Positions 1 through 64,000 of a stretch of 64,000 nucleotides of DNA are shown piece by piece. Numbering within the stretch: the first letter of the stretch is position 1; the number at the start of each line of letters is the position of its first letter. The stretch lies in the IMG/VR virus record IMGVR_UViG_3300046170_000323, one strand, 5' to 3'. The position numbers and the translations under genes were made by a program. The notes beneath the pieces were generated by a model. It saw only the letters and a program-made list of their open reading frames with translations. It was not told the DNA's origin and did no database searches. The stretch is from a virus. Its lineage: Duplodnaviria; Caudoviricetes.

Positions 1-1
1 A

Positions 2-577
2 TACAAAACTGATCTTGATGAGTTGGTTAAACATAAAGAACGTATGCCATGGAAGAGTCTGCGTAATCAGTTGAAGAAGACTGGTATCAGAAACTCTACT
101 CTGATGGCGTTGATGCCTAGTGAAACAAGTGCGCAGGTTGCAAATGCGACGAATGGTATCGAACCACCTCGTTCATTGATTTCAGTAAAACAGTCAAAAC
201 ATGGCGTTTTGAAACAAGTTGTGCCTGAGTACAAAAGATTAAAGAATAAATATGATCTCCTATGGGATCAAAAGTCTCCTGTAGGTTACCTTAAAATTAT
301 GGCTGTACTACAGAAATATATTGACCAAGGTATTAGTATCAACACCAGTTATAACCCTATCTTCTCAGAGAATGAAAAAATCTCTATGAGTGAGATGTTG
401 CAACACGTATTAATGTTTTACAAGTACGGTGGAAAACAACTGTACTACTTCAATACGTATGACGGTCAGGGCGAAGTTGATGTCGACAAGATGATGCAAG
501 AGACACCGATAGAACGATCTGAGTTCGAAGGTTCGGACGAAGAATATGACGATTATTGCGAAAGCTGCACGATATAG
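2..577 (+). CDS. nrdA: Ribonucleotide reductase class Ia alpha subunit, C-terminal fragment (5' end outside window)
   Basis: Frame open from position 2; motifs RNSTLMALMPSETS, NATNGIEPPR, IDQGIS; C-terminal CESC redox pair. Confidence 0.97.
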   Translation, partial: YKTDLDELVKHKERMPWKSLRNQLKKTGIRNSTLMALMPSETSAQVANATNGIEPPRSLISVKQSKHGVLKQVVPEYKRLKNKYDLLWDQKSPVGYLKIMAVLQKYIDQGISINTSYNPIFSENEKISMSEMLQHVLMFYKYGGKQLYYFNTYDGQGEVDVDKMMQETPIERSEFEGSDEEYDDYCESCTI

Positions 578-587
578 GGAAAAAGAA

Positions 588-1721
588 ATGGGCGTTTTTG
601 ACACACAAAACAAAGCAGATCACACAAAAGTAAAAATGTTTTTGGATCCCACAGGGGGCCCAACCATTCAACGTTATGATCAGTTGAAATACAAATCCTT
701 TGATAAACTGACTGATAGTCAACTTGGTTTCTTCTGGCGTCCAGAGGAAGTTGATATCTATAAGGATGCAAAGGACTTCAAAAGTCTTACTGAACATGAA
801 CAACATATTTTTACAAGTAACCTAAAGAGACAGATCCTATTGGACTCTGTACAAGGTCGTGCGCCCGTAGAGGCGTTCGCACCTATTGTAAGTTTACCAG
901 AGATTGAGAACTGGATACAGACATGGACATTCTCTGAGACAATCCACAGTCGTTCGTACACACACATCATTCGTAACGTGTACAGCAACCCAAGTAAAGT
1001 CTTTGATGAACTTATGGACATCCAAGAGATTGTTGAATGTGCAGATGATATCTCTCACTATTACGATAAATTAATTGAAATGAGTATGTGGTACAACTTG
1101 TTAGGTGAAGGTACACATCAGATTAATGGCACACGTAATGTGAAAGTAGATCTCTACGAACTGAAAAAACTTCTTTGGTTGACATTGATGAGTGTGAACA
1201 TTCTTGAAGGCGTACGTTTTTACGTATCTTTTGCATGTTCATGGGCATTCGCAGAACTCAAGAAGATGGAAGGTAATGCGAAGATCATTAAGTTGATTGC
1301 ACGTGATGAGAACCTTCACTTGGGTTCTACTCAGTTGATGTTACGTACACTCAAGAATAAAGACGATCCAGACTTTGCAAAGATCGCAGAAGAAACAAAA
1401 GACGAATGTATTAAAATGTTCGTCGACGCAGTAGACCAAGAGAAAGCATGGGCTAACTATTTGTTTAAAGATGGTTCCATGATTGGTCTTAACGCAGCCT
1501 TACTAAGTGATTATATTGAGTATATCTGCACTCGACGTATGAAACACGTTGATCTTGAATCTCCTTACAATGTTAAAAACAATCCTCTTCCTTGGACACA
1601 GAAGTGGATCTCAGGTGCAGAAGTCCAAGTCGCACCACAAGAGACAGAGATTACATCTTATGTTTCTGGTGGAACTAAACAAGACGTATCAGAGGAAACA
1701 TTCAAGGGGTTCAGCTTATGA
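588..1721 (+). CDS. nrdB: Ribonucleotide reductase class Ia beta subunit
   Basis: FFWRPEEV, DSVQGR, ETIHSRSY, EGVRFYVSF, IARDENLH motifs; ATG at 588 chosen over upstream ORF start. Confidence 0.97.
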   Translation: MGVFDTQNKADHTKVKMFLDPTGGPTIQRYDQLKYKSFDKLTDSQLGFFWRPEEVDIYKDAKDFKSLTEHEQHIFTSNLKRQILLDSVQGRAPVEAFAPIVSLPEIENWIQTWTFSETIHSRSYTHIIRNVYSNPSKVFDELMDIQEIVECADDISHYYDKLIEMSMWYNLLGEGTHQINGTRNVKVDLYELKKLLWLTLMSVNILEGVRFYVSFACSWAFAELKKMEGNAKIIKLIARDENLHLGSTQLMLRTLKNKDDPDFAKIAEETKDECIKMFVDAVDQEKAWANYLFKDGSMIGLNAALLSDYIEYICTRRMKHVDLESPYNVKNNPLPWTQKWISGAEVQVAPQETEITSYVSGGTKQDVSEETFKGFSL

Positions 1722-1948
1722 CAGTAGAAATATACGGTAAAGACAATTGTGCATATTGCACGAAGGCAATTAATCTTGCGGAAATTCAACATATGAATTT
1801 TACCTATAAGAAACTTGGTGTGGACTTTAATCGTGACGAAATGTTATCCATGTTCCCATCTGCAAGAACTTTCCCTCAAATTAAAGTTGATGGACATTCG
1901 ATTGGTGGGTATGAACAGTTCATGGAGTATGTCAAGAAGGCAGCCTAA
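1718..1948 (+). CDS. Glutaredoxin (NrdC-like)
   Basis: CAYC motif, RTFPQI, IGGY; directly follows nrdB. Confidence 0.9.
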   Translation: MTVEIYGKDNCAYCTKAINLAEIQHMNFTYKKLGVDFNRDEMLSMFPSARTFPQIKVDGHSIGGYEQFMEYVKKAA

Positions 1949-1987
1949 ATACTTCTAGATATTCTAGAGTAATGGTAAAGCGAAAAA

Positions 1988-3183
1988 ATGATATCAAAAG
2001 ATTATTTTGAAGACGTAATTCATCAATTTAAAACCGAAGGCAAATATAGAGTCTTCAACGATATACTCAGAGAGCGGGGGAAGTTTCCCCGCTCAATTTG
2101 GTATGGAAAATATGCACCAAAAAACATTGTTAACTGGTGTTCTAATGACTATCTCGGCATGGGACAAAATCAATATGTTATTGATGCCATGCATACCGCA
2201 CTAGATCAGACTGGTGCAGGTTCTGGTGGAACCAGAAATATCGGTGGTACATCACATTATCATGTGACACTTGAAGCAGTTCTTGCACAACACCACCAAA
2301 AAGAAGGTGCACTATTATTCTCCAGTGCATATGTTGCAAACGAGTGGTCACTCATTGCACTCAGTCGTATCATCCCCAACATAAGATTTATTTCAGATGA
2401 CAAGAATCATGCCTCATTGATTATGGGTATGAAACATAGTCGTGCGAGTAAGATGGTCTTCAGACATAATAACATGGAAGATCTAGAACACTGTCTCAAA
2501 CTGGCACAAATGGAAAACAAAACTCCATGTGTCGTGTTTGAATCTGTGTATTCTATGGATGGTGACGTAGGGAAAATTGAAGAAATATGTGATCTTGCAG
2601 ATAAATATGGTGCAATCACTTATATCGATGAAGTACATGCAGTGGGTCTATATGGAGACACTGGTGGTGGTTATTGTGAAAAGTTAGGTTTAGTAGAGAG
2701 GGTAGATATTATAAATGGAACACTGGGAAAAGCCTTTGGGGTTCAAGGTGGTTATATTGCTGGGGATAGTATTGTCGTTGACGCTATTAGGGCCTTGGCT
2801 TCTGGGTTCATCTTTACAACAAGTATCTCGCCCGTCATCTGCGCCGGAGCAATCGCCTCAATCAAATATCTCAGTGACCACACTACCATTCGTCAAGTCC
2901 ATCAAGAAAGAGCAAAGCACCCTAAAAGAAATGTTGAAGTACGCAGGCATTCCAGTACATGAGAGTGCGTGTACTCATATCGTTCCTGTGATGGTAAACA
3001 ATGCATTCAAGTGTAAAGAAGCATCTGATGATCTTCTAAATAATCATGGGATTTATATCCAACCTATTAATTATCCTACTGTCGAAGAAGGAACCGAAAG
3101 ATTGCGAATTGCACCAACCCCATTCCATGATGATGTGATGATGGTGGAACTCGTTCAAGCCCTTGAAGAAAGTTTTGTTATGA
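1988..3183 (+). CDS. hemA: 5-aminolevulinate synthase, ~397 aa after repairing two +1 homopolymer insertions (ccc 2920-2922, aaa 3169-3171)
   Basis: [56 protein letters not shown] (PLP Lys), [16 protein letters not shown]; repaired C-terminus ALEEVLL* whose TGA overlaps the next ATG. Confidence 0.92.
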
Positions 3184-3867
3184 TTTATGAAAACAAGTTT
3201 GGTAAGGTAGATATTCTACCAGATCCAGATTTTTGGGATGGACATATTATTGGTATTGCCATGTCAGGCGGTGCAGATAGTCTTATGTTATGTTACCTTG
3301 TTGCAAACACAATCAAGAAACTAAAACTAAATTCTTCTATACAACCTTACAATGGGTATGACATTCATGTACCACATGATTCTAATGCCGCCGTAAAAAC
3401 TCTCCCTACTCTTATCAGAAAATTTCCTACCGTAGATATCAAGTGGCCTATCTCCACAGTGTTTAATTCTAATGGTGAGGATAACAAAATGGATTATATC
3501 ACAAAACTCAGGAAGGCGCTTGCAGGTGCAACGTTCACGAGACACATTACTGGGATAACTCTTGGGCCACCATACAAGGTGCAGAACAGTTGGCCCAAAA
3601 ACGGTGAGTAACCAGAGGATTCGTAGAATACCAAATTACATGAGTGAGTCAGAAAGTGCATGGGATGACTGGCCTTTAGAGACTACTCCATTCAAGAATA
3701 TAGATAAAAGATTTGTAATACAATGTTACAAAGACTTTAAACAAATGAAATTGTTTCATCAAACAGTTTCGTGCACCACACCAACCAATGGAAATAAACC
3801 ATGTGGTAAGTGTTGGTGGGATTACGAGAGGGAATGGGCCCTCAACGAAGTACAGAAAAGATTATAA
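3180..3867 (+). CDS. QueC-like PP-loop ATPase family protein, ~228 aa after repairing +1 at aaaaa 3597-3601
   Basis: IAMSGGADS PP-loop at N-terminus; C-terminal CTTPTNGNKPCGKC-W-ER-WA resembles the QueC zinc motif. Confidence 0.7.
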
Positions 3868-3925
3868 CATGAATCAATTAGAATCAGCATTCTTTGGAAA
3901 GAGGATCTGGGAAAAGGAAAGTAAA

Positions 3926-4345
3926 ATGAGTAAAATTAAAAAGGCGTTTTGGTTTGTCTGTGGTATCCTGTGTTTAGGTATTGCTTATCTGGGAGTTATT
4001 CTGCCAGGCATTCCTTGGAGTACTCCTATTCTAGGTGCAGCGTTCTGTTTCGCAAAGTCTAGTGAGAAGTTCCACAACTGGATCATGAACCACAAGACCT
4101 TTGGCCCGTTTATCACAGAGTGGCAGACTTATAAAGTGTATCCACAAAAGGCAAAGTATTTGATGATGGCAGTAATGTCAACATCCTTGGCGGCAATGTA
4201 TTTCGGTACAGGCAATCCAAAGGCAACCTTATACCTGTTCATCTTGTTCGCATTGATTGTGACATGGGCATGGAGATTTCCTGGCTCAAAAGAAGAGTCG
4301 CAGAGACGAATTGATGCAGGTGAAAAACTGGGTTGGTTTAAATAA
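3926..4345 (+). CDS. YbaN/DUF454 family inner-membrane protein
   Basis: LGIAYLGVILPGIPWSTP..AAFCFAKSSEKFHNW..HKTFGPFI motif; ATG with RBS at 3926. Confidence 0.85.
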   Translation: MSKIKKAFWFVCGILCLGIAYLGVILPGIPWSTPILGAAFCFAKSSEKFHNWIMNHKTFGPFITEWQTYKVYPQKAKYLMMAVMSTSLAAMYFGTGNPKATLYLFILFALIVTWAWRFPGSKEESQRRIDAGEKLGWFK

Positions 4346-4548
4346 TGGATGAGAGGGAGAAAACCATCAGGGACTTGAAGGTTAGGATAGAGGAGTTGCG
4401 TGTTCGTACTGGATACTACAACAACCCACCATCCAAACCCAACACTGATGACATTCCCCCTCTAACACCAAAGAGTCAGGCTCGTAAGAATGTTGCCACA
4501 TCAGAGATGGATTCGTTAAAAGCAAAACTCATGGCAAAAAAGACTTGA
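4345..4548 (+). CDS. Hypothetical protein
   Basis: 67-aa ORF coupled by TAATG overlap. Confidence 0.65.
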   Translation: MDEREKTIRDLKVRIEELRVRTGYYNNPPSKPNTDDIPPLTPKSQARKNVATSEMDSLKAKLMAKKT

Positions 4549-4573
4549 CAAGACTTTTAATGTAGGATATAAT
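4545..4573 (+). promoter_or_regulatory. Sigma70-type promoter
   Basis: TTGACA (4545-4550), 17 bp, TATAAT (4568-4573). Confidence 0.8.
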
Positions 4574-4574
4574 T

Positions 4575-4967
4575 ATGGATGATTTGAAATTTACAACGTG
4601 CGGAGATTTTATGAAAGATCAAGAACAAGACAAATATGCTGTCGTGACAGTCATATCTCAATTCAGGCAACGATATGTAATGCCTGTGAGTAAACTACAG
4701 GAAAAGAATACAACCATTAGTCTGACTGATCATCCAGAACAGATCGTTCCTTGGGCAGAAGATGCAGTCACATGCGAAGAAACAAAAGAGTTCTCTCAAA
4801 AATGGTTGGGTGAACAGATTGTGGATACCTTTATTCTTGATGAAGAAAGAGCTCTTCAGTTGTTTGATCGTGATAATTCATACCTGTTGGAATTGACAAC
4901 GGAAAAGAAATTAGAAAGTATTCAAGATTGTTGGGAGAAAAAGAAAGATGTCAACTCTAAGAAATAA
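4575..4967 (+). CDS. Hypothetical phage protein
   Basis: 130-aa ORF downstream of promoter. Confidence 0.7.
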   Translation: MDDLKFTTCGDFMKDQEQDKYAVVTVISQFRQRYVMPVSKLQEKNTTISLTDHPEQIVPWAEDAVTCEETKEFSQKWLGEQIVDTFILDEERALQLFDRDNSYLLELTTEKKLESIQDCWEKKKDVNSKK

Positions 4968-5146
4968 GTTTCATATGTATTTGGAAAAGTATAAAACGGC
5001 AATTCAGTCAGAAATTGAATTAGGGGCCTGATCACGACGATACTAAGAATTATTTTCTTATAGCTAATCAGACAAAGAAATCGCTTCAATATGATTTGCA
5101 GAAAGCAGAAGAGTATCTAGAAAGTTTGGTGCCAGATGATGGTTGA
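4948..5146 (+). CDS. Hypothetical protein (~65 aa) missed by the ORF track; +1 at gggg 5023-5026
   Basis: MSTLRNKFHMYLEK...ESLVPDDG* after removing one G; fills the apparent gap. Confidence 0.55.
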
Positions 5147-5396
5147 AATTTTTGGAACTCCGAACTGCGTCAACTGTGAGAAGGCGATGCGGATTTCAAA
5201 GGAATATGGATATGACTACGAGTACAAGAACATCACGTATAAAAGATATCGTGACGAACTTGAGTCGTATGTCGGTGTTGCAGAGTATTACGATTTACCA
5301 CTAGTCTTTGTTAATAAAAAGTACGTTGGACATTACTCTGAATGGGCGCAATATATTGAAGATCATATGGGGGGATTCGGGGATCAACCGATTTAA
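5136..5396 (+). CDS. Glutaredoxin-like protein
   Basis: CVNC motif, LPLVFVNKKYVG. Confidence 0.8.
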   Translation: MMVEIFGTPNCVNCEKAMRISKEYGYDYEYKNITYKRYRDELESYVGVAEYYDLPLVFVNKKYVGHYSEWAQYIEDHMGGFGDQPI

Positions 5397-5399
5397 GTT

Positions 5400-5627
5400 A
5401 TGGCAGGTAGAAAACTCAGAGAAGAAGCAGTTGGTGAACTGCAATTAGAAAAGAACGAGTTGGTTAGAGAAAACAAAGATCTCGTTTTTGAAAATGAATT
5501 AATTAGACGACAGAATATTATGTTGATGGAGACATTGGAAGCAGTTGCAACTGATGAAATTATCGCAGATCCTAATGTTCTCTTTCGTCTCAAAACTGTT
5601 TTAAAAAATATTGAGGAAATGCAATGA
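5400..5627 (+). CDS. Hypothetical coiled-coil protein
   Basis: 75-aa ORF in operon. Confidence 0.6.
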   Translation: MAGRKLREEAVGELQLEKNELVRENKDLVFENELIRRQNIMLMETLEAVATDEIIADPNVLFRLKTVLKNIEEMQ

Positions 5628-5842
5628 CGTGGGTATTAGTATTCGTCTATCTTTATGGTGGGGTGTCTTATGCGGAAACGTATGATGAATATCCCTCTAT
5701 GGTTACATGTTTTCAAGCCAGAGAAGAACTTGGTGCGGCCCAATCTGGACGCAGAGGGTATTTTCCAAATGGCCAACAGGCGCTGTGCATTCCGTACGAT
5801 ATCACGGCTGATGGAGTTACTCCATATGAACTAGATGAATAA
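5624..5842 (+). CDS. Hypothetical protein with hydrophobic N-terminus and two Cys
   Basis: 72-aa ORF, ATGA overlaps with neighbours. Confidence 0.6.
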   Translation: MTWVLVFVYLYGGVSYAETYDEYPSMVTCFQAREELGAAQSGRRGYFPNGQQALCIPYDITADGVTPYELDE

Positions 5843-6506
5843 ACTTCCTCAACTCAAAAAAATTCGTCCTCTTACAGACAATCAACAACTAACGTTTGAT
5901 GCTTGGGAAAGAGGAAACAATCTGGTACTTGCAGGATCTGCAGGTACAGGTAAAACCTTCCTTGGATTGTATCTTGCACTGAAAGATGTGTTTGATGGAA
6001 ACACTCCGTATAGGAAGGTTATTGTCGTACGTTCAGTCGTACCTACAAGAGATATGGGATTCTTGCCTGGCGATGAACAGGAAAAGAAAGACGCATACAC
6101 TCGTCCCTACATTGGCATCACTGCAGAACTCTTTGGGAGATCTGATGCATGGTTAGGACTTCAAGTGAGTGAGAAAGTGCAGTTTGAATCCACATCTTTT
6201 ATTAGGGGATTGACGTGGGACGATGCAATCATCGTAGTTGATGAAATGCAGAACCTCAACTTCCACGAACTTGACTCTGTCATAACACGTGTAGGTGAGA
6301 ATACTAAACTCATCCTCTGTGGTGATTATTACCAGTCTGATTTCCACTGGGATACAGACAAAAAAGGGATCAGTAAATTTATCAAGATTATGAAAATGCT
6401 CGATAGGTTTAAAGTGATTGAATTCACATGGGAAGACATCGTAAGATCTGATCTTGTGAAAGATTACATTATGGTTAAAGAACAAATGAAAATAAAAGGA
6501 GTATAA
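5835..6506 (+). CDS. phoH: PhoH family ATPase
   Basis: GSAGTGKT, RSVV..GFLPG, FIRGLTW, VDEMQN, GDYYQSD. Confidence 0.95.
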   Translation: MNKLPQLKKIRPLTDNQQLTFDAWERGNNLVLAGSAGTGKTFLGLYLALKDVFDGNTPYRKVIVVRSVVPTRDMGFLPGDEQEKKDAYTRPYIGITAELFGRSDAWLGLQVSEKVQFESTSFIRGLTWDDAIIVVDEMQNLNFHELDSVITRVGENTKLILCGDYYQSDFHWDTDKKGISKFIKIMKMLDRFKVIEFTWEDIVRSDLVKDYIMVKEQMKIKGV

Positions 6507-6509
6507 TAC

Positions 6510-6614
6510 TTGCAACGCCGTGTAAGAAAGAAAACATCGATTGGCAAATCGGTTCGATCAAAACTTTTACGTAAAGGGAATGTACGTAAAAAATATAGAG
6601 GACAGGGAAAGTAA
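6510..6614 (+). CDS. Small basic peptide (34 aa) ending KKYRGQGK
   Basis: AAGGAG RBS then TTG; stop TAA abuts next ATG. Confidence 0.55.
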   Translation: MQRRVRKKTSIGKSVRSKLLRKGNVRKKYRGQGK

Positions 6615-6815
6615 ATGTTTAGCAAACAGTGCAAGGCTCACTTAGAAGAAGTGGGTGAGACTGGACTTCAACATATGGGGAAGGCACTAAAGATTGCAGT
6701 TACGCTGCAACTACTCGTTCCAGTCGTATTAGTTCATGCAGTCGCACCACGTTTTTTCAAGAAGACTGCTTCAACTGCAATGAAAGATATCGTTAAAGAT
6801 AGGAATAAAACATGA
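6615..6815 (+). CDS. Small hydrophobic protein, DUF6356-like
   Basis: HLEEVGETGLQHM..AL...LVHAVAPRFF..TAS pattern, recalled from marine alphaproteobacterial proteins. Confidence 0.55.
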   Translation: MFSKQCKAHLEEVGETGLQHMGKALKIAVTLQLLVPVVLVHAVAPRFFKKTASTAMKDIVKDRNKT

Positions 6816-6900
6816 CTTTAATTTTTGAAAGAGTGGGCAACACTGTGTACGCACGAGAGTTTGGTTCACACCCTAGTACGAGGTGGGTATATAAAACGTT

Positions 6901-7614
6901 ATGAAACGATTTATCTTCGATGTAGATGGGACACTCACACCTAGTCGTTCAAAGATCAATTCAGAATTTCTGGATTGGTTTCTTGATTTTTGCGACAGAG
7001 AAAAGGTGTGGTTAGTAACTGGTTCTGATTACCCAAAAACTCTTGAGCAGTTGGGTAAAGAACTATGTGAAAAAGTTGTGACTGTTTATAACTGTTCTGG
7101 TAACGATGTCTTCTTTAAAGGAAAACGTGTTAACACTAAATCGTTTGAACCGCCCAAAGAGTTGTATGACTTAATGCATGGGTGGTTACAAAGTAGTTCG
7201 TTTCCATTACGCACAGGTAACCACATCGAAGAACGCAGGGGTACAATCAACTTCAGTATCGTTGGACGTAACTGTACACTGGGTGAAAGAAAACTCTATA
7301 TTAAACATGACGAGGCAACTAGAGAACGTGAGTCTATAGCACTTCAAATTAATATGGAGTTCCCTACTATCACTGCTGCAGTTGGTGGGGAAACAGGAAT
7401 AGACATCTACAGAAAAGGTGGAGACAAGTCGCAAATCCTAGATGACTTCGACGCTCCATATTCTGAGATCTATTTCTTTGGAGATAGGATGGAACAAGGG
7501 GGTAATGACTATCCCCTTTCCGTACATTTGAAATCAAAACAAGTTTTTGCAGTCAAAGACTGGAAAGACACTTGGGAAATACTGAAGACACTAGATAGTA
7601 GCGATAGTCTCTGA
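6901..7614 (+). CDS. Eukaryotic-type phosphomannomutase (HAD IIB)
   Basis: FDVDGTLT, VTGSD, IEERRGTINFSIVGR, GGETGIDI, FFGD...GGNDYPL. Confidence 0.88.
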   Translation: MKRFIFDVDGTLTPSRSKINSEFLDWFLDFCDREKVWLVTGSDYPKTLEQLGKELCEKVVTVYNCSGNDVFFKGKRVNTKSFEPPKELYDLMHGWLQSSSFPLRTGNHIEERRGTINFSIVGRNCTLGERKLYIKHDEATRERESIALQINMEFPTITAAVGGETGIDIYRKGGDKSQILDDFDAPYSEIYFFGDRMEQGGNDYPLSVHLKSKQVFAVKDWKDTWEILKTLDSSDSL

Positions 7615-7917
7615 TAGAGTCCAACCTGCTGCTTCCAACGTTGCTTTGTTTACGTTTGTATCTGCAGGCCATGCACCACGGTAATCATCCCATGCAGAGT
7701 TCAACCAAGTTCTTTCGAACTCCATTGTTTGTGTTGCTTCGGTGTACGTGATTTCAATAAAGAAATCTCCAGTAATAGCTGCAGACTCTAAAGCATTAAG
7801 GTGATCAGAGTCACCACTTGCAATACAGATATCTCTGATCGCTGCAATTGCATCATCTTCGTTGGCGTAATTCACATCACTGGTGTTTACATAAGTCACT
7901 GTTTGTATGACAGACAT
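7591..7917 (-). CDS. Acidic hypothetical protein, probably late/virion-associated
   Basis: 108-aa ORF with AGGAG RBS and upstream TATAAATA. Confidence 0.7.
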   Translation of the reverse strand: MSVIQTVTYVNTSDVNYANEDDAIAAIRDICIASGDSDHLNALESAAITGDFFIEITYTEATQTMEFERTWLNSAWDDYRGAWPADTNVNKATLEAAGWTLSETIATI

Positions 7918-7955
7918 CTTTCATTCTCCTAAACTGGATTGTAAGTTTACATAAG

Positions 7956-7963
7956 TATTTATA
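7956..7963 (-). promoter_or_regulatory. T4-type late promoter
   Basis: TATAAATA on - strand upstream of the 7917 start. Confidence 0.65.
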
Positions 7964-7986
7964 AAAGTAATAAACGGACTACTAAA

Positions 7987-8814
7987 ATGTTTTTCAACCG
8001 CTTCATGCAATTCTCCACCCTGATCACTTCAATTGCAATTGCAGTTGTGGCGGCCTACTTTTCTGTAATAGGTCTCGCAACTATTTTTGCAGGTGCAGAA
8101 CTTGCAGTAATCATAATGGCATCTATATTAGAGTTAGGTAAACTCGTAAGTGCAGTATGGTTGCACATCTACTGGAAGTCAGTAAGTCTTTTCAGTAAAC
8201 TCTATCTCTTACTCGCAGTATTAGTACTTATGCTTATTACGTCAATGGGTATTTTTGGATACTTATCAAAAGCGCATATCGAAACTGGTGCGTCTGGTGG
8301 TGAGTATAAGGCACAGATAGAACGTATTGAAAACAGAATCAATCGTCAAAACACAACTATCGCACGTGCAAATAAAACACTCGACGATCTTGACACTGCA
8401 CTAGACAAGTACAATGAACTTGGTGCAGTTACCAGAGGATTGAATGCACGTAAGGATCAGACAGAACAACGTGCACAGTTGAACGATGCGATTGATGAAG
8501 CGTATAACAAAATCGATGAATACAACGAAGATATCGCAGACATCAAAATCAACATTCGTGCATACGAGGTAGAAGTCGGCCCTATTAAGTATATTGCTGA
8601 ACTCGTCTATGGTGACAGGGCAGAAGAAATGACAGGGGATGCGATTAGATATGTTATGTTACTCATCATCTTCGTATTCGATCCCCTTGCGGTTATCCTA
8701 TTGATCACGTCTACCAAGGCAATCAAAGAACAGAGGAAACCACCAGTGAGACGATCTAAGAAGAACGTCTCTTACATTGACCCTAAAGATATAGTGAAGA
8801 TGGACTCTATTTAA
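7987..8814 (+). CDS. Membrane protein with long coiled coil
   Basis: Three N-terminal hydrophobic segments, heptad region, C-terminal TM (FVFDPLAV). Confidence 0.75.
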   Translation: MFFNRFMQFSTLITSIAIAVVAAYFSVIGLATIFAGAELAVIIMASILELGKLVSAVWLHIYWKSVSLFSKLYLLLAVLVLMLITSMGIFGYLSKAHIETGASGGEYKAQIERIENRINRQNTTIARANKTLDDLDTALDKYNELGAVTRGLNARKDQTEQRAQLNDAIDEAYNKIDEYNEDIADIKINIRAYEVEVGPIKYIAELVYGDRAEEMTGDAIRYVMLLIIFVFDPLAVILLITSTKAIKEQRKPPVRRSKKNVSYIDPKDIVKMDSI

Positions 8815-9552
8815 TGAATGAACATGAATATTATGAATCACTGAGAAATCGTTATCAAACTGCCTGTTTCAAACAAGACCAAATACCAGATAAAGAACTA
8901 ATAGAAAAGATCCTCAAAGAGTCAGTCGAGTCGACGCCTGTATTCAATGGGGATTATCACTATGCAATCGATGTCTTTGGGGCCTGAATATTCGTTCGAC
9001 AAACGAAAGGTTTGTCTGCAAACCATAGAAGATAAACGTTATCGAAAGATGTTTGACAGTCGTAAGAAGGGTGAGTATGGCATTTCTACACTGTATCATG
9101 AGTTATCTTTATTTGAACAACAGATCGAAGATTTTAAAATGAAGGAAAAGGGTTTCAGTGTGTTGGCAAAACATGCTAAAACTATGACCTTCAACATGCA
9201 AGTCATGGCGCCTTATCTCCTTCTCTTCAGATATTCACCAGATCAGTTCATCCACTATGATAAGGAAGAAGGTTCTAAGGCGAAGAAGACAAAGTCAATA
9301 CAGGCGTCCATGACTAATGCATATGCTATTAGTATCATTGCAGATCACTATGGAGTTCAAAGTGGTTTCTGTGGATGTTTCATCCTCAACGACGAAAACG
9401 TAAATGAAGTTTTCTACAATGACGAAGACGTTTGGTTTATGATGGGTCTTGGTTATAAAGAAGATTGGTGTTACAGTGCAGAAGGATCTAAACATCATAG
9501 ACTAAGACAAGAAGAAAAACCCACTCACGACAAGGTGGTGAACTGGGCCTAA
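8814..9552 (+). CDS. Nitroreductase-fold protein, ~245 aa after repairing +1 at gggg 8979-8982
   Basis: N-terminal RYQTACFKQDQIPDKELIEKIL..TP and C-terminal ISIIADHYGVQSGFCGCF resemble nitroreductase motifs. Confidence 0.6.
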
Positions 9553-9581
9553 ATATCTCTATTAGACATGGAGATTTTATT

Positions 9582-10148
9582 ATGAACATCGCAGGCATAG
9601 ATTACAGTTTGACTTCACCTGCCATATGTGTACACTCAGGTGACACATGGGATTACAAAAACTGTCAATTTTATTATATGGTAAAACGTGACAAATTGTT
9701 GCATCCAGAAAAACAATTCAATGCAACCATGTATCCCGAATATGACCACGACATCGAAAGGTTCGAAAAACTTTCAGACTGGTCTCTCAATATCCTCAAA
9801 AAACATAATGTTACAGACGCACACATCGAAGGTTATGCTTTCGGTGCAGTTGGTCGTGTCTTTCAAATTGCGGAGAACGCAGGGCATCTCAAGTATCAGA
9901 TCCACAAAGCAGGTATGGTACAAGCGGTTCATGCTCCGACTGTGATCAAAAAATTCGCAACAGGAAAGGGTAATGCGACAAAAGAAAAGATGTATGATGC
10001 ATTTTTTTCTGAAACAGGGGTTGACATTCGTGAAAAAGTTGGTATAATATCATTTAAACAATGGAACCCTATCAGTGACATTGTGGACGCATATTATATC
10101 GCAAAACACGGTTTTGTCAAGGAGAAAGAAAATGCAGATCAGTCGTAA
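9582..10148 (+). CDS. RuvC-like Holliday junction resolvase
   Basis: GIDYS, IEGYAF, IKKFATGKGNATKEKM, SDIVDAY. Confidence 0.85.
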   Translation: MNIAGIDYSLTSPAICVHSGDTWDYKNCQFYYMVKRDKLLHPEKQFNATMYPEYDHDIERFEKLSDWSLNILKKHNVTDAHIEGYAFGAVGRVFQIAENAGHLKYQIHKAGMVQAVHAPTVIKKFATGKGNATKEKMYDAFFSETGVDIREKVGIISFKQWNPISDIVDAYYIAKHGFVKEKENADQS

Positions 10149-10359
10149 GAGTTCCCTCACAGGTATCTATCGCACACGTGAGGTAAAAGTGAAAGAAAAA
10201 GATTATGAATTGTGGGAGAAGGGATACGCAAGTATCATGGATGCTATGCCTTATCTGAATGAGAATGACCGAACGTTCCTCTTGGCAGGTATTACGGATG
10301 ATGAGTGGAGACAGGCATTCTCATCTGAAATAAGTAGTATAGTAAACGACAAGTTCTAG
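10132..10359 (+). CDS. Conserved phage hypothetical protein
   Basis: MQISRKSSLTG...RTFLLAGITDDEW. Confidence 0.65.
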   Translation: MQISRKSSLTGIYRTREVKVKEKDYELWEKGYASIMDAMPYLNENDRTFLLAGITDDEWRQAFSSEISSIVNDKF

Positions 10360-10367
10360 GAGACCTC

Positions 10368-10550
10368 ATGGAAACGACATGGTTACTATTGTCATATGTT
10401 GCAGGCACAGGTATCGGTTGGTATATCGGTAACAGTAGAAATATGGAACAAACTGTAGGCGCACTTATTGACCGACTTATCAAAGATGGTTATATTAAAA
10501 CTAAAGGACACGGTTCAGACGCCGAGTTGTTGAAACACTGGGAAGAGTAA
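10368..10550 (+). CDS. Small membrane protein
   Basis: N-terminal hydrophobic segment, RBS. Confidence 0.6.
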   Translation: METTWLLLSYVAGTGIGWYIGNSRNMEQTVGALIDRLIKDGYIKTKGHGSDAELLKHWEE

Positions 10551-11189
10551 ATGAGTATTATTATCTTTAATGGCCCACCCAAATCGGGTAAGGACGAAGC
10601 AGCGTCTTATTTCAAGAGACGTGGTTTTGCACATCTTAGTTTTAAACACCAACTGTTTAAGGAAACAATCAATGAGTTTGCTGTTGATACTATATGGTTC
10701 ATGGATGGTTTTAATGACCGTTCTACTAAAGAACGTCCAGAAGATGAACTTCGTGGAATGTCTCGTCGAGAGGCAATGATCCACACATCAGAAGATGTTA
10801 TCAAACCAAAATATGGTAAGTCATTTTTTGGTGACAAGGTCGCAGAAGAACTTGACATTGGTAACGAGTACGTTATCAGTGACGGTGGTTTTGTAGAAGA
10901 ACTTGAACCTATCATTGATAAGATTGGTGCAGATAATATTCTTCTCGTTCAACTCGTACGAGATGGTTGCACATACGAATATGATTCCCGCCGATACTTT
11001 AACGGTTACTGTATTAAAGAATTCATCAATGGATATAAATCAGACTTTCAAACTCAGTATCTACTAGAAACTGAGATGCCTTTGACCACCTATCGCATAT
11101 ATAATAATGGAACCCTTTCTGGATTCCATCACTCCTTGGAGAAAATATACGAAATGGTCATCGGGAGAGAAGATGAAACTGACAGCTGA
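10551..11189 (+). CDS. Deoxynucleoside monophosphate kinase (gp1-like)
   Basis: NGPPKSGKD P-loop, SRREAM, VISDGGF. Confidence 0.8.
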   Translation: MSIIIFNGPPKSGKDEAASYFKRRGFAHLSFKHQLFKETINEFAVDTIWFMDGFNDRSTKERPEDELRGMSRREAMIHTSEDVIKPKYGKSFFGDKVAEELDIGNEYVISDGGFVEELEPIIDKIGADNILLVQLVRDGCTYEYDSRRYFNGYCIKEFINGYKSDFQTQYLLETEMPLTTYRIYNNGTLSGFHHSLEKIYEMVIGREDETDS

Positions 11190-11391
11190 ACAACATGGCG
11201 AAATGGTTTTTCATATCTTGTTTAATGATTATCACAGACCCTTTGTAAAAGGCAAAGCGAACAAATCAAAGATTGAAGACCAAATTATAATCGGTATGTA
11301 CAAAAAGGAAATCCCACCATGTACACAAGCAGACGTAGACATGGTAGTACTCTTAGTAAATGATCTTATTGCAAATGGTATTGACAACTAA
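11173..11391 (+). CDS. Hypothetical protein
   Basis: ORF from ATG 11173 with RBS. Confidence 0.6.
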   Translation: MKLTAEQHGEMVFHILFNDYHRPFVKGKANKSKIEDQIIIGMYKKEIPPCTQADVDMVVLLVNDLIANGIDN

Positions 11392-11409
11392 TTAATATGG
11401 AAGTTCGTA

Positions 11410-12168
11410 ATGGTTGAGAAATTAGTCGGTATACCCCGGCCTAATATTGTGAACCTCAAAGAATGCGAGGATCGTCGAGAGTATATGTCTAATGCGCTTA
11501 GTGCATTGGGTGTAGACCTTGTACGGTTTTATCAATTTGAACGGTATGAAAACTCCAATGTAAAAGCCTTCTGTGATGACATGATCGAACCTTACTGGAT
11601 CGACAAGGGTACAACAACCTCACACCTACTCACAATCAAAACATGGTTAGAAGAAACGGACGAAGAGGTTGGTCTGTTCATGGAAGATGACGTGGATTTC
11701 TCTACAGTCCAACACTGGAACTTCACCTTCGAAGAGTTTCTCTCAAGGATGGGTACAAAGTGGGGCGCACTACAATTAGGTATCGTACACGAAGGAACTC
11801 CTAACATGGTTCCTCGTAAACGTGAACAACAAGATCATGGACTTCAGTGTTACATGTTAAAACGTAGATATGCAACTAAGTTAGTTAAGTTCTATTTCAA
11901 TCAGGGGGATGACACGATACATTATAGAATGCCCGTTGGGGCGGCGTTGTCTTTAGAGAACGCAGTCTTATGGGGGTTTGACAGAGTATTTACCTTTCCA
12001 CTGTTTAACCACAATGTGACAGAGTTCACATCAAACAACATCTTCAGTCCAAACGCACAGGTTCAAGCGTCTATAAGATCCTATCATACCATTAGAGCAT
12101 GGTGGGAGAATACAGGCAGAAACCTCAGTCTGGATGAAATATTCGAAAACAACACAATAGATTACTAA
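11410..12168 (+). CDS. Glycosyltransferase family 25-like
   Basis: IVNL...DRREYM, SHL.., FMEDDV motif. Confidence 0.75.
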   Translation: MVEKLVGIPRPNIVNLKECEDRREYMSNALSALGVDLVRFYQFERYENSNVKAFCDDMIEPYWIDKGTTTSHLLTIKTWLEETDEEVGLFMEDDVDFSTVQHWNFTFEEFLSRMGTKWGALQLGIVHEGTPNMVPRKREQQDHGLQCYMLKRRYATKLVKFYFNQGDDTIHYRMPVGAALSLENAVLWGFDRVFTFPLFNHNVTEFTSNNIFSPNAQVQASIRSYHTIRAWWENTGRNLSLDEIFENNTIDY

Positions 12169-12179
12169 AAGGAAAAATT

Positions 12180-13142
12180 ATGAGCGTAGTATATAAAGGT
12201 CAAGTGATTGATTCTGAACTATCTAAAAACTCGTTTGGTGGCACAGAAATGATGCGTGAACGAGTTATCAAGAATGTAGACCCACAGTGGTTGGATAAAG
12301 TTGCAATTCACTTTTCTCGTCCACGTCAATTGTTCGATGATGTATTGAACATCATGTACTGCCACGATCTTGCAGAAGATCCAGAGAATAATATTCTTGC
12401 GAATGGTGGATGGCAAAAGTTTGATCACTTTGTCTTTGTCTCTGCATGGCAACGTGACCAATACATAGATAGGTTTGGTATCCCTTATTCGAAGAGTACC
12501 GTAATCTACAATGCGGTGGAAACACAATATGACCCTTATCAAAAAGATGTGGAAACAATTCGTTTCATTTATCACACTACTCCTCATAGGGGTTTGGAGC
12601 TTCTCGTTCCTATTTTTGATTCTCTATCTCAGCATTTTCCTAATATTCATTTGGATGTTTATTCGTCTTTTGGGATTTACGGTTGGGAACAGAGGGACGA
12701 ACCATACAAACCTCTTTTCGAAAGAATCGAAAACCACGAAAAAATGACCTATCATGGGCATCAACCCAATGATGTTGTCTTGGAAGCTTTGAAGAAGTCT
12801 CACATCTTTCTCTATCCAAACATCTGGAAAGAGACATCGTGTATTGCAATGATCGAAGCAATCAAAAACCAATGTATTGTCATTCATCCAAACTACGGTG
12901 CATTGACAGAGACTGCGGCTAATGCGACAATCGTTTACGAATATAACGAAGACAAGGGTGCACATGCGAACTATGCATTCTCCATTGCTGCACAACTCCT
13001 CAAAGTTCAACAGGAGAACCCAAACTATTTTAATCGTTTCACATTCAGTGATCGATACAACCTTGCGAGAAACAATATCGATTCCTTCACAAACGTGTGG
13101 AATCAGGTTCTCTCGCTACTAGTACAGGAGTCCGAAAAATAA
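12180..13142 (+). CDS. GT-B glycosyltransferase (GT4-like)
   Basis: FGGTE, FVSAWQ, RGLELL, FLYPNIWKETSCIAMIEA, YGALTET. Confidence 0.85.
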   Translation: MSVVYKGQVIDSELSKNSFGGTEMMRERVIKNVDPQWLDKVAIHFSRPRQLFDDVLNIMYCHDLAEDPENNILANGGWQKFDHFVFVSAWQRDQYIDRFGIPYSKSTVIYNAVETQYDPYQKDVETIRFIYHTTPHRGLELLVPIFDSLSQHFPNIHLDVYSSFGIYGWEQRDEPYKPLFERIENHEKMTYHGHQPNDVVLEALKKSHIFLYPNIWKETSCIAMIEAIKNQCIVIHPNYGALTETAANATIVYEYNEDKGAHANYAFSIAAQLLKVQQENPNYFNRFTFSDRYNLARNNIDSFTNVWNQVLSLLVQESEK

Positions 13143-13146
13143 CAGC

Positions 13147-13175
13147 TTGACATTACTGCCAAAATGTACTACAAT
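13147..13175 (+). promoter_or_regulatory. Sigma70-type promoter
   Basis: TTGACA, 17 bp, TACAAT upstream of rnh. Confidence 0.7.
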
Positions 13176-13207
13176 TATGGTAATGTAAATTTGTTGGAAA
13201 TTATAAT

Positions 13208-14074
13208 ATGGCAATCTTAGTAGATTTTAATCAGGTGATGCTCGCCTCGTTCTTCGCAGCGACTGGTGGTCACGCCAATGAAAATGACATTGACGAGTCA
13301 ATGATTCGTCACATGTTTCTCAATTCAATTCGTTTCAACCGTAAGAAGTTTACGGAAGAATGGGGCGAAATTATTATTTGTTGTGATAGTAAGAATGTAT
13401 GGCGAAAAGATATATATCCTTACTACAAGGCAAATCGGAAGAAGGCTCGTAATGAGTCTGATATCGACTGGAACAAACTTTTTACAGTTGTTCACAAGAT
13501 TCGTGACGAACTAGACGAATTCTTTCCTTACAAAGTCATAAATATTGATCGATGTGAGGCAGATGATATTATTGGAACAATCTGTCACCGTGAAGGAACT
13601 GAACTAAATACAGGTAGTGAAAAGTATTTGATCTTGTCTGGTGACAAGGATTATATTCAATTACATAACTATGCAAACGTTGGTCAGTATGATCCAGTAC
13701 GTAAACGGTGGATCCGCAATGATAATCCTGAGAGATATTTCAAGGAGCATCTATTGAAGGGTGACGCAGGGGATGGAGTACCAAATGTTCTCTCTCCAGA
13801 TAACTGTTTAGCGATTGGTGAACGTCAAAGACCAATGACTTCCAAGAGACTATACACTCTTTTGGATCAAGGTGAAAAGGGAATGTCTGAAGAAGTTCTT
13901 TCTGCATTCCATCGTAATCGCATGATGATTGATCTGAATGAAGTGCCCCAAAACTATAAAGACGAAATTGTAGAGAAGTTTGATGAAGAAAAAACAGTTG
14001 GTAGAGAACACCTCTTCAACTTCTTTGTTAAAAATAAACTAAAGAACCTTCTCACTGATATACAGGACTTTTAA
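13208..14074 (+). CDS. rnh: T4-type RNase H / 5'-3' exonuclease
   Basis: LVDFNQ, CCDS..WRKDIYPYYKANRKK, EADDIIG, SGDKDYIQL, GDAGDGVPN. Confidence 0.93.
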   Translation: MAILVDFNQVMLASFFAATGGHANENDIDESMIRHMFLNSIRFNRKKFTEEWGEIIICCDSKNVWRKDIYPYYKANRKKARNESDIDWNKLFTVVHKIRDELDEFFPYKVINIDRCEADDIIGTICHREGTELNTGSEKYLILSGDKDYIQLHNYANVGQYDPVRKRWIRNDNPERYFKEHLLKGDAGDGVPNVLSPDNCLAIGERQRPMTSKRLYTLLDQGEKGMSEEVLSAFHRNRMMIDLNEVPQNYKDEIVEKFDEEKTVGREHLFNFFVKNKLKNLLTDIQDF

Positions 14075-14076
14075 AA

Positions 14077-14511
14077 ATGAAACGATTGGCGATATCTATC
14101 GTATTGGAACGTGCCGCAAAAATGCGGTCAAAGAAAGAAAAGACAGAGTGGCTACAGGCTCACGACTCAGTACCTATGCGCACATGTCTTAGATTGTTGT
14201 ATGACGAAGGTGCAGAATTCCTTGTACCAGATGAAGCTCCACCCTATAACAAAAATCAGACACCTGATGAAGGTATGATGTTATATCACGAGTTTCGAAA
14301 ACTTCGCATCTTTGTAAGAGGTGGTGGTTACGATAACCTAAACCAAACAAAGAGAGAATCTCTGTTCATCGGACTACTAGAAGACGTTTGTGAGTCTGAT
14401 GCAGATATGCTCTGTAAGATGATCACTCGACAGAAGATCAAAGGTCTTACAAAAGCAACAGTGGAAGAAGCATTTCCACGTATTTTTATAGATCCAATCA
14501 AACTGAGTTAA
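14077..14511 (+). CDS. Conserved T4-like hypothetical protein
   Basis: 144 aa; KRESLFIGLLE pattern recalled from genes following rnh. Confidence 0.7.
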   Translation: MKRLAISIVLERAAKMRSKKEKTEWLQAHDSVPMRTCLRLLYDEGAEFLVPDEAPPYNKNQTPDEGMMLYHEFRKLRIFVRGGGYDNLNQTKRESLFIGLLEDVCESDADMLCKMITRQKIKGLTKATVEEAFPRIFIDPIKLS

Positions 14512-14517
14512 AGGACA

Positions 14518-14688
14518 ATGGCAAAAAAATTCAAGAACTTCCGCAAAAATGATCATTACGATGATGAATGGGGCGATGTTAATGAAGACCGTCTCAAAGA
14601 AAAAGAACGTGCTAAAAAGAATAAGCAACGTAAGCAAGAAGTACGTGAACGAAAACACATAGCGTTTAAAGACTTTAGAGATAATTGA
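14518..14688 (+). CDS. Small charged protein (56 aa)
   Basis: RBS AAGGA; MAKKFKNFRK...DN*; below ORF track cutoff. Confidence 0.6.
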   Translation: MAKKFKNFRKNDHYDDEWGDVNEDRLKEKERAKKNKQRKQEVRERKHIAFKDFRDN

Positions 14689-14692
14689 AAAA

Positions 14693-14747
14693 AATTTGAA
14701 TTAATTTCAAATTAGGGCTTGACATTTGGTGCATTATAGACTATATT
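14693..14747 (+). promoter_or_regulatory. Early promoter with upstream palindrome
   Basis: AATTTGAA-N5-TTCAAATT, then GGGCTTGACA, 17 bp, TATATT. Confidence 0.8.
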
Positions 14748-14776
14748 AATAGTGTACTAAGAAAGAAAGATATATT

Positions 14777-15361
14777 ATGTTTGCTACTAAAGAAAAAACC
14801 ATCCTCACCGATTGTGACGGAGTTCTATTAGACTGGGAGTACGCTTTCGGTCAATGGATGTACCGGCATGGTTATCGGGTTGTCCAAGATGGTTGCTATG
14901 ATATGGATACCAAATACGGTATCGAACGGAAAGAATCAAAACGGTTGGTTCGGATGTTCAACGAGTCTGCTTGGATTCGGAAATTGCCTCCTCTTCGGGA
15001 CGCAATAAAATACGTGAAAAAACTCCACGAAGAACATGGATATGTATTCCATGCGATTACTAGTTTGAGTAACGATCAATACGCTCAACATCTACGGTCT
15101 AAGAACCTTCGGGAACTCTTTGGTGAGACTGCCTTCGAACGGTATGTCTACCTTGACACTGGTGCTGATAAGGACGACGAACTCGAACCTTATCGGGGAA
15201 CTGGTTGTTACTGGGTTGAAGATAAACCTGAGAACGCTGACTTAGGTCACGATCTTGGCCTAGATACTTTACTAGTCGCCCACAGTCACAACGTAAGTTA
15301 CGATGGCCCTGTCAAGCGGGTTCGGGACTGGAAGGAGATTTACCATATTATCACAGGATAG
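14777..15361 (+). CDS. HAD-family 5'(3')-nucleotidase-like protein
   Basis: DCDGVLLDW motif I, WVEDK motif IV. Confidence 0.8.
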   Translation: MFATKEKTILTDCDGVLLDWEYAFGQWMYRHGYRVVQDGCYDMDTKYGIERKESKRLVRMFNESAWIRKLPPLRDAIKYVKKLHEEHGYVFHAITSLSNDQYAQHLRSKNLRELFGETAFERYVYLDTGADKDDELEPYRGTGCYWVEDKPENADLGHDLGLDTLLVAHSHNVSYDGPVKRVRDWKEIYHIITG

Positions 15362-15364
15362 AGT

Positions 15365-15616
15365 ATGCCAACATACAACTTTAAAAACATAAATACTAAT
15401 GAAGAATTTGAGGTCACTATGAAAATTAGTGACCTTGACGCATATAAGGAAGCGCATCCTGAGTTGAAACAATTCATATCGAAACCACCATCTATTGGTG
15501 ATTCGGTTCGTTTAGGGTTGAGGAAACCAGATGCAGGCTTTCGTGATGTACTAAAAAATGTGAAGCAACACCACCCTGGCTCTAGAAATATCCAGAACAA
15601 GATAAACGATTGGTAA
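15365..15616 (+). CDS. FmdB-like small protein lacking the Cys ligands
   Basis: MPTYNF...EEFE start; PDAGFRDVL. Confidence 0.6.
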   Translation: MPTYNFKNINTNEEFEVTMKISDLDAYKEAHPELKQFISKPPSIGDSVRLGLRKPDAGFRDVLKNVKQHHPGSRNIQNKINDW

Positions 15617-15617
15617 G

Positions 15618-15911
15618 ATGCCGAGATTAACAGTTAAAGGTCACTTTCATGTAGGACACGCTTCTCCTACACCAAACCCCTTTCATAAAACTCCGTACGT
15701 AGCGGGGCAAGATAAGGTGTGGGGTGGTGGAAGAGAAGTGATCCGTATTGGTGACAAAACTGGTTGTGGAGATCCCGCTGTTGGTGGATCATCTAAAGTT
15801 CGTGCGGCTGGGTCTTTTGTGCATAGGTTTGGTGATGCAACAGGTGGTCATGGATCTTGGGTTGCGAATAGTTCAGCAGGTGGCTTGTTTAAGATTAACG
15901 TAGGACAATGA
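15618..15911 (+). CDS. PAAR-like baseplate spike tip (gp5.4-like)
   Basis: HASP..FH, RIGDKTGCGD...GSSKV, HRFGD..GGHG. Confidence 0.8.
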   Translation: MPRLTVKGHFHVGHASPTPNPFHKTPYVAGQDKVWGGGREVIRIGDKTGCGDPAVGGSSKVRAAGSFVHRFGDATGGHGSWVANSSAGGLFKINVGQ

Positions 15912-15912
15912 T

Positions 15913-16314
15913 ATGGCAAATCCAGACTATGCTGCGTTACTTGCACAGATCGCTGCAGAAACGGATCCAGTTCTAAGACAAGCGTTAATTGATCAAGCAT
16001 ATTCCTTCCAAGAGGAATTGACTGATGAAGAAATTGAACTATTTGAATATACACAGTTTGGTTATATTGATCCAAACCCTGGCGTCTTTCAAGACACGAG
16101 TGCATTTTACTTTACGCCAGGCTATGTCGATGTTGATTATGTTATCACGGCCGCAACCTCGTATGTAGATATATATTATGTAGCAAATAATTATTTTGAA
16201 GATGCATTTGGTACTGAACCAGAATACGCTGCCTTCGTCGGTAACTACTTCGACGACACTGGTGCGAACACTGGCGGGCCATATGATCCAAGCGATTATA
16301 TATCACAATTTTAA
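15913..16314 (+). CDS. Acidic Tyr-rich hypothetical virion protein
   Basis: Between PAAR and fibre gene; repeated YV.xDY-type motifs. Confidence 0.6.
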   Translation: MANPDYAALLAQIAAETDPVLRQALIDQAYSFQEELTDEEIELFEYTQFGYIDPNPGVFQDTSAFYFTPGYVDVDYVITAATSYVDIYYVANNYFEDAFGTEPEYAAFVGNYFDDTGANTGGPYDPSDYISQF

Positions 16315-16332
16315 GGGCGGAGACTCTACTAA

Positions 16333-19300
16333 ATGGCGATTACAAAACGAATTACAAAAGGTTCATCCCTCACGTATCAAGAGATGGATGACAACCTCGA
16401 GCAGATTGCCCCCTCGCACCAGTTCTACTGGATCTATTCAAATCCCTGCAGGGACTACTGCAGAACGTGACAGTTCGCCAGCAGCAGGTTATCTGAGGTA
16501 CAACAACCAACTCAACCAGTTTGAAGGATACACCACTTCTTGGGGTGCACTCGCTGGCGGAGGCGGAGGCGGTGGTGAAGTAAACCAAAACGCATTCAGT
16601 ACTTTCTCAGTATCTGGTCAAACCAATATTGATGCGGATAGTTCAACTGACACTATCAACTTCGCCGCAGGTTCGAACATCACTCTGACAACAAACGCAT
16701 CGACTGATACTCTTACTATCGCTGCGTCATTCTCACAAGACTTTGCATACAGTTCCTTGACTGGTACACCTACTACAGTGTCAGGTTACGGTATTACAGA
16801 TGCACAACCACTTCTTGTGTCTGGTACAAATATCAAGACTGTTAACGGCAACTCTCTTATGGGTTCTGGTGATATCTCACTTACTGCCTCTACAGATTGG
16901 TCGACGATCACAAACAAACCAAACACAATATCAGGTTTTGGCATTATCGATGCATTCGATGGTGCATACTCTTCGTTGACAGGCACTCCTACAACCTTGT
17001 CTGGTTATGGTATTACAGATGGGCAGTCAACTCTCGTATCTGGTTCTTCAATCAAAACAATCAATGGTGTTTCTGTTCTTGGTTCTGGTGACTTAACAGT
17101 TACAGGATCTTATGGAGACTCTGATGTTTCTTCACACCTCAACACATTAAGTGCGACAACTGGACAAGTTCTTTCTTGGACAGGTATCGACTTCCAGTGG
17201 ATTGCGGCAGGCGGTGGTGGTGGATCTGAGACAGATCCAGTCGTAGGTGGAATCACTGGTATTGTTAAGGCGGATGGTAGTGGTAATATATCTGCTGCAG
17301 TTTCGGGTACAGATTATTCAACTTTCGATGGTGACTGGAACAGTCTCACTAATACACCCACAACTCTTACTGATGCAGGCATTGTTGCAGGTCTTCTTGA
17401 TTTAACAAATTCTAATAGTAACAATATCAACGATGGTTCAGCTGGACAATACCTTCAAACGGATGGAAATGGAAACTTTAGTTTTTCAACCGTATCAGGT
17501 GGCGGCGGTGGTGCATCTGCATGGACTGCTCTTTCTGATACACCTAACAACTATGTTGGTGCACAAAACCAAGTCGTTACAGTTAACTCTCAGGCAACAG
17601 GATTAACATTTACAACTCTTAACTCTGGTGCAGAATCAAACGATCTATCATCTATTGTTACTTGGGACATTGTACCAGATGCATACATTTCTAATACAAG
17701 TGTCGTACAACACCAATCAGATCTTCGTATTACAGAAAGTCAAATCACTGACTTACAGGCCTATCTTCTAACTGAAACTGATCCAGTCTTTAGTGCACAT
17801 ACTACTGCAAACATCAACAACGGCAGTGGTTTTCTTGCACAAGATGGTGCAGGTAACTGGTTCTACGATTCGAACACCTTATATCACAAGTACGGCTGTA
17901 GAAACAGATCCAGTCTTTACTGCGCATACAACGTATGACATTGTTCAAGGCACAGGTCTACTTGGAAACTTGGGAACTGCAAACTCTTGGTATTATGATT
18001 CAAACACATACATTCAAGGTTCAGATGTTCCAGACAACGAGACTGATCCAATCTTTAGTGCGCATACTACATCAAGCATCAACAACGGTTCTGGTTTCCT
18101 AAAACAAGACGGAGCGGGTAACTGGTTTTATGACTCGAACACATATGTAACATCTGCAGGTTCTGAAACAGATCCTGTTTTCACTGCGCATACCACATAC
18201 AATATCGCTAATGGTCTTGGATTGTTGAAGAACGATGGTGGTGGAACATGGTCATATGATAACGCTACTTACCTATCAGCTGAACTAGATCCAATCTTCG
18301 ATGCGCATACAACGTCTGACATTGTAGATGGTGAAGGTTTCCTAAGACAAGACAGTGCGAACAACTGGTATTGGGATGCAAATACTTACATTACAGCGAA
18401 TGATATCCCTGCATCTTCACTTACTCTAGACGATGTTACCACGAACGGTAGTTCCACAACTAACTCAATTGAAGTTGGTGCGGCGACAGTCGGCGGTGTT
18501 AACGTCATGTTGGAAGGTTCGAACAATGCACTTTTGTCAAACGGTGCATCATTCATTACCTTAGAAGATCTAAGTGCAACTGGTGACGTAACCTATGATA
18601 ACACAACTGGTGTGTTCTCTGCAAACATTGTGTCTACTGGAATTGAATTAAACGATCTTACTGCGATTGACGATCCAACACCAAGTGGAAACGGTTCACT
18701 AAGTTACTCTAGTTCTAACGGTACATTTGTATTCACTCCACCAGATCTTTCTGGACTAGGCGGAGGCGGTGGATCTGAAACAGATCCAGTCTTTGGTGCT
18801 TCTGCAGTTGCAAACGTTGTGGCAGCCGGATCAGGTACAGATGGTTTCTTGAGAAACTATAACGGTGAGTGGTACTATGATGCAAACACTTACAGTACTT
18901 CTACAGTCGCAAACCTTGATGATCTAGGAGATGTATCAATTTCTGGTCTTGCAGATAACGAAACCCTGCTTTGGGATTCGGGACAATCTGTGTTTGTAAA
19001 CGGTACGATAGACTCTCTTATAGATACGCATTTAAATCAATCAAACCCAACAACTGGATATGTTCTTTCTTGGGATGGTGCAGATTATGCATGGGTCGCA
19101 CAGTCAGGTGGTGGCGGCGGTGGTGGTATCGCATTAACAGACTTGAGTGCATCAACTGCAGCTGCAGGTACTGCAGATCTATCTTATGACAATACAACTG
19201 GTGTGTTTACTTACACTCCACCAGATTTAAGTAGTTATCTGACTTCATATACAGACACTCTGGCAGATGTAACCAATAGAGGAAATACCTCTACGGCAGG

Positions 19301-21605
19301 TATTACTGTAAATGGTAATCTAGATGTGGCAGGTGGTGCAAGTGATGGTGGTAAGATTACTCTCAACTACGGTCAGACAGGTTCGCCTTCTTCTTCAAGT
19401 ACCAACTGGTCTTACTTAGAAGTAGAACGTGGTTCTTTGTCGAACGTAAGTATTCGTTGGCATGAAGGGTTTGATCGTTGGGAATTCACTAACGATGGTA
19501 CTAATTTTACAGAACTTGGCGCCCAAACAATACCAACATTAGATGCTGTAATGGGAGCGGGTGATGAGACGAACAACCCTCTAACACTCTACAGAGGTAC
19601 TGATGGTAATATCAACGAAGGTACTCTGAAGTTTGAAACTAGAGATACTACGCCAACTCTTGGTCAGGCAATAGGTGACATCCAATGGTATGGCGATACT
19701 GATACAGATCCAATCACCAGTACTCTTGGTGAAATGGCAAGACTCAGTGCAAACAAACATTCGAATAATTACACTGGTGGTGTAGACGTTGGACAAATGG
19801 TATTTGGTGTAACGGTTAACACAACACTAACTCCAGCATTAAAAATAGGTGACACACCTGCTGGAGGCAACCCGACTTCAACCACATATGCTACGCACTT
19901 TGAAAACCTTCCTGTATGGATGGAAGACTCACTTAGAATTTATGAAACAGTTACTGATACTGCAGACATTACCAGTGATGCTGATATTGCAGGTTTGAAA
20001 TTAACTGCATTAGATGGTTTGGGTAATTATAAAGACCGTGTTTCATTGTCTCATCAAAATAATATTGCTAGGTTAAATGTTACAGATCGTGTTAATGATG
20101 ACGAATATACAGAATTGATTATGATTCCAAGTCAAACGTCAATGCTTTCTGTTAACTATAAAGCATCAGGTGGATCTACGAGTTCGTATGATGTCTGGCA
20201 CGATTATAACGGTGGTCAAAAAGTCATAGATGAAATCACAGACGAAAATGTCTTACACAAGTTTGGTAGTTATGCAAATACTGAATACATAACTGAAAGA
20301 AGTGACTTCGGTGGTTTCAATGGTGGATCTTCTAATGGTGCTGATCTTGTGCCAAGTAGCGCACAGAATGGTTCTCTCGCTTTCTTTAATTGGCCAGATA
20401 CCTTAAATGGTACTGCAGGGGCAAACAGATATATCCCTGCAGGTCACGCAGAAGAAGTTGTACATGGAATGGGTATTCTCCGTGACGGTGGACAACACTC
20501 TTTAGGTGCACAAAGATGGGATCCATTCGGCGGCCCAGATTTTAGAGTAAGTGTAGATAATACAGGCGGTAGTGCCACAGGTCTTGGTGGACTTGTTTAC
20601 ATGTTTGGTGGTACATCAATTTCAAATGATGATACTCCTGTCACAACAATTATTACAAACCAAAACTATAACGCAACTGATGGTACGATCATTTCGCAGA
20701 CGAGTTATAGAACAGGTCAAAACACAACTACTTTCGATCATGAAGAATATGCAAGAGTAACTGTATCAGCGGTAGATGTCACTAGTGGGACAGAGGATGC
20801 AAAGATAGTTCATGCCGTACAAAAGGCAGGAACTCTTACTGATATGCTCGAAGTAAGTCCTGATGGAATTGATGTTGATGGTGATGTCACAATCGATAAT
20901 AGAAATAGACTTAGGTTGGCAGATGCAGGTGTTGATAAGGCACTGATTGGACTTAACCAAGGTAAATATCTATACATGGGATCAGAAGGTACTAATTCAG
21001 ATCCAAGAATAAGGTTTGATGGTGAAGCGACTCAGGCGGCAATTGTGCCTACACTCCCTGCAGGTTCAACAACATCAGGTGCTTCTGGATACCTAAACTT
21101 AGGTTCCACAACTTCTGCATTTAAAGAAATCCACTTAACTGATGGTGTGGTTTTTCCTGATGCTGGTGGCACTAATACCACAACTTCAAGTAATACTCTC
21201 GACTCATATGAAGAGGGCACTTTCACACCAAACCTTACAGGAACAGGTGGAGCATTCAGTGGTGCATCCTATGGCACTCAAAGTGGCAAGTACACTAAGA
21301 TTGGAGATACTGTTCATATCCAAGTGCATCTAGTTTGTTCTGCGGTAACTGGTGGTAGTGGATCTCTAGCAGTAGGTAACCTTCCGTTTACTATAGGAGG
21401 CGCTTGTGGTGCATCAATAGGATATGTCAGTGGGTTGAATGTCGATGAGACCACATTCACGCAATTCGGTTTGTACACAACTACCAGCGGAGGCGCAAGA
21501 CTCATATTTACTAAAACAGGTGATAATGCTGCCGCTGGTGAGGTATTGATTAGTGAGTTTACATCAGCATTCAACATAGTATTCACTGCCACATACAAAG
21601 TTTAA
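16333..21605 (+). CDS. Long tail/structural fibre protein, ~1756 aa after repairing +1 at ccccc 16409-16413 and tt 17879-17880
   Basis: Repaired start MAITKRITKGSSLTYQEMDDN; PAGTTAERD..RYN motif; Gly/Thr/Ser-rich repeats; C-terminal DSYEEGTFTP...YTKIG domain; joins ORFs 16196-17938 and 17793-21605. Confidence 0.85.
17773..18390 (+). repeat. Five tandem ~38-40-aa coding repeats, ETDP[VI]F.AHTT...G.GFL..DG.G.W.YD.NTY
   Basis: Seen in translation; further degenerate copies near 17225 and 18777. Confidence 0.85.
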
Positions 21606-21645
21606 ATTAACCCTTTCGGAGATTGGGTCGGACAGGAGAAAATAA

Positions 21646-21897
21646 ATGGCTTTAGAAAAAGTAACAACACAAGATAAAATTGAGATCGTAGGCGATTACA
21701 AAATCGTGCAGGTTCGTACAAAAACCGCAATCATAGAAGATGGAGTTGAAATCTCCTCAAGTTTTCACCGACATGTCGTTGCGCCAGATGCAGACATCAC
21801 AAGTGAAAGCGCAGATGTTCAAGCCATTTGTAATGTAGTTCATACTGATGAAGTTAAAGCAGCTTATCTCGCACATCTTGCGGAAGAAAGCGCTTGA
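21646..21897 (+). CDS. Fibre-associated small protein
   Basis: QDKIEIVG..KIVQVRT..I.EDGVEISSSFHRHVV; follows the YEEGT fibre. Confidence 0.7.
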   Translation: MALEKVTTQDKIEIVGDYKIVQVRTKTAIIEDGVEISSSFHRHVVAPDADITSESADVQAICNVVHTDEVKAAYLAHLAEESA

Positions 21898-21922
21898 CAA
21901 CCTAAAATTTATTTGTTATAAT
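21894..21922 (+). promoter_or_regulatory. Sigma70-type promoter
   Basis: TTGACA, 17 bp, TATAAT. Confidence 0.8.
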
Positions 21923-21944
21923 ATGAAAAGAAATTGGAGATAGT

Positions 21945-22619
21945 ATGTTTAATCATGTAGACCACGGCATTGAGTTGCCCAAATTAACTAGGGAAACGAA
22001 AGAGTCTGGTCGAAAATACTTTACTCCAGAAGGAAATGCATACCCCTCAATCACAACAGTCCTCGGCATTCTATCGAAACAATCGATTGCAGAATGGCGA
22101 AGACGTGTGGGTGCAGAGGAAGCAAATAGAATCTCTCGCAGGGCAGCAGGACGTGGGACTGCAGTACACAAACTTGCGGAAGACTATATAGATAACGTGC
22201 AAAATTGGCAGGACAAACATATGCCTGCAAACCTCTTCACGTTCAATACAATTAAAAGACTGATTGATGAGAACCTTAATAATGTTTGGTTTCAAGAAGA
22301 ATTCTTATATAGTGATAAACTCAAAACGGCAGGTCAAGTAGACTGCATTGCTGAGTGGGATGGTGAGTTGTCGATAATCGACTTCAAGACTTCTAGAAAA
22401 CTCAAAAAGGAAGATCACATTCAGAATTACTTTATGCAGGCATCTTTTTATGCGGCTGCATTCTTGGAAAGAACAGGTGTTCCTATCAAACAAGCTGTCA
22501 TCCTCATTGCGGTTGACGATAACGAACCACAGGTGTTCAAGGTAGATACATTCGACTACCTCGAACATTTTTGGTCAGTAAGGAGCGCATATGCTGAACT
22601 CTATGAGGGAGAAGGATGA
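21945..22619 (+). CDS. PD-(D/E)XK exonuclease
   Basis: YPSITTVL, GTAVHKLAE, AGQVDCI, IIDFKTS, YFMQ. Confidence 0.88.
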   Translation: MFNHVDHGIELPKLTRETKESGRKYFTPEGNAYPSITTVLGILSKQSIAEWRRRVGAEEANRISRRAAGRGTAVHKLAEDYIDNVQNWQDKHMPANLFTFNTIKRLIDENLNNVWFQEEFLYSDKLKTAGQVDCIAEWDGELSIIDFKTSRKLKKEDHIQNYFMQASFYAAAFLERTGVPIKQAVILIAVDDNEPQVFKVDTFDYLEHFWSVRSAYAELYEGEG

Positions 22620-22677
22620 TGATCCTCGTCGAGATGATCCTCACGACGATTGTACACACTGGTTAGGAAAGATGTAA
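22591..22677 (+). CDS. Micro-ORF (28 aa) MLNSMREKDDDPRRDDPHDDCTHWLGKM
   Basis: AAGGAG 5 nt upstream of ATG; overlaps the exonuclease 3' end. Confidence 0.45.
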   Translation: MLNSMREKDDDPRRDDPHDDCTHWLGKM

Positions 22678-22688
22678 GGAAATATATT

Positions 22689-22910
22689 ATGGAATCAAAG
22701 TTGCTATATGATGATAGACATGGTGGCCCTTATGATAGGGGTGGTGCTGACAGTTACTATGGAAGAGGGTTCAGACCCCACTACTTTGTAGGTGATACAT
22801 ATCGATCTGATGCTGTTGAGTTAGAAGACATGACACCAGAAGAGATCACTGCTTACTCTGCAGGTTACCGTGATAACGAAGACGATGGTAATTTTAAGGA
22901 TTGGGGATAA
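22689..22910 (+). CDS. Conserved phage hypothetical protein
   Basis: HGGPYDRGGADSYYGR...YSAGYRDNE. Confidence 0.7.
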   Translation: MESKLLYDDRHGGPYDRGGADSYYGRGFRPHYFVGDTYRSDAVELEDMTPEEITAYSAGYRDNEDDGNFKDWG

Positions 22911-23009
22911 TGTACACAGTTAACGGAAAAAGGTTCAATTGCGTTTTAGATGCAATTGACTACAGAGATCATTTGGACGCTCATTATATAAAGGTAGTTT
23001 GGGAGACAC

Positions 23010-23480
23010 ATGCGTAACCTAAATACAGTCAGAAGGTCATCTTCTACCCCGATACAATTAGACGGAGGTTCAATGATCGAATTACCCAAAACTAAAACGA
23101 GATACATCATCATTGATGACAGTAATGGTGTGTTCTTAGGAACATACACAATGGCTGACTTTGAGGAAGAAATTGAAAGTAACTTTCTTCAAGAAGGCGA
23201 GTATATCGCTCAAGAAGATTTAGACAAATCCTTTGCACTCTTCGCAAAGGACAATCCATTCTCAATCCATCGTGCCTGTTCCTTCGCATCAGTCGAAGAA
23301 GCACAACGGTTCATCAAAGATAGTTTCGGAAAGACTGCCAAGAACCTCAAACTTGATGCCTTTCCAGTTGAGACAACAACCTATTATCCAGATATTGTTG
23401 ACCTTATCAAGTCTGGATATTCACAACATACATTCGATATGTTGGACGGACTAGAAAGTCCCTCAAAAAAAATGCATTAA
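23010..23480 (+). CDS. Hypothetical protein
   Basis: 156-aa ORF. Confidence 0.65.
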   Translation: MRNLNTVRRSSSTPIQLDGGSMIELPKTKTRYIIIDDSNGVFLGTYTMADFEEEIESNFLQEGEYIAQEDLDKSFALFAKDNPFSIHRACSFASVEEAQRFIKDSFGKTAKNLKLDAFPVETTTYYPDIVDLIKSGYSQHTFDMLDGLESPSKKMH

Positions 23481-23495
23481 AATCAAAAAAAGTGC

Positions 23496-23524
23496 TTGAC
23501 ATTTGTTTTTAAAACGTTTATACT
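23496..23524 (+). promoter_or_regulatory. Early sigma70-type promoter
   Basis: GCTTGACA, 17 bp, TATACT after an A-tract. Confidence 0.75.
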
Positions 23525-23568
23525 GTGTGTATAAATTGAGTTTAACCTCTCGTAAAGGAGAAATACAA

Positions 23569-24525
23569 ATGGCACATGAACTAGAAATCGTTGGTGGTGA
23601 AGCACAAATGGCCTACCGTGAGAGCAAGGGTCTTCCTTGGCATGGACTAGGTACACCAGTACATGATTTTATGTCACCACAGATGATGATGGAAGCAGCT
23701 GGTCTCGACTGGGACGTTGAGAAAGTTGATACCTTTATTCGTTACAAAGGTGACAATGTAAAAACAGGACAACAAGCACTTGTTCGTTCTACAGATGGTA
23801 AGATCCTCACACAAGTAGGTGAAGGATGGAATCCAGTACAGAACGCAGAAGCGTTCGAATTCTTCACAGAGTTTGTATCTAACGGTGACATGATCATGGA
23901 CACTGCAGGTTCACTTAAAGGCGGTCAGATCGTCTGGGCACTTGCAGATGTACGTGATGGTTTTGAACTGTTTGGTGGTGACGAAGTGAAAGGTTACCTT
24001 CTGTTCTCAAACCCACACCAGTACGGTAAAGCAATCGACATCAAGTTCGTAATGGAACGTGTTGTCTGCAATAACACACTGACTGTGGCACTGAACGAAA
24101 AGGGTATGCCTGGCGTTCGTATCAATCACCGTTCGCAGTTCAATGCAGATATGGTGAAACAGACTCTTGGTATCGGACACAATCGTGTAGAACGTTTCAA
24201 AGAAGCTGCAGAGTTTCTTGGTTCAAAGAACTACAACAAGTTCGATCTTCAGAAGTTCCTTGGTGATGTATTCGGTACGTCTGCAAAGGAAGGTAAAGAT
24301 CTTTCTCGTACTGCAGAACGTGCACTTGAGATTGTCGAGACACAGCCTGGAAATGAGTTCAAGCCTGGCTCATGGTGGAATGCATACAATGCAGTGACTT
24401 ACATGACTGACCACGAACTTGGTCGTTCTGCAGACACTCGTATGACTTCTGCATGGTTTGGTGTTAACGCAAAACGTAAAGTTGATGCCTTAAACACTGC
24501 ATTAGAGTACGCAGAATCTGCATAA
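23569..24525 (+). CDS. DUF932 family protein
   Basis: MAHELE, PWHGLG, WNPVQN.EAF, TAGSL.GG, RVVCNNTL; AAGGAG RBS. Confidence 0.88.
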   Translation: MAHELEIVGGEAQMAYRESKGLPWHGLGTPVHDFMSPQMMMEAAGLDWDVEKVDTFIRYKGDNVKTGQQALVRSTDGKILTQVGEGWNPVQNAEAFEFFTEFVSNGDMIMDTAGSLKGGQIVWALADVRDGFELFGGDEVKGYLLFSNPHQYGKAIDIKFVMERVVCNNTLTVALNEKGMPGVRINHRSQFNADMVKQTLGIGHNRVERFKEAAEFLGSKNYNKFDLQKFLGDVFGTSAKEGKDLSRTAERALEIVETQPGNEFKPGSWWNAYNAVTYMTDHELGRSADTRMTSAWFGVNAKRKVDALNTALEYAESA

Positions 24526-24529
24526 GGTT

Positions 24530-24549
24530 GGGGGGATTTCCCCCCTTTT
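24530..24549 (+). terminator. Intrinsic terminator
   Basis: G6-ATTT-C6 hairpin followed by TTTT. Confidence 0.65.
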
Positions 24550-24566
24550 CCTCGAAAGGATAAAAT

Positions 24567-25298
24567 ATGCGTGTTATGTTAACAGGTCACAGAGGTTTTA
24601 TAGGTAGTTACCTATATGATCGATTGGTAGATGAAGGTATGGATGTTGAAGGCTACGATATCATAAGTGGTCAAGATCTCTTCGACTGCCCTCTACCAAA
24701 AGATCCCCCTGATCAGATTATCCATCTCGCAGGCCTAAGTGGTGTGCGTGATAGTATGAAAGATCCAGCGGGATACTGGCGTAATAATGTTGAAGTATCT
24801 AAAAGATTATTCGAACGTTATCCTCGTACCAGAATTCTATATGCGAGTTCTTCTAGTATATACGAACCAGACTTGAATCCATATGCTGCGAGTAAGTATA
24901 TTGTGGAAGAGTCGGCACAAAGACACCCCAACACATTAGGAATGCGATTCCATACTGTATATTCAGATAAACCACGTAAGGGAATGTTCTTACAAAAGTT
25001 ACTGGATGATGAGTTAGAATACGTTACTACTCACAGACGTGACTTTATTCATTTAGAGGATCTCTGTGATGCAATCCAATTGTTGATGGAACATCCCATA
25101 GGCGGATATACAGATATAGGTACAGGAGATCCAGTAAAGGTTTCGGATCTAGCGCCCAGTTCATTACCAGTAAAATTGAACACACCAAATGAAAGAGAAT
25201 ACACTTGTGCAGATATTCACAATCTGCAAGATCTAGGATGGACACCCATTCATGATGTGAGGAAACTAAAACATGGCGTACAGAACAGCCCAGAGTGA
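24567..25298 (+). CDS. NAD-dependent epimerase/dehydratase
   Basis: TGHRGFIG, HLAGLSGV, ASSSS, YAASK. Confidence 0.9.
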   Translation: MRVMLTGHRGFIGSYLYDRLVDEGMDVEGYDIISGQDLFDCPLPKDPPDQIIHLAGLSGVRDSMKDPAGYWRNNVEVSKRLFERYPRTRILYASSSSIYEPDLNPYAASKYIVEESAQRHPNTLGMRFHTVYSDKPRKGMFLQKLLDDELEYVTTHRRDFIHLEDLCDAIQLLMEHPIGGYTDIGTGDPVKVSDLAPSSLPVKLNTPNEREYTCADIHNLQDLGWTPIHDVRKLKHGVQNSPE

Positions 25299-25644
25299 TG
25301 TCAGAGAAAAGTTTGATATCAATCTAATTGACGAAGTATTAGAACACTCAGGTGGGGCGCTATATGCTCTTACAGTACCATTGAAGAATGGAAGGAACAT
25401 CCTTACCCATTCTAATCTGTCTTGGAACTGGAGTGTTCTATATGATTGTAAATATAATGACACAGAGAAGATATGGGAAAGTCATATTAATCTGTGGAAA
25501 CGTGGACAAGAGAAAGCAGGACTCTCTACTCGTCGAAAGAAAGTCTCAAAGAAAATGTGGGACGATCTGGAAAAGAAATGGAAGAAAGAAAAAAGCGAAT
25601 CAAAGAGCACGTTCATTGCGTGTGGAAAAAAAGATGGCGATTGA
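25273..25644 (+). CDS. Hypothetical protein
   Basis: 123-aa ORF. Confidence 0.6.
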   Translation: MAYRTAQSDVREKFDINLIDEVLEHSGGALYALTVPLKNGRNILTHSNLSWNWSVLYDCKYNDTEKIWESHINLWKRGQEKAGLSTRRKKVSKKMWDDLEKKWKKEKSESKSTFIACGKKDGD

Positions 25645-26044
25645 ACGTGTAGCTGCAGAAGAGTTGAGAAAGAAACTCGCAGAAGAAGAAAAGATCCAAA
25701 GAGATCTGGCGATGAAACGCATCATGGAAGAAGAACCGCCGAAAGATGTTAGAACTGTTAAGACACGTAAAAGACGTACCAAGGCAGAAGTAAAGGCAGC
25801 GAAGGCGGCAGAGAGTACCTTAGATGCATTCATGGAGAAACCTAAACGGAAACCTAGAAAAAAGAAAGTTGTCAAGAAGTATAAGACTGCAGAGTTTCAA
25901 GCACTCACTAAACCACAACTAATACATATAGGTAGCAAACAATTCAAAACAAAACTCGACAGTCGTAAGAAGAAAGATGATCTGGTTAAAGATCTTATGA
26001 AAGCGCAACGAGAGTTTTTTAAACCAAAGGGTAAGAAGAAATGA
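25634..26044 (+). CDS. Lys-rich protein with Rho-N-like C-terminal motif
   Basis: LTKPQLIHIG...KLDSRKKKDDLVKDL. Confidence 0.55.
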   Translation: MAIERVAAEELRKKLAEEEKIQRDLAMKRIMEEEPPKDVRTVKTRKRRTKAEVKAAKAAESTLDAFMEKPKRKPRKKKVVKKYKTAEFQALTKPQLIHIGSKQFKTKLDSRKKKDDLVKDLMKAQREFFKPKGKKK

Positions 26045-26466
26045 TCATACACGAACCCACATCAAATACTGCTGGTGTAATTGAACACTACAGTGATCCA
26101 AACGGGCCGACTGTAACTTATGTTTTGACAACAGATTTATATCAACCTAGTGCGAACGTACAGTTTACTGCAGATGTGTTTTATCAAAACCCAGCGAATG
26201 AAGATTTTGGAAATCATTACTTTGGGATTTATCAGCGTGGGACTAATACTTACATTTGCAACGCAGATCAGGTTGAAGACTATATGATTGGTATGGTAGA
26301 GAATGATGATGGCGACTTAGTCTATTCATCTAATCGTCATGACCACAAGTCGTTTGATAATGGAAACATGATTGACGGTGGTCGTGACTACCTGCATTCT
26401 GCAGGGGAAGTTCAATATTACAAAATTGCTAACGGAGAGTTTTATGAAGTACGCATTGATGGTTAA
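26041..26466 (+). CDS. Conserved phage hypothetical protein
   Basis: YSSNRHD...MIDGGRDYL motif. Confidence 0.65.
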   Translation: MIIHEPTSNTAGVIEHYSDPNGPTVTYVLTTDLYQPSANVQFTADVFYQNPANEDFGNHYFGIYQRGTNTYICNADQVEDYMIGMVENDDGDLVYSSNRHDHKSFDNGNMIDGGRDYLHSAGEVQYYKIANGEFYEVRIDG

Positions 26467-26638
26467 TTATGACTACGCAAGTGGTAATGATTCAGATTGG
26501 GTTTATGTAAACGCAGCAGGTATGGAAAGTTCTATGCCACAAATGTATGAAGATTTTGATAGTGCTTATCAGGCTGCGACAGTTTGGATGCAACAGAACA
26601 AAGGACAGTCGAAGGTTGTAGAGTACTTGTCTGAATGA
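26444..26638 (+). CDS. Hypothetical protein
   Basis: ATG with GGAG RBS. Confidence 0.55.
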   Translation: MKYALMVNYDYASGNDSDWVYVNAAGMESSMPQMYEDFDSAYQAATVWMQQNKGQSKVVEYLSE

Positions 26639-26856
26639 TATACAAGTGGTTTGGTACGGTATGTTTTCTATCGGCCGCAATTCTGTTGTCAGCTAACATC
26701 GAATGGTCTCGTTATGGTTTCTTTGTTTTCCTTACTGGTCACATAGTACTGAGTTATTACTTCTGGTTTAGACAAAAAGATGCAGCTCTCGCAACACAGA
26801 ATACTTGTTTTATTCTGATTGATGCAATGGGTATATACAGGTGGTTTATTGCTTGA
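26635..26856 (+). CDS. Small multi-TM membrane protein
   Basis: Three hydrophobic segments; GIYRW terminus. Confidence 0.65.
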   Translation: MIYKWFGTVCFLSAAILLSANIEWSRYGFFVFLTGHIVLSYYFWFRQKDAALATQNTCFILIDAMGIYRWFIA

Positions 26857-27142
26857 AGACTTCTTAGAAGATGATCCACAGATCATATCTGAACAAATAC
26901 GCCTGCGCATACGCCTGTGCGTGTATGCGTACGCTTACGAGATTGCGAACGAAACTCTGATACCAGATCACGAATTTGATGCAATGTGTCTAAAGGTTGA
27001 TCCGTCCATAGAGACAGGTAACGAAAAGATGGATGCGTGGTTCAAGAAAGAGTTCGATCCATCTACAGGACAATGGATCCACAAACACCCAGAACTTGGC
27101 CGTATTGTGGACATCTACAAGAAATATTATCAAAAAAGTTGA
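26819..27142 (+). CDS. Stand-alone NAD-dependent DNA ligase subdomain Ia-like protein (start possibly TTG 26849)
   Basis: YAYAYE....LIPDHEFD resembles the YY....P.I.D.EYD motif. Confidence 0.55.
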   Translation: MMQWVYTGGLLLEDFLEDDPQIISEQIRLRIRLCVYAYAYEIANETLIPDHEFDAMCLKVDPSIETGNEKMDAWFKKEFDPSTGQWIHKHPELGRIVDIYKKYYQKS

Positions 27143-27190
27143 TTTTTTTTCAAAAAAAGGCTTGCCTTTTGCTTCAATAAGCATTATATT
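27138..27190 (+). promoter_or_regulatory. Early promoter variant
   Basis: GGCTTGCCT, 17 bp, TATATT followed by shared leader AATAGTGTAAGTTGAGAAAAG. Confidence 0.7.
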
Positions 27191-27225
27191 AATAGTGTAA
27201 GTTGAGAAAAGAAAGAGAGTTTGAT

Positions 27226-27564
27226 ATGAAAAACAATGCAATGAACGTCCTGATCGAAAAAATCAAAGAAGACTACCTTGCGTGGCATACACGTAGAGGC
27301 GAAGAAATGTCTCCTCACGCCCTTAAAATGATCGAAGAATTCAACAATGGTCTTGAGATCAAACAAGGTCGTAAGTACACAAAGATTATTTCAAACCGTT
27401 CAGTTTGGGGTTTCATCGTGAACACTGAAAACGATAAGAAGTTTCAGTTCGGTGATATTCTGAAAGCAGCAGGTTGGGCGACACCCACTCGTAACGCTGC
27501 ACGTGGTAACATCTTCAATGATGAGTATCATGTAAACTGGACTGGCCCTGATTACTTGGTTTAA
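27226..27564 (+). CDS. Conserved early phage protein
   Basis: GRKYTKI...SVWGFIV...GDILKAAGWATP...RGNI. Confidence 0.75.
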   Translation: MKNNAMNVLIEKIKEDYLAWHTRRGEEMSPHALKMIEEFNNGLEIKQGRKYTKIISNRSVWGFIVNTENDKKFQFGDILKAAGWATPTRNAARGNIFNDEYHVNWTGPDYLV

Positions 27565-27575
27565 GGAGAACTGAA

Positions 27576-27851
27576 ATGAAAATACCTCAAGTAAAACCCG
27601 ATTGGAATACAGGCATCTACATTGGAAACGGTGTAGTAGCCAAAGAACCTACAGATGAAATTGCGCAAATGCAAAAAGAGTATGAGTTTTTCAGTAACAT
27701 GTTAAAGACACTGGAACGTAAGAAAAAGAACTCGCCTGGCAACTGGACGCCAGGCAATGGTTTCGCAAAGATGAAATGTCGTGAACGCATTGCAGCACTT
27801 GAAGCAGCGTTTGATAAAATTGATTATATGACACAGGTGGTATACGACTAA
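27576..27851 (+). CDS. Hypothetical protein
   Basis: 91 aa, AAGGAG RBS. Confidence 0.6.
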   Translation: MKIPQVKPDWNTGIYIGNGVVAKEPTDEIAQMQKEYEFFSNMLKTLERKKKNSPGNWTPGNGFAKMKCRERIAALEAAFDKIDYMTQVVYD

Positions 27852-28042
27852 TGATTACTGTAGATCTAAAAGGCCCACAGGGCAATGCATTCTATCTCAT
27901 GGGTTACGCTCAGACACTCTCAGACAATCTTGGGATTGATGCAGAACCGATTATAGAAGATATGCAATCGGGTGACTATGGTCATCTTTGTGAAGTCTTC
28001 GAAGAACACTTTGGCGATTACGTGGAGTTAGTTGATGCATGA
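27851..28042 (+). CDS. Conserved small phage protein
   Basis: GPQGNAFYLMG...MQSGDYGHL. Confidence 0.7.
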   Translation: MITVDLKGPQGNAFYLMGYAQTLSDNLGIDAEPIIEDMQSGDYGHLCEVFEEHFGDYVELVDA

Positions 28043-28295
28043 CGTTGATGAATGGGAACAATCTGTCATTGATAATGCAGTATCTTATTCAGTAGTTGCC
28101 TTTACTCCTCAGAGAGGGTCTCAGGCGGTGCCTGAGTTACCTTCTTTTGATATTGCATATGAGACTGCAGAGAACACTCTAGCGCAAGACGGGCGTGTAC
28201 GGGCGTGCATGATATACGCAGTCAATGAATACAACAACCATGCAATGGTTGGATCTCTTAACTCTCATGGATGGACACCTGTAGAAAGGAAGTAG
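28032..28295 (+). CDS. Hypothetical protein
   Basis: 87-aa ORF. Confidence 0.6.
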   Translation: MMHDVDEWEQSVIDNAVSYSVVAFTPQRGSQAVPELPSFDIAYETAENTLAQDGRVRACMIYAVNEYNNHAMVGSLNSHGWTPVERK

Positions 28296-28925
28296 ATGTC
28301 TCAACAACAACCTAAAATAGGCGGACACATTTATCGTGCGTTCCCTACACCACTGTATAGAGAAACTTTAAATCTTGATAAGACTATTATCAATCCTATC
28401 TTAAGAGATATGGAGTTCCGTAGATTGCCCAGTGATGATGGGTGGTCAAGTCCAAGTAATTATATTTTGGATGAAGATCTTGCACCTGTAAAACCTCTCA
28501 TCCAACAACAGATGGATAATTTCGGTTACAACCATATGAAATTTAAAAAGTCTCAAACCTTTGAGATAACCAACAGTTGGGTGATGAAACACAAAGAGGG
28601 TGACTTGGCTGGAATGCACTGGCATTCTAACAGTCTCTTCTCTGGTATTCTCTATCTACAATGCGATCCGCAATCTGGAGACTTGATTTTTGTTAATCAA
28701 CAAAACTGGAACAATAATATATTTTCATTTGATTATGAAGAAGACTCTCCACTAAACCAAGACTCAATTGCGACAACGCCAGGCGAAGGAGATATCATTA
28801 TCTTCCCATCCAAGACGTATCATATGGTGACACCATCTAGATCAAAAGATATGCGTTTTTGTATTGCATTTAACGTATGGGTAAGGGGAGATGTCGGTAG
28901 AAGTAACGCTCAAGTTACTCTCTGA
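28296..28925 (+). CDS. Putative 2OG-Fe(II) oxygenase (TIGR02466-like)
   Basis: SWV, HWH.NSLFSGILYL, IFPS..YHMV, RFCIAFN. Confidence 0.8.
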   Translation: MSQQQPKIGGHIYRAFPTPLYRETLNLDKTIINPILRDMEFRRLPSDDGWSSPSNYILDEDLAPVKPLIQQQMDNFGYNHMKFKKSQTFEITNSWVMKHKEGDLAGMHWHSNSLFSGILYLQCDPQSGDLIFVNQQNWNNNIFSFDYEEDSPLNQDSIATTPGEGDIIIFPSKTYHMVTPSRSKDMRFCIAFNVWVRGDVGRSNAQVTL

Positions 28926-29069
28926 CCACTTCTAAACTCTATCCACAACTTCTCTTTCTTAGTTAAAGGGGGGCTTGAATGTATATCCCTTATGTGGGAT
29001 GAATATTCTGCCCTCTTTTTCTAATTGTTCTGGTGTTGTCTCAAAGTTGCATATTTCTATCTTTTTCAT
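28910..29069 (-). CDS. Hypothetical protein (~52 aa), +1 at g-run 28968-28973
   Basis: MKKIEICNFET...FRSGQRVT* after repair. Confidence 0.4.
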
Positions 29070-29079
29070 TCTAATATCA

Positions 29080-29689
29080 CTAGTTAGCCAATGGGTTGTC
29101 TAGTGCCCTCTGTAACTTGTTAGTAATGTCAGTTTCTAATGTCGACAGATCACGTTCTACTTTGTTCTCTAAGTCAGTCATACGCTGATCATTAGACGAA
29201 CGAAGCGCATTGGGCCTTTTCATCATAATCGTTCTGAAGAGCATCCCTTTTGTTTTCAAAACGTTCTTCTGCGTTCTGAATGATTTCTCTTACTTCGTTT
29301 TCTTGTTCTCTGAGTTTGTCCTCAATTCTGTCGACAGTTTTTTCAATGCCCAGAATATCATCACGTAACCCTTGTTTAATGTCACGTGTGTATGAAATTG
29401 CCTCTTCGATACGAACTAGGTTCTCATCCATCTTAAGGATGACCTTTTCGTTCTCAGCCGCAATTGCGTCTACATCTATGTTCTGTACGATCTCTTTCAT
29501 GTCAGTATAATCTTTATATACTTCAAATGCACCGTATAACGAACCACCTATCGCACCAAGTAGTGCGAACAATGCCCCGATAGTAGTAGGGGTCATTGTA
29601 ATACCGAAGATTTTCATCTTCTTATTCTTTAATTCTTCAACCTCATTCTCAAATGCTTCAAGACCGTCACCTAAGTCTTTTTCAGCCAT
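29080..29689 (-). CDS. Single-TM coiled-coil protein (~202 aa) ending ALDNPLAN; +1 at ggg 29212-29214
   Basis: TM IGALFALLGAIGGSLYGAF, then ~140-aa heptad region; repair extends ORF 29192-29689. Confidence 0.7.
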
Positions 29690-29992
29690 TTATTTTCCCT
29701 TTGTAGTCTTCCTTTTTTTAGACTCAACCGCATCTAAACGTTTTTCAATATCATCGATTTTCTTAGTGATCTTTGGATACTTCTTTCTCCAAGCGTCTTC
29801 TGGTTGTTCTAACCAAGTCCAACCCCAACGTTCTACTAAGAAGTCCATTGCATTGTCAAACTTCGCATACAACCACAACGCCATACGTGTCGTTGAGAAC
29901 CAAGTTGAAAATGCAAGACCAATAATCGATCCTGCTATTGCAGTATAGATCCATAGTCGATCCCCTGTCATCTGTGTAATCATATCCCACAT
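29690..29992 (-). CDS. Small TM protein with basic tail
   Basis: TM LWIYTAIAGSIIGLAF; Lys-rich C-terminus. Confidence 0.7.
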   Translation of the reverse strand: MWDMITQMTGDRLWIYTAIAGSIIGLAFSTWFSTTRMALWLYAKFDNAMDFLVERWGWTWLEQPEDAWRKKYPKITKKIDDIEKRLDAVESKKRKTTKGK

Positions 29993-30724
29993 TACACTAC
30001 ACCCTTCGTTGCGGCGACATAGTTATCCATGCCGTGATCTTTTGCACCGTCGAGTATTCCTGATTTCCATCCTCTCCACTTATCTTTGATCATCTGCCAC
30101 GTAGTTAACTTACGGATATTACCATAAAAGTTTATATACTGTAACTTACCGTGGTGTTTGTATCCCATAATAAACAATGGAACTTTTGTTACAATGTCGT
30201 TATTGTTTACATATCTCATATGTGGAGTTGAGATGTGTTTAACGAATTTGCGTGTACCAACTCTGGGCGAACCGAAAGTTGTTAACTGTTCTACCTTTAC
30301 TGCTTCCTCTAAACGAGAAGTCGCAATCGTTGCCATTGCTGCACCAAGTGAGTGACCAGTAATATAGATCTTTTTACCTTGGTGTCCTTTAGTCTTACCG
30401 TTATCTCCGCCCCAATGTTTCATAATTGGATTCCAGAGTTTATCAGTCTCACCTCTAAAACCTGAGTGGACTAAACCGTGAGTCATTGCGCCACGTGGAA
30501 TCGCATTAAGATCTGCAAGAACATCTGAAAGTTCTGAGGGTTCTGTTCCTCTAAATGCGAGTACATATTCGTTTTTATTCCAAATTGCGTGGCATTGTGC
30601 ACCACCCTTTTCGAAAAACTTGTGTCCAGTATATCCAAGTTCTTTCATACGTGGTTTTGCTTCTTTACCGTCAAGGTACGCTAAAAGCGGCCAACTTGGC
30701 CATTTTGTGACAAACTTCTGACAT
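29992..30724 (-). CDS. Lipase class 3 (alpha/beta hydrolase), ~243 aa; +1 at aaaa 30683-30686
   Basis: LAFRGTE, VHSGF, ITGHSLGAAMA, TFGSPRVG, DIVTKVP, DH; repaired start MSEVCHKMAKLAALAY with GGAG RBS. Confidence 0.88.
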
Positions 30725-30732
30725 TTACTCTC

Positions 30733-31173
30733 CTAGTCCGTTTCGAACTCTATGCCTCCGCCATTGTTTAATTTGCGTAGTGCATCTAATTCTGCTTGTA
30801 ACTTTAAAACTTCTAATCTTTTTTTCCTCAACTCTAATTCATATAATGAATTGCAGTTGATTCTCTGTTTTGGTTTGTCGAGAGGTATTGTTATCCTTGC
30901 ATACACACCCACGTCTCTCGAACTCTCAAATCCATCCGCACCGTTGTTGCCAAATGGACTCTCATAGTTATCTATAATACCAGTCACGCCAAATTCTAAA
31001 TTAGTAGAACCACCTATTGAGTTCTTACAATCCAAACCATCAGGAGTTCTGATACTGTCTTGTCCATAGGAACCACCTGAGTTGGGAATCGCAAGGTTGA
31101 TACCACTTGTTTCTGATTGTGCAGTTGATGAAATAAACATAATCATTAATGCACTCATAATAAACCGTTTCAT
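30733..31173 (-). CDS. Secreted protein with Cys-bracketed beta-hairpin and C-terminal coiled coil
   Basis: Signal peptide (STAQS/E); LEFGVTG...VGVYARITIPL; two Cys. Confidence 0.75.
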   Translation of the reverse strand: MKRFIMSALMIMFISSTAQSETSGINLAIPNSGGSYGQDSIRTPDGLDCKNSIGGSTNLEFGVTGIIDNYESPFGNNGADGFESSRDVGVYARITIPLDKPKQRINCNSLYELELRKKRLEVLKLQAELDALRKLNNGGGIEFETD

Positions 31174-31566
31174 TTAATATAGCCTTCTCTCTTTGACCTT
31201 GGAACAAATCCTAGACTTAATTGCAGTTCGTTTCAGATTTTCTTTCCTCAGTTTAGACTTCGAACAAATGTACACAACTCTTTTTACATCTCCTCGTTGT
31301 ATATAAATTTCTATTGTCGCACTTGTTAAATATGGTATCTTATATACCTTATATTTAGATACAAATGGGATTGGTTGCCAATCTCCATCAAAAACACCCA
31401 CCTCATAATATTCCACATCACTACGTTTATTAAACATCGTCATGGTGGTAGCATAAAGCCCGTCCATGAAAGATGGTCTAAACTTAGGATATGTTGGCAC
31501 CATTTCGTGTGCGTTGACACTGGTTGTAAAAACCAGTGCCAATAAAATGTATAATGCTTTCTTCAT
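31174..31566 (-). CDS. Secreted protein resembling a fimbrial-chaperone N-terminal Ig domain
   Basis: Signal peptide MKKALYILLALVFTTSVNA; MTMFNK..DVEYYEVGVFD.DWQPIPF pattern; similarity judged by eye. Confidence 0.5.
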   Translation of the reverse strand: MKKALYILLALVFTTSVNAHEMVPTYPKFRPSFMDGLYATTMTMFNKRSDVEYYEVGVFDGDWQPIPFVSKYKVYKIPYLTSATIEIYIQRGDVKRVVYICSKSKLRKENLKRTAIKSRICSKVKERRLY

Positions 31567-31664
31567 AATCTCTTTCTTAAGTATCATCACGGACATCCAC
31601 CTAATCTTCTACATGTTGGACTAGGGTTCACTACTGGTGAAGGGGTTCCGCTAGATCCTCCCTT

Positions 31665-32180
31665 TCATTGAGCAATGCACTCAGCAGTTACAAGCGCAGT
31701 ATAGTTACCGCCTGGAAATGCTTTAGATCCACCCATAGTCGCAACAGATGAAGTCTCAAACCATGTAGATCCAGTTGCAGTCAGATCATAACGATCTGTC
31801 ATTCCAAGTTCTACCTTGTTTGTTTCGTACGATCCCATACCTGTGGCATCAGACATTGCATCTACTTCAGTATCACCAGTCCAAGTTACTACGTCTGGCA
31901 GATTTGGAGATGAACTGAATTCAGTTGGTGGCGTAATTTCTACGTAATATGCATCAGCGAGTGATACGTCCACACGAATACGTGCATCTTCACCACCATC
32001 ATTTGACGCAGTTGTCAATGTGTAGGCATTAGGGTTAGCGTAAGTACCCGCCGTATCTGTCTGGATTATACAACGAGACTGTACTGTTCCGTTGATTGGT
32101 GTGTCTTCAGCCGCCGCATAAGAAACACCAGAAGCTGCTATTGCAGTTAAAAATAAAGGTAGTCTTAGTTGTTTAAACAT
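31665..32180 (-). CDS. Secreted pilin-like (chaperone-usher/Csu-like) protein
   Basis: Signal peptide; INGTVQSRCII at N-terminus; PGGNYTALVTAEC at C-terminus; Thr/Ser/Gly-rich beta character. Confidence 0.5.
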   Translation of the reverse strand: MFKQLRLPLFLTAIAASGVSYAAAEDTPINGTVQSRCIIQTDTAGTYANPNAYTLTTASNDGGEDARIRVDVSLADAYYVEITPPTEFSSSPNLPDVVTWTGDTEVDAMSDATGMGSYETNKVELGMTDRYDLTATGSTWFETSSVATMGGSKAFPGGNYTALVTAECIAQ

Positions 32181-32216
32181 GGAATTCTCCTGTTCCTTTT
32201 TCTGATGGCATAACCA

Positions 32217-33126
32217 TCATCTATTATTATACTGCATGTCAATCATCTGTTCATGCAGCAGTTGTTGTGCTAGTCCATTCCTCAATCCACGTTTATTCTC
32301 TGGTAGTTGTTTATCTAGTAGAACAACCGTATCATTATAATTCCCGCCTGGGATGGATTGGCCATAATATTGATTCATACTGACAGCTAAATTCATCGCA
32401 TCAATTATCTGTGACTTCGCAACCGCCAGAGCAAACATTTCTGATGATCCTGCAGCAGCGAGTGCTTTTTCTAATCTATCGTTTCTTTCCTCGTCTTCTT
32501 TTTCTTTCAACTCGGCTTTTTCTTCTTCAGTTAGTGACTCATCATCTTCATATCTTTTATCATCACCCTCGTAATCTCGTCTATCTGCATCACCACTATT
32601 CAGCGCATCATAAATCTCGTAATCTACTTCTGGCGGTTCCACATAAGGAACTTCATAGTTAGGACAGTTTGGATCAAACTGTGGGTTGTAACATGGTTCA
32701 ACTCTATATGTGTATATCACTCTTGCGTCAACAACTGTGCCTTCGCCCTCAACAGTGATAGAACCGTCACCTATTAAATCTCTGTGTATTCGTCCCAAAG
32801 GAACGACTTTGTTAATTGTTTGTCCAGTAACACTTCCTGGCTTCCATTCGTCTACTTCCCGAAAGATGAACCCTGTTCCGTCTGCAGTTTTATTTGCGAC
32901 AGTAACAGTCACCCATTCTCCAGTCTCTTTTTGCATCTGATAACTGTATATTACGTTATCAACAAAAACACCCTCTGGATCAGGTAACACATTGTTCATC
33001 ACCCAATTCAGATGATTGTCAACAATGGCATTTCCTGTATACCCATAATAAGGTGCAATACTCTCAGAGTAAGAGTAAGAGGGCCAACAGAGAACCACCA
33101 ATGATAGGAGCAGCTTTTCTCAGCAT
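32217..33126 (-). CDS. Secreted protein with beta-rich N-domain and acidic linker (~302 aa); +1 at tttt 33115-33118
   Basis: Repaired start MLRKLLLSLVVLCWPSYSYS (signal peptide); C-terminal LAQQLLHEQMIDMQY. Confidence 0.7.
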
Positions 33127-33631
33127 CTATCGGGCCCATTTCCTTAAGTTCTTTTCTAGTTTCTTCAACGTGAGTTTCCCATCCTAGTTTCGCCGCCTCG
33201 CCTATCAATCCTTGATATGGGCAGGGCGTCCCTGCATTCATCATCGCATCAAACACTAAAGGATCTTGACACATGGTGCTTACCGCCGCCACTTTCATGC
33301 CCATATCATAAAGCGTCTTTGCATTTTTTAGTCGCTTACAGTTTTCTTCAGTGAACGTTCCCCCTGCAGAGATACCTAAGATCTGAGTCTGCACTGCACC
33401 AGCGACACCAATAGTACAGAGGTCACTATTGTTACCTGCACTAAATTGTGGTGAGATTGCTGATGGGGGTGGTTGTTCGATTCTCGTCGTCATGTTACCT
33501 TGTGTAGTAACAGTACTGTCCGTATCGGATCTTGTACATACGTATCCCTCTGGACACGTCACATCTTCCGCTTGAACAGGAACTGATAAACCAAGGTATA
33601 AAACCAACACACCTAGCAAAAGTCTGAACAT
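33064..33631 (-). CDS. Secreted Cys-rich protein with C-terminal membrane anchor (~188 aa)
   Basis: Signal peptide from ATG 33631 (GGAG RBS); PPSAISP, LCTIGVAGAVQTQILGISAG, MCQD, GTPCP; repaired end AAPIIGGSLLALLLLL*. Confidence 0.75.
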
Positions 33632-33689
33632 AATTTTCTCCATTCTATCTGACCATGTATAATTTTGCAAATCAACGCACTTGTCGAAC

Positions 33690-33697
33690 TATTTATA
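33690..33697 (-). promoter_or_regulatory. T4-type late promoter for the secreted-protein operon
   Basis: TATAAATA ~60 nt upstream of ATG 33631. Confidence 0.7.
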
Positions 33698-33818
33698 CCA
33701 TTGAATACCCCACCTATCAATAATGTCAATAGTTTGACAGGCATAGTGACAAATATAGACCATTCAATTTTTTGACAAGAGAGTGTCAAATTATTTTCAA
33801 AAAAAGTTAAAAAAGGGC

Positions 33819-33846
33819 TTGACATTCTTGAAAAAATGATTATATT
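33819..33846 (+). promoter_or_regulatory. Early promoter
   Basis: GGGCTTGACA, 16 bp, TATATT, leader AAGAGTGTAAGTTAAAAAAG. Confidence 0.75.
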
Positions 33847-33880
33847 AAGAGTGTAAGTTAAAAAAGAAAGAGAGTCTCAT

Positions 33881-34111
33881 ATGAAAATGTTTATCAGTGC
33901 AGAACACGGTTTTGTCAAAGTCTACAAAGGCGTTAACAATGTTGTTGGTGGTGCAAAGACTGCAAAGGGTCTTGCATGGATCCTTTCGACTCACAAGGTT
34001 AATGACTACGATGTCTACTTCCAGAGTAGCATGGACTTTGCAGACGAAGAAGGTTTTGATCATCACGATGATGCGAAAAAGATCTGGGATGACGCTATGG
34101 AATTAATTTAA
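33881..34111 (+). CDS. Early hypothetical protein
   Basis: SSMDFADEEGF motif; directly downstream of promoter. Confidence 0.65.
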   Translation: MKMFISAEHGFVKVYKGVNNVVGGAKTAKGLAWILSTHKVNDYDVYFQSSMDFADEEGFDHHDDAKKIWDDAMELI

Positions 34112-34159
34112 AATAATTTCAAAAAAGGGGCTTGACATTCCCAGAAAAACGTGTATATT
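34107..34159 (+). promoter_or_regulatory. Early promoter with upstream palindrome
   Basis: TTTAAA-N5-TTCAAA; GGGGCTTGACA, 16 bp, TATATT. Confidence 0.75.
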
Positions 34160-34190
34160 AGTACTGTAATCAAGAGAAAGCGAATCACCA

Positions 34191-34274
34191 ATGAAAAACC
34201 TAGTTATCAATCTTGCTTCTGATCTAATGACCATTGCGTGTCTCGCTGGTCTCGTAATCTACTTCATGTCTTAA
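34191..34274 (+). CDS. Micro membrane peptide (27 aa)
   Basis: First ORF after promoter; hydrophobic C-terminus. Confidence 0.45.
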   Translation: MKNLVINLASDLMTIACLAGLVIYFMS

Positions 34275-34284
34275 GGAATATATC

Positions 34285-34458
34285 ATGGACGCTATGCAAC
34301 AAGAACTTCAAAATTATATCTCTGCCTGTGACAACAACATCGCCTCTTATAGAAGTATGGAAGATGTTGATCACGCTGCGATTGCGGCTGCAGAGTCAAT
34401 GAAAAACGAATTCGAAATAATGTTACAACAACTTGAATCAGCTATGGAGTATGAATAA
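34285..34458 (+). CDS. Hypothetical protein (57 aa)
   Basis: AAGGA RBS; TAATG coupling to the next gene. Confidence 0.55.
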   Translation: MDAMQQELQNYISACDNNIASYRSMEDVDHAAIAAAESMKNEFEIMLQQLESAMEYE

Positions 34459-34766
34459 TGACTAATACAGTAGAAAACATCGTCGACGGTATTATCGACT
34501 TCTGTGCCTATGTAGAAGACTTCTACGGTGTAGGTGGGGTTTATGACATGGGTGCGACACCTGCGCACATCATTGAAGCCACTCAAAAATACATCGATCA
34601 AGTCGGTACAAATCCAGAGGACAGTTTCTCTTTTGCTGGTGACTCACTTGACCGTGAAAAGGTACGTGACATCATGATCGAAGATTTCGGTCTGGTTTTC
34701 CCAGAAAGCAATAGTGCATTTCCCAAAATAATCATTGGGGTTGATGACTATGAACCTGCGAATTAA
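34458..34766 (+). CDS. Early hypothetical protein
   Basis: FYG..GVYDMGAT...DSLDREKVRD. Confidence 0.65.
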   Translation: MTNTVENIVDGIIDFCAYVEDFYGVGGVYDMGATPAHIIEATQKYIDQVGTNPEDSFSFAGDSLDREKVRDIMIEDFGLVFPESNSAFPKIIIGVDDYEPAN

Positions 34767-34819
34767 TTTGAAATTAATTCAAATAAAGGCTTGACATTGC
34801 CTCTAAAATGTCGTAGAAT
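34761..34819 (+). promoter_or_regulatory. Early promoter with upstream palindrome
   Basis: TTTGAA-N5-TTCAAA; GGCTTGACA, 17 bp, TAGAAT; leader TGTAAGTTGAGAAAAG. Confidence 0.8.
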
Positions 34820-34849
34820 ATGTTTGTAAGTTGAGAAAAGGAACACATC

Positions 34850-35155
34850 ATGACACAAGTTGCAGTTATCCACGCCGCCTTCGAAGAAACACCACGTACT
34901 GTTGCGTTGGTAGAAGTCGGTGATCGTAAAGGTACTTCCGCTTTGGAATATGCGTATCGTTGGACACAGAACATCATGGACTCTTGGTCTTTGAAGATGG
35001 AAGCCGATGGTAACGATGCCGTTACTGTTGTCGGTGAACTTCCAGAACACGAAGGTAGAAAGTTTGGTTTGCGTTCGACATCTATGGGTGACCATATGTT
35101 GTTGGGAAACACCAAATACAAAGTTGCAATGGTTGGATTTGAGGAACTTGCATAA
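34850..35155 (+). CDS. Early hypothetical protein
   Basis: LEYAYRWTQN...RSTSMGD. Confidence 0.7.
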   Translation: MTQVAVIHAAFEETPRTVALVEVGDRKGTSALEYAYRWTQNIMDSWSLKMEADGNDAVTVVGELPEHEGRKFGLRSTSMGDHMLLGNTKYKVAMVGFEELA

Positions 35156-35694
35156 TGTCAGAACTTATCAATTATATTGAGGCGCAGAACGCCAAAACTC
35201 AGGTTTGGATGGACGAAGATCCAGACAACCGTTGGGGTGGTATGATTACCACTGATGAAGCCTTCTGGAATGAAGGTGGTATTTTCACAGTCGACGATTA
35301 CGTACGTGATCAGTTGGTCTGTACTATTCGTGAATGCAGTAAAGCTGCATACGGTTCCAAGATCAATCTTGATTGGGACACTTACACCACTTCACAACTT
35401 GAAGAGATGGCAGATGAATATGGTGATGCCGCCTCTCGTCAGTTCGATGAAGACAAAAGAATTGAAGAGGAGAATGTTGCAAAGTTCGAAGGTACTGTTA
35501 CCGAACTTATGACATCTAACTCTGTTGATCGTGAGACAGCGATCCGTTGGTTACTTGAGGCTCAGTGTTTCACTGAGTATGACCTCATGTATGGAGGCAG
35601 TTATGCCTGTTACGATATGAACCTTCCTTACTCGTATGAGAAGGAGTTCAATTCTATTATGTCAACTATGGAACCTGCGAAGGAGGCAGCTTAA
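35155..35694 (+). CDS. Acidic early hypothetical protein
   Basis: 179-aa ORF. Confidence 0.7.
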   Translation: MSELINYIEAQNAKTQVWMDEDPDNRWGGMITTDEAFWNEGGIFTVDDYVRDQLVCTIRECSKAAYGSKINLDWDTYTTSQLEEMADEYGDAASRQFDEDKRIEEENVAKFEGTVTELMTSNSVDRETAIRWLLEAQCFTEYDLMYGGSYACYDMNLPYSYEKEFNSIMSTMEPAKEAA

Positions 35695-35695
35695 T

Positions 35696-35911
35696 ATGAG
35701 TAATCAACGTAGTGGTAAGTGGAAACCAGCATCGATGAATGATGGGGGTCAGATCAATGAAATGACTCTTGTCACATTCTTCAAATCCGCAAAAGAAGTT
35801 CTTGAACGTGAAGGTCATGAAGACACTGCATTCTATTTTGAACAGTGTGAAGAATGGTTACGTTCGGGTAAAAAAATCACTAGTGACGCTGGAAGGATTC
35901 TTGGTCTATGA
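35696..35911 (+). CDS. Hypothetical protein
   Basis: 71 aa from ATG 35696. Confidence 0.6.
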   Translation: MSNQRSGKWKPASMNDGGQINEMTLVTFFKSAKEVLEREGHEDTAFYFEQCEEWLRSGKKITSDAGRILGL

Positions 35912-36081
35912 GTGACTTTTCGGAGTTGGTAGAAAATCTTCGTAAAATGCAAGAACGAGAAGAGATTGAGGGTCTACCCGATTCTGTTCTCGAACTTACA
36001 GGCCAGGCGAAGGAAAAGTTGGACGCACTTGTCAGTGCATACATGAACGATGAGGATGTCGAAAATGGTCAAACCAGCTGA
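35908..36081 (+). CDS. Hypothetical protein (57 aa)
   Basis: ATGA overlap with the upstream gene. Confidence 0.55.
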   Translation: MSDFSELVENLRKMQEREEIEGLPDSVLELTGQAKEKLDALVSAYMNDEDVENGQTS

Positions 36082-36322
36082 GGTGGGTACTATAAAGGTA
36101 GAGGATCTCTTCGAAGAAATCGAAGGTGATCCAGACAATGTCATTATGAAACTTCCACCTGTAATAATGGAATCTTTAGGGCTTGACATTGGTGATACTC
36201 TTGTGGTAGAATATGGCACAAATGGTTTGGTACTTCGAAAGAAAGAAGAACATCCCACTAAAGAATATGAAACTGCTCGGGGAAATCTAATAGATAAGAA
36301 CGTCCCACCAGAATTTGATTGA
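36065..36322 (+). CDS. AbrB/MazE-like swapped-hairpin protein
   Basis: MKLPPVIMESLGLDIGDTLVVEYGTNGLVLRK. Confidence 0.65.
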   Translation: MVKPAEVGTIKVEDLFEEIEGDPDNVIMKLPPVIMESLGLDIGDTLVVEYGTNGLVLRKKEEHPTKEYETARGNLIDKNVPPEFD

Positions 36323-36333
36323 GGAGATATATA

Positions 36334-36510
36334 ATGAGTAAAGTTGGACAATGGGTAATGGAGATGCAAGAAGACGCTGCATGGATGCCTAAACCTGTCT
36401 TCGTTCGTAAACATGGTGTTACCCAACAAGATGTTTGGGAACAGATTCAAAAAGAAATGAATGGTGAGTTCCCATACGAACCAGATCCAGAACAGTTCGC
36501 CTATTCTTAA
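36334..36510 (+). CDS. Hypothetical protein
   Basis: MSKVGQWVMEMQE; GAGGAG RBS. Confidence 0.6.
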   Translation: MSKVGQWVMEMQEDAAWMPKPVFVRKHGVTQQDVWEQIQKEMNGEFPYEPDPEQFAYS

Positions 36511-37020
36511 ATGTTGGTATCGAATACAGATAGAACCAAATGGGGTTCCTATGGTGATAGGAAAGACTCCTTTGATGATGAAAAGGAAATTGATGCATTC
36601 ATTAGAGGCGTAAAGAAGAACGCCAGTTTGTTGGATCACATTGGTGATGCGGTTGGACGTGAACCAATGCATTTCAGGCCTCACTTCTATGGGCAGTATG
36701 GTGTTGATTTATCTTTAGTCGACGAGAACAACAATCCAGTGGTAGACTTTGAATTTGAAAGATGGTCTGCATGGGATAAAGAGTGGCCTGCGTACTATCG
36801 TCACATTCACTTCCTCGGCCGAAAGAATAAATACTTGCTCGAGGATCGTCCGTTCTTCATGGTTTTCTTGAATTACTCTCGTACGAAATGTCTAGTTGTA
36901 GAAAAAGAAGTTATACTACAGTACCCGACGATCACTAAAAAATTCAAAAAGAAAAACGTGTCAGACAAGGTAAGAGAATTGCCTTTGCATCTGTCTGAAG
37001 GAAGGACTTTTGTGTTATGA
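36511..37020 (+). CDS. Possible PD-(D/E)XK nuclease-fold protein
   Basis: YGVDL...DFEFERW pattern. Confidence 0.5.
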   Translation: MLVSNTDRTKWGSYGDRKDSFDDEKEIDAFIRGVKKNASLLDHIGDAVGREPMHFRPHFYGQYGVDLSLVDENNNPVVDFEFERWSAWDKEWPAYYRHIHFLGRKNKYLLEDRPFFMVFLNYSRTKCLVVEKEVILQYPTITKKFKKKNVSDKVRELPLHLSEGRTFVL

Positions 37021-37144
37021 AGGATTTGATTTATATCGTCGCTGGGGTGATAACAATAGGTTTGGTAGTTGCACTACTAATGCATATGTGGAGAGACTGT
37101 CTTAATGATCATTCAATATTTACTTGTATGAGGATGCTTCGTTA

Positions 37145-37756
37145 ATGTTCACCAATTACCATGTAGTTGGGTTACAACGATCTGGTACGAATTGGATACA
37201 CAGATTGATGGAACACAACTTTCCAGATATTCCATGTTACTCAAATCAGGCTCATTGGAAACATCTCACACCATTGGGTATCAATCCAGATTGGGTTGAA
37301 AACAGGCATGGTAAAGAACAGAAAGCGTTTGGATATTTTCCAGGCGCATTTGATCTTCAGAACCTAGAACTTGAAAATCAATCAATTCTGTTTATTGGAA
37401 CACACAAAACGTTGGATGTTTGGAAGGCGTCAATCCGTAGACGGAAAGTTGATTTTATTCAAACTCACAACCACCCAGACAAAGGAGCTGCAAAACATTT
37501 AATGGAAGCATCTTTAAACTGCGTCTGGAATTCTTGGGAAAGTTGGAGACAGGACTCAATGAGTAAACCTAATTTCTATTACAGGGATTACCAAGACTGG
37601 TTCGAAAACTGGAATATATATCTGAGAGATATTCAGAACATCACTGGATGGAAACCATCAACTGCAAAATGGGAAAACGTTGATAAACATACTGTTCCAT
37701 TTTCAAAACAATTTAACCCTAATTTTTATGTAAAAGGAGACAAAAATGTCGTTTGA
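37145..37756 (+). CDS. Sulfotransferase-like P-loop protein
   Basis: VVGLQRSGTNW PAPS-binding-like motif; HWKH. Confidence 0.65.
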   Translation: MFTNYHVVGLQRSGTNWIHRLMEHNFPDIPCYSNQAHWKHLTPLGINPDWVENRHGKEQKAFGYFPGAFDLQNLELENQSILFIGTHKTLDVWKASIRRRKVDFIQTHNHPDKGAAKHLMEASLNCVWNSWESWRQDSMSKPNFYYRDYQDWFENWNIYLRDIQNITGWKPSTAKWENVDKHTVPFSKQFNPNFYVKGDKNVV

Positions 37757-38006
37757 ATGGCCTCGAATTTATAAATGGGAAGAACGCATCGAATCAGAAG
37801 TTACTGATACGGTTTATGAATATGTGTTCGAACATTATGGTGTTTCAGAGATCACCGAAATTTCCGAAGAACAGATCCGTGAAATTGAAAACTTCCGTGA
37901 TCATGATCTGGGAGAATACTCACCATTCCAAATTGGATTCAGTAATCTAATCAACTCTCACGAATCTGAAATGTGGGAAATGGAAGAGCGTGAAGACGAT
38001 GAGTGA
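37746..38006 (+). CDS. Acidic hypothetical protein
   Basis: 86 aa, AAGGAG RBS. Confidence 0.6.
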   Translation: MSFEWPRIYKWEERIESEVTDTVYEYVFEHYGVSEITEISEEQIREIENFRDHDLGEYSPFQIGFSNLINSHESEMWEMEEREDDE

Positions 38007-38247
38007 TGAACAAGACTTCGATAGTGCTGAGGCAGAAGTCATGTCTTTCATCGAACGTCTCGAACGTTTAGATGAACAGTTACTTGATCTTCGTGGGGAT
38101 GTAAAATCTGTATGCGAAGAAGCAAAGGCACGAGGATACGAACCTAAGATCCTCAAAAAAATTGTATCACTAAGGAAACGTGATGCAGATGACATCGCCA
38201 ATGAAGAGGCGTTGTTGGAAACATATATGAAAGCAATAGGAATGTAA
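37999..38247 (+). CDS. gapR: GapR/DUF2312 nucleoid-associated protein
   Basis: FIERLERL.E....L..DVK.V..EAKARGYEPKILKKIVSLRKRD...EEALLETY..A.GM. Confidence 0.85.
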   Translation: MSDEQDFDSAEAEVMSFIERLERLDEQLLDLRGDVKSVCEEAKARGYEPKILKKIVSLRKRDADDIANEEALLETYMKAIGM

Positions 38248-38249
38248 TC

Positions 38250-38621
38250 ATGTCAAAAAAACAGAACACACAGAGACCCATTGGATGGGCAACCACACTA
38301 ACTGAAATTGCAAGTATTCCACGTGATATGTGGGACAGCGTCATGACAATAGAAAAGTCACCACTACGTAATCTAGACCCTATGGTAGGACACATGATCT
38401 TTCAGTGTCTATTCTTTATCTGGAGTGGTATCTTTGCCCTGATGGTAGGAAGTTATCTTGCGTTTGGTATCAGTGCGGCCTTTCACTTACTGCTTATCAG
38501 TGGTATTACAATTACAGTTGTAACATTTCGTCAAGCAGAAAACAATCCAGAATCACTCAACAACATTTTGAAATCAGGCCGTAAATATGACGGACGAGCA
38601 AATGGTGGTGAACACGAATAA
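38250..38621 (+). CDS. Conserved membrane protein
   Basis: PLRNLD...HMIFQCL..IW; 2-3 TM segments. Confidence 0.7.
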   Translation: MSKKQNTQRPIGWATTLTEIASIPRDMWDSVMTIEKSPLRNLDPMVGHMIFQCLFFIWSGIFALMVGSYLAFGISAAFHLLLISGITITVVTFRQAENNPESLNNILKSGRKYDGRANGGEHE

Positions 38622-38773
38622 TGTTTTATGTAGTGAATATAAAGTCTGGTGGCATCATAGATGTCTATGACAGTTTGGGTGAAGCAAGTGAACTTGTTGA
38701 TAAACATCCAGAATGGACGATCATGATAAAATACAATGATCGATCAAGACTTAGAAACAAATATGGAGACTGA
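38621..38773 (+). CDS. Hypothetical protein (50 aa)
   Basis: TAATG coupling. Confidence 0.5.
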   Translation: MFYVVNIKSGGIIDVYDSLGEASELVDKHPEWTIMIKYNDRSRLRNKYGD

Positions 38774-38775
38774 AC

Positions 38776-38946
38776 ATGAGTGAACAAACAAATTATTGCA
38801 CAACCAAAGGTTTGGGTTGGGCATTCTTAGTTGTTGTTTTAATGATTGTTGTTGTACCAGTATTAATGTTAATGTCAATGGTGGGACTTGAAGAATATGG
38901 ACGTTATTGCAATCTCAACATCTTACCTTGCTTTGGTCTGAACTAA
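38776..38946 (+). CDS. Small single-TM protein with three Cys (56 aa)
   Basis: MSEQTNYCTTKGLGWAFLVVVLM...YCNLNILPCFGLN*; GGAG RBS. Confidence 0.6.
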   Translation: MSEQTNYCTTKGLGWAFLVVVLMIVVVPVLMLMSMVGLEEYGRYCNLNILPCFGLN

Positions 38947-39125
38947 TGCATATCGTTAGAAAAAAATCTGGTGAAATTATTGCAATCGCATCACGATACG
39001 AAGATGCTATTGCAATTGCAGATGGAACACGAATTGATAAAACCGAATACGTAGTTCAAGAGTCAACCGACCAACAAGAACTCGCAGAAGTCTATCGATC
39101 TTATTATGGAACGAGATCACTATGA
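38946..39125 (+). CDS. Hypothetical protein
   Basis: MHIVRKKSGEIIAIASR; TAATG coupling. Confidence 0.55.
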   Translation: MHIVRKKSGEIIAIASRYEDAIAIADGTRIDKTEYVVQESTDQQELAEVYRSYYGTRSL

Positions 39126-39328
39126 CCGATGATGAAGTACGTGCATCCGCTCAGAAAGAAGCGGAGAAAACATTTGAAGGTTTTATATTATGGTCTAAAA
39201 GAACTACCTATGCCTCAATCGCATTCTTATTGATTGTGGCATCGTGTAACTTTGGGGTAGAGGACGACACCTATCCTGCCTATAACGGCGAACAATATAA
39301 TCCGTCCAATCTTAATGTAAAGAAATAA
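39122..39328 (+). CDS. aa3-type cytochrome c oxidase subunit IV (CtaH)-like peptide with C-terminal extension
   Basis: EAEKTFEGFI..S...I.FLLI.A..N resembles alphaproteobacterial QEKTFAGFVRM..W...FLAL.N. Confidence 0.55.
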   Translation: MTDDEVRASAQKEAEKTFEGFILWSKRTTYASIAFLLIVASCNFGVEDDTYPAYNGEQYNPSNLNVKK

Positions 39329-39342
39329 AGATAGGAAACAAA

Positions 39343-39771
39343 ATGAAAAATCTAATTACTGCTAGTCTTATGGCACTTTTCGCAACATCAGCATACGCTG
39401 AAGATATGACTATTGAAATGTTGAATAAACGTGACGATGGTGCAAAGATGGTATACAGTGAAGATATCGCACTTATTGACGTAGGTGATACAATCACGTG
39501 GGTTCCAACTTCAAAAGGACACAATGTAGAATTCATTGCTGGCCCAGATGGATGGGATGCACCAAAGAAATCAAAACTTAATAAAGAAGTGGCAATTACA
39601 TTTGACACGCCAGGCGTTTATCTGTATCAGTGTACACCACACAAGTCAATGGGTATGATTGCCATTGTAGTTGTAGGTGAGTTGACACAAGAAGGTGTTG
39701 ATGCAATTAAAGGTGCCAAAGTAAAAGGCAAATCAAAGAAGAAATTCAAGGGGTTGTTGGCTGATCTATAA
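39343..39771 (+). CDS. Pseudoazurin (type-1 blue copper protein)
   Basis: Signal peptide; EMLN....MVY, GDTITWVPT.KGHNVE, GVYLYQCTPHKSMGM; all four ligands H/C/H/M present. Confidence 0.92.
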   Translation: MKNLITASLMALFATSAYAEDMTIEMLNKRDDGAKMVYSEDIALIDVGDTITWVPTSKGHNVEFIAGPDGWDAPKKSKLNKEVAITFDTPGVYLYQCTPHKSMGMIAIVVVGELTQEGVDAIKGAKVKGKSKKKFKGLLADL

Positions 39772-40172
39772 TGAAAAGTTTAGTTGATAAAATACCAGAA
39801 TTTTGTATGAGCCATTGGTTACTTCGTATTCCATTGGCCATCGTATTCCTTCAACAGGGCCTTGATAAATGGCCCGTTGATGCCGCAACTGCAGAGTCTT
39901 TTGCACTCCCATTGATTGTTTGGGTCTTTGTTGTTTACGGTGAACTTGGTTCGGGTGTTGGATTACTTGTTGGTGGAATACTCGCCAACTGGTTCAAAGA
40001 GTTTGGTGATTTGATTACACGATTTAGTGGTATTACAATTTGTAGTATTATGACAGGTGTTATCTGGATCGGCGAACCTGAGAGTTTTATGGATGTAATC
40101 CTGTACGATAACTTCCACGTTCTCTTGTGGGTTGGTGGAATGTTTTTTGCACTGAGAGGTAATAGAACTTGA
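39771..40172 (+). CDS. DoxX family membrane protein
   Basis: LLRIPLAIVFLQQG..K; E...GVGLLVG; four TM segments. Confidence 0.8.
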   Translation: MKSLVDKIPEFCMSHWLLRIPLAIVFLQQGLDKWPVDAATAESFALPLIVWVFVVYGELGSGVGLLVGGILANWFKEFGDLITRFSGITICSIMTGVIWIGEPESFMDVILYDNFHVLLWVGGMFFALRGNRT

Positions 40173-40318
40173 TACAATGGTATGACATTGTTGCGGCAAT
40201 AATTTGTTCGTGGTTTATGATGAATTTCTTTTTCGTTCCATTTATCGGCCCTATTCTTGCATATGGAATATATGAGGGATGGGTGCAGGGATATTGTGAA
40301 TATAGAAGGAAGATGTAA
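40169..40318 (+). CDS. Small membrane protein (49 aa)
   Basis: TTG start overlapping DoxX stop; two hydrophobic segments. Confidence 0.45.
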   Translation: MIQWYDIVAAIICSWFMMNFFFVPFIGPILAYGIYEGWVQGYCEYRRKM

Positions 40319-40554
40319 TGTACACCGTCGAGTTTGATATGGATGAAGTGGCAATTACAATATTAGACGACACAGGTAATCATGGTGATTTAAAAATTCT
40401 CGCATATGATGACCTCGTCTATATTTGCCAAGAAGATGATGAAAGTGATATACCGAATATATTAGAGATCAATCCTCAGATGTGGGAAGAGTTGATAAAT
40501 GCAATTCATTCTCCAGAAGGAAGTTTTGTTACAGTAAGGAGAAGTGAAAGATGA
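40318..40554 (+). CDS. Hypothetical protein
   Basis: 78-aa ORF. Confidence 0.6.
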   Translation: MYTVEFDMDEVAITILDDTGNHGDLKILAYDDLVYICQEDDESDIPNILEINPQMWEELINAIHSPEGSFVTVRRSER

Positions 40555-40730
40555 CAGAAGGCCCATTTCAAGCTGCCTTTGACAGTGATGTTGAAGGTGT
40601 TATACGCAGAGAGATTGTCACATATCGTATGAAGAACGGTATGATGGTAAAGGAATCTGCGTGTCGAGACTATTATGAATCAGGTGATTACCACGATAGT
40701 CAAAACAACATGCCATTAGTTAGTCGATAA
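40551..40730 (+). CDS. Hypothetical protein (59 aa)
   Basis: MTEGPFQAAFD...GDYHDS. Confidence 0.55.
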   Translation: MTEGPFQAAFDSDVEGVIRREIVTYRMKNGMMVKESACRDYYESGDYHDSQNNMPLVSR

Positions 40731-40755
40731 AAAAAGGGAGATCCGAAGATCTCCC
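40729..40755 (-). terminator. Intrinsic terminator of gp23 with cUUCGg tetraloop
   Basis: GGGAGATC-TTCG-GATCTCCC followed by T7 on - strand. Confidence 0.85.
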
Positions 40756-40774
40756 CAAGTCTGGTAGTAAAGTG

Positions 40775-40800
40775 GGGCGGTTATATCCGCCCTTCTTTTT
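40775..40800 (+). terminator. Intrinsic terminator of the + strand operon
   Basis: GGGCGG-TTATAT-CCGCCC-TTCTTTTT. Confidence 0.7.
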
Positions 40801-40807
40801 ATTTGGA

Positions 40808-42136
40808 TCAGAACAAGTTGCTGATGCGAACTCTTCTGTAGTACTGGTTGGTGTTCTGTGTAAGAGCACCCTGTGTTGCAGCAGCAGTACCGTCTGCGAA
40901 TGGGTTCGATACCATACCGTAACGAGTTTTGAACCCGATTTTTGGCTGGAATGAGTTCTCACCCACGGCACGAACCATCTGTAGTGGTACGTATGGGCAG
41001 TAGAACAGACCTGCATCGAATGCAGATGAACCTTTGTATCCAACAACCATGTAGTTTGAACCAGCATATGGATCAATGTACACTCTGTAACGTCCGTTAA
41101 GAACACCAGCGAATGTGTTACCAGTTGTGTCAACTTCCAGTGAGTTGCTGTTAAGAGCAGGAGTGTAATCAAGTACACCTGCCATCTGCAGAGCAGATGC
41201 AACGTCTGAAGAACAGATCACAATGTTACCTTTACCTCTGCGTGTAGCAGTTGCAATTGCGTTTGCTTCCTGTTCGATCTGGAACATCAGACCTTTGAAC
41301 TTCTCAACTGACCAACGTCCGTTTGCGTCAACGTCAAGATCGAAGATACCAGCAGCAGCAGTTGCCGCAGCACCTGCAACAGCAGTACCGTAGATTGTAC
41401 GTACAACTTCACGGTTGATCTCAGTCAGAATTTCTGACTGCAAGATGTTCGCAAGTTCTGTCTCTGCGTCGAGACCGTGAACTGCTTTAAGATCCTGTGC
41501 GAGTTCAGTGGTGTATTCCGCTTTCAACGCACGTGTTTTCGCAGCGACTGTTACTTTCTCGATTGAGAACGCCATCTCTGCAAAGTTGGTTCCGCCACCG
41601 TCACCCAATGCTTCACCAGCGGCAGTGGTCATACCAGTACCAGTGTCAAAGATTGAAGTGTTAGGAACTGCACCACCAGTTGAACCGGCTTCTGCACCTG
41701 CACCTGCGAAGGTAGTGTCTGATTCACCGTGGAATACCTCAGTACCTGACTGAGATGTCTCACGTGAACGCATTGCGAAGATCAGACCAGTTGGGCCTGT
41801 CATTGGCTGTACACCAGCAATGTCATATGCAATCAAGTTTGGCATAGAACGTCTGATCAAAGATACAAGTACTGGATCGTAACCTGCTCCTGGCCCTGCG
41901 TCTGTTGCCGCACCTGTAAATCCGCCATCAGTACCTACATCGTTTGCAGGCGCTTCTGAAAGAAGTGCAGTCATGTTTGCTGAAGCGTCACCCTCTTGGC
42001 GCAGAGCTGACTCTGTGTTTTCAAGGATGGTTGCAGTTACACTTTTACGGTGCTGATCTGCAATTGGTGAAAAAGATTCGTGCTCAAGGATTGGGCCCCA
42101 CTTTTCCACAAGTTTTTGATAGTTTGACTGTGTCAT
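40808..42136 (-). CDS. gp23: Major capsid protein gp23
   Basis: LVEKWGPIL, GVQPMTGPTGLIFAMR, RALKAEYT.ELAQDLKAVHGLDAE, QPKIGFKTRYG. Confidence 0.98.
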   Translation of the reverse strand: MTQSNYQKLVEKWGPILEHESFSPIADQHRKSVTATILENTESALRQEGDASANMTALLSEAPANDVGTDGGFTGAATDAGPGAGYDPVLVSLIRRSMPNLIAYDIAGVQPMTGPTGLIFAMRSRETSQSGTEVFHGESDTTFAGAGAEAGSTGGAVPNTSIFDTGTGMTTAAGEALGDGGGTNFAEMAFSIEKVTVAAKTRALKAEYTTELAQDLKAVHGLDAETELANILQSEILTEINREVVRTIYGTAVAGAAATAAAGIFDLDVDANGRWSVEKFKGLMFQIEQEANAIATATRRGKGNIVICSSDVASALQMAGVLDYTPALNSNSLEVDTTGNTFAGVLNGRYRVYIDPYAGSNYMVVGYKGSSAFDAGLFYCPYVPLQMVRAVGENSFQPKIGFKTRYGMVSNPFADGTAAATQGALTQNTNQYYRRVRISNLF

Positions 42137-42172
42137 TTGTTTCTATCTCCTTAGTAGATTATTTACTGAATT

Positions 42173-42180
42173 TATTTATA
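42173..42180 (-). promoter_or_regulatory. T4-type late promoter (gp23)
   Basis: TATAAATA. Confidence 0.8.
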
Positions 42181-42203
42181 AAATTTATTTTTTCAGTTTT
42201 AAA

Positions 42204-43178
42204 TTATTTAGATTTTCTTGAGTTGAGAGCCTCAACGAGAGCATTGATTGTGCGATCTTCAGAGATTGGTTTTTTAATCTCTGTCTCTTCAATCATTACT
42301 TCGTCTTCTTCGTCAACAACATCGTCTTTCGGAGAAACATTCGTTTCCTTGAAGAATGACTCTTTAATAGTAGAAAGATTCTCTTTATAAGCATCTAGAT
42401 CATTTGCATCTAAATTCTCAGAAAGAACTTTCAGTCTTTCACGCTGAGACATATTGAGCTCACTCGTCATTTCCTCGAAAACAACTCCAGCATGAAGATC
42501 AGAAACTTCTTTTGTAAGACGGATATTTTCGTCTACAACTTTGTTTGACTTCTCTTCAAGATCTTTCATTTCTTCTTCGAGTTCTGAAACGATATCATAT
42601 GTTTCTTCGTCTACTTTGATGTTGTGTTCTGAGAACAAATCTTTCAAACCGTCCATCAAAGACTCTGCCATCTCTACTTTAATTCCAGCTTCGATAGCAA
42701 CTTCATTTTCCTCCATCCATTCTGAAACCACATAGTCAAGATATGCATCCAAGTTTTCGACCATGTCGCCAACTTTAGATTCCACTGCTTCAGCCAACTC
42801 TGACTCTAGTCTCTCGTTAAGTTCTTCTTCAATCTTCTGAACTTTCTGCGAAACACTTTCGTTAACTGCAGCCTCAAAAACAACTGTTACCTTGTTTCTG
42901 AATTCTTCTGAGAGATCCATGCCTTCGAAGATGTCAGCAATTGACTCTTCTACAACGATCTCTTCGATTACTTCTTCTGACTCTGGTGACTCAGCAACTA
43001 CTTCTTCATTTTCAGATACATCAGCGTCTTCTTTGTATCCTGCTTTCAAAGTTTTAGGTGCTTTATCGCCTTTTGCAGAATCAGCTTTTCTTTTTTTGTC
43101 TGAACCGCCTTCAGGTGTAACTGCGCCTGCAGCTGTTGAAACACCATCGTCAGAGACAATTTTCTTTTCATCTGCCAT
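42204..43178 (-). CDS. gp22: Prohead core scaffold gp22
   Basis: VFEAAV, LDAYLDYVVSEWM.EN..A...GIK; position before gp23. Confidence 0.9.
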   Translation of the reverse strand: MADEKKIVSDDGVSTAAGAVTPEGGSDKKRKADSAKGDKAPKTLKAGYKEDADVSENEEVVAESPESEEVIEEIVVEESIADIFEGMDLSEEFRNKVTVVFEAAVNESVSQKVQKIEEELNERLESELAEAVESKVGDMVENLDAYLDYVVSEWMEENEVAIEAGIKVEMAESLMDGLKDLFSEHNIKVDEETYDIVSELEEEMKDLEEKSNKVVDENIRLTKEVSDLHAGVVFEEMTSELNMSQRERLKVLSENLDANDLDAYKENLSTIKESFFKETNVSPKDDVVDEEDEVMIEETEIKKPISEDRTINALVEALNSRKSK

Positions 43179-43222
43179 TGTTTTTCTCCTTAAATCTGAT
43201 TTGATTTATTTATTACAAAAAG

Positions 43223-43230
43223 TATTTATA
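43223..43230 (-). promoter_or_regulatory. T4-type late promoter (gp22)
   Basis: TATAAATA. Confidence 0.75.
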
Positions 43231-43235
43231 AAAAT

Positions 43236-43922
43236 TCAGTTTCTTAACGAACGAATAAATGTTTCAAACATCCTTGCCGCTGTTGACTCGTCGATACGCT
43301 TCGTTACCGTCCTGTATGTCTTTTCAACAGTTTCTTGAATTTCTTCAATTACTTCCTCAACTGGTTGGGTTGCAATCCAGTTGCTAGACGCAACATCATA
43401 GTAGAATTCTGTATTTTCCATAATACCATTTACAAACGCATTAGGCGCTGATGGGTCTGTAACGATATCTACTGTTGCAAGATGAAAGTCTGGTTGGACT
43501 TCCATTACGCCATTCTTCTGTTTAACAGATCCTAGTCCACGTGTGGATACTCCACAACGAACACCTTCGTCGATAAACGTCTTTACGATTTCTCCCATAG
43601 GAGTACCAAGAATCTTGGCCTTTCCGTAGAAATCATTTCCTTCCCTATTCATCTGTGTGATCAGGTGAGAAACTCTATCTCCATTGATTTGAGGGCCGTC
43701 TGGGTGACCTAACTCACCAAGGGCACGCTTCGTGTCAATGAAGTCTTTTTGATAACGGTTCATTTCATTCTCTAGAACCTCACTAGGATAGATACGACCA
43801 TTACGATTCTTGAGGTTACCTTGCATGAAGATACCCTCAATAAAGAAGTTCTTTTTATTAGTCGCTTCATCTAGTTCTGTGAGAACATTCATGTCCTCTG
43901 TAACTTCTGAAATGAGCTTCAT
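43236..43922 (-). CDS. gp21: Prohead protease gp21
   Basis: IEGIFMQ, NRNGRIYP, ALGELGHP, GVSTRGLGS, DIVTDPSAP. Confidence 0.96.
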   Translation of the reverse strand: MKLISEVTEDMNVLTELDEATNKKNFFIEGIFMQGNLKNRNGRIYPSEVLENEMNRYQKDFIDTKRALGELGHPDGPQINGDRVSHLITQMNREGNDFYGKAKILGTPMGEIVKTFIDEGVRCGVSTRGLGSVKQKNGVMEVQPDFHLATVDIVTDPSAPNAFVNGIMENTEFYYDVASSNWIATQPVEEVIEEIQETVEKTYRTVTKRIDESTAARMFETFIRSLRN

Positions 43923-43954
43923 GTCTCTATTCCTCTCAACGAATTAATTTCTTT

Positions 43955-43962
43955 TATTTATA
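43955..43962 (-). promoter_or_regulatory. T4-type late promoter (gp21)
   Basis: TATAAATA. Confidence 0.75.
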
Positions 43963-43983
43963 AATTTTACGACTTATATGCCA

Positions 43984-44217
43984 CTAAACACGTGCATCGT
44001 AGTAATTCTTATTCAATTCTCCACGAACGGTTGTCTCACCCACCTTCCTACATCTAATGTAGGTTTCTTGTGTATTACCACCATTTGGTGGGGTGAAAGA
44101 TCTAACTCCACCCGACACTGTTCCGTTCATATCATCATATGTGTCACTGTCACTCGCAAGTGCAGCGTTGTCGTATTCCCAAATACTGTTACTGCCTGGG
44201 ACTACAACGTATGCCAT
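43984..44217 (-). CDS. Hypothetical late protein
   Basis: 77-aa ORF in head block. Confidence 0.6.
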   Translation of the reverse strand: MAYVVVPGSNSIWEYDNAALASDSDTYDDMNGTVSGGVRSFTPPNGGNTQETYIRCRKVGETTVRGELNKNYYDARV

Positions 44218-45136
44218 TTATGATGCTTCCTTCGCAAACTTCAACATCTCTGCGAACGTCTTTGCGTTCTTCATCAGATCCGCTTCCATCTGTTTACGGT
44301 TTTTAGCACCGACTGATTTCATCATACTTTCCAATGCAGCTGCATCGTCTTTAGATAGATTAACAGTCTTACCGTCTTTCAGTTTCATCTTACCCTGTTT
44401 AAATGCTTCTTGGATTGACTCATAGTAACCACCATAAGATGCATTGTACTGGTCTTCGTCTGATGGACGATCCATCATAGACATTTCACCTTCTGCATAT
44501 GCATGTAGACTTTTCATCTGTGCAAAAGCATATGCAAGTTTGTTTTGATACCATTCTTCTGGATCCGATACTTCCATCAGATAGTCATCGATTTCTCTCG
44601 CAGCGTATACGATGAATGCCAACTGTTGACGCATCATTGGAATTTCCTGTTGTGGATTTTCCATAACCAACGCATCAATTGCCTCTGCGACTTTATCTGG
44701 CATCCCTTTATGTTTGGTCTTTGCAAAATCCTCTAAGTCTTTTTCAGACATAGACTTCGCAAGTTCTTTGACCTCATCAGATGCTTCGTCGTCTTCCATC
44801 TCACCACGTTTAAAGGCAAGAGCCATCGCCATCAACTTCTGTTGTGACTTAGATACAGCTTTTTTCCTGTAGACTCTCAGACTCCTCATCGTCGTCTTCT
44901 CCATCCGCACTTTCTTCGTATGCTTGGTCATAGGCCTTTTCATCTTCGCCTGCAACATAATCAGAAAGACGTTTCAATGCACGACCTTTGCCCTGAATCT
45001 CTCCAGTGAACTGACTAGGTTCGGCCACAGGATGATCAAAGACCTGAATCTTGTGCTGATCTTTGAACTTTTGTTCCTCTGGGTTGTTAGGTTGTGCAAC
45101 CTCTTTAACCGTGAATATGTCTTTAAAGGATTTCAT
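44218..45136 (-). CDS. Prohead core protein (gp67/68 position, ~305 aa) with DUF3008-like segment; +1 at t-run 44860-44865
   Basis: Joins ORFs 44849-45136 and 44218-44958; KAVSKSQQKLMAMAL...ELAKSMSEKDLEDFAKTKHKG. Confidence 0.65.
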
Positions 45137-45176
45137 TGTTCTGTTCCTATATCTCTTAATCTATTAGTTTTATTTA

Positions 45177-46700
45177 TTAAACGTCAAATTCATCTTCGGC
45201 TGAACCGAATTCTTCTTTTTCAGTTTCAATCTGTTCACGTTCGTCTTTGAATTCTTCTTCAGACATCATCAAGATATTCTTGACTACCCAATTACGTGAA
45301 TAGTAAACACCAACATGTTCTTCAACATCTCTTAGAGTTGTCATACGTTCACGAATAATCTCAGACTGTTTGAGTTCTTCGAAGTAGTTGTCCTTTATGA
45401 AATCATAACGAATTTGGTTTTTGATTTCTTCAAATTCTTCTGGGCCCATTACACCCTTAAGAATCAATTGTTTCTCTAGGATGATATTGAATATTCCAGA
45501 GAAACGAGCACGAACACGACGAATAAATTTACCAAACTTAAGTTCATCACGAGTGATCTCAGATACACGACCAAATGTCGCCATAGTTTCTGGTTCAAGT
45601 CTCGAAATTGGAACCTTAAGTGATTTGTATAATTTACGTTGGAAATACTGTAGGTTCTCGTCAGTTGAAAGTGCCTGTGCACCACCGCCTGCAAGAGTAT
45701 CAACCTCTGTAGATCTCTCACCACCACGACGAGGGAACCAGAAGTCTTCTGTCATTGTCATCATCTTACGGGCATCAGTGATTTCACCAGTTGCAGAGTT
45801 ATACTGCAGTTTGTTCTTATGACGTACCATCATATCACGTAGGTATTGTTCTGCCTTCGCCTTTGGAAGGTTACCAACGTCGATATAAAAGATTCGTCTC
45901 TCTGGTGCACGAGTCAACGTATAGATGACAGTTGCGTCTTCCAACATTCTTAACTGGTTGAGAGGTTTGATTGCTGGGTGCAATTGACCAAGAACCAAAG
46001 AGTTACTTTCATTCATCAAACCAGATGTCACACGAGCTACTGAGTCTTTTGATATTCTGTGTGTGTTATCACGTCCACCCATATTGGTTGAACTGTTTCC
46101 AAAACCTGTGTCCGAATAAATGTAGTATTCGTTCTTTACTTTCTTGGTAGGGATGCCTGAGGCGCCATCTCTTGCCTTCTTGTCAATCTCACGAATGAGT
46201 TTGATTTTTCTTGGGTCAACGTATCGGAGTTCCACAACTCCTCTTTTAAGATCTTCTTCATCAATGATAATGTGAAAATTAAGTCTTCCATCTACGTAGA
46301 ACCTACTGAATAAATCATATGCGGTATTAGTAAAGTCCATAAGACTCAACACGTTTTCAAATTCTTCTTGCACAGCTTCTTTGATTTTGTCTGGCAAATC
46401 GATTTCATCCAAGATGATTTCGACAACTTGATCGTAACTATCTACCGAAATTGCTTCGTTGATAACTTCGTCAATCGCCTGTGCAATCTCAGGCTGCATT
46501 GCCATATGTCGATACTTTGTGACAAGTTCAGATTCTGTTTTAGCAGAACCTTCCATGTCCAACATAGTACCATAAAATCCACCAAGTGCGTTACCGACTG
46601 TAATCGCACCGTCATCATTTTGAGGCTCGACGAAAGAAACAGGTTGCGCCTGTTCCTCTCCGTCTAATTGCCTCTTGATTTCAAAACCAAAAATTCGCAT
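45177..46700 (-). CDS. gp20: Portal protein gp20
   Basis: DGRLNFH, RAPERRIFYIDVGNLPKAKAEQY, EDFWFPRRGG, EITRDELKF. Confidence 0.98.
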   Translation of the reverse strand: MRIFGFEIKRQLDGEEQAQPVSFVEPQNDDGAITVGNALGGFYGTMLDMEGSAKTESELVTKYRHMAMQPEIAQAIDEVINEAISVDSYDQVVEIILDEIDLPDKIKEAVQEEFENVLSLMDFTNTAYDLFSRFYVDGRLNFHIIIDEEDLKRGVVELRYVDPRKIKLIREIDKKARDGASGIPTKKVKNEYYIYSDTGFGNSSTNMGGRDNTHRISKDSVARVTSGLMNESNSLVLGQLHPAIKPLNQLRMLEDATVIYTLTRAPERRIFYIDVGNLPKAKAEQYLRDMMVRHKNKLQYNSATGEITDARKMMTMTEDFWFPRRGGERSTEVDTLAGGGAQALSTDENLQYFQRKLYKSLKVPISRLEPETMATFGRVSEITRDELKFGKFIRRVRARFSGIFNIILEKQLILKGVMGPEEFEEIKNQIRYDFIKDNYFEELKQSEIIRERMTTLRDVEEHVGVYYSRNWVVKNILMMSEEEFKDEREQIETEKEEFGSAEDEFDV

Positions 46701-46719
46701 TATATCATCCTATAAAATA

Positions 46720-47253
46720 TTAAGAAGTAGAAATACCAGTCGCACCCTCTACTCGCCAAAAGTCGTACTGGAACGTGACGGTAAATTCTTCGATCTGGTC
46801 TGTAGAACTCCAGTCCATCGCAATCTCTGAGATTGACAATGGGAACATACCTTCGAAAATGTATGTACGTAATGGAGATCCATCTTTTGAATACTGTGTT
46901 ATCAAACCATTTGATTTGTAATCTTGTGGAAGTGTTCTAGTGTTCGCATCATGTGCTGCGATACTGTTAGACCATGTTTCCATTGCGTTACGAATCAAGA
47001 AGTCTTCATCGTTGATAATCGTCACTGTCCAATCACCGAATGTTCTGTCACCTGCATATTTAACTTCTCGTCCAAAGTAAGGAACAGTGTAGGTTCCCAG
47101 AGTTGATTCTGGGATCCCTGCTGCCTTTGCCATGAAAGGGAATTTAAAGTCTGCGGCTGGAACAATCGGGTTTGTGATCTGACATTGGAACAGGGTGGGG
47201 CGTGCGCCTCCACCTGTCAGTTCCGATTTAAACTCGTTTATGTTAAAAGCCAT
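46720..47253 (-). CDS. gp19: Tail tube protein gp19
   Basis: GGARPTLF, YFGREVKYAGDRTF..W, IEEFTVTFQY. Confidence 0.96.
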   Translation of the reverse strand: MAFNINEFKSELTGGGARPTLFQCQITNPIVPAADFKFPFMAKAAGIPESTLGTYTVPYFGREVKYAGDRTFGDWTVTIINDEDFLIRNAMETWSNSIAAHDANTRTLPQDYKSNGLITQYSKDGSPLRTYIFEGMFPLSISEIAMDWSSTDQIEEFTVTFQYDFWRVEGATGISTS

Positions 47254-47266
47254 ATCTTACCTCTCC

Positions 47267-49230
47267 TTAAGTCAACTGTCCAACGATCTCGTCGAATTCG
47301 ACTCCAGATCTTGTTGCGACAAATGTAAGTTCGATTACGTTAATTGAACGGGCAGGTTTAATGAAGATACTCGCTTTAAACATGTTTGCATCAATGACCT
47401 GTGGTGTGTTCACAGTTGCATCTGATACGACTCTGAAATCGATGATTCCTCGTCTACCTTGTATCTCACGCAAGAACGGTTCTACAATGTTGCGGAACTG
47501 AGTTTGCGTAAACTCGTCATTAAGTTCAAACAAGAACGATTGCGCTGCAGTTGCAATTGATTTTTCGACTGCGATAAACAATCTACGTACGTTAATCCTA
47601 TCAAATGCACTTGCAAAACCTTGTCCAGTCTTGTCACCAAACAACAAAATACCTTGTCCTACCTGTGAAATAACTGGGTTCACATCTGAACTGTACAGTT
47701 GATCTCTTTGTGATTTGTTCGGGTTGAATGCAAGTTTGATAACATTCTTGATTACACCCTTACGATAACCTGCCGGAGATTCAAAGACTTGAACTCGTGA
47801 ACACAGACCTGCCATGTCACCGTTCAATGGAGTCCAACGATATTGATCATTGTATTTGTCATACCGATATTTATACCCACTGTCCATCATCATATAAGAT
47901 GATGCAGTAAGTTTATTTCGATATGCAATTACATTCGTCATTTTAGCGTTTGTTTTCAGTGTATCTACCACTGCTTCTTTCGAAGGTGAAACAAATGCAA
48001 CACAGTCACGTCTAGTGTCTGCGATATTTGAAATGATGTAGTTTGCGATTTGACCGTTGTCATCACCTTTACCTTGTAGGATGAAAGAGATGTCGATTTC
48101 GTTTGCACTCTGGAATGAATCAATTGCAAGAGCAGTTGCACCGAATGATGCAGAACCTTCTGCAGTACCATCAGATCCACCAGAAAGAACTTCGTATGCA
48201 GTTGTTGCTGCTTCGAAGTGTGCGTTGTTTGCCACATTTACCCACGCTGAGAGATTTGTAATCACATCATTGTAGTAGTTTGTGCGTCCATCTGAGGTTG
48301 TAGCGCCTGGAGTAGTTGAAAGGTTTTCGAACTTTTCTAGTACTGTACCTCTTACTCCACCGATATCACCAGTTCTGTCGATGACTGCAATGTGGTAGTT
48401 GTTTGCGTCTGCCGCTTTACCAAATAGGTTTGCGTATTTCCACTCTCTATCGATTTTCAGTTTATTCAATGCAGTTTCTGCAAGAGTATACTTTCTGTCG
48501 AATGTGAAATCGTATTCGTATATCGCAATCGCTGCAGAGTTTGCAGTTGGTGTGAATGTTGCGTCATACGCTGTTTCTACTAGTGTAGTAATGTTCAACT
48601 GTTGATAACCGACTGAGTCGTTACCAATAACAATTGTATCACCGCTATTAATTGATGTCAGTTGTGAGGTATTTGCAACTTGGAACGTCATTGTTGTTCC
48701 AGCAAATCCGATAGTCTGTTGTGCAACAGTTCCTGTATATAAGATCTGTTGATTTGGAATATCGCCTACATCTATTACCGATTCTTCAAACTCTGCGCCC
48801 TTTACGTATGCAACATCAATTGCGTTACCCAAATCACCGATATGTTTCGCTTCGAATGCAGCAAACGTTGAGTTTGCAGTATCTAAAGTTCCAGACACGT
48901 CTGTGTTTGCGATAATTGTGTTTGCTGGGAAGAATACATAATCGTATGCATCTGCCTTTGCGGATCCAGAGGTTTCTGCACGTGCAACGAACAATGCGTT
49001 GGAATATGCAAGATAATCTGCTGCTGTAAAGAATGTTTCGTAGTTGTCATCGCCTGGCTTACCAAAACGATCTACGAGTTGAGTCTCTGAAGTAATAAGA
49101 ATTGGTTCGTTAGTAGGGCCCCCAGCGAAATACGCCCGCAATTGCAGCTGGGGGCGTTGCAATGGCTGGGACGACTTGGCTCGCATCTACTTCTCGAACT
49201 ATGACGGAAGGACTTACGGAAAAAAGCCAT
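47267..49230 (-). CDS. gp18: Tail sheath protein gp18, ~653 aa; two +1 insertions (49220-49225, 49116-49123)
   Basis: Repaired start MAFSVSPSVIVREVD...AGVFRWGPTNEP; C-terminal SPAG..G, FDRINVRRLF, IKPARSIN. Confidence 0.95.
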
Positions 49231-49283
49231 ATTTTTCTCCTTTGAATAAATTTAGTTTTTTTATCAGTTCATATCACTGTTTT

Positions 49284-49291
49284 TATTTATA
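49284..49291 (-). promoter_or_regulatory. T4-type late promoter (gp18)
   Basis: TATAAATA. Confidence 0.75.
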
Positions 49292-49303
49292 AAAACAAAA
49301 GGT

Positions 49304-50914
49304 TTAAAATAACCAGTCCTCATCCTGTCTCTTCACAGGTTGGAATCCAGCCTGTGGCAAGTCTTCACCTACGTCTATAAATCCAAATGGAAGTAAATCT
49401 TCTTCTATTTGTTCATCTGTCTTTTCTCTCAACTTCATCATCGTGTTGATATCTGTCAAATCTTTAAAGTAAAGTTGATCAGTTAACCACGAGAATATTA
49501 CCAAATTCATTACCAAATCATCATGTGCGCCAGATTCTGCTTCGTAAGATACACCCTTTTTCGAGAAACGTGATAATTCCTGAATTGTATTAAAGTCTTG
49601 TAAGATCAATTGTTCTTGCTCTATCAACATTTTTAAGATAGAACATCCCACCGATTTTACACTTTTTGTTGTTCTTATGCCATTGTCTACGCCACGTCCG
49701 AATCCACTTGATATCCTCTTTCCCATTCGCCCAGCGTTTTCTGTATAAAGAATATTTTCATATCCGTAGTCCATCAATAAAACATCTGCAACCTGTTCTC
49801 CGATATCATTGATCTCGACAAGAACAGCGGCCTCGTGATATAACATTCCTACTCTATATATAATAGACGCATAGTCCACCGGCGTGATGTAGTTATCACG
49901 AAAAACGCATATTTGTTTATAAGGCATTTCCGATATATCAATAACACAGAATGTAGAGTAATCCAATCCTTTGCCTCTAGATACGTCCACGGTAATAACA
50001 TAAGTGTGGTCTTGTAAAGGTTTTTCGTACTGGACGAGACCTTCTTGTTCTGCTATTGGTTGATTGTATGTCAAGGTTTTTAACTTTGCACCATTGATCA
50101 ACGTACCAGAACTGCCCAGAAACTCGCAACAATATTCTTGTCTGAATTTCTGTTCATCATGATCTAACGCTTCAAGAGTTTCTTGTCTCCAAGCCTCGTC
50201 ACGTCCTGGCACATCTGACCAGTTGACTTCAACATAATCATAACCATTCGTACCTTCTTTTGCACCCTTACAGGTTTTATAGAAGTGATTCAACCCATTT
50301 GGTGTTGATGTCATCAAAAGTTTTGTTGACTCACCAGATGAGATAGTTGGGTAAACAGATGCGAAGAACTCATCGTATCCTTCAATGAATGCAACCTCAT
50401 CAAGATAGAGGAAGTTCACAGATTTACCACGAATTGCACTAGAAGATGTTGTCCCTGCGAGGACTTGACATCCATTCTCTAATGCGATATTTCCTTTGTT
50501 CCATTCTTCAACACCTTGTTGCATCCACTTTGGTAATGCTTCGTATGCGAGTTTGACACGTGCCATAACTTCTTTGGCAGCGTCACCTTTGTTCGCAAGG
50601 ATTGCGACTGTCTTGAACTCGTTGAATAAAATGTAATGAAGAATAACTGCAGTCGCTGTTGTTGTCTTACCAGACTGTCGTGCAGTTAGAACTGCAACAC
50701 GGCGACCATTAGTAATTTTGTTTGTGATGTCTTCTTGGTAATCGTACATATTAAAAGGAACCAATCCTCTGTCAACGTGTACAATTTTAATATATGTTTT
50801 TGCAAAGTAAATAGGATCGTCTGCACACTTCATATACTCTTTGAGCATATCAGGTGTCCATTCTATTTGTTCGCCAATTCGTTTTAAGTTTACATTACCA
50901 AGATAACCTTGCAT
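49304..50914 (-). CDS. gp17: Terminase large subunit gp17
   Basis: ARQSGKTT, YLDEVAF, STPNGLNHF, DVSRG, HDDLVM. Confidence 0.97.
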   Translation of the reverse strand: MQGYLGNVNLKRIGEQIEWTPDMLKEYMKCADDPIYFAKTYIKIVHVDRGLVPFNMYDYQEDITNKITNGRRVAVLTARQSGKTTTATAVILHYILFNEFKTVAILANKGDAAKEVMARVKLAYEALPKWMQQGVEEWNKGNIALENGCQVLAGTTSSSAIRGKSVNFLYLDEVAFIEGYDEFFASVYPTISSGESTKLLMTSTPNGLNHFYKTCKGAKEGTNGYDYVEVNWSDVPGRDEAWRQETLEALDHDEQKFRQEYCCEFLGSSGTLINGAKLKTLTYNQPIAEQEGLVQYEKPLQDHTYVITVDVSRGKGLDYSTFCVIDISEMPYKQICVFRDNYITPVDYASIIYRVGMLYHEAAVLVEINDIGEQVADVLLMDYGYENILYTENAGRMGKRISSGFGRGVDNGIRTTKSVKSVGCSILKMLIEQEQLILQDFNTIQELSRFSKKGVSYEAESGAHDDLVMNLVIFSWLTDQLYFKDLTDINTMMKLREKTDEQIEEDLLPFGFIDVGEDLPQAGFQPVKRQDEDWLF

Positions 50915-50919
50915 GGTTT

Positions 50920-51582
50920 CTATCCACCATCCTTGATCATTTTTAAGAGATCTGCAGTAGATACAATTAAGTTATTGTTTGTGATATTGGTCTCTTTCGG
51001 GCCATGTACCTTCTCTTCCTCTGCAAATTTCTTTTTAGAAGAAAGATCTACAAATTCCTTGTTTGCATCTAGTAGTGTCTTCATGAGAGTCGAAACCACC
51101 TCGAATGCACGAGGCGATTCCGACTGCTTTGCAATTGAAACCATTTCTTGTACTGCATCGTCTCCCATCTCAATGATGTTTTGAACATTCTGTTTAGCGA
51201 GTTCAATATCTTTGAGATTCTCGTCTGACTCTGCAGGTAGAACCAGATTGGTGTCTCCTGTTACTGTTACGGCAGTTTCACACTCACCACAACAATTTTC
51301 AGTTCCACAATCTGGGTGGTCTTCTAAGCGTACCTCTCCTTTAGTAACCTCAATACCGTCTTGCGTCTGCGTCGATCCTTTTGTTTCCTTATTCGACGCC
51401 AATTCAGATTCCTCATGTACTGTGGAACCCTCTTGTCTATCCTCGTCAGTTTGACTCTGTTTTCTATTAGATCCGAATCCTCCAGTAGATCGATTATCCG
51501 TATCTGGTTGTATAGTGTCCTCTGCTTGAGCTTCTGCAAGTGTTCGTACTCCCAATGTTGATGAAATTGTATCGTCAATCAT
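50920..51582 (-). CDS. gp16: Terminase small subunit gp16 with long acidic N-terminal extension
   Basis: C-terminal AKQSESPRAFEVV...NNNLIVSTADLLK; directly upstream of gp17. Confidence 0.8.
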   Translation of the reverse strand: MIDDTISSTLGVRTLAEAQAEDTIQPDTDNRSTGGFGSNRKQSQTDEDRQEGSTVHEESELASNKETKGSTQTQDGIEVTKGEVRLEDHPDCGTENCCGECETAVTVTGDTNLVLPAESDENLKDIELAKQNVQNIIEMGDDAVQEMVSIAKQSESPRAFEVVSTLMKTLLDANKEFVDLSSKKKFAEEEKVHGPKETNITNNNLIVSTADLLKMIKDGG

Positions 51583-52403
51583 GGCGTGTTCACCTCTATC
51601 ACATTAATAACTCCCCAGTCGTCATCGAATTCGATCTGCGTATATGGGATTGTATTCGCAACGTCTGTTGTTGGAGTTCCGTTTGCTGTTAGACCTGGCT
51701 GTGTTGTGTACCTTTCTTGATAGGTGTCGTCGATAGAGGCAGTTGGACTAGTGTTTTGAGTAACCTTAACATCTACAAACTTAATCACTGGTTTCTCTCT
51801 GTCTGGCCCGAAGTACCATGCCTTCATAGTAAATCCTAGTGTATAAAGGACTGACTGTCTCTCTGTAAAGTCGCCTTCATAAATCTCTTCTGTGGTCACA
51901 CTGTTTAGAATCAAAGGAATATCGACTGGTTCGATATCATCAATAATCTTTACAGTAGACGTAAAGTCTGGATTGAAAAACGGAACAATCTGTTCCATTA
52001 GTTTCGCAGCATCTTCTGAATACTTGGTCATAATATATAGGGAGAATTCAAGGTTGTATGGAACACCTGCGTAAACAAAACCTCGACCAGTTGCACCACT
52101 TTCAATGGTTTGTTTTCTGATCTTCATCGTTGGATTGATTTTACGTTCGCCATCGTATTGCATACTGTTCAGTTCGAACGACATTCTTGGCAACGTAATT
52201 GCTGAGGGTTGATTCAAATCTGGATCTTGCGTAGATCTCGCAAGAACTTTCTGGAACGGTGCATAAGAAATTGGTACGATCATCTCTTGGATCTGCGCAC
52301 CTGCACTATTCGTTCTCTGAATTTTTAACTGATTAAAATAAGTACCAAAGAGGGCTACATATTTTCTTGTAGTTTGATTATAGAAATAATTTGCTATTGC
52401 CAT
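51579..52403 (-). CDS. gp15: Tail terminator/sheath stabilizer gp15
   Basis: VPISYAP, LPRMSFE, VPYNL.F.L, EQIVPFFNP. Confidence 0.92.
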   Translation of the reverse strand: MAIANYFYNQTTRKYVALFGTYFNQLKIQRTNSAGAQIQEMIVPISYAPFQKVLARSTQDPDLNQPSAITLPRMSFELNSMQYDGERKINPTMKIRKQTIESGATGRGFVYAGVPYNLEFSLYIMTKYSEDAAKLMEQIVPFFNPDFTSTVKIIDDIEPVDIPLILNSVTTEEIYEGDFTERQSVLYTLGFTMKAWYFGPDREKPVIKFVDVKVTQNTSPTASIDDTYQERYTTQPGLTANGTPTTDVANTIPYTQIEFDDDWGVINVIEVNTP

Positions 52404-52411
52404 CTGGTCAC

Positions 52412-53119
52412 CTATGTGTTAGATACTGGATTATCATCTGGTATCGAAATCAATTCACTGAACGGATCGATCTCTGAGAAGTCGATAATACCATCTGCAT
52501 CTTTTTCGAAGAAGAAGTTATCTGCAATTGGATCTGTATTCGCAAGTGCTTCAAGAGTTGCAACATTTGCAGTACCACCAGTTGTAGTAACGATATCCTT
52601 CATTATATTGTCGATGTGTTGATAACCAGTTTCGATACGCTCGTTACTGTATTCCATCAACTCGCATTTCAAATCATATGTCTGTAGAGATCCCATCTGA
52701 TAGAATACAGACTCATGTTCTACATGCATGACCTTAAACAGTTTACCATTGATTGGGAAGTAGATTAGATCCCCTTCCAGTGGGCGTTTCTGTTGTGGTT
52801 CATCTTTAGTGACATAACGTTCGAATGTACGAACCGCCACAGAAAAGGTAACTTGGTCTCTGATCTGCAAACCAAACTTCGATAGGAAGTCACCTTCACC
52901 TTCAAAACCTTCGACATTTTTGACATACATTTCCATCTTGAACAGACGGTTGTAAAGAGGTGTGTCATCCTCATTTAAAATATTATCGACAGAACCTGCA
53001 GTACGAGGCAAGAATTCAACATCCACACCGTACATACGGATAGATTCGATCACCAGATCGTCAATGAGATTCTGTTCATTGAAATGTCCGTAGTTACGGA
53101 AGAATGCGTTCGTTGCCAT
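52412..53119 (-). CDS. gp14: Neck protein gp14
   Basis: EQNLIDDLVIESI, FLSKFGLQI, RPLEGDLIYFP. Confidence 0.93.
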   Translation of the reverse strand: MATNAFFRNYGHFNEQNLIDDLVIESIRMYGVDVEFLPRTAGSVDNILNEDDTPLYNRLFKMEMYVKNVEGFEGEGDFLSKFGLQIRDQVTFSVAVRTFERYVTKDEPQQKRPLEGDLIYFPINGKLFKVMHVEHESVFYQMGSLQTYDLKCELMEYSNERIETGYQHIDNIMKDIVTTTGGTANVATLEALANTDPIADNFFFEKDADGIIDFSEIDPFSELISIPDDNPVSNT

Positions 53120-53122
53120 GTC

Positions 53123-53866
53123 TTAACCAATAAAGTTATATGTGAGGGGTTGAAGATTGGAGATTGCTTCTTCTTCCATCTTCTCTCGTTCTGCACGTGC
53201 CTCCTGTAGGATCTGTTCGCCGTTAAACTGAACCCCACCCACAAGTTGCATGTTTGTGAACTTAGTAAGGTTCATTCCCCATTGTTCACGAACAAGTACT
53301 GATGCATAGTTCTGCAACCATCTGTCACTCCAGACATCTGGATATGTGCCAGCATCAATTACATCATATGCTTCAACAACAATGTAATCACCCACAACAA
53401 AGAGATCTTTCTCAATATCTATGTGAAGTCTATTAACGTGTCTATTATAACGAATGAGTGGTTTTCCAACTAACACTTCTTGCAACATGTCTAGGTGTTG
53501 CATACTCATGTAATAGTTTGTGATATTATAACCTGTAATGTCTTCAAGGTTGTTGAGTACGTATTGATAGGAAACGTTAAAGATACCAGTGCCTGAAGAG
53601 ATTGCAGACTTTAAATCGAACACACGAGAGATACCCAGAATATCCTGAGGCAATGGGAAATACCCATTGTCGATATCGTCCTGTGTAATTTGGTGTTTGA
53701 GATAAACAAGTTGACTACCATTATAATGATAGTCACGCCAGAATGAGACTGCTTCGTCTATACGGTCTTCTACTTGTTCCTCAGAAACATTGACTTCGAT
53801 AACTGGTGCGCCGATTTTACGAAGGATGTGTTCTACAAATTCTTGCCTTGTGGTTGGCTGTGCCAT
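53123..53866 (-). CDS. gp13: Neck protein gp13
   Basis: LRKIGAPVIEVNV, QWGMNLTKF..QLVGGV.FNG. Confidence 0.93.
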   Translation of the reverse strand: MAQPTTRQEFVEHILRKIGAPVIEVNVSEEQVEDRIDEAVSFWRDYHYNGSQLVYLKHQITQDDIDNGYFPLPQDILGISRVFDLKSAISSGTGIFNVSYQYVLNNLEDITGYNITNYYMSMQHLDMLQEVLVGKPLIRYNRHVNRLHIDIEKDLFVVGDYIVVEAYDVIDAGTYPDVWSDRWLQNYASVLVREQWGMNLTKFTNMQLVGGVQFNGEQILQEARAEREKMEEEAISNLQPLTYNFIG

Positions 53867-53902
53867 GATACGTTCCCTATGAACTTTTATTTGCTTTCTA
53901 GA

Positions 53903-53910
53903 TATTTATA
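53903..53910 (-). promoter_or_regulatory. T4-type late promoter (gp13)
   Basis: TATAAATA. Confidence 0.75.
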
Positions 53911-54682
53911 ATAGACGGCGTTCTATGTCCTCTTCACTTAATTCATTTCCTTGCCATACTTCAATAACTTTGACAGGAACAGAACCAACGTTGGTTGCTT
54001 TATGCCACGTTCTAACAGGAATGTCAATACTATCACCTCTTTTATATATCTTTGAGGTTTTGTATTCGTTCGGAAACTCTAATTGCATTTTAAGTTCACC
54101 ACTAACAATGTGCCAGTGTTCTGAACGAATGAAGTGACGTTGATCTGATAGAGACTTACCTACATCAATTGAAAGTTCCTTAACTCTCCAGTAACCGTTT
54201 GTATCAAGAACAGTGTAAGTTCCCCACTTACGATTTACTTTTGGGTTCTTCCATTCCTTTAAGATCCAAGACGAAGAGTTCTTTTTATCTTCGCCACCAA
54301 CTCCGAATTGGAAAGATAGATTAGAAGATTCAACTTCCATCTCAGGTATGTTACCCGAAGTTCTATCTCCACCATTCGCAAATATGACATCATCTGTCTT
54401 ATATTCCTCACACATGTCCTCCACGAACTTTTTACAACTACCGTCTGCATCATACTCATCCGTAAAGATACAGATATTATCTACACATGATAATTCTTTA
54501 ACAATGGATGCACGTTCTTGGACAGGCATGAAGGAACGCCCCTTCTTTCTCTCCAACCATGCATCACTGTTGATACCTACAATTAGATGATCACCAAGTG
54601 CACGTGCTTTTTTAAAGTATTCAATATGTCCAGAGTGTAGGGGATCAAATCCACCCGATACCAAAACAACTTTCAAATTCAT
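53906..54682 (-). CDS. Cytidylyltransferase-like (HxGH) domain fused to a mannose-6-phosphate isomerase type II-like cupin
   Basis: SGGFDPLHSGH, FANGGDR, KKNSSS; then RKWG.Y, SDQRH..RSEHW, IEVWQG..LSEEDIER; ATG 54682. Confidence 0.85.
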   Translation of the reverse strand: MNLKVVLVSGGFDPLHSGHIEYFKKARALGDHLIVGINSDAWLERKKGRSFMPVQERASIVKELSCVDNICIFTDEYDADGSCKKFVEDMCEEYKTDDVIFANGGDRTSGNIPEMEVESSNLSFQFGVGGEDKKNSSSWILKEWKNPKVNRKWGTYTVLDTNGYWRVKELSIDVGKSLSDQRHFIRSEHWHIVSGELKMQLEFPNEYKTSKIYKRGDSIDIPVRTWHKATNVGSVPVKVIEVWQGNELSEEDIERRLL

Positions 54683-55912
54683 TACTCCTCTCTGTTGACG
54701 AGATATTCCCAAAAGAAGTTACTTTCTGATGCAGAGAAAAGTCTCTGTGGAATTTTGTTTGCAATAGACTTATGAACAAACCAATCCTCGTAAGGAACGC
54801 CTGGCCTGAAACAAAGGTTTTGACAAACAATCTCATAACCATTATCATGCATTATCTGTCTTGCTTCTGCACGAATGGCGGGATCAAGTCTGTAAGCATC
54901 ATGTTCGAACTGAACGACATTAAATTTAAATCTTCCAAACGGCATGTTCCTTAGAACTTGTATAGAAGTTTCATCAGTATCTATCTGAAGAAAGTCAATG
55001 GTACTTTCCATACAATGTTTTACGAGTAGATCCTCAAAGTCAACTTCCAAAGCATTTGCATTGATAATAGTGTTGTTTCTGCGTTGTGCAAAATCATATG
55101 CAAGATGTGCAGACCATTCTATAGATATGCCTTTCCAGTCGAACTTAGTTTCAAGTAGTGCAGTGTTATTGTGAGTAAAAGGATTACCAGATCCGATTTC
55201 AAGATATGTACCATTACGTTTACCATCTAAACAAGCGAGAACAAACATGTCTTGCATGTGTTTAGAGTAGTTCTCTTCAATAGATTCGATTCCATTAAAC
55301 GGAGCTGCAAATCTCTTTTGATCTCCTAGTTGATATGGGACTGCATCTGGCCAACCAATCTTTTCTAGGACTTGAAGAATGTATTCTTTAAACTCGTCGT
55401 AAGTATCATCCTTCTTATATCTTTTTCTATATATCAAGTCGAAGAACAATCGACGACCACTCTCCACACCAGAAATCTGCCAAGTTGCATGTGCCTGAAG
55501 ATACCACAACTCTCTGTCGCCTGGCCAGTCAATACCAACGTCTGGTGCGTTTCTAAACTGTAACGCTAAGTTTGCGTGTACAAGAACAACTCTCCAGTCA
55601 CCCATATTCTCCCCATGTTTGGCGAGAAAGAAATGTCCTTCTGGTCTGGCAGGTTGAAGTGCAATAGCATGTTGTAAAAGACCAGTTACTGTGTGATTAC
55701 GTCCGCCCTGTCTTTGATAACATAGAGCTGCACCAATCATACACCTGTACTGGAGTAGTTTATCTTTTTCTTCAAGATCTGCCGCACGAATGTAGAATGA
55801 CACAGCGGCAGCGCCCCTGTTCTAGTCTATCATACTCACATGCGAGTTCATACATCTTCTGCGTATTCTTTGGATCAAATACGTGTTCGTTTAATAGTTG
55901 TTGTAGATCCAT
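54682..55912 (-). CDS. TPR-like N-domain plus FkbM-like methyltransferase (~409 aa); +1 at cccc 55814-55817
   Basis: QDMFVL, TYLEIGSG.P...NNT, DFLQIDTD, FEHDAY; repaired start MDLQQLLNEH. Confidence 0.7.
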
Positions 55913-55914
55913 TA

Positions 55915-56952
55915 TCACCCTCTCATCAAAAACTCATGAAAGACCTCTGCAGGTAATTCAAGAACAAAACATGCGTTGTCTTGCAACCCATAAGATATGT
56001 ATACTTTATTATTATGAAAAACCATTCCAGTGGCGAATTCAATATGAAAACTATTTCCTGTCACTGGATCTGTCTGAGTGCCCATGAAATGAAATTCTTG
56101 TGTGTGGTGAACAATATTCCAATCGTTATCCCAAACAATCGCACGATGTACATAGTGTCCATCTTTTCTTCCAAAAACATCCTTGCCAAGATCTACTTCA
56201 TGTGATATCGTAATACGTCTATCTTCAGACAATCGAAGGACTTGCGTCCCACCTCGAACATCTCTAGGCATTGGGATTTTACTGTTCTCATCTAAGACTG
56301 CAGTCTCAGTAGTACCCTCATCAATATTAAACTTGATTACTTCTGTGGGGTTTGTCCATTTAACAAAGTGATAAGGCATGTCAAGAACAGGAACCCAGTT
56401 CTTTTCACAATAAGTTTCATTAGGTGGGGGAGCGGGAATTGGGTGTCGTGCAATCTCTTTCCAGTTACCCCATTCATCCTGTACTATCTCTTGCATCTCC
56501 ATACGACCTTTGCCGTTTGAATCATAACAATCACGTCTTACTCCACACAAGAAGATTCTATTATCCCATGAGAATAGTCTACCATCTTCAAGTCCGATAA
56601 AGTTCCAAGTAGGATCTGTGTCCAATTCTGAGGTATCAATTCTACCTGCAGAAATAACATTACAGTCATTGTCCAGTTCGCACATAACATTATATGTGGT
56701 AAGCGTGACATCAGTTTCTGGATGGATATAAGCGAGAGGCCCAAACTGGTGAGGGAACTTCTTTCCTTCACTATGATACAGGGTGTAGTTGACGTGACGA
56801 ATGTTCATCAACAATCTTCCATCGTGTAGATAGAGAGAGGGATTCATAATCCCTGTTTCGCCCGTCAGTTCTTTGGGGAGTGTAATTGGGTGTAACTTCC
56901 CACCTCTTTTCAAGGCAAAAGTTGCAAGCCCATACAGATGCATGTCGTGCAT
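55915..56952 (-). CDS. Five-bladed beta-propeller glycosidase/phosphorylase-like protein (GH130-like)
   Basis: MNPS, GLEDGRL, EKNWVP, RGGT, IEFATG, ISYG..D. Confidence 0.6.
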   Translation of the reverse strand: MHDMHLYGLATFALKRGGKLHPITLPKELTGETGIMNPSLYLHDGRLLMNIRHVNYTLYHSEGKKFPHQFGPLAYIHPETDVTLTTYNVMCELDNDCNVISAGRIDTSELDTDPTWNFIGLEDGRLFSWDNRIFLCGVRRDCYDSNGKGRMEMQEIVQDEWGNWKEIARHPIPAPPPNETYCEKNWVPVLDMPYHFVKWTNPTEVIKFNIDEGTTETAVLDENSKIPMPRDVRGGTQVLRLSEDRRITISHEVDLGKDVFGRKDGHYVHRAIVWDNDWNIVHHTQEFHFMGTQTDPVTGNSFHIEFATGMVFHNNKVYISYGLQDNACFVLELPAEVFHEFLMRG

Positions 56953-56985
56953 GACACCTCCATTATTAAAGTTTCATCAAATTGA

Positions 56986-57014
56986 ATTATAACAGATTAA
57001 AATAGGTTTGTCAA
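56986..57014 (-). promoter_or_regulatory. Sigma70-type promoter inside the late block
   Basis: TTGACA (57014-57009), 17 bp, TATAAT (56991-56986). Confidence 0.75.
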
Positions 57015-57343
57015 GACCAAGGTGGCGTTCTTACAATAGAGTTTTTCTTATCAACTCTTCTTATAATTATATCATCGATCTTAGCGATCTCGCCTGCAGT
57101 TAGTTTGTTTTCCAACCATCCCACAACAGTTTCCTGTGTAAGATCAAAGAAGTTAACAAATTCTCCTTCTTCAACTTCCTCTGCAGTAAACCATGTGTTA
57201 CCCAAGAAATTGTGAGTTACGCCATCCGTATCAGTACCAATTCGTTTCCAAACGGCACGAACAACGGCATTCTGAAGAGTCGCACCATCACTGTTGGTTT
57301 GATCCTTCGTTTCCATACTCACAATTTCCCAAGTAAAGTTCAT
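57011..57343 (-). CDS. Tail-fibre-associated small protein, paralog 2
   Basis: FTWEI...AVV...W..TDTDG...F..LTQETVVGW. Confidence 0.7.
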   Translation of the reverse strand: MNFTWEIVSMETKDQTNSDGATLQNAVVRAVWKRIGTDTDGVTHNFLGNTWFTAEEVEEGEFVNFFDLTQETVVGWLENKLTAGEIAKIDDIIIRRVDKKNSIVRTPPWS

Positions 57344-57354
57344 GACATTCTACC

Positions 57355-57774
57355 TTATTCTTCGCCATCGTCAGCAGAATCGTCTGCAGATGCTTCTGCT
57401 TCTGCATCCGCTGGAGCTGCCCAAGGTAGTGCTTTCTCTTCAATCTCTTCTGTAGTACCGAACTTTTCTTCGATGTCGAGTGTGAGACGTTCAGTGATGT
57501 GCTCCATGTAAGCTTCATCATTTTCTACAATGTTTCTGATCCACCCGATGACTGTATCCTCAGTCAAGTCGTCGAATGCGACGAAAGACCCTGCAGGTAC
57601 GTTTGCTGCAGAAAGAGGTGTTGCACCAGCCCAAGATCCACTCTGACCTGCAGAGTTAGTGCCTGTGATAGTCCAATGTGTTTGGTATACGGCACGATTG
57701 AGTGTTGCACCCTCGTGGTTAGTTTCGTCTTTAAGTTTAAGACTGTTGATTGCCCATGCATATGTAAGTGACAT
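57355..57774 (-). CDS. Tail-fibre-associated small protein, paralog 1
   Basis: YAWAI...AVY..HW..TGT.SAG...FDDLTEDTVIGW...LPW. Confidence 0.7.
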   Translation of the reverse strand: MSLTYAWAINSLKLKDETNHEGATLNRAVYQTHWTITGTNSAGQSGSWAGATPLSAANVPAGSFVAFDDLTEDTVIGWIRNIVENDEAYMEHITERLTLDIEEKFGTTEEIEEKALPWAAPADAEAEASADDSADDGEE

Positions 57775-57809
57775 AATTTTTTCTCCGATTTAAATTAAAA
57801 TATCTTGTT

Positions 57810-60800
57810 TTATTTATTCAAAATCAACTTTTTGAGTTCTGCGATCTCATTACGCAAAGAAGAGACTTCTTCCTTATATTTATTATCAACTTCTTTGACC
57901 GCTTCGATCAGTAGTGAAGTGATTCGTTCATAATCGACTGTGAGGTACTGTTGATCATGTACCGCAGCCAGTTCTCTTTGTTTATCAAACGTAAGTTTTT
58001 CGAACTCTTCTTTAGCCTCTTTCTTATCCCATTCTTTATCATCACGTTCCTCAAGGAACTCTTTATATGCAATACGTGCTTTCTGCATATTGTAATTGGC
58101 ATTGAAAGGTGCTTCGTTGACTACTTCTGGAAGTACTTCTTCAACCTCTTGTGCGATAACACCAACTTCGTGCATCTTAGTCGGGTGGAAGTCATACTCC
58201 TCTTTAATGTTTTCTACCCAGTCGTACTCAACACCACGAATCTTATGTAGTTTTTCGAGTGCTGCAGTGATAGGTGTTACGTTTTCTTTCAAACGTCCAT
58301 CAGATGCATATGCAACAATGTTACCAGTCGCAGAGACTGCACCGTTTGAACCAGACAACTGAACACGAGCGTCACCGTCTGCAGAAACATAGAAACCCCA
58401 ACCAGACTGACCAGACAAACTAAAGAATGGTGAGTTAGTATGTGCGTAACCATAACCGTAGTGGTTTGACAAACCTGTACCAGATGGACGGTAACTGTAA
58501 CCAATAGAGTAACCAGGCGATGGATATCTATCTGTGTTTAGACCACCAGAGTTAGAACCGTGACGACCAATGAAACCACCACGTGATTCTGCGTTGGTTG
58601 CACCAAAGTGAATACCACCGTTGAGTCTCATTGATGTATCAGACGCAGGGTTCACATAGTATGCAGTACTGTTCAGATCATAGAACAGAGGTGCACGTGA
58701 TGATCTCTCTGCACGCCAGTAACCTGAGTCTGCACGAGCCTCCCATCTACCATTATAGTATAGGTAGGTATAAGAGTTCTCATACATGTAAACTGCCCAC
58801 TCGTTGTTGGCATGTTTAAGTCCAAAGTGTTGACCATCATCATCCCAGTAGATACGTCCACAAGCGGTAGAGTTACTATCCCTAAAGATAAGTTCACCGT
58901 GGTCAGAGTTGTTGGAACGAAGACTGATAGTGTCAGCATCATCGTCATAGATGTCAAATCCATTGTCCCACGAAATGAAGTTCGCAGTGATGTTTGCGAG
59001 ACGAGAAGTCGACGCTGGATCTACATAGTAACTAGTGTTGTTTCTATCATAGAAGAGTGTCGCACGAAGGTCTGTGTTCCAAAGAGTTCTGTTGTTTGTA
59101 CCCAACATATAAGATGCAGTACGAGTTGTACGCTGAGTACCATAGTTAGTTGTACGGAAACCAACTGACCAACCAGAACCCCAGTTTGTAGAGAAACTAC
59201 TATAACCAGTGTGAACATCAACAACTTGAACCTGTGGATATACCCAGTTGTCACCTGTTGAACCAATACAAACCATATGACGAGCACCGTCATCACAGAA
59301 CCTTACGATATATGGGCCATCATCTGAATCACTGATTTGTGTTGCAGAAACGTTTGTCCAACGACCACTTGAATATGCATAACCACCAATTCTAAACTGA
59401 TGCATACGACCAGTATTGTATTCGTAGATATTAACAGTGAAGTGCAACATGGTGTTACCACCACGTCTGTTAGTTGGCAAGTAAATAGTACATGCACCAT
59501 TGACACTTGAAGATGAAGTAGTATATGTACCACCATCTGGTGCAAAGAATCGACGTTCCTGAGAGTCATAGGCGTTGTTAAGTCTATGATAGTTAGAACG
59601 TGAAGTTGAGGCACCGTTAAAGTAATAACCAGTGTTGTTTAGATCATAGAAGATTGGAGAACGTGAAGAACGTTCAACTCTGAACCAACCATTTTCTGTA
59701 CGTGTTTCCCAACGTCCATTATAGTACTGATAGAGGTGTGAGTTTCTATTTGCATACAACATCCACTCATTATCGACATCATTGTAAATACCAACCTGAC
59801 CACTATCTGCAGACATGAAGACGTATTCACCTCTGATCGAATAACCTTCGTAGTTATTACGTCCAGTGCCGTTAACCTGTACTGAACCATAATCGCCTGT
59901 TGGGAAGTCCATATACGAACTAGTACTATTATCATACGCATAATACAAACGGTTTGTACGCAGAGTATTGAAACGTGAAGTCGATGCAGGGTCTGCATAA
60001 TACCCAGTATTGTTTCTATCGTAGAAGATAGGCGAACGAATATCAGAAATGTGATCAAAGTAGTCTGTGTTTAGACGAGCATACTTTGTAGTCTGATACC
60101 ACCAACCCTGCATCTCTGAGTTGTCAGAAGAAGAAAGGTTTGAGTGAAGTTCTACACGACCTTGTAGTCGGATGTAGTCAGAAGATCCTGTACCATCGTT
60201 GTCAACACCGATAACCATTGCAGCGTTTTCACCAGTGTTATTAAAGTCTGGATCAAACGTGATGTAACCGTGGTCAGATGGTGCGTTAACACCAGAACGG
60301 AAGTAGATTGTTACAGGTGCATCGTTACCTGACCAGAATTCTGCGGCAACATTGTTTAGATAGTCAGTACCTGTAACGTCATAAGATGAGTGAGAACCTG
60401 CAGAGTCATTTTGACGTGCTTTAAAGAAGGCCTTACCGTTAAAGTTAACAGTATTGAATATAGATGTTGAAGCAGGGTCAGCGTAATAACCTGTGTTATT
60501 CAAGTCATAATAAATTGGTGCTCGCATTTGACGTTCTGCACGGAAGTATCCAGAATCTGTACGTGCTTCCCAACGACCATTGTAGTAGAAGTATGTGCGA
60601 CCATTACGTTCACCATACCACATCCACTCATTGTCAATATCGTTATAGATACCAACTTGGTTGTTATCTGCAGACATGAAGTTGTAACGGCCAGCAATGT
60701 TGTAACCTTCCCAACCATTCTTACCGCCACCGTTAACCTGTACCGAACCATAATCACTTGTTGGGTAATCTAGGTAATCGTCAGTACTACTATCATAACC

Positions 60801-63800
60801 TGTATACAGTCTGTTGGTACGTAGTGTGTTAAAACGTGAGGTTGACGCAGGGTCTGCATAGTAACCTGTGTTATTTCTGTCGTAGAAGATCGGTGCTCTA
60901 AATGAACCTGATGCGTAAGAGTTACCATCTGCCATTGCTTGGAAGTACCAACCTGCGATACTACCAGTGGCAGCACCGTGTTGACCAACATAGAAACCTG
61001 TTGATCCAGAACTGTTATTGTTATTTGAGTCTAGGTTGATAAACACATCATGATAGGAGTTGATACGAATATCATCAGTTACACCACCACCATTATCACG
61101 AGATGAAATACTGTGATATGTTGAATCGTCACCATAGAATGTGATGAAGTCACCACGATCAGCCATGTCGATTCTATCAACACGAACTGTACCTAGACGA
61201 GACGTACCATTCGGGTTAAGGTAATAACCTGAGTCATTTCTGTCATAGAAAATTTGTGCATAATGGTTTCTATTTGTAAGAACATCACCATCACCACGAA
61301 TGATCATATTCCACTGACCACCTAGACCACCGTCACGGAACGAGATATCTTCACCACCAGATGTGGCAATGATTAGGTGTGCATCATTTGTTTCAGTCGC
61401 CTGAATGTAACCACGCAAACTGCCTGAACTTGTGTAGAAGTGCGCTTGACCACCTGACCAGTATTCTGTCTCGTTAACACGGTTCACGTTCATACGTGAA
61501 GTGGACGCAAAGTCACCGTAGTATCCAGTGTTGTTCACATCATAGAAGATAGGAGCCCGCATAGATCCACGTGCTTCAGAGTAACCTGTGTAGATTACAA
61601 AACGTGAGTAACTGTCGTAAGTCCATCCGTTGACACCAACACCGTAGTGTGGGTTTTCTTGGTTATCAAAGTAACCAATCTGAATAGAGTTCGCCTGATA
61701 GTTTGCAGTACCAATGTTCCAACGACGAACGTTGTTCGAAGAGTTTAGTCTTGAACGGAACGATATAACACCACCGTGAGTCGTGTTTGTGCCCCAAGAA
61801 CTTAGAGTGAAGTGTGGGTACGCATTTTGTGCACCAATTTCAATCTGTGGTCTGTTAGTATCACGTGTCGTTTGTGGTACAGCGTTTGAACCAATTTTCA
61901 AATACGAATCACCAGAACTCAATCGCATATGAACCATACGTGAAGTCGATGCAGGATCTACATAGTAACTTGTGTTATTGTAGTCATAGAAGATTGGTGA
62001 ACGAGTACCTGCGGATTGTGGGAATTCAACTGCGTTGGTGTCACCAATAAAGCTGGCAAGAACTGTACCTTCATTGTACCATGCACTACCAAACGCAGTA
62101 CCACCTCTCCAACGAAGATCCATACGTCCTTGACCAGTATCATTTGCACCCCAAACAAAGTGTTGATCACCAGAAGAGTTGCCTGGCGCACTGTCACTAA
62201 ATTCAAGTGCAGGGTAACCTGCATTCATTATAGAACGAATACGTGCGTTTCCGTTTGACAAAGTTGGTGCAATGTCAATATTGGCAATACGTGATGTCGA
62301 AGCTGGATTCACATAATAGTTTGTGTTATCACGATCATAGAAGATCGAACCACGAACATCGTTTAGGATCGATGTCGATGCCGGATCAAGGTAGAAAGCT
62401 GTATTGTTATTGTCATAGTAACGATCTGCAGTTACGTCACCTGATACGATGATATCATCACCACGTAAACGTCCATGATAGTTTGAACGTTTCAACATGA
62501 TCCCTGCATATTGACGCAACGCACCGCCAGTGTTGTAGTTCATCAATACACGAATACGAACGTAATAACAGTTCGATGGGATTGTTGTGTATCCTCTATA
62601 TGTTTGCCAAGAGGTACTTGTTTGGTTTGAACCACTTACTACGAAGTAAGTTGTACCTGAGTTTGCTGCAATCGGTGATAAGTTTTGATCATAACGTTCA
62701 ATACCATAATAGACAGTACCACCAGAACCAGAGATACGACGAACAGACATTTCACCGTAAAGTTCTTCGCCTGGTTCAACAGGCATGTATGCAGTGTAAA
62801 AGTCACGATATGCAGAAGTTTGTAGAACGTAAGAACCTGCAAATGGGCCAGTAGTTGCACGAACAAATTCTGATGTACTCGTTGTTAAACTATTTTCGTT
62901 TGGTGCAAGTGGATTAATAACTCGTTTGTCAAAATATTCTGTAGCATCAAAGAGAACACTATCTGCCACACCAGAACCATATGCAGGTGAAAGGTTGAGG
63001 TTACCATTACCACCGTTGAGGTTGATCTCTGGTGCAGTTACAGATTTAGCTGCCTTGAAGTTACCTTGACTATCGAAATGGAATCTATCTGCAACACCAT
63101 TAAAGTGAATGATGAATGATGATCTATTTGTGCCATCATAACCATTCCAGTTATCATGCACAATCCAAGGATAGTCACTATTTGCACCACTGTAACGTAA
63201 ACCCAACAAGTATCTGTTGTTGTGATATGCAGACATTGCATAAGTGTTGTTTGCAATCGCACCTTGGTTACCAAACGACACACTGCTCATACGTGAATGA
63301 GATGCAAAGTCTCCGTAATAACCAGTATTATTTCTATCGTAGTAAATTGGTGCACGTGCCTGATTGAGCATGTCAAAGTGATTTGACTGTGTTTGTGCCT
63401 GAATCGTACCATTGTACATAATTTCTGCACGATTGTTCTGGAAGAACTTGATTGCCCATTCGTTGTTGGTGTCGTTGTAGATACCTGCTTCAGATGGCCC
63501 ATTCGCCATGAAGACCCAGTCGTCACGGATTGCATAACCCGCCCAACCATTCTTCGCACCTTCAACTCTGATCGAACCATAATCTCCTGTTGCAACATCA
63601 ATGTAATATGTTGAACCTTCTACTTGGTATCTATTTGCCCTCATCGTATTTGTAATAGATGTAGAAGCTGGATCTAAGTAGAATGCAGTATTATTTGAGT
63701 CATAATAGATTGGTGAATGCATTTGGTTATTCGCAAGGAAGTAACCGTTTTCTGTACGTGCTTGTTCTGTACCGTTGTACATGAAACGTAATGAGTTCTG

Positions 63801-64000
63801 TCTGTCAGCGTACAAGAACCATTGATCATCTACATCGTTGAAAAGACCAGTTCTATTTGCATTGTCATGCATGAATACAGAACGATCACCGATTGAGAAA
63901 CCTTCCCAACCACCACGTGCCTGTCCATCGATTGCAAATGAACCGTAAGTACCATTTGGTGATCTTAGAACCACACCATCATCAAGTTTGATGGTTGCCA
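57810..64000 (-). CDS. Very long modular tail fibre with C-terminal S74-type intramolecular chaperone (5' end outside window)
   Basis: Frame open to window edge; 13 RxPIFYDxNNTxYYxDPASTS repeats; ASDGRLKEN...GVIAQEV...VDYER chaperone motif. Confidence 0.9.
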   Translation of the reverse strand, partial: ATIKLDDGVVLRSPNGTYGSFAIDGQARGGWEGFSIGDRSVFMHDNANRTGLFNDVDDQWFLYADRQNSLRFMYNGTEQARTENGYFLANNQMHSPIYYDSNNTAFYLDPASTSITNTMRANRYQVEGSTYYIDVATGDYGSIRVEGAKNGWAGYAIRDDWVFMANGPSEAGIYNDTNNEWAIKFFQNNRAEIMYNGTIQAQTQSNHFDMLNQARAPIYYDRNNTGYYGDFASHSRMSSVSFGNQGAIANNTYAMSAYHNNRYLLGLRYSGANSDYPWIVHDNWNGYDGTNRSSFIIHFNGVADRFHFDSQGNFKAAKSVTAPEINLNGGNGNLNLSPAYGSGVADSVLFDATEYFDKRVINPLAPNENSLTTSTSEFVRATTGPFAGSYVLQTSAYRDFYTAYMPVEPGEELYGEMSVRRISGSGGTVYYGIERYDQNLSPIAANSGTTYFVVSGSNQTSTSWQTYRGYTTIPSNCYYVRIRVLMNYNTGGALRQYAGIMLKRSNYHGRLRGDDIIVSGDVTADRYYDNNNTAFYLDPASTSILNDVRGSIFYDRDNTNYYVNPASTSRIANIDIAPTLSNGNARIRSIMNAGYPALEFSDSAPGNSSGDQHFVWGANDTGQGRMDLRWRGGTAFGSAWYNEGTVLASFIGDTNAVEFPQSAGTRSPIFYDYNNTSYYVDPASTSRMVHMRLSSGDSYLKIGSNAVPQTTRDTNRPQIEIGAQNAYPHFTLSSWGTNTTHGGVISFRSRLNSSNNVRRWNIGTANYQANSIQIGYFDNQENPHYGVGVNGWTYDSYSRFVIYTGYSEARGSMRAPIFYDVNNTGYYGDFASTSRMNVNRVNETEYWSGGQAHFYTSSGSLRGYIQATETNDAHLIIATSGGEDISFRDGGLGGQWNMIIRGDGDVLTNRNHYAQIFYDRNDSGYYLNPNGTSRLGTVRVDRIDMADRGDFITFYGDDSTYHSISSRDNGGGVTDDIRINSYHDVFINLDSNNNNSSGSTGFYVGQHGAATGSIAGWYFQAMADGNSYASGSFRAPIFYDRNNTGYYADPASTSRFNTLRTNRLYTGYDSSTDDYLDYPTSDYGSVQVNGGGKNGWEGYNIAGRYNFMSADNNQVGIYNDIDNEWMWYGERNGRTYFYYNGRWEARTDSGYFRAERQMRAPIYYDLNNTGYYADPASTSIFNTVNFNGKAFFKARQNDSAGSHSSYDVTGTDYLNNVAAEFWSGNDAPVTIYFRSGVNAPSDHGYITFDPDFNNTGENAAMVIGVDNDGTGSSDYIRLQGRVELHSNLSSSDNSEMQGWWYQTTKYARLNTDYFDHISDIRSPIFYDRNNTGYYADPASTSRFNTLRTNRLYYAYDNSTSSYMDFPTGDYGSVQVNGTGRNNYEGYSIRGEYVFMSADSGQVGIYNDVDNEWMLYANRNSHLYQYYNGRWETRTENGWFRVERSSRSPIFYDLNNTGYYFNGASTSRSNYHRLNNAYDSQERRFFAPDGGTYTTSSSSVNGACTIYLPTNRRGGNTMLHFTVNIYEYNTGRMHQFRIGGYAYSSGRWTNVSATQISDSDDGPYIVRFCDDGARHMVCIGSTGDNWVYPQVQVVDVHTGYSSFSTNWGSGWSVGFRTTNYGTQRTTRTASYMLGTNNRTLWNTDLRATLFYDRNNTSYYVDPASTSRLANITANFISWDNGFDIYDDDADTISLRSNNSDHGELIFRDSNSTACGRIYWDDDGQHFGLKHANNEWAVYMYENSYTYLYYNGRWEARADSGYWRAERSSRAPLFYDLNSTAYYVNPASDTSMRLNGGIHFGATNAESRGGFIGRHGSNSGGLNTDRYPSPGYSIGYSYRPSGTGLSNHYGYGYAHTNSPFFSLSGQSGWGFYVSADGDARVQLSGSNGAVSATGNIVAYASDGRLKENVTPITAALEKLHKIRGVEYDWVENIKEEYDFHPTKMHEVGVIAQEVEEVLPEVVNEAPFNANYNMQKARIAYKEFLEERDDKEWDKKEAKEEFEKLTFDKQRELAAVHDQQYLTVDYERITSLLIEAVKEVDNKYKEEVSSLRNEIAELKKLILNK
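58640..63720 (-). repeat. 13 dispersed ~22-aa linker repeats in the tail fibre
   Basis: Counted in translation: [RM]xPI[FY]YDxNNTxYYxDPASTS variants. Confidence 0.9.

Follow-up and report, generated by a model that had tools for sequence, protein, structure and literature searches.

The stretch of DNA analysed here, referred to as the window, is 64,000 nucleotides long (IMG/VR record IMGVR_UViG_3300046170_000323) and is part of the genome of an uncultured marine T4-like myovirus, encoding a T4-type major head protein, portal, sheath and large terminase. Contigs with the same genes reach approximately 210-220 kb, and the region is present in seawater, estuary and viral metagenome runs from 18 studies. 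Two neighboring genes, here called C and D, are located in an isolated minus-strand operon that runs from 33.7 to 29.1 kb and is flanked by plus-strand blocks. This operon consists of five genes in the order A-B-C-D-E, followed by genes for a class 3 lipase, a small membrane protein and a membrane coiled-coil protein. The proteins A to E all start with Sec-type signal peptides, which in the case of B becomes visible only after correction of an error in the window. Searches with A to E against Pfam, NCBIfam and PDB-sequence profiles returned nothing.

Gene C (31665..32180, minus strand) encodes a 171-amino-acid, predicted exported, pilin-like beta-sandwich, as indicated by its structure model, its fold matches and its match to phrog_25895, the family of gp077 of the Vibrio phage pVp-1. 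The protein has a signal peptide, the motif INGTVQSRCII near the mature N-terminus, the C-terminal end PGGNYTALVTAEC and exactly two cysteines. After the signal peptide, a conserved N-terminal tail of approximately 14 residues (P-I-N-G-T-V-Q-S) leads to Cys37, and the last strand (G-G-N-Y-T-A-L-V-T-A-E-C168) is followed by three residues. In the tail (approximately residues 23-36), P28, I29, G31 and V33 are nearly invariant, and its alternating hydrophobic pattern (I-x-G-x-V-x-S) is kept even in pVp-1. Gene D (31174..31566, minus strand) encodes a 130-amino-acid, predicted exported, single Ig-like domain, an assignment drawn from the structure model, VIA and the match to phrog_25455, the family of pVp-1 gp078. 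The open reading frame of D extends over 31174-31596 (140 amino acids), and the 130-amino-acid form starts from the second Met at 31566. Its signal peptide is typical and ends with VNA before HEMV, giving the mature N-terminus HEMVPTYP, and the protein contains the motifs MTMFNK, DVEYYEVGVFD and DWQPIPF. The initial annotation had described both reading frames with these motifs, together with the signal peptide and the two cysteines of C, accurately; both genes lie on the minus strand.

Many relatives of both proteins are found at E <= 0.01 among 90% clusters, with 1359 for C and 430 for D, nearly all of which are unnamed; the homologs of D are 117-137 amino acids long. Cys37 and Cys168 are invariant in 38 relatives of C, and Cys101 and Cys121, the pair that ties the last two strands of D, in 29 relatives of D. 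Because of these many relatives and the invariant cysteine pairs, C and D are real genes and not chance reading frames. In 29 T4-like relatives, the mature N-terminus HEMVPTYP of D is likewise invariant. When T4-like and T5-like phages are compared, C is best conserved in its first and last strands.

The neighboring genes give the pair its context. Gene A (33064..33631, minus strand) encodes an exported Cys-rich protein of approximately 190-200 amino acids with a hydrophobic C-terminal tail, in which GGS/GGG is followed by a Leu-rich part; it matches phrog_20531 at 2.9e-13 and is syntenic in 7 other loci. This tail recalls a GlyGly-CTERM sorting signal, an identity that was rejected because no NCBIfam model matched. 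Gene B (32217..33126, minus strand) encodes an exported protein of approximately 302 amino acids with a beta-rich N-domain carrying a Cys pair, an acidic linker and a helical C-terminal part. Gene E (30733..31173, minus strand), the start of which abuts the stop of D, encodes a 146-amino-acid exported protein with a conserved Cys-bracketed amphipathic beta-hairpin, a charged C-terminal coiled coil and an F-E-[DN] C-terminus. It matches phrog_37374, the family of pVp-1 gp079, and no named family in Pfam, NCBIfam or the ESM Atlas; judged from these sequence features, E is a candidate outer-membrane part. The class 3 lipase gene (29992..30648, minus strand) matches Pfam Lipase_3 at 4e-21. It is present in two of the related loci (L013 and L014) and absent from the others, and belongs to the cassette only sometimes. 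The same two loci carry the gene for a 100-amino-acid single-pass membrane protein (29690..29992, minus strand). The membrane-anchored coiled-coil protein (29192..29689, minus strand; 165 amino acids as read) has an i-spanin-like layout and only weak matches to MakE and CorA. In T4-like relatives, its gene is placed directly after E or before C, and it is therefore taken to belong to the cassette.

The reading of some of these genes is affected by the quality of the window sequence. Compared with contigs of independent DNA runs, the window has one extra base each at 28968, 29212, 30683 and 33115, and the first three are also missing from a contig of an RNA library. The extra base of the run 33115-33118 is missing in a near-identical relative (L001) and in contigs of the runs X6 and X9, and a 119-kb near relative (G001) agrees. 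The four extra bases are probably homopolymer insertions from assembly. They truncate or shift the hydrophobic tail of A, the signal peptide of B, the N-terminus of the lipase and the C-terminus of the coiled-coil protein, and the frameshift in A and the loss of the signal peptide in B result from the same extra base (33115-33118). Once this base is removed, the end of A and the start of B overlap by approximately 62 nt in two frames (33064-33126), as in L001. Because of the extra base at 30683 and the longer N-terminus in L001, the true start of the lipase probably lies near 30724, and because of that at 29212 the coiled-coil protein probably extends to approximately 29080.

Upstream of gene A, a T4-type late promoter motif, TATAAATA, is present at 33690..33697 on the minus strand, with GGAG and ATG downstream. 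This motif occurs in 8 copies in the window against 2.8 expected, and six of the seven other copies stand just ahead of late genes such as those for the major head and sheath proteins. Since the late-promoter motif stands ahead of gene A, the cassette is presumably expressed late in infection. A, B, D, E and the 5' part of C are covered, at 95-99% likeness, by contigs from a single metatranscriptome library (X19); these contigs are no proof of transcription, and DNA can occur in metatranscriptome libraries.

The order A-B-C-D-E is kept in T4-like relatives down to 27-30% identity, as observed by tblastn in nine related loci. C and D are adjacent in every locus long enough to tell, both in T4-like phages and in pVp-1, and D and E abut or overlap. 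Matches of E in approximately 180 records of T5-like Vibrio phages led to pVp-1, in which gp077-gp078-gp079 are collinear with C-D-E and are all annotated as hypothetical. In pVp-1, this trio is located after tail-fibre-like genes and before the holin and endolysin genes. The T5-like Vibrio phages have only C-D-E and lack A, B and the coiled-coil protein. The order in T4-like phages together with the trio kept in T5-like Vibrio phages therefore identifies C-D-E as the conserved core of the cassette. No match was found with megablast of the 5-kb region or with tblastn of C and D against 50,697 phage records. In a scan of one genome per prokaryote species, C was found in five metagenome-bin contigs only, three from one Rhodobacteraceae bin and one each from a Polaribacter and an archaeal bin. 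B and C are present on each of these contigs, joined by D and E where the length of the contig permits. A cellular origin was rejected for these matches and they are read as misbinned phage DNA, because phage-type cassette genes are present on every contig.

The initial annotation had proposed that C and D form a pilin-like and chaperone-like pair without an usher. This proposal is supported by fold comparison and by the predicted complex of the two proteins, and it finds no support in sequence profiles of PapD_N or of fimbrial families. The structure model of C is a beta-sandwich (pLDDT 87), and in a Foldseek search against the PDB the best rows are almost all chaperone-usher pilins, namely FimF, PapA, the pilin domain of PapG, CfaB, FimG, CsuA/B and Caf1. 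These matches are weak, with E values of 2e-3 to 3e-2 and a best TM of 0.55/0.61 for Caf1. Among AFDB clusters, C matches DUF4402 and SCPU/FanG at E 1e-4 to 3e-3, and in the ESM Atlas it matches DUF4402 with a TM of 0.63 over 150 residues and Csu-type SCPU with a TM of 0.52-0.55. By language-model search, C shares 200 of 256 features, at a similarity of 0.96, with a cluster that has SCPU in 39% of its members. In an exhaustive VIA search, Ig domains of staphylococcal adhesins rank first (Z <= 7.3) and pilins follow at Z 5.3-5.6. The predicted fold of C thus resembles those of Csu/SCPU, DUF4402 and chaperone-usher pilins, with modest similarity scores. At the level of sequence, C has no Pfam match at E <= 1, including SCPU (PF05229), and none in NCBIfam or PDB-sequence profile searches. 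Comparison with 19 E. coli K-12 pilins using hhalign gave 66% over only 25 columns, partly in the signal peptide, which is no usable homology. An exhaustive phmmer search returned 95 representatives, among which inspection revealed no evident link to a bacterial pilus family.

The model of D is one beta-sandwich (pLDDT 76) with a mature part of approximately 110 residues. In VIA, residues 20-130 of D align with residues 1-119 of FimC, SfaE, PapD, SafB and DraB (Z 7.6-8.1), and in the same comparison FN3 and IL-17R domains score equal to the chaperone N-domains. A FimC cluster is matched in the ESM Atlas with a TM of 0.66, and PapD_N is the first named family by language-model features at 0.84, which serves as a lead only. 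No Pfam match was obtained for D at E <= 1 and none in NCBIfam or PDB-sequence profile searches, and the PapD_N profile PF00345 found nothing in G001 at E <= 10. Against eight E. coli K-12 chaperones, hhalign gave a probability of 0.8%, which again is no usable homology. The two-domain, L-shaped layout of these chaperones is absent in D, as the second chaperone domain is missing. D is proposed to be, according to its model, a one-domain relative in shape of the N-domain of PapD, FimC and Caf1M. The earlier description of D as chaperone-like stands as far as the alignment with the FimC and PapD N-domains is concerned; D is a single domain and not a two-domain PapD-like protein, and FN3 and Ig domains tie with the chaperones. 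The Ig-like fold that was to be verified by structure prediction and Foldseek is seen in the models of both C and D.

The interaction between both proteins was predicted using mature C and mature D, each with its own alignment. The combination has an ipSAE of 0.62 (0.76, 0.60 and 0.62 in separate runs) against 0.09 for the best control, a margin of +0.53. Among solved complexes, 58 of 80 attain the mark used for such scores, compared with 2 of 110 among mismatched pairs, a calibration that holds only roughly here because own alignments were used, and a complex resembling solved ones can pass from the memory of the model. At least 93% of the contacts are common to the runs, and the partner pLDDT is at least 84. 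The model thus supports binding between C and D, and is not a demonstration of it. In the modeled interface, residues 34-41 and 161-171 of C meet residues 20-26 and 112-123 of D. C163-170 pairs with D116-123 with indices rising together, which is a parallel pairing of last strand with last strand. C37-39 touches D118-120 and D20-21, so that the N-terminus of D is positioned on the first strand of C, and residues 169-170 in the C-terminal tail of C touch D25-26, D99 and D121-123. In the bacterial complexes PapD-PapK, FimC-FimH and Caf1M-Caf1, the G1 strand of the chaperone is aligned in parallel with the last strand of the subunit, and in FGL systems the N-terminal strand of the chaperone takes part as well. 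The predicted C-D contacts have this donor-strand-complementation geometry, in the parallel register typical of chaperone-subunit complexes.

Further details of the model bear on this geometry. The strand of D also touches core residues of C in other strands (66, 68, 74 and 77-78). A complete fold of C with no groove for a donor strand, the outcome that would have counted against the pilin-like assignment, was not indicated by the model. We infer that, beside Ile120 of D, both sheets of C would be connected by its Cys37-Cys168 bond, which is compatible with a donor-strand arrangement. PapD has a conserved basic pair, Arg8 and Lys112, that anchors the C-terminal carboxylate of the subunit. In the model of the C-D complex, K47, R48 and the neighbors of the basic positions 119, 123 and 125 of D are at the interface near the C-terminal tail of C; K47 and R48 are absent in pVp-1 gp078, and a basic residue at position 125 is kept. 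Residues 23-33 of C lie outside the D interface, though 26-33 are nearly invariant, and this conserved free tail is in keeping with a donor strand that is exchanged from one C subunit to another.

The explanation that we favor, by a little more than even probability, is that C and D form a chaperone-subunit pair specific to phages, one that uses donor-strand complementation and has no usher. In this mechanism, C and D would be exported by Sec late in infection. The disulfide-stapled last strand of D (approximately residues 114-124) would be laid parallel to the last strand of C, and the N-terminal strand of D would be placed against the first strand of C. In this way, D would cover the open hydrophobic cleft of a Csu/SCPU-like C and hold its C-terminal tail. 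The free conserved N-terminal tail of C could replace the strand of D in a neighboring C, giving a fibre. The product would most likely be present in the periplasm or envelope, or be freed by lysis, together with A, B, E and the coiled-coil protein; a lytic phage could simply release a periplasmic product at lysis. B could be a second client of D. Near the C-terminus of B, behind its disordered acidic linker, a conserved PGG.Y motif is present that is like the start of the last strand of C.

Three bacterial systems or families can be compared with this pair. The archaic (sigma) pili, such as CsuA/B-CsuC-CsuD of Acinetobacter and CupE of Pseudomonas (SCPU, PF05229), have subunits of approximately the size of C, with a tail of 12-15 residues ahead of the first Cys and a last strand of G-x-Y followed by alternating hydrophobic residues, as in C. 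C has fold and language-model matches to SCPU clusters, yet no match to the PF05229 HMM. Also as in the cassette, the archaic subunit genes have an adjacent gene for an exported chaperone, the place taken here by the chaperone-like D with its predicted strand donation. However, the disulfide of C joins the first and last strands whereas theirs joins the first two, D has one domain whereas their chaperones have two, and the cassette has no usher or tip adhesin and is found in lytic phages behind a late promoter. In the FGL systems (Caf1M-Caf1 of Yersinia pestis, SafB-SafA and DraB), Caf1 has the best TM for C among solved pilins, and the N-domains of SafB and DraB align with D at Z 7.7-7.8. FGL chaperones have a Cys pair that ties the last two strands, as in D, and the N-terminal and last strands of D both touch C in the model, which is FGL-like. 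In contrast to FGL systems, D has no domain 2 and the cassette no Caf1A-type usher, and sequence similarity is not detectable. The exported bacterial DUF4402 proteins (PF14352) are the best structural match for C among named families, without an HMM match; to our knowledge no function has been assigned to this family, and no paper on DUF4402 was found in a literature search. The true homologs of C-D-E are gp077-gp078-gp079 of pVp-1 (T5-like, Vipunavirus), in which the order, the Cys pairs and the end strands are conserved.

The usher of the chaperone-usher pathway is an outer-membrane protein of approximately 800 amino acids. The earlier observation that the window has no usher is borne out, as no Usher match was found in its large open reading frames of unknown kind (580, 1270 and 2054 amino acids), which are tail-fibre-like or have a Peptidase_S74 domain. 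The Usher profile PF00577 also found nothing in G001 and in the complete genome of pVp-1. Two pVp-1 proteins of 835 and 861 amino acids, encoded ahead of the trio (8715-13821 in L003), were considered as ushers and rejected, as they have no Usher match, and they are unrelated to A and B. These proteins match phage families of unknown function, correspond elsewhere to one PHROG family of 1496 amino acids, and are preceded by a tail-fibre-assembly-like gene (DUF7265); they are likely split side fibres. In the window, the 2054-amino-acid minus-strand protein (57810-63974) has its Peptidase_S74 (endosialidase chaperone) domain at residues 1891-1952; it probably represents a giant tail fibre or spike, the assembly domain of which is self-cleaving.

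Other explanations of the pair have to be weighed against the chaperone-subunit reading. C and D could be ordinary exported Ig-like proteins that are unrelated to the chaperone-usher pathway and that act separately or as a simple periplasmic heterodimer, with possible roles in receptor masking, superinfection exclusion or help in envelope breakdown; the strand-donation geometry would then be generic edge-to-edge pairing by the model. In favor of this, a sequence-profile link to any pilus family is lacking, pilins and chaperones are not ranked above generic Ig and FN3 domains in VIA, and the cassette is located beside lysis genes in pVp-1 and beside the lipase and membrane coiled-coil proteins here. 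Against this, Foldseek searches of the PDB, AFDB and Atlas and the language-model features name a pilin for C and the matching chaperone for D, and the complex stands +0.53 above its controls in the register of chaperone-subunit complexes; this explanation is considered rather doubtful. A more specific proposal is that D is a periplasmic copper binder that uses its N-terminal His as a mono-histidine brace, as in YcnI/CopC, and is functionally unrelated to C. The invariance of the mature HEMVPTYP end in T4-like relatives would agree with this, as would weak fold matches of D to an only-Cu superoxide dismutase (Z 7.9) and an AA10 monooxygenase. However, the pVp-1 homolog gp078 starts with LTLAPMY and lacks the histidine, which weakens the idea; in addition, a second invariant His is absent and the N-terminus of D is positioned on the first strand of C in the complex model, so that copper binding is considered highly improbable.

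The opposite possibility is a true surface pilus, in which D would deliver C to an outer-membrane channel and C would polymerize by donor-strand exchange on the infected cell. The channel could be a Csu-type usher of the host or an oligomeric pore formed by E, with its hairpin and coiled coil. All evidence for a chaperone-subunit pair applies to this explanation too, and it is further favored by the conserved free N-terminal tail of C with its alternating I-G-V-S and by E, which always follows D, is kept as the third gene in T5-like Vibrio phages and has an amphipathic hairpin. However, an usher was found neither in the window nor in G001 or the complete pVp-1 genome, E matches no named family, and late expression in a lytic phage would presumably leave little time for building a surface organelle; we consider a surface pilus quite unlikely. 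A related and bolder extension of the preferred chaperone-subunit reading is an usher-free phage fibre pathway, in which a one-domain chaperone primes a Csu-like subunit that then polymerizes by strand exchange. Polymerization would take place in the periplasm, or through a new oligomeric outer-membrane pore of E that is tied to the inner membrane by the coiled-coil protein and used late in infection. This pathway is put forward as an unlikely but distinctive possibility.

The chaperone-usher machinery is regarded as a bacterial adhesion system, and a literature search found no paper describing parts of it in phages. With its predicted folds and its predicted clasp, the C-D pair appears to be a phage-specific branch of the chaperone-usher pathway that had not been described before, and the cassette of which it forms the core is represented by more than a thousand protein clusters, at 90% identity, in phage DNA from aquatic sources. 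Because cultured T5-like Vibrio phages carry the C-D-E trio, the question is open to bench work. If the pair works as modeled, one Ig domain would suffice for donor-strand complementation and the pathway could run without an usher. If an usher-free fibre pathway does exist, it would be a new branch of pilus biogenesis that is used by a virus. For the phages themselves, the pair would, if this interpretation is true, suggest that abundant ocean phages exert a function at the host envelope late in infection.
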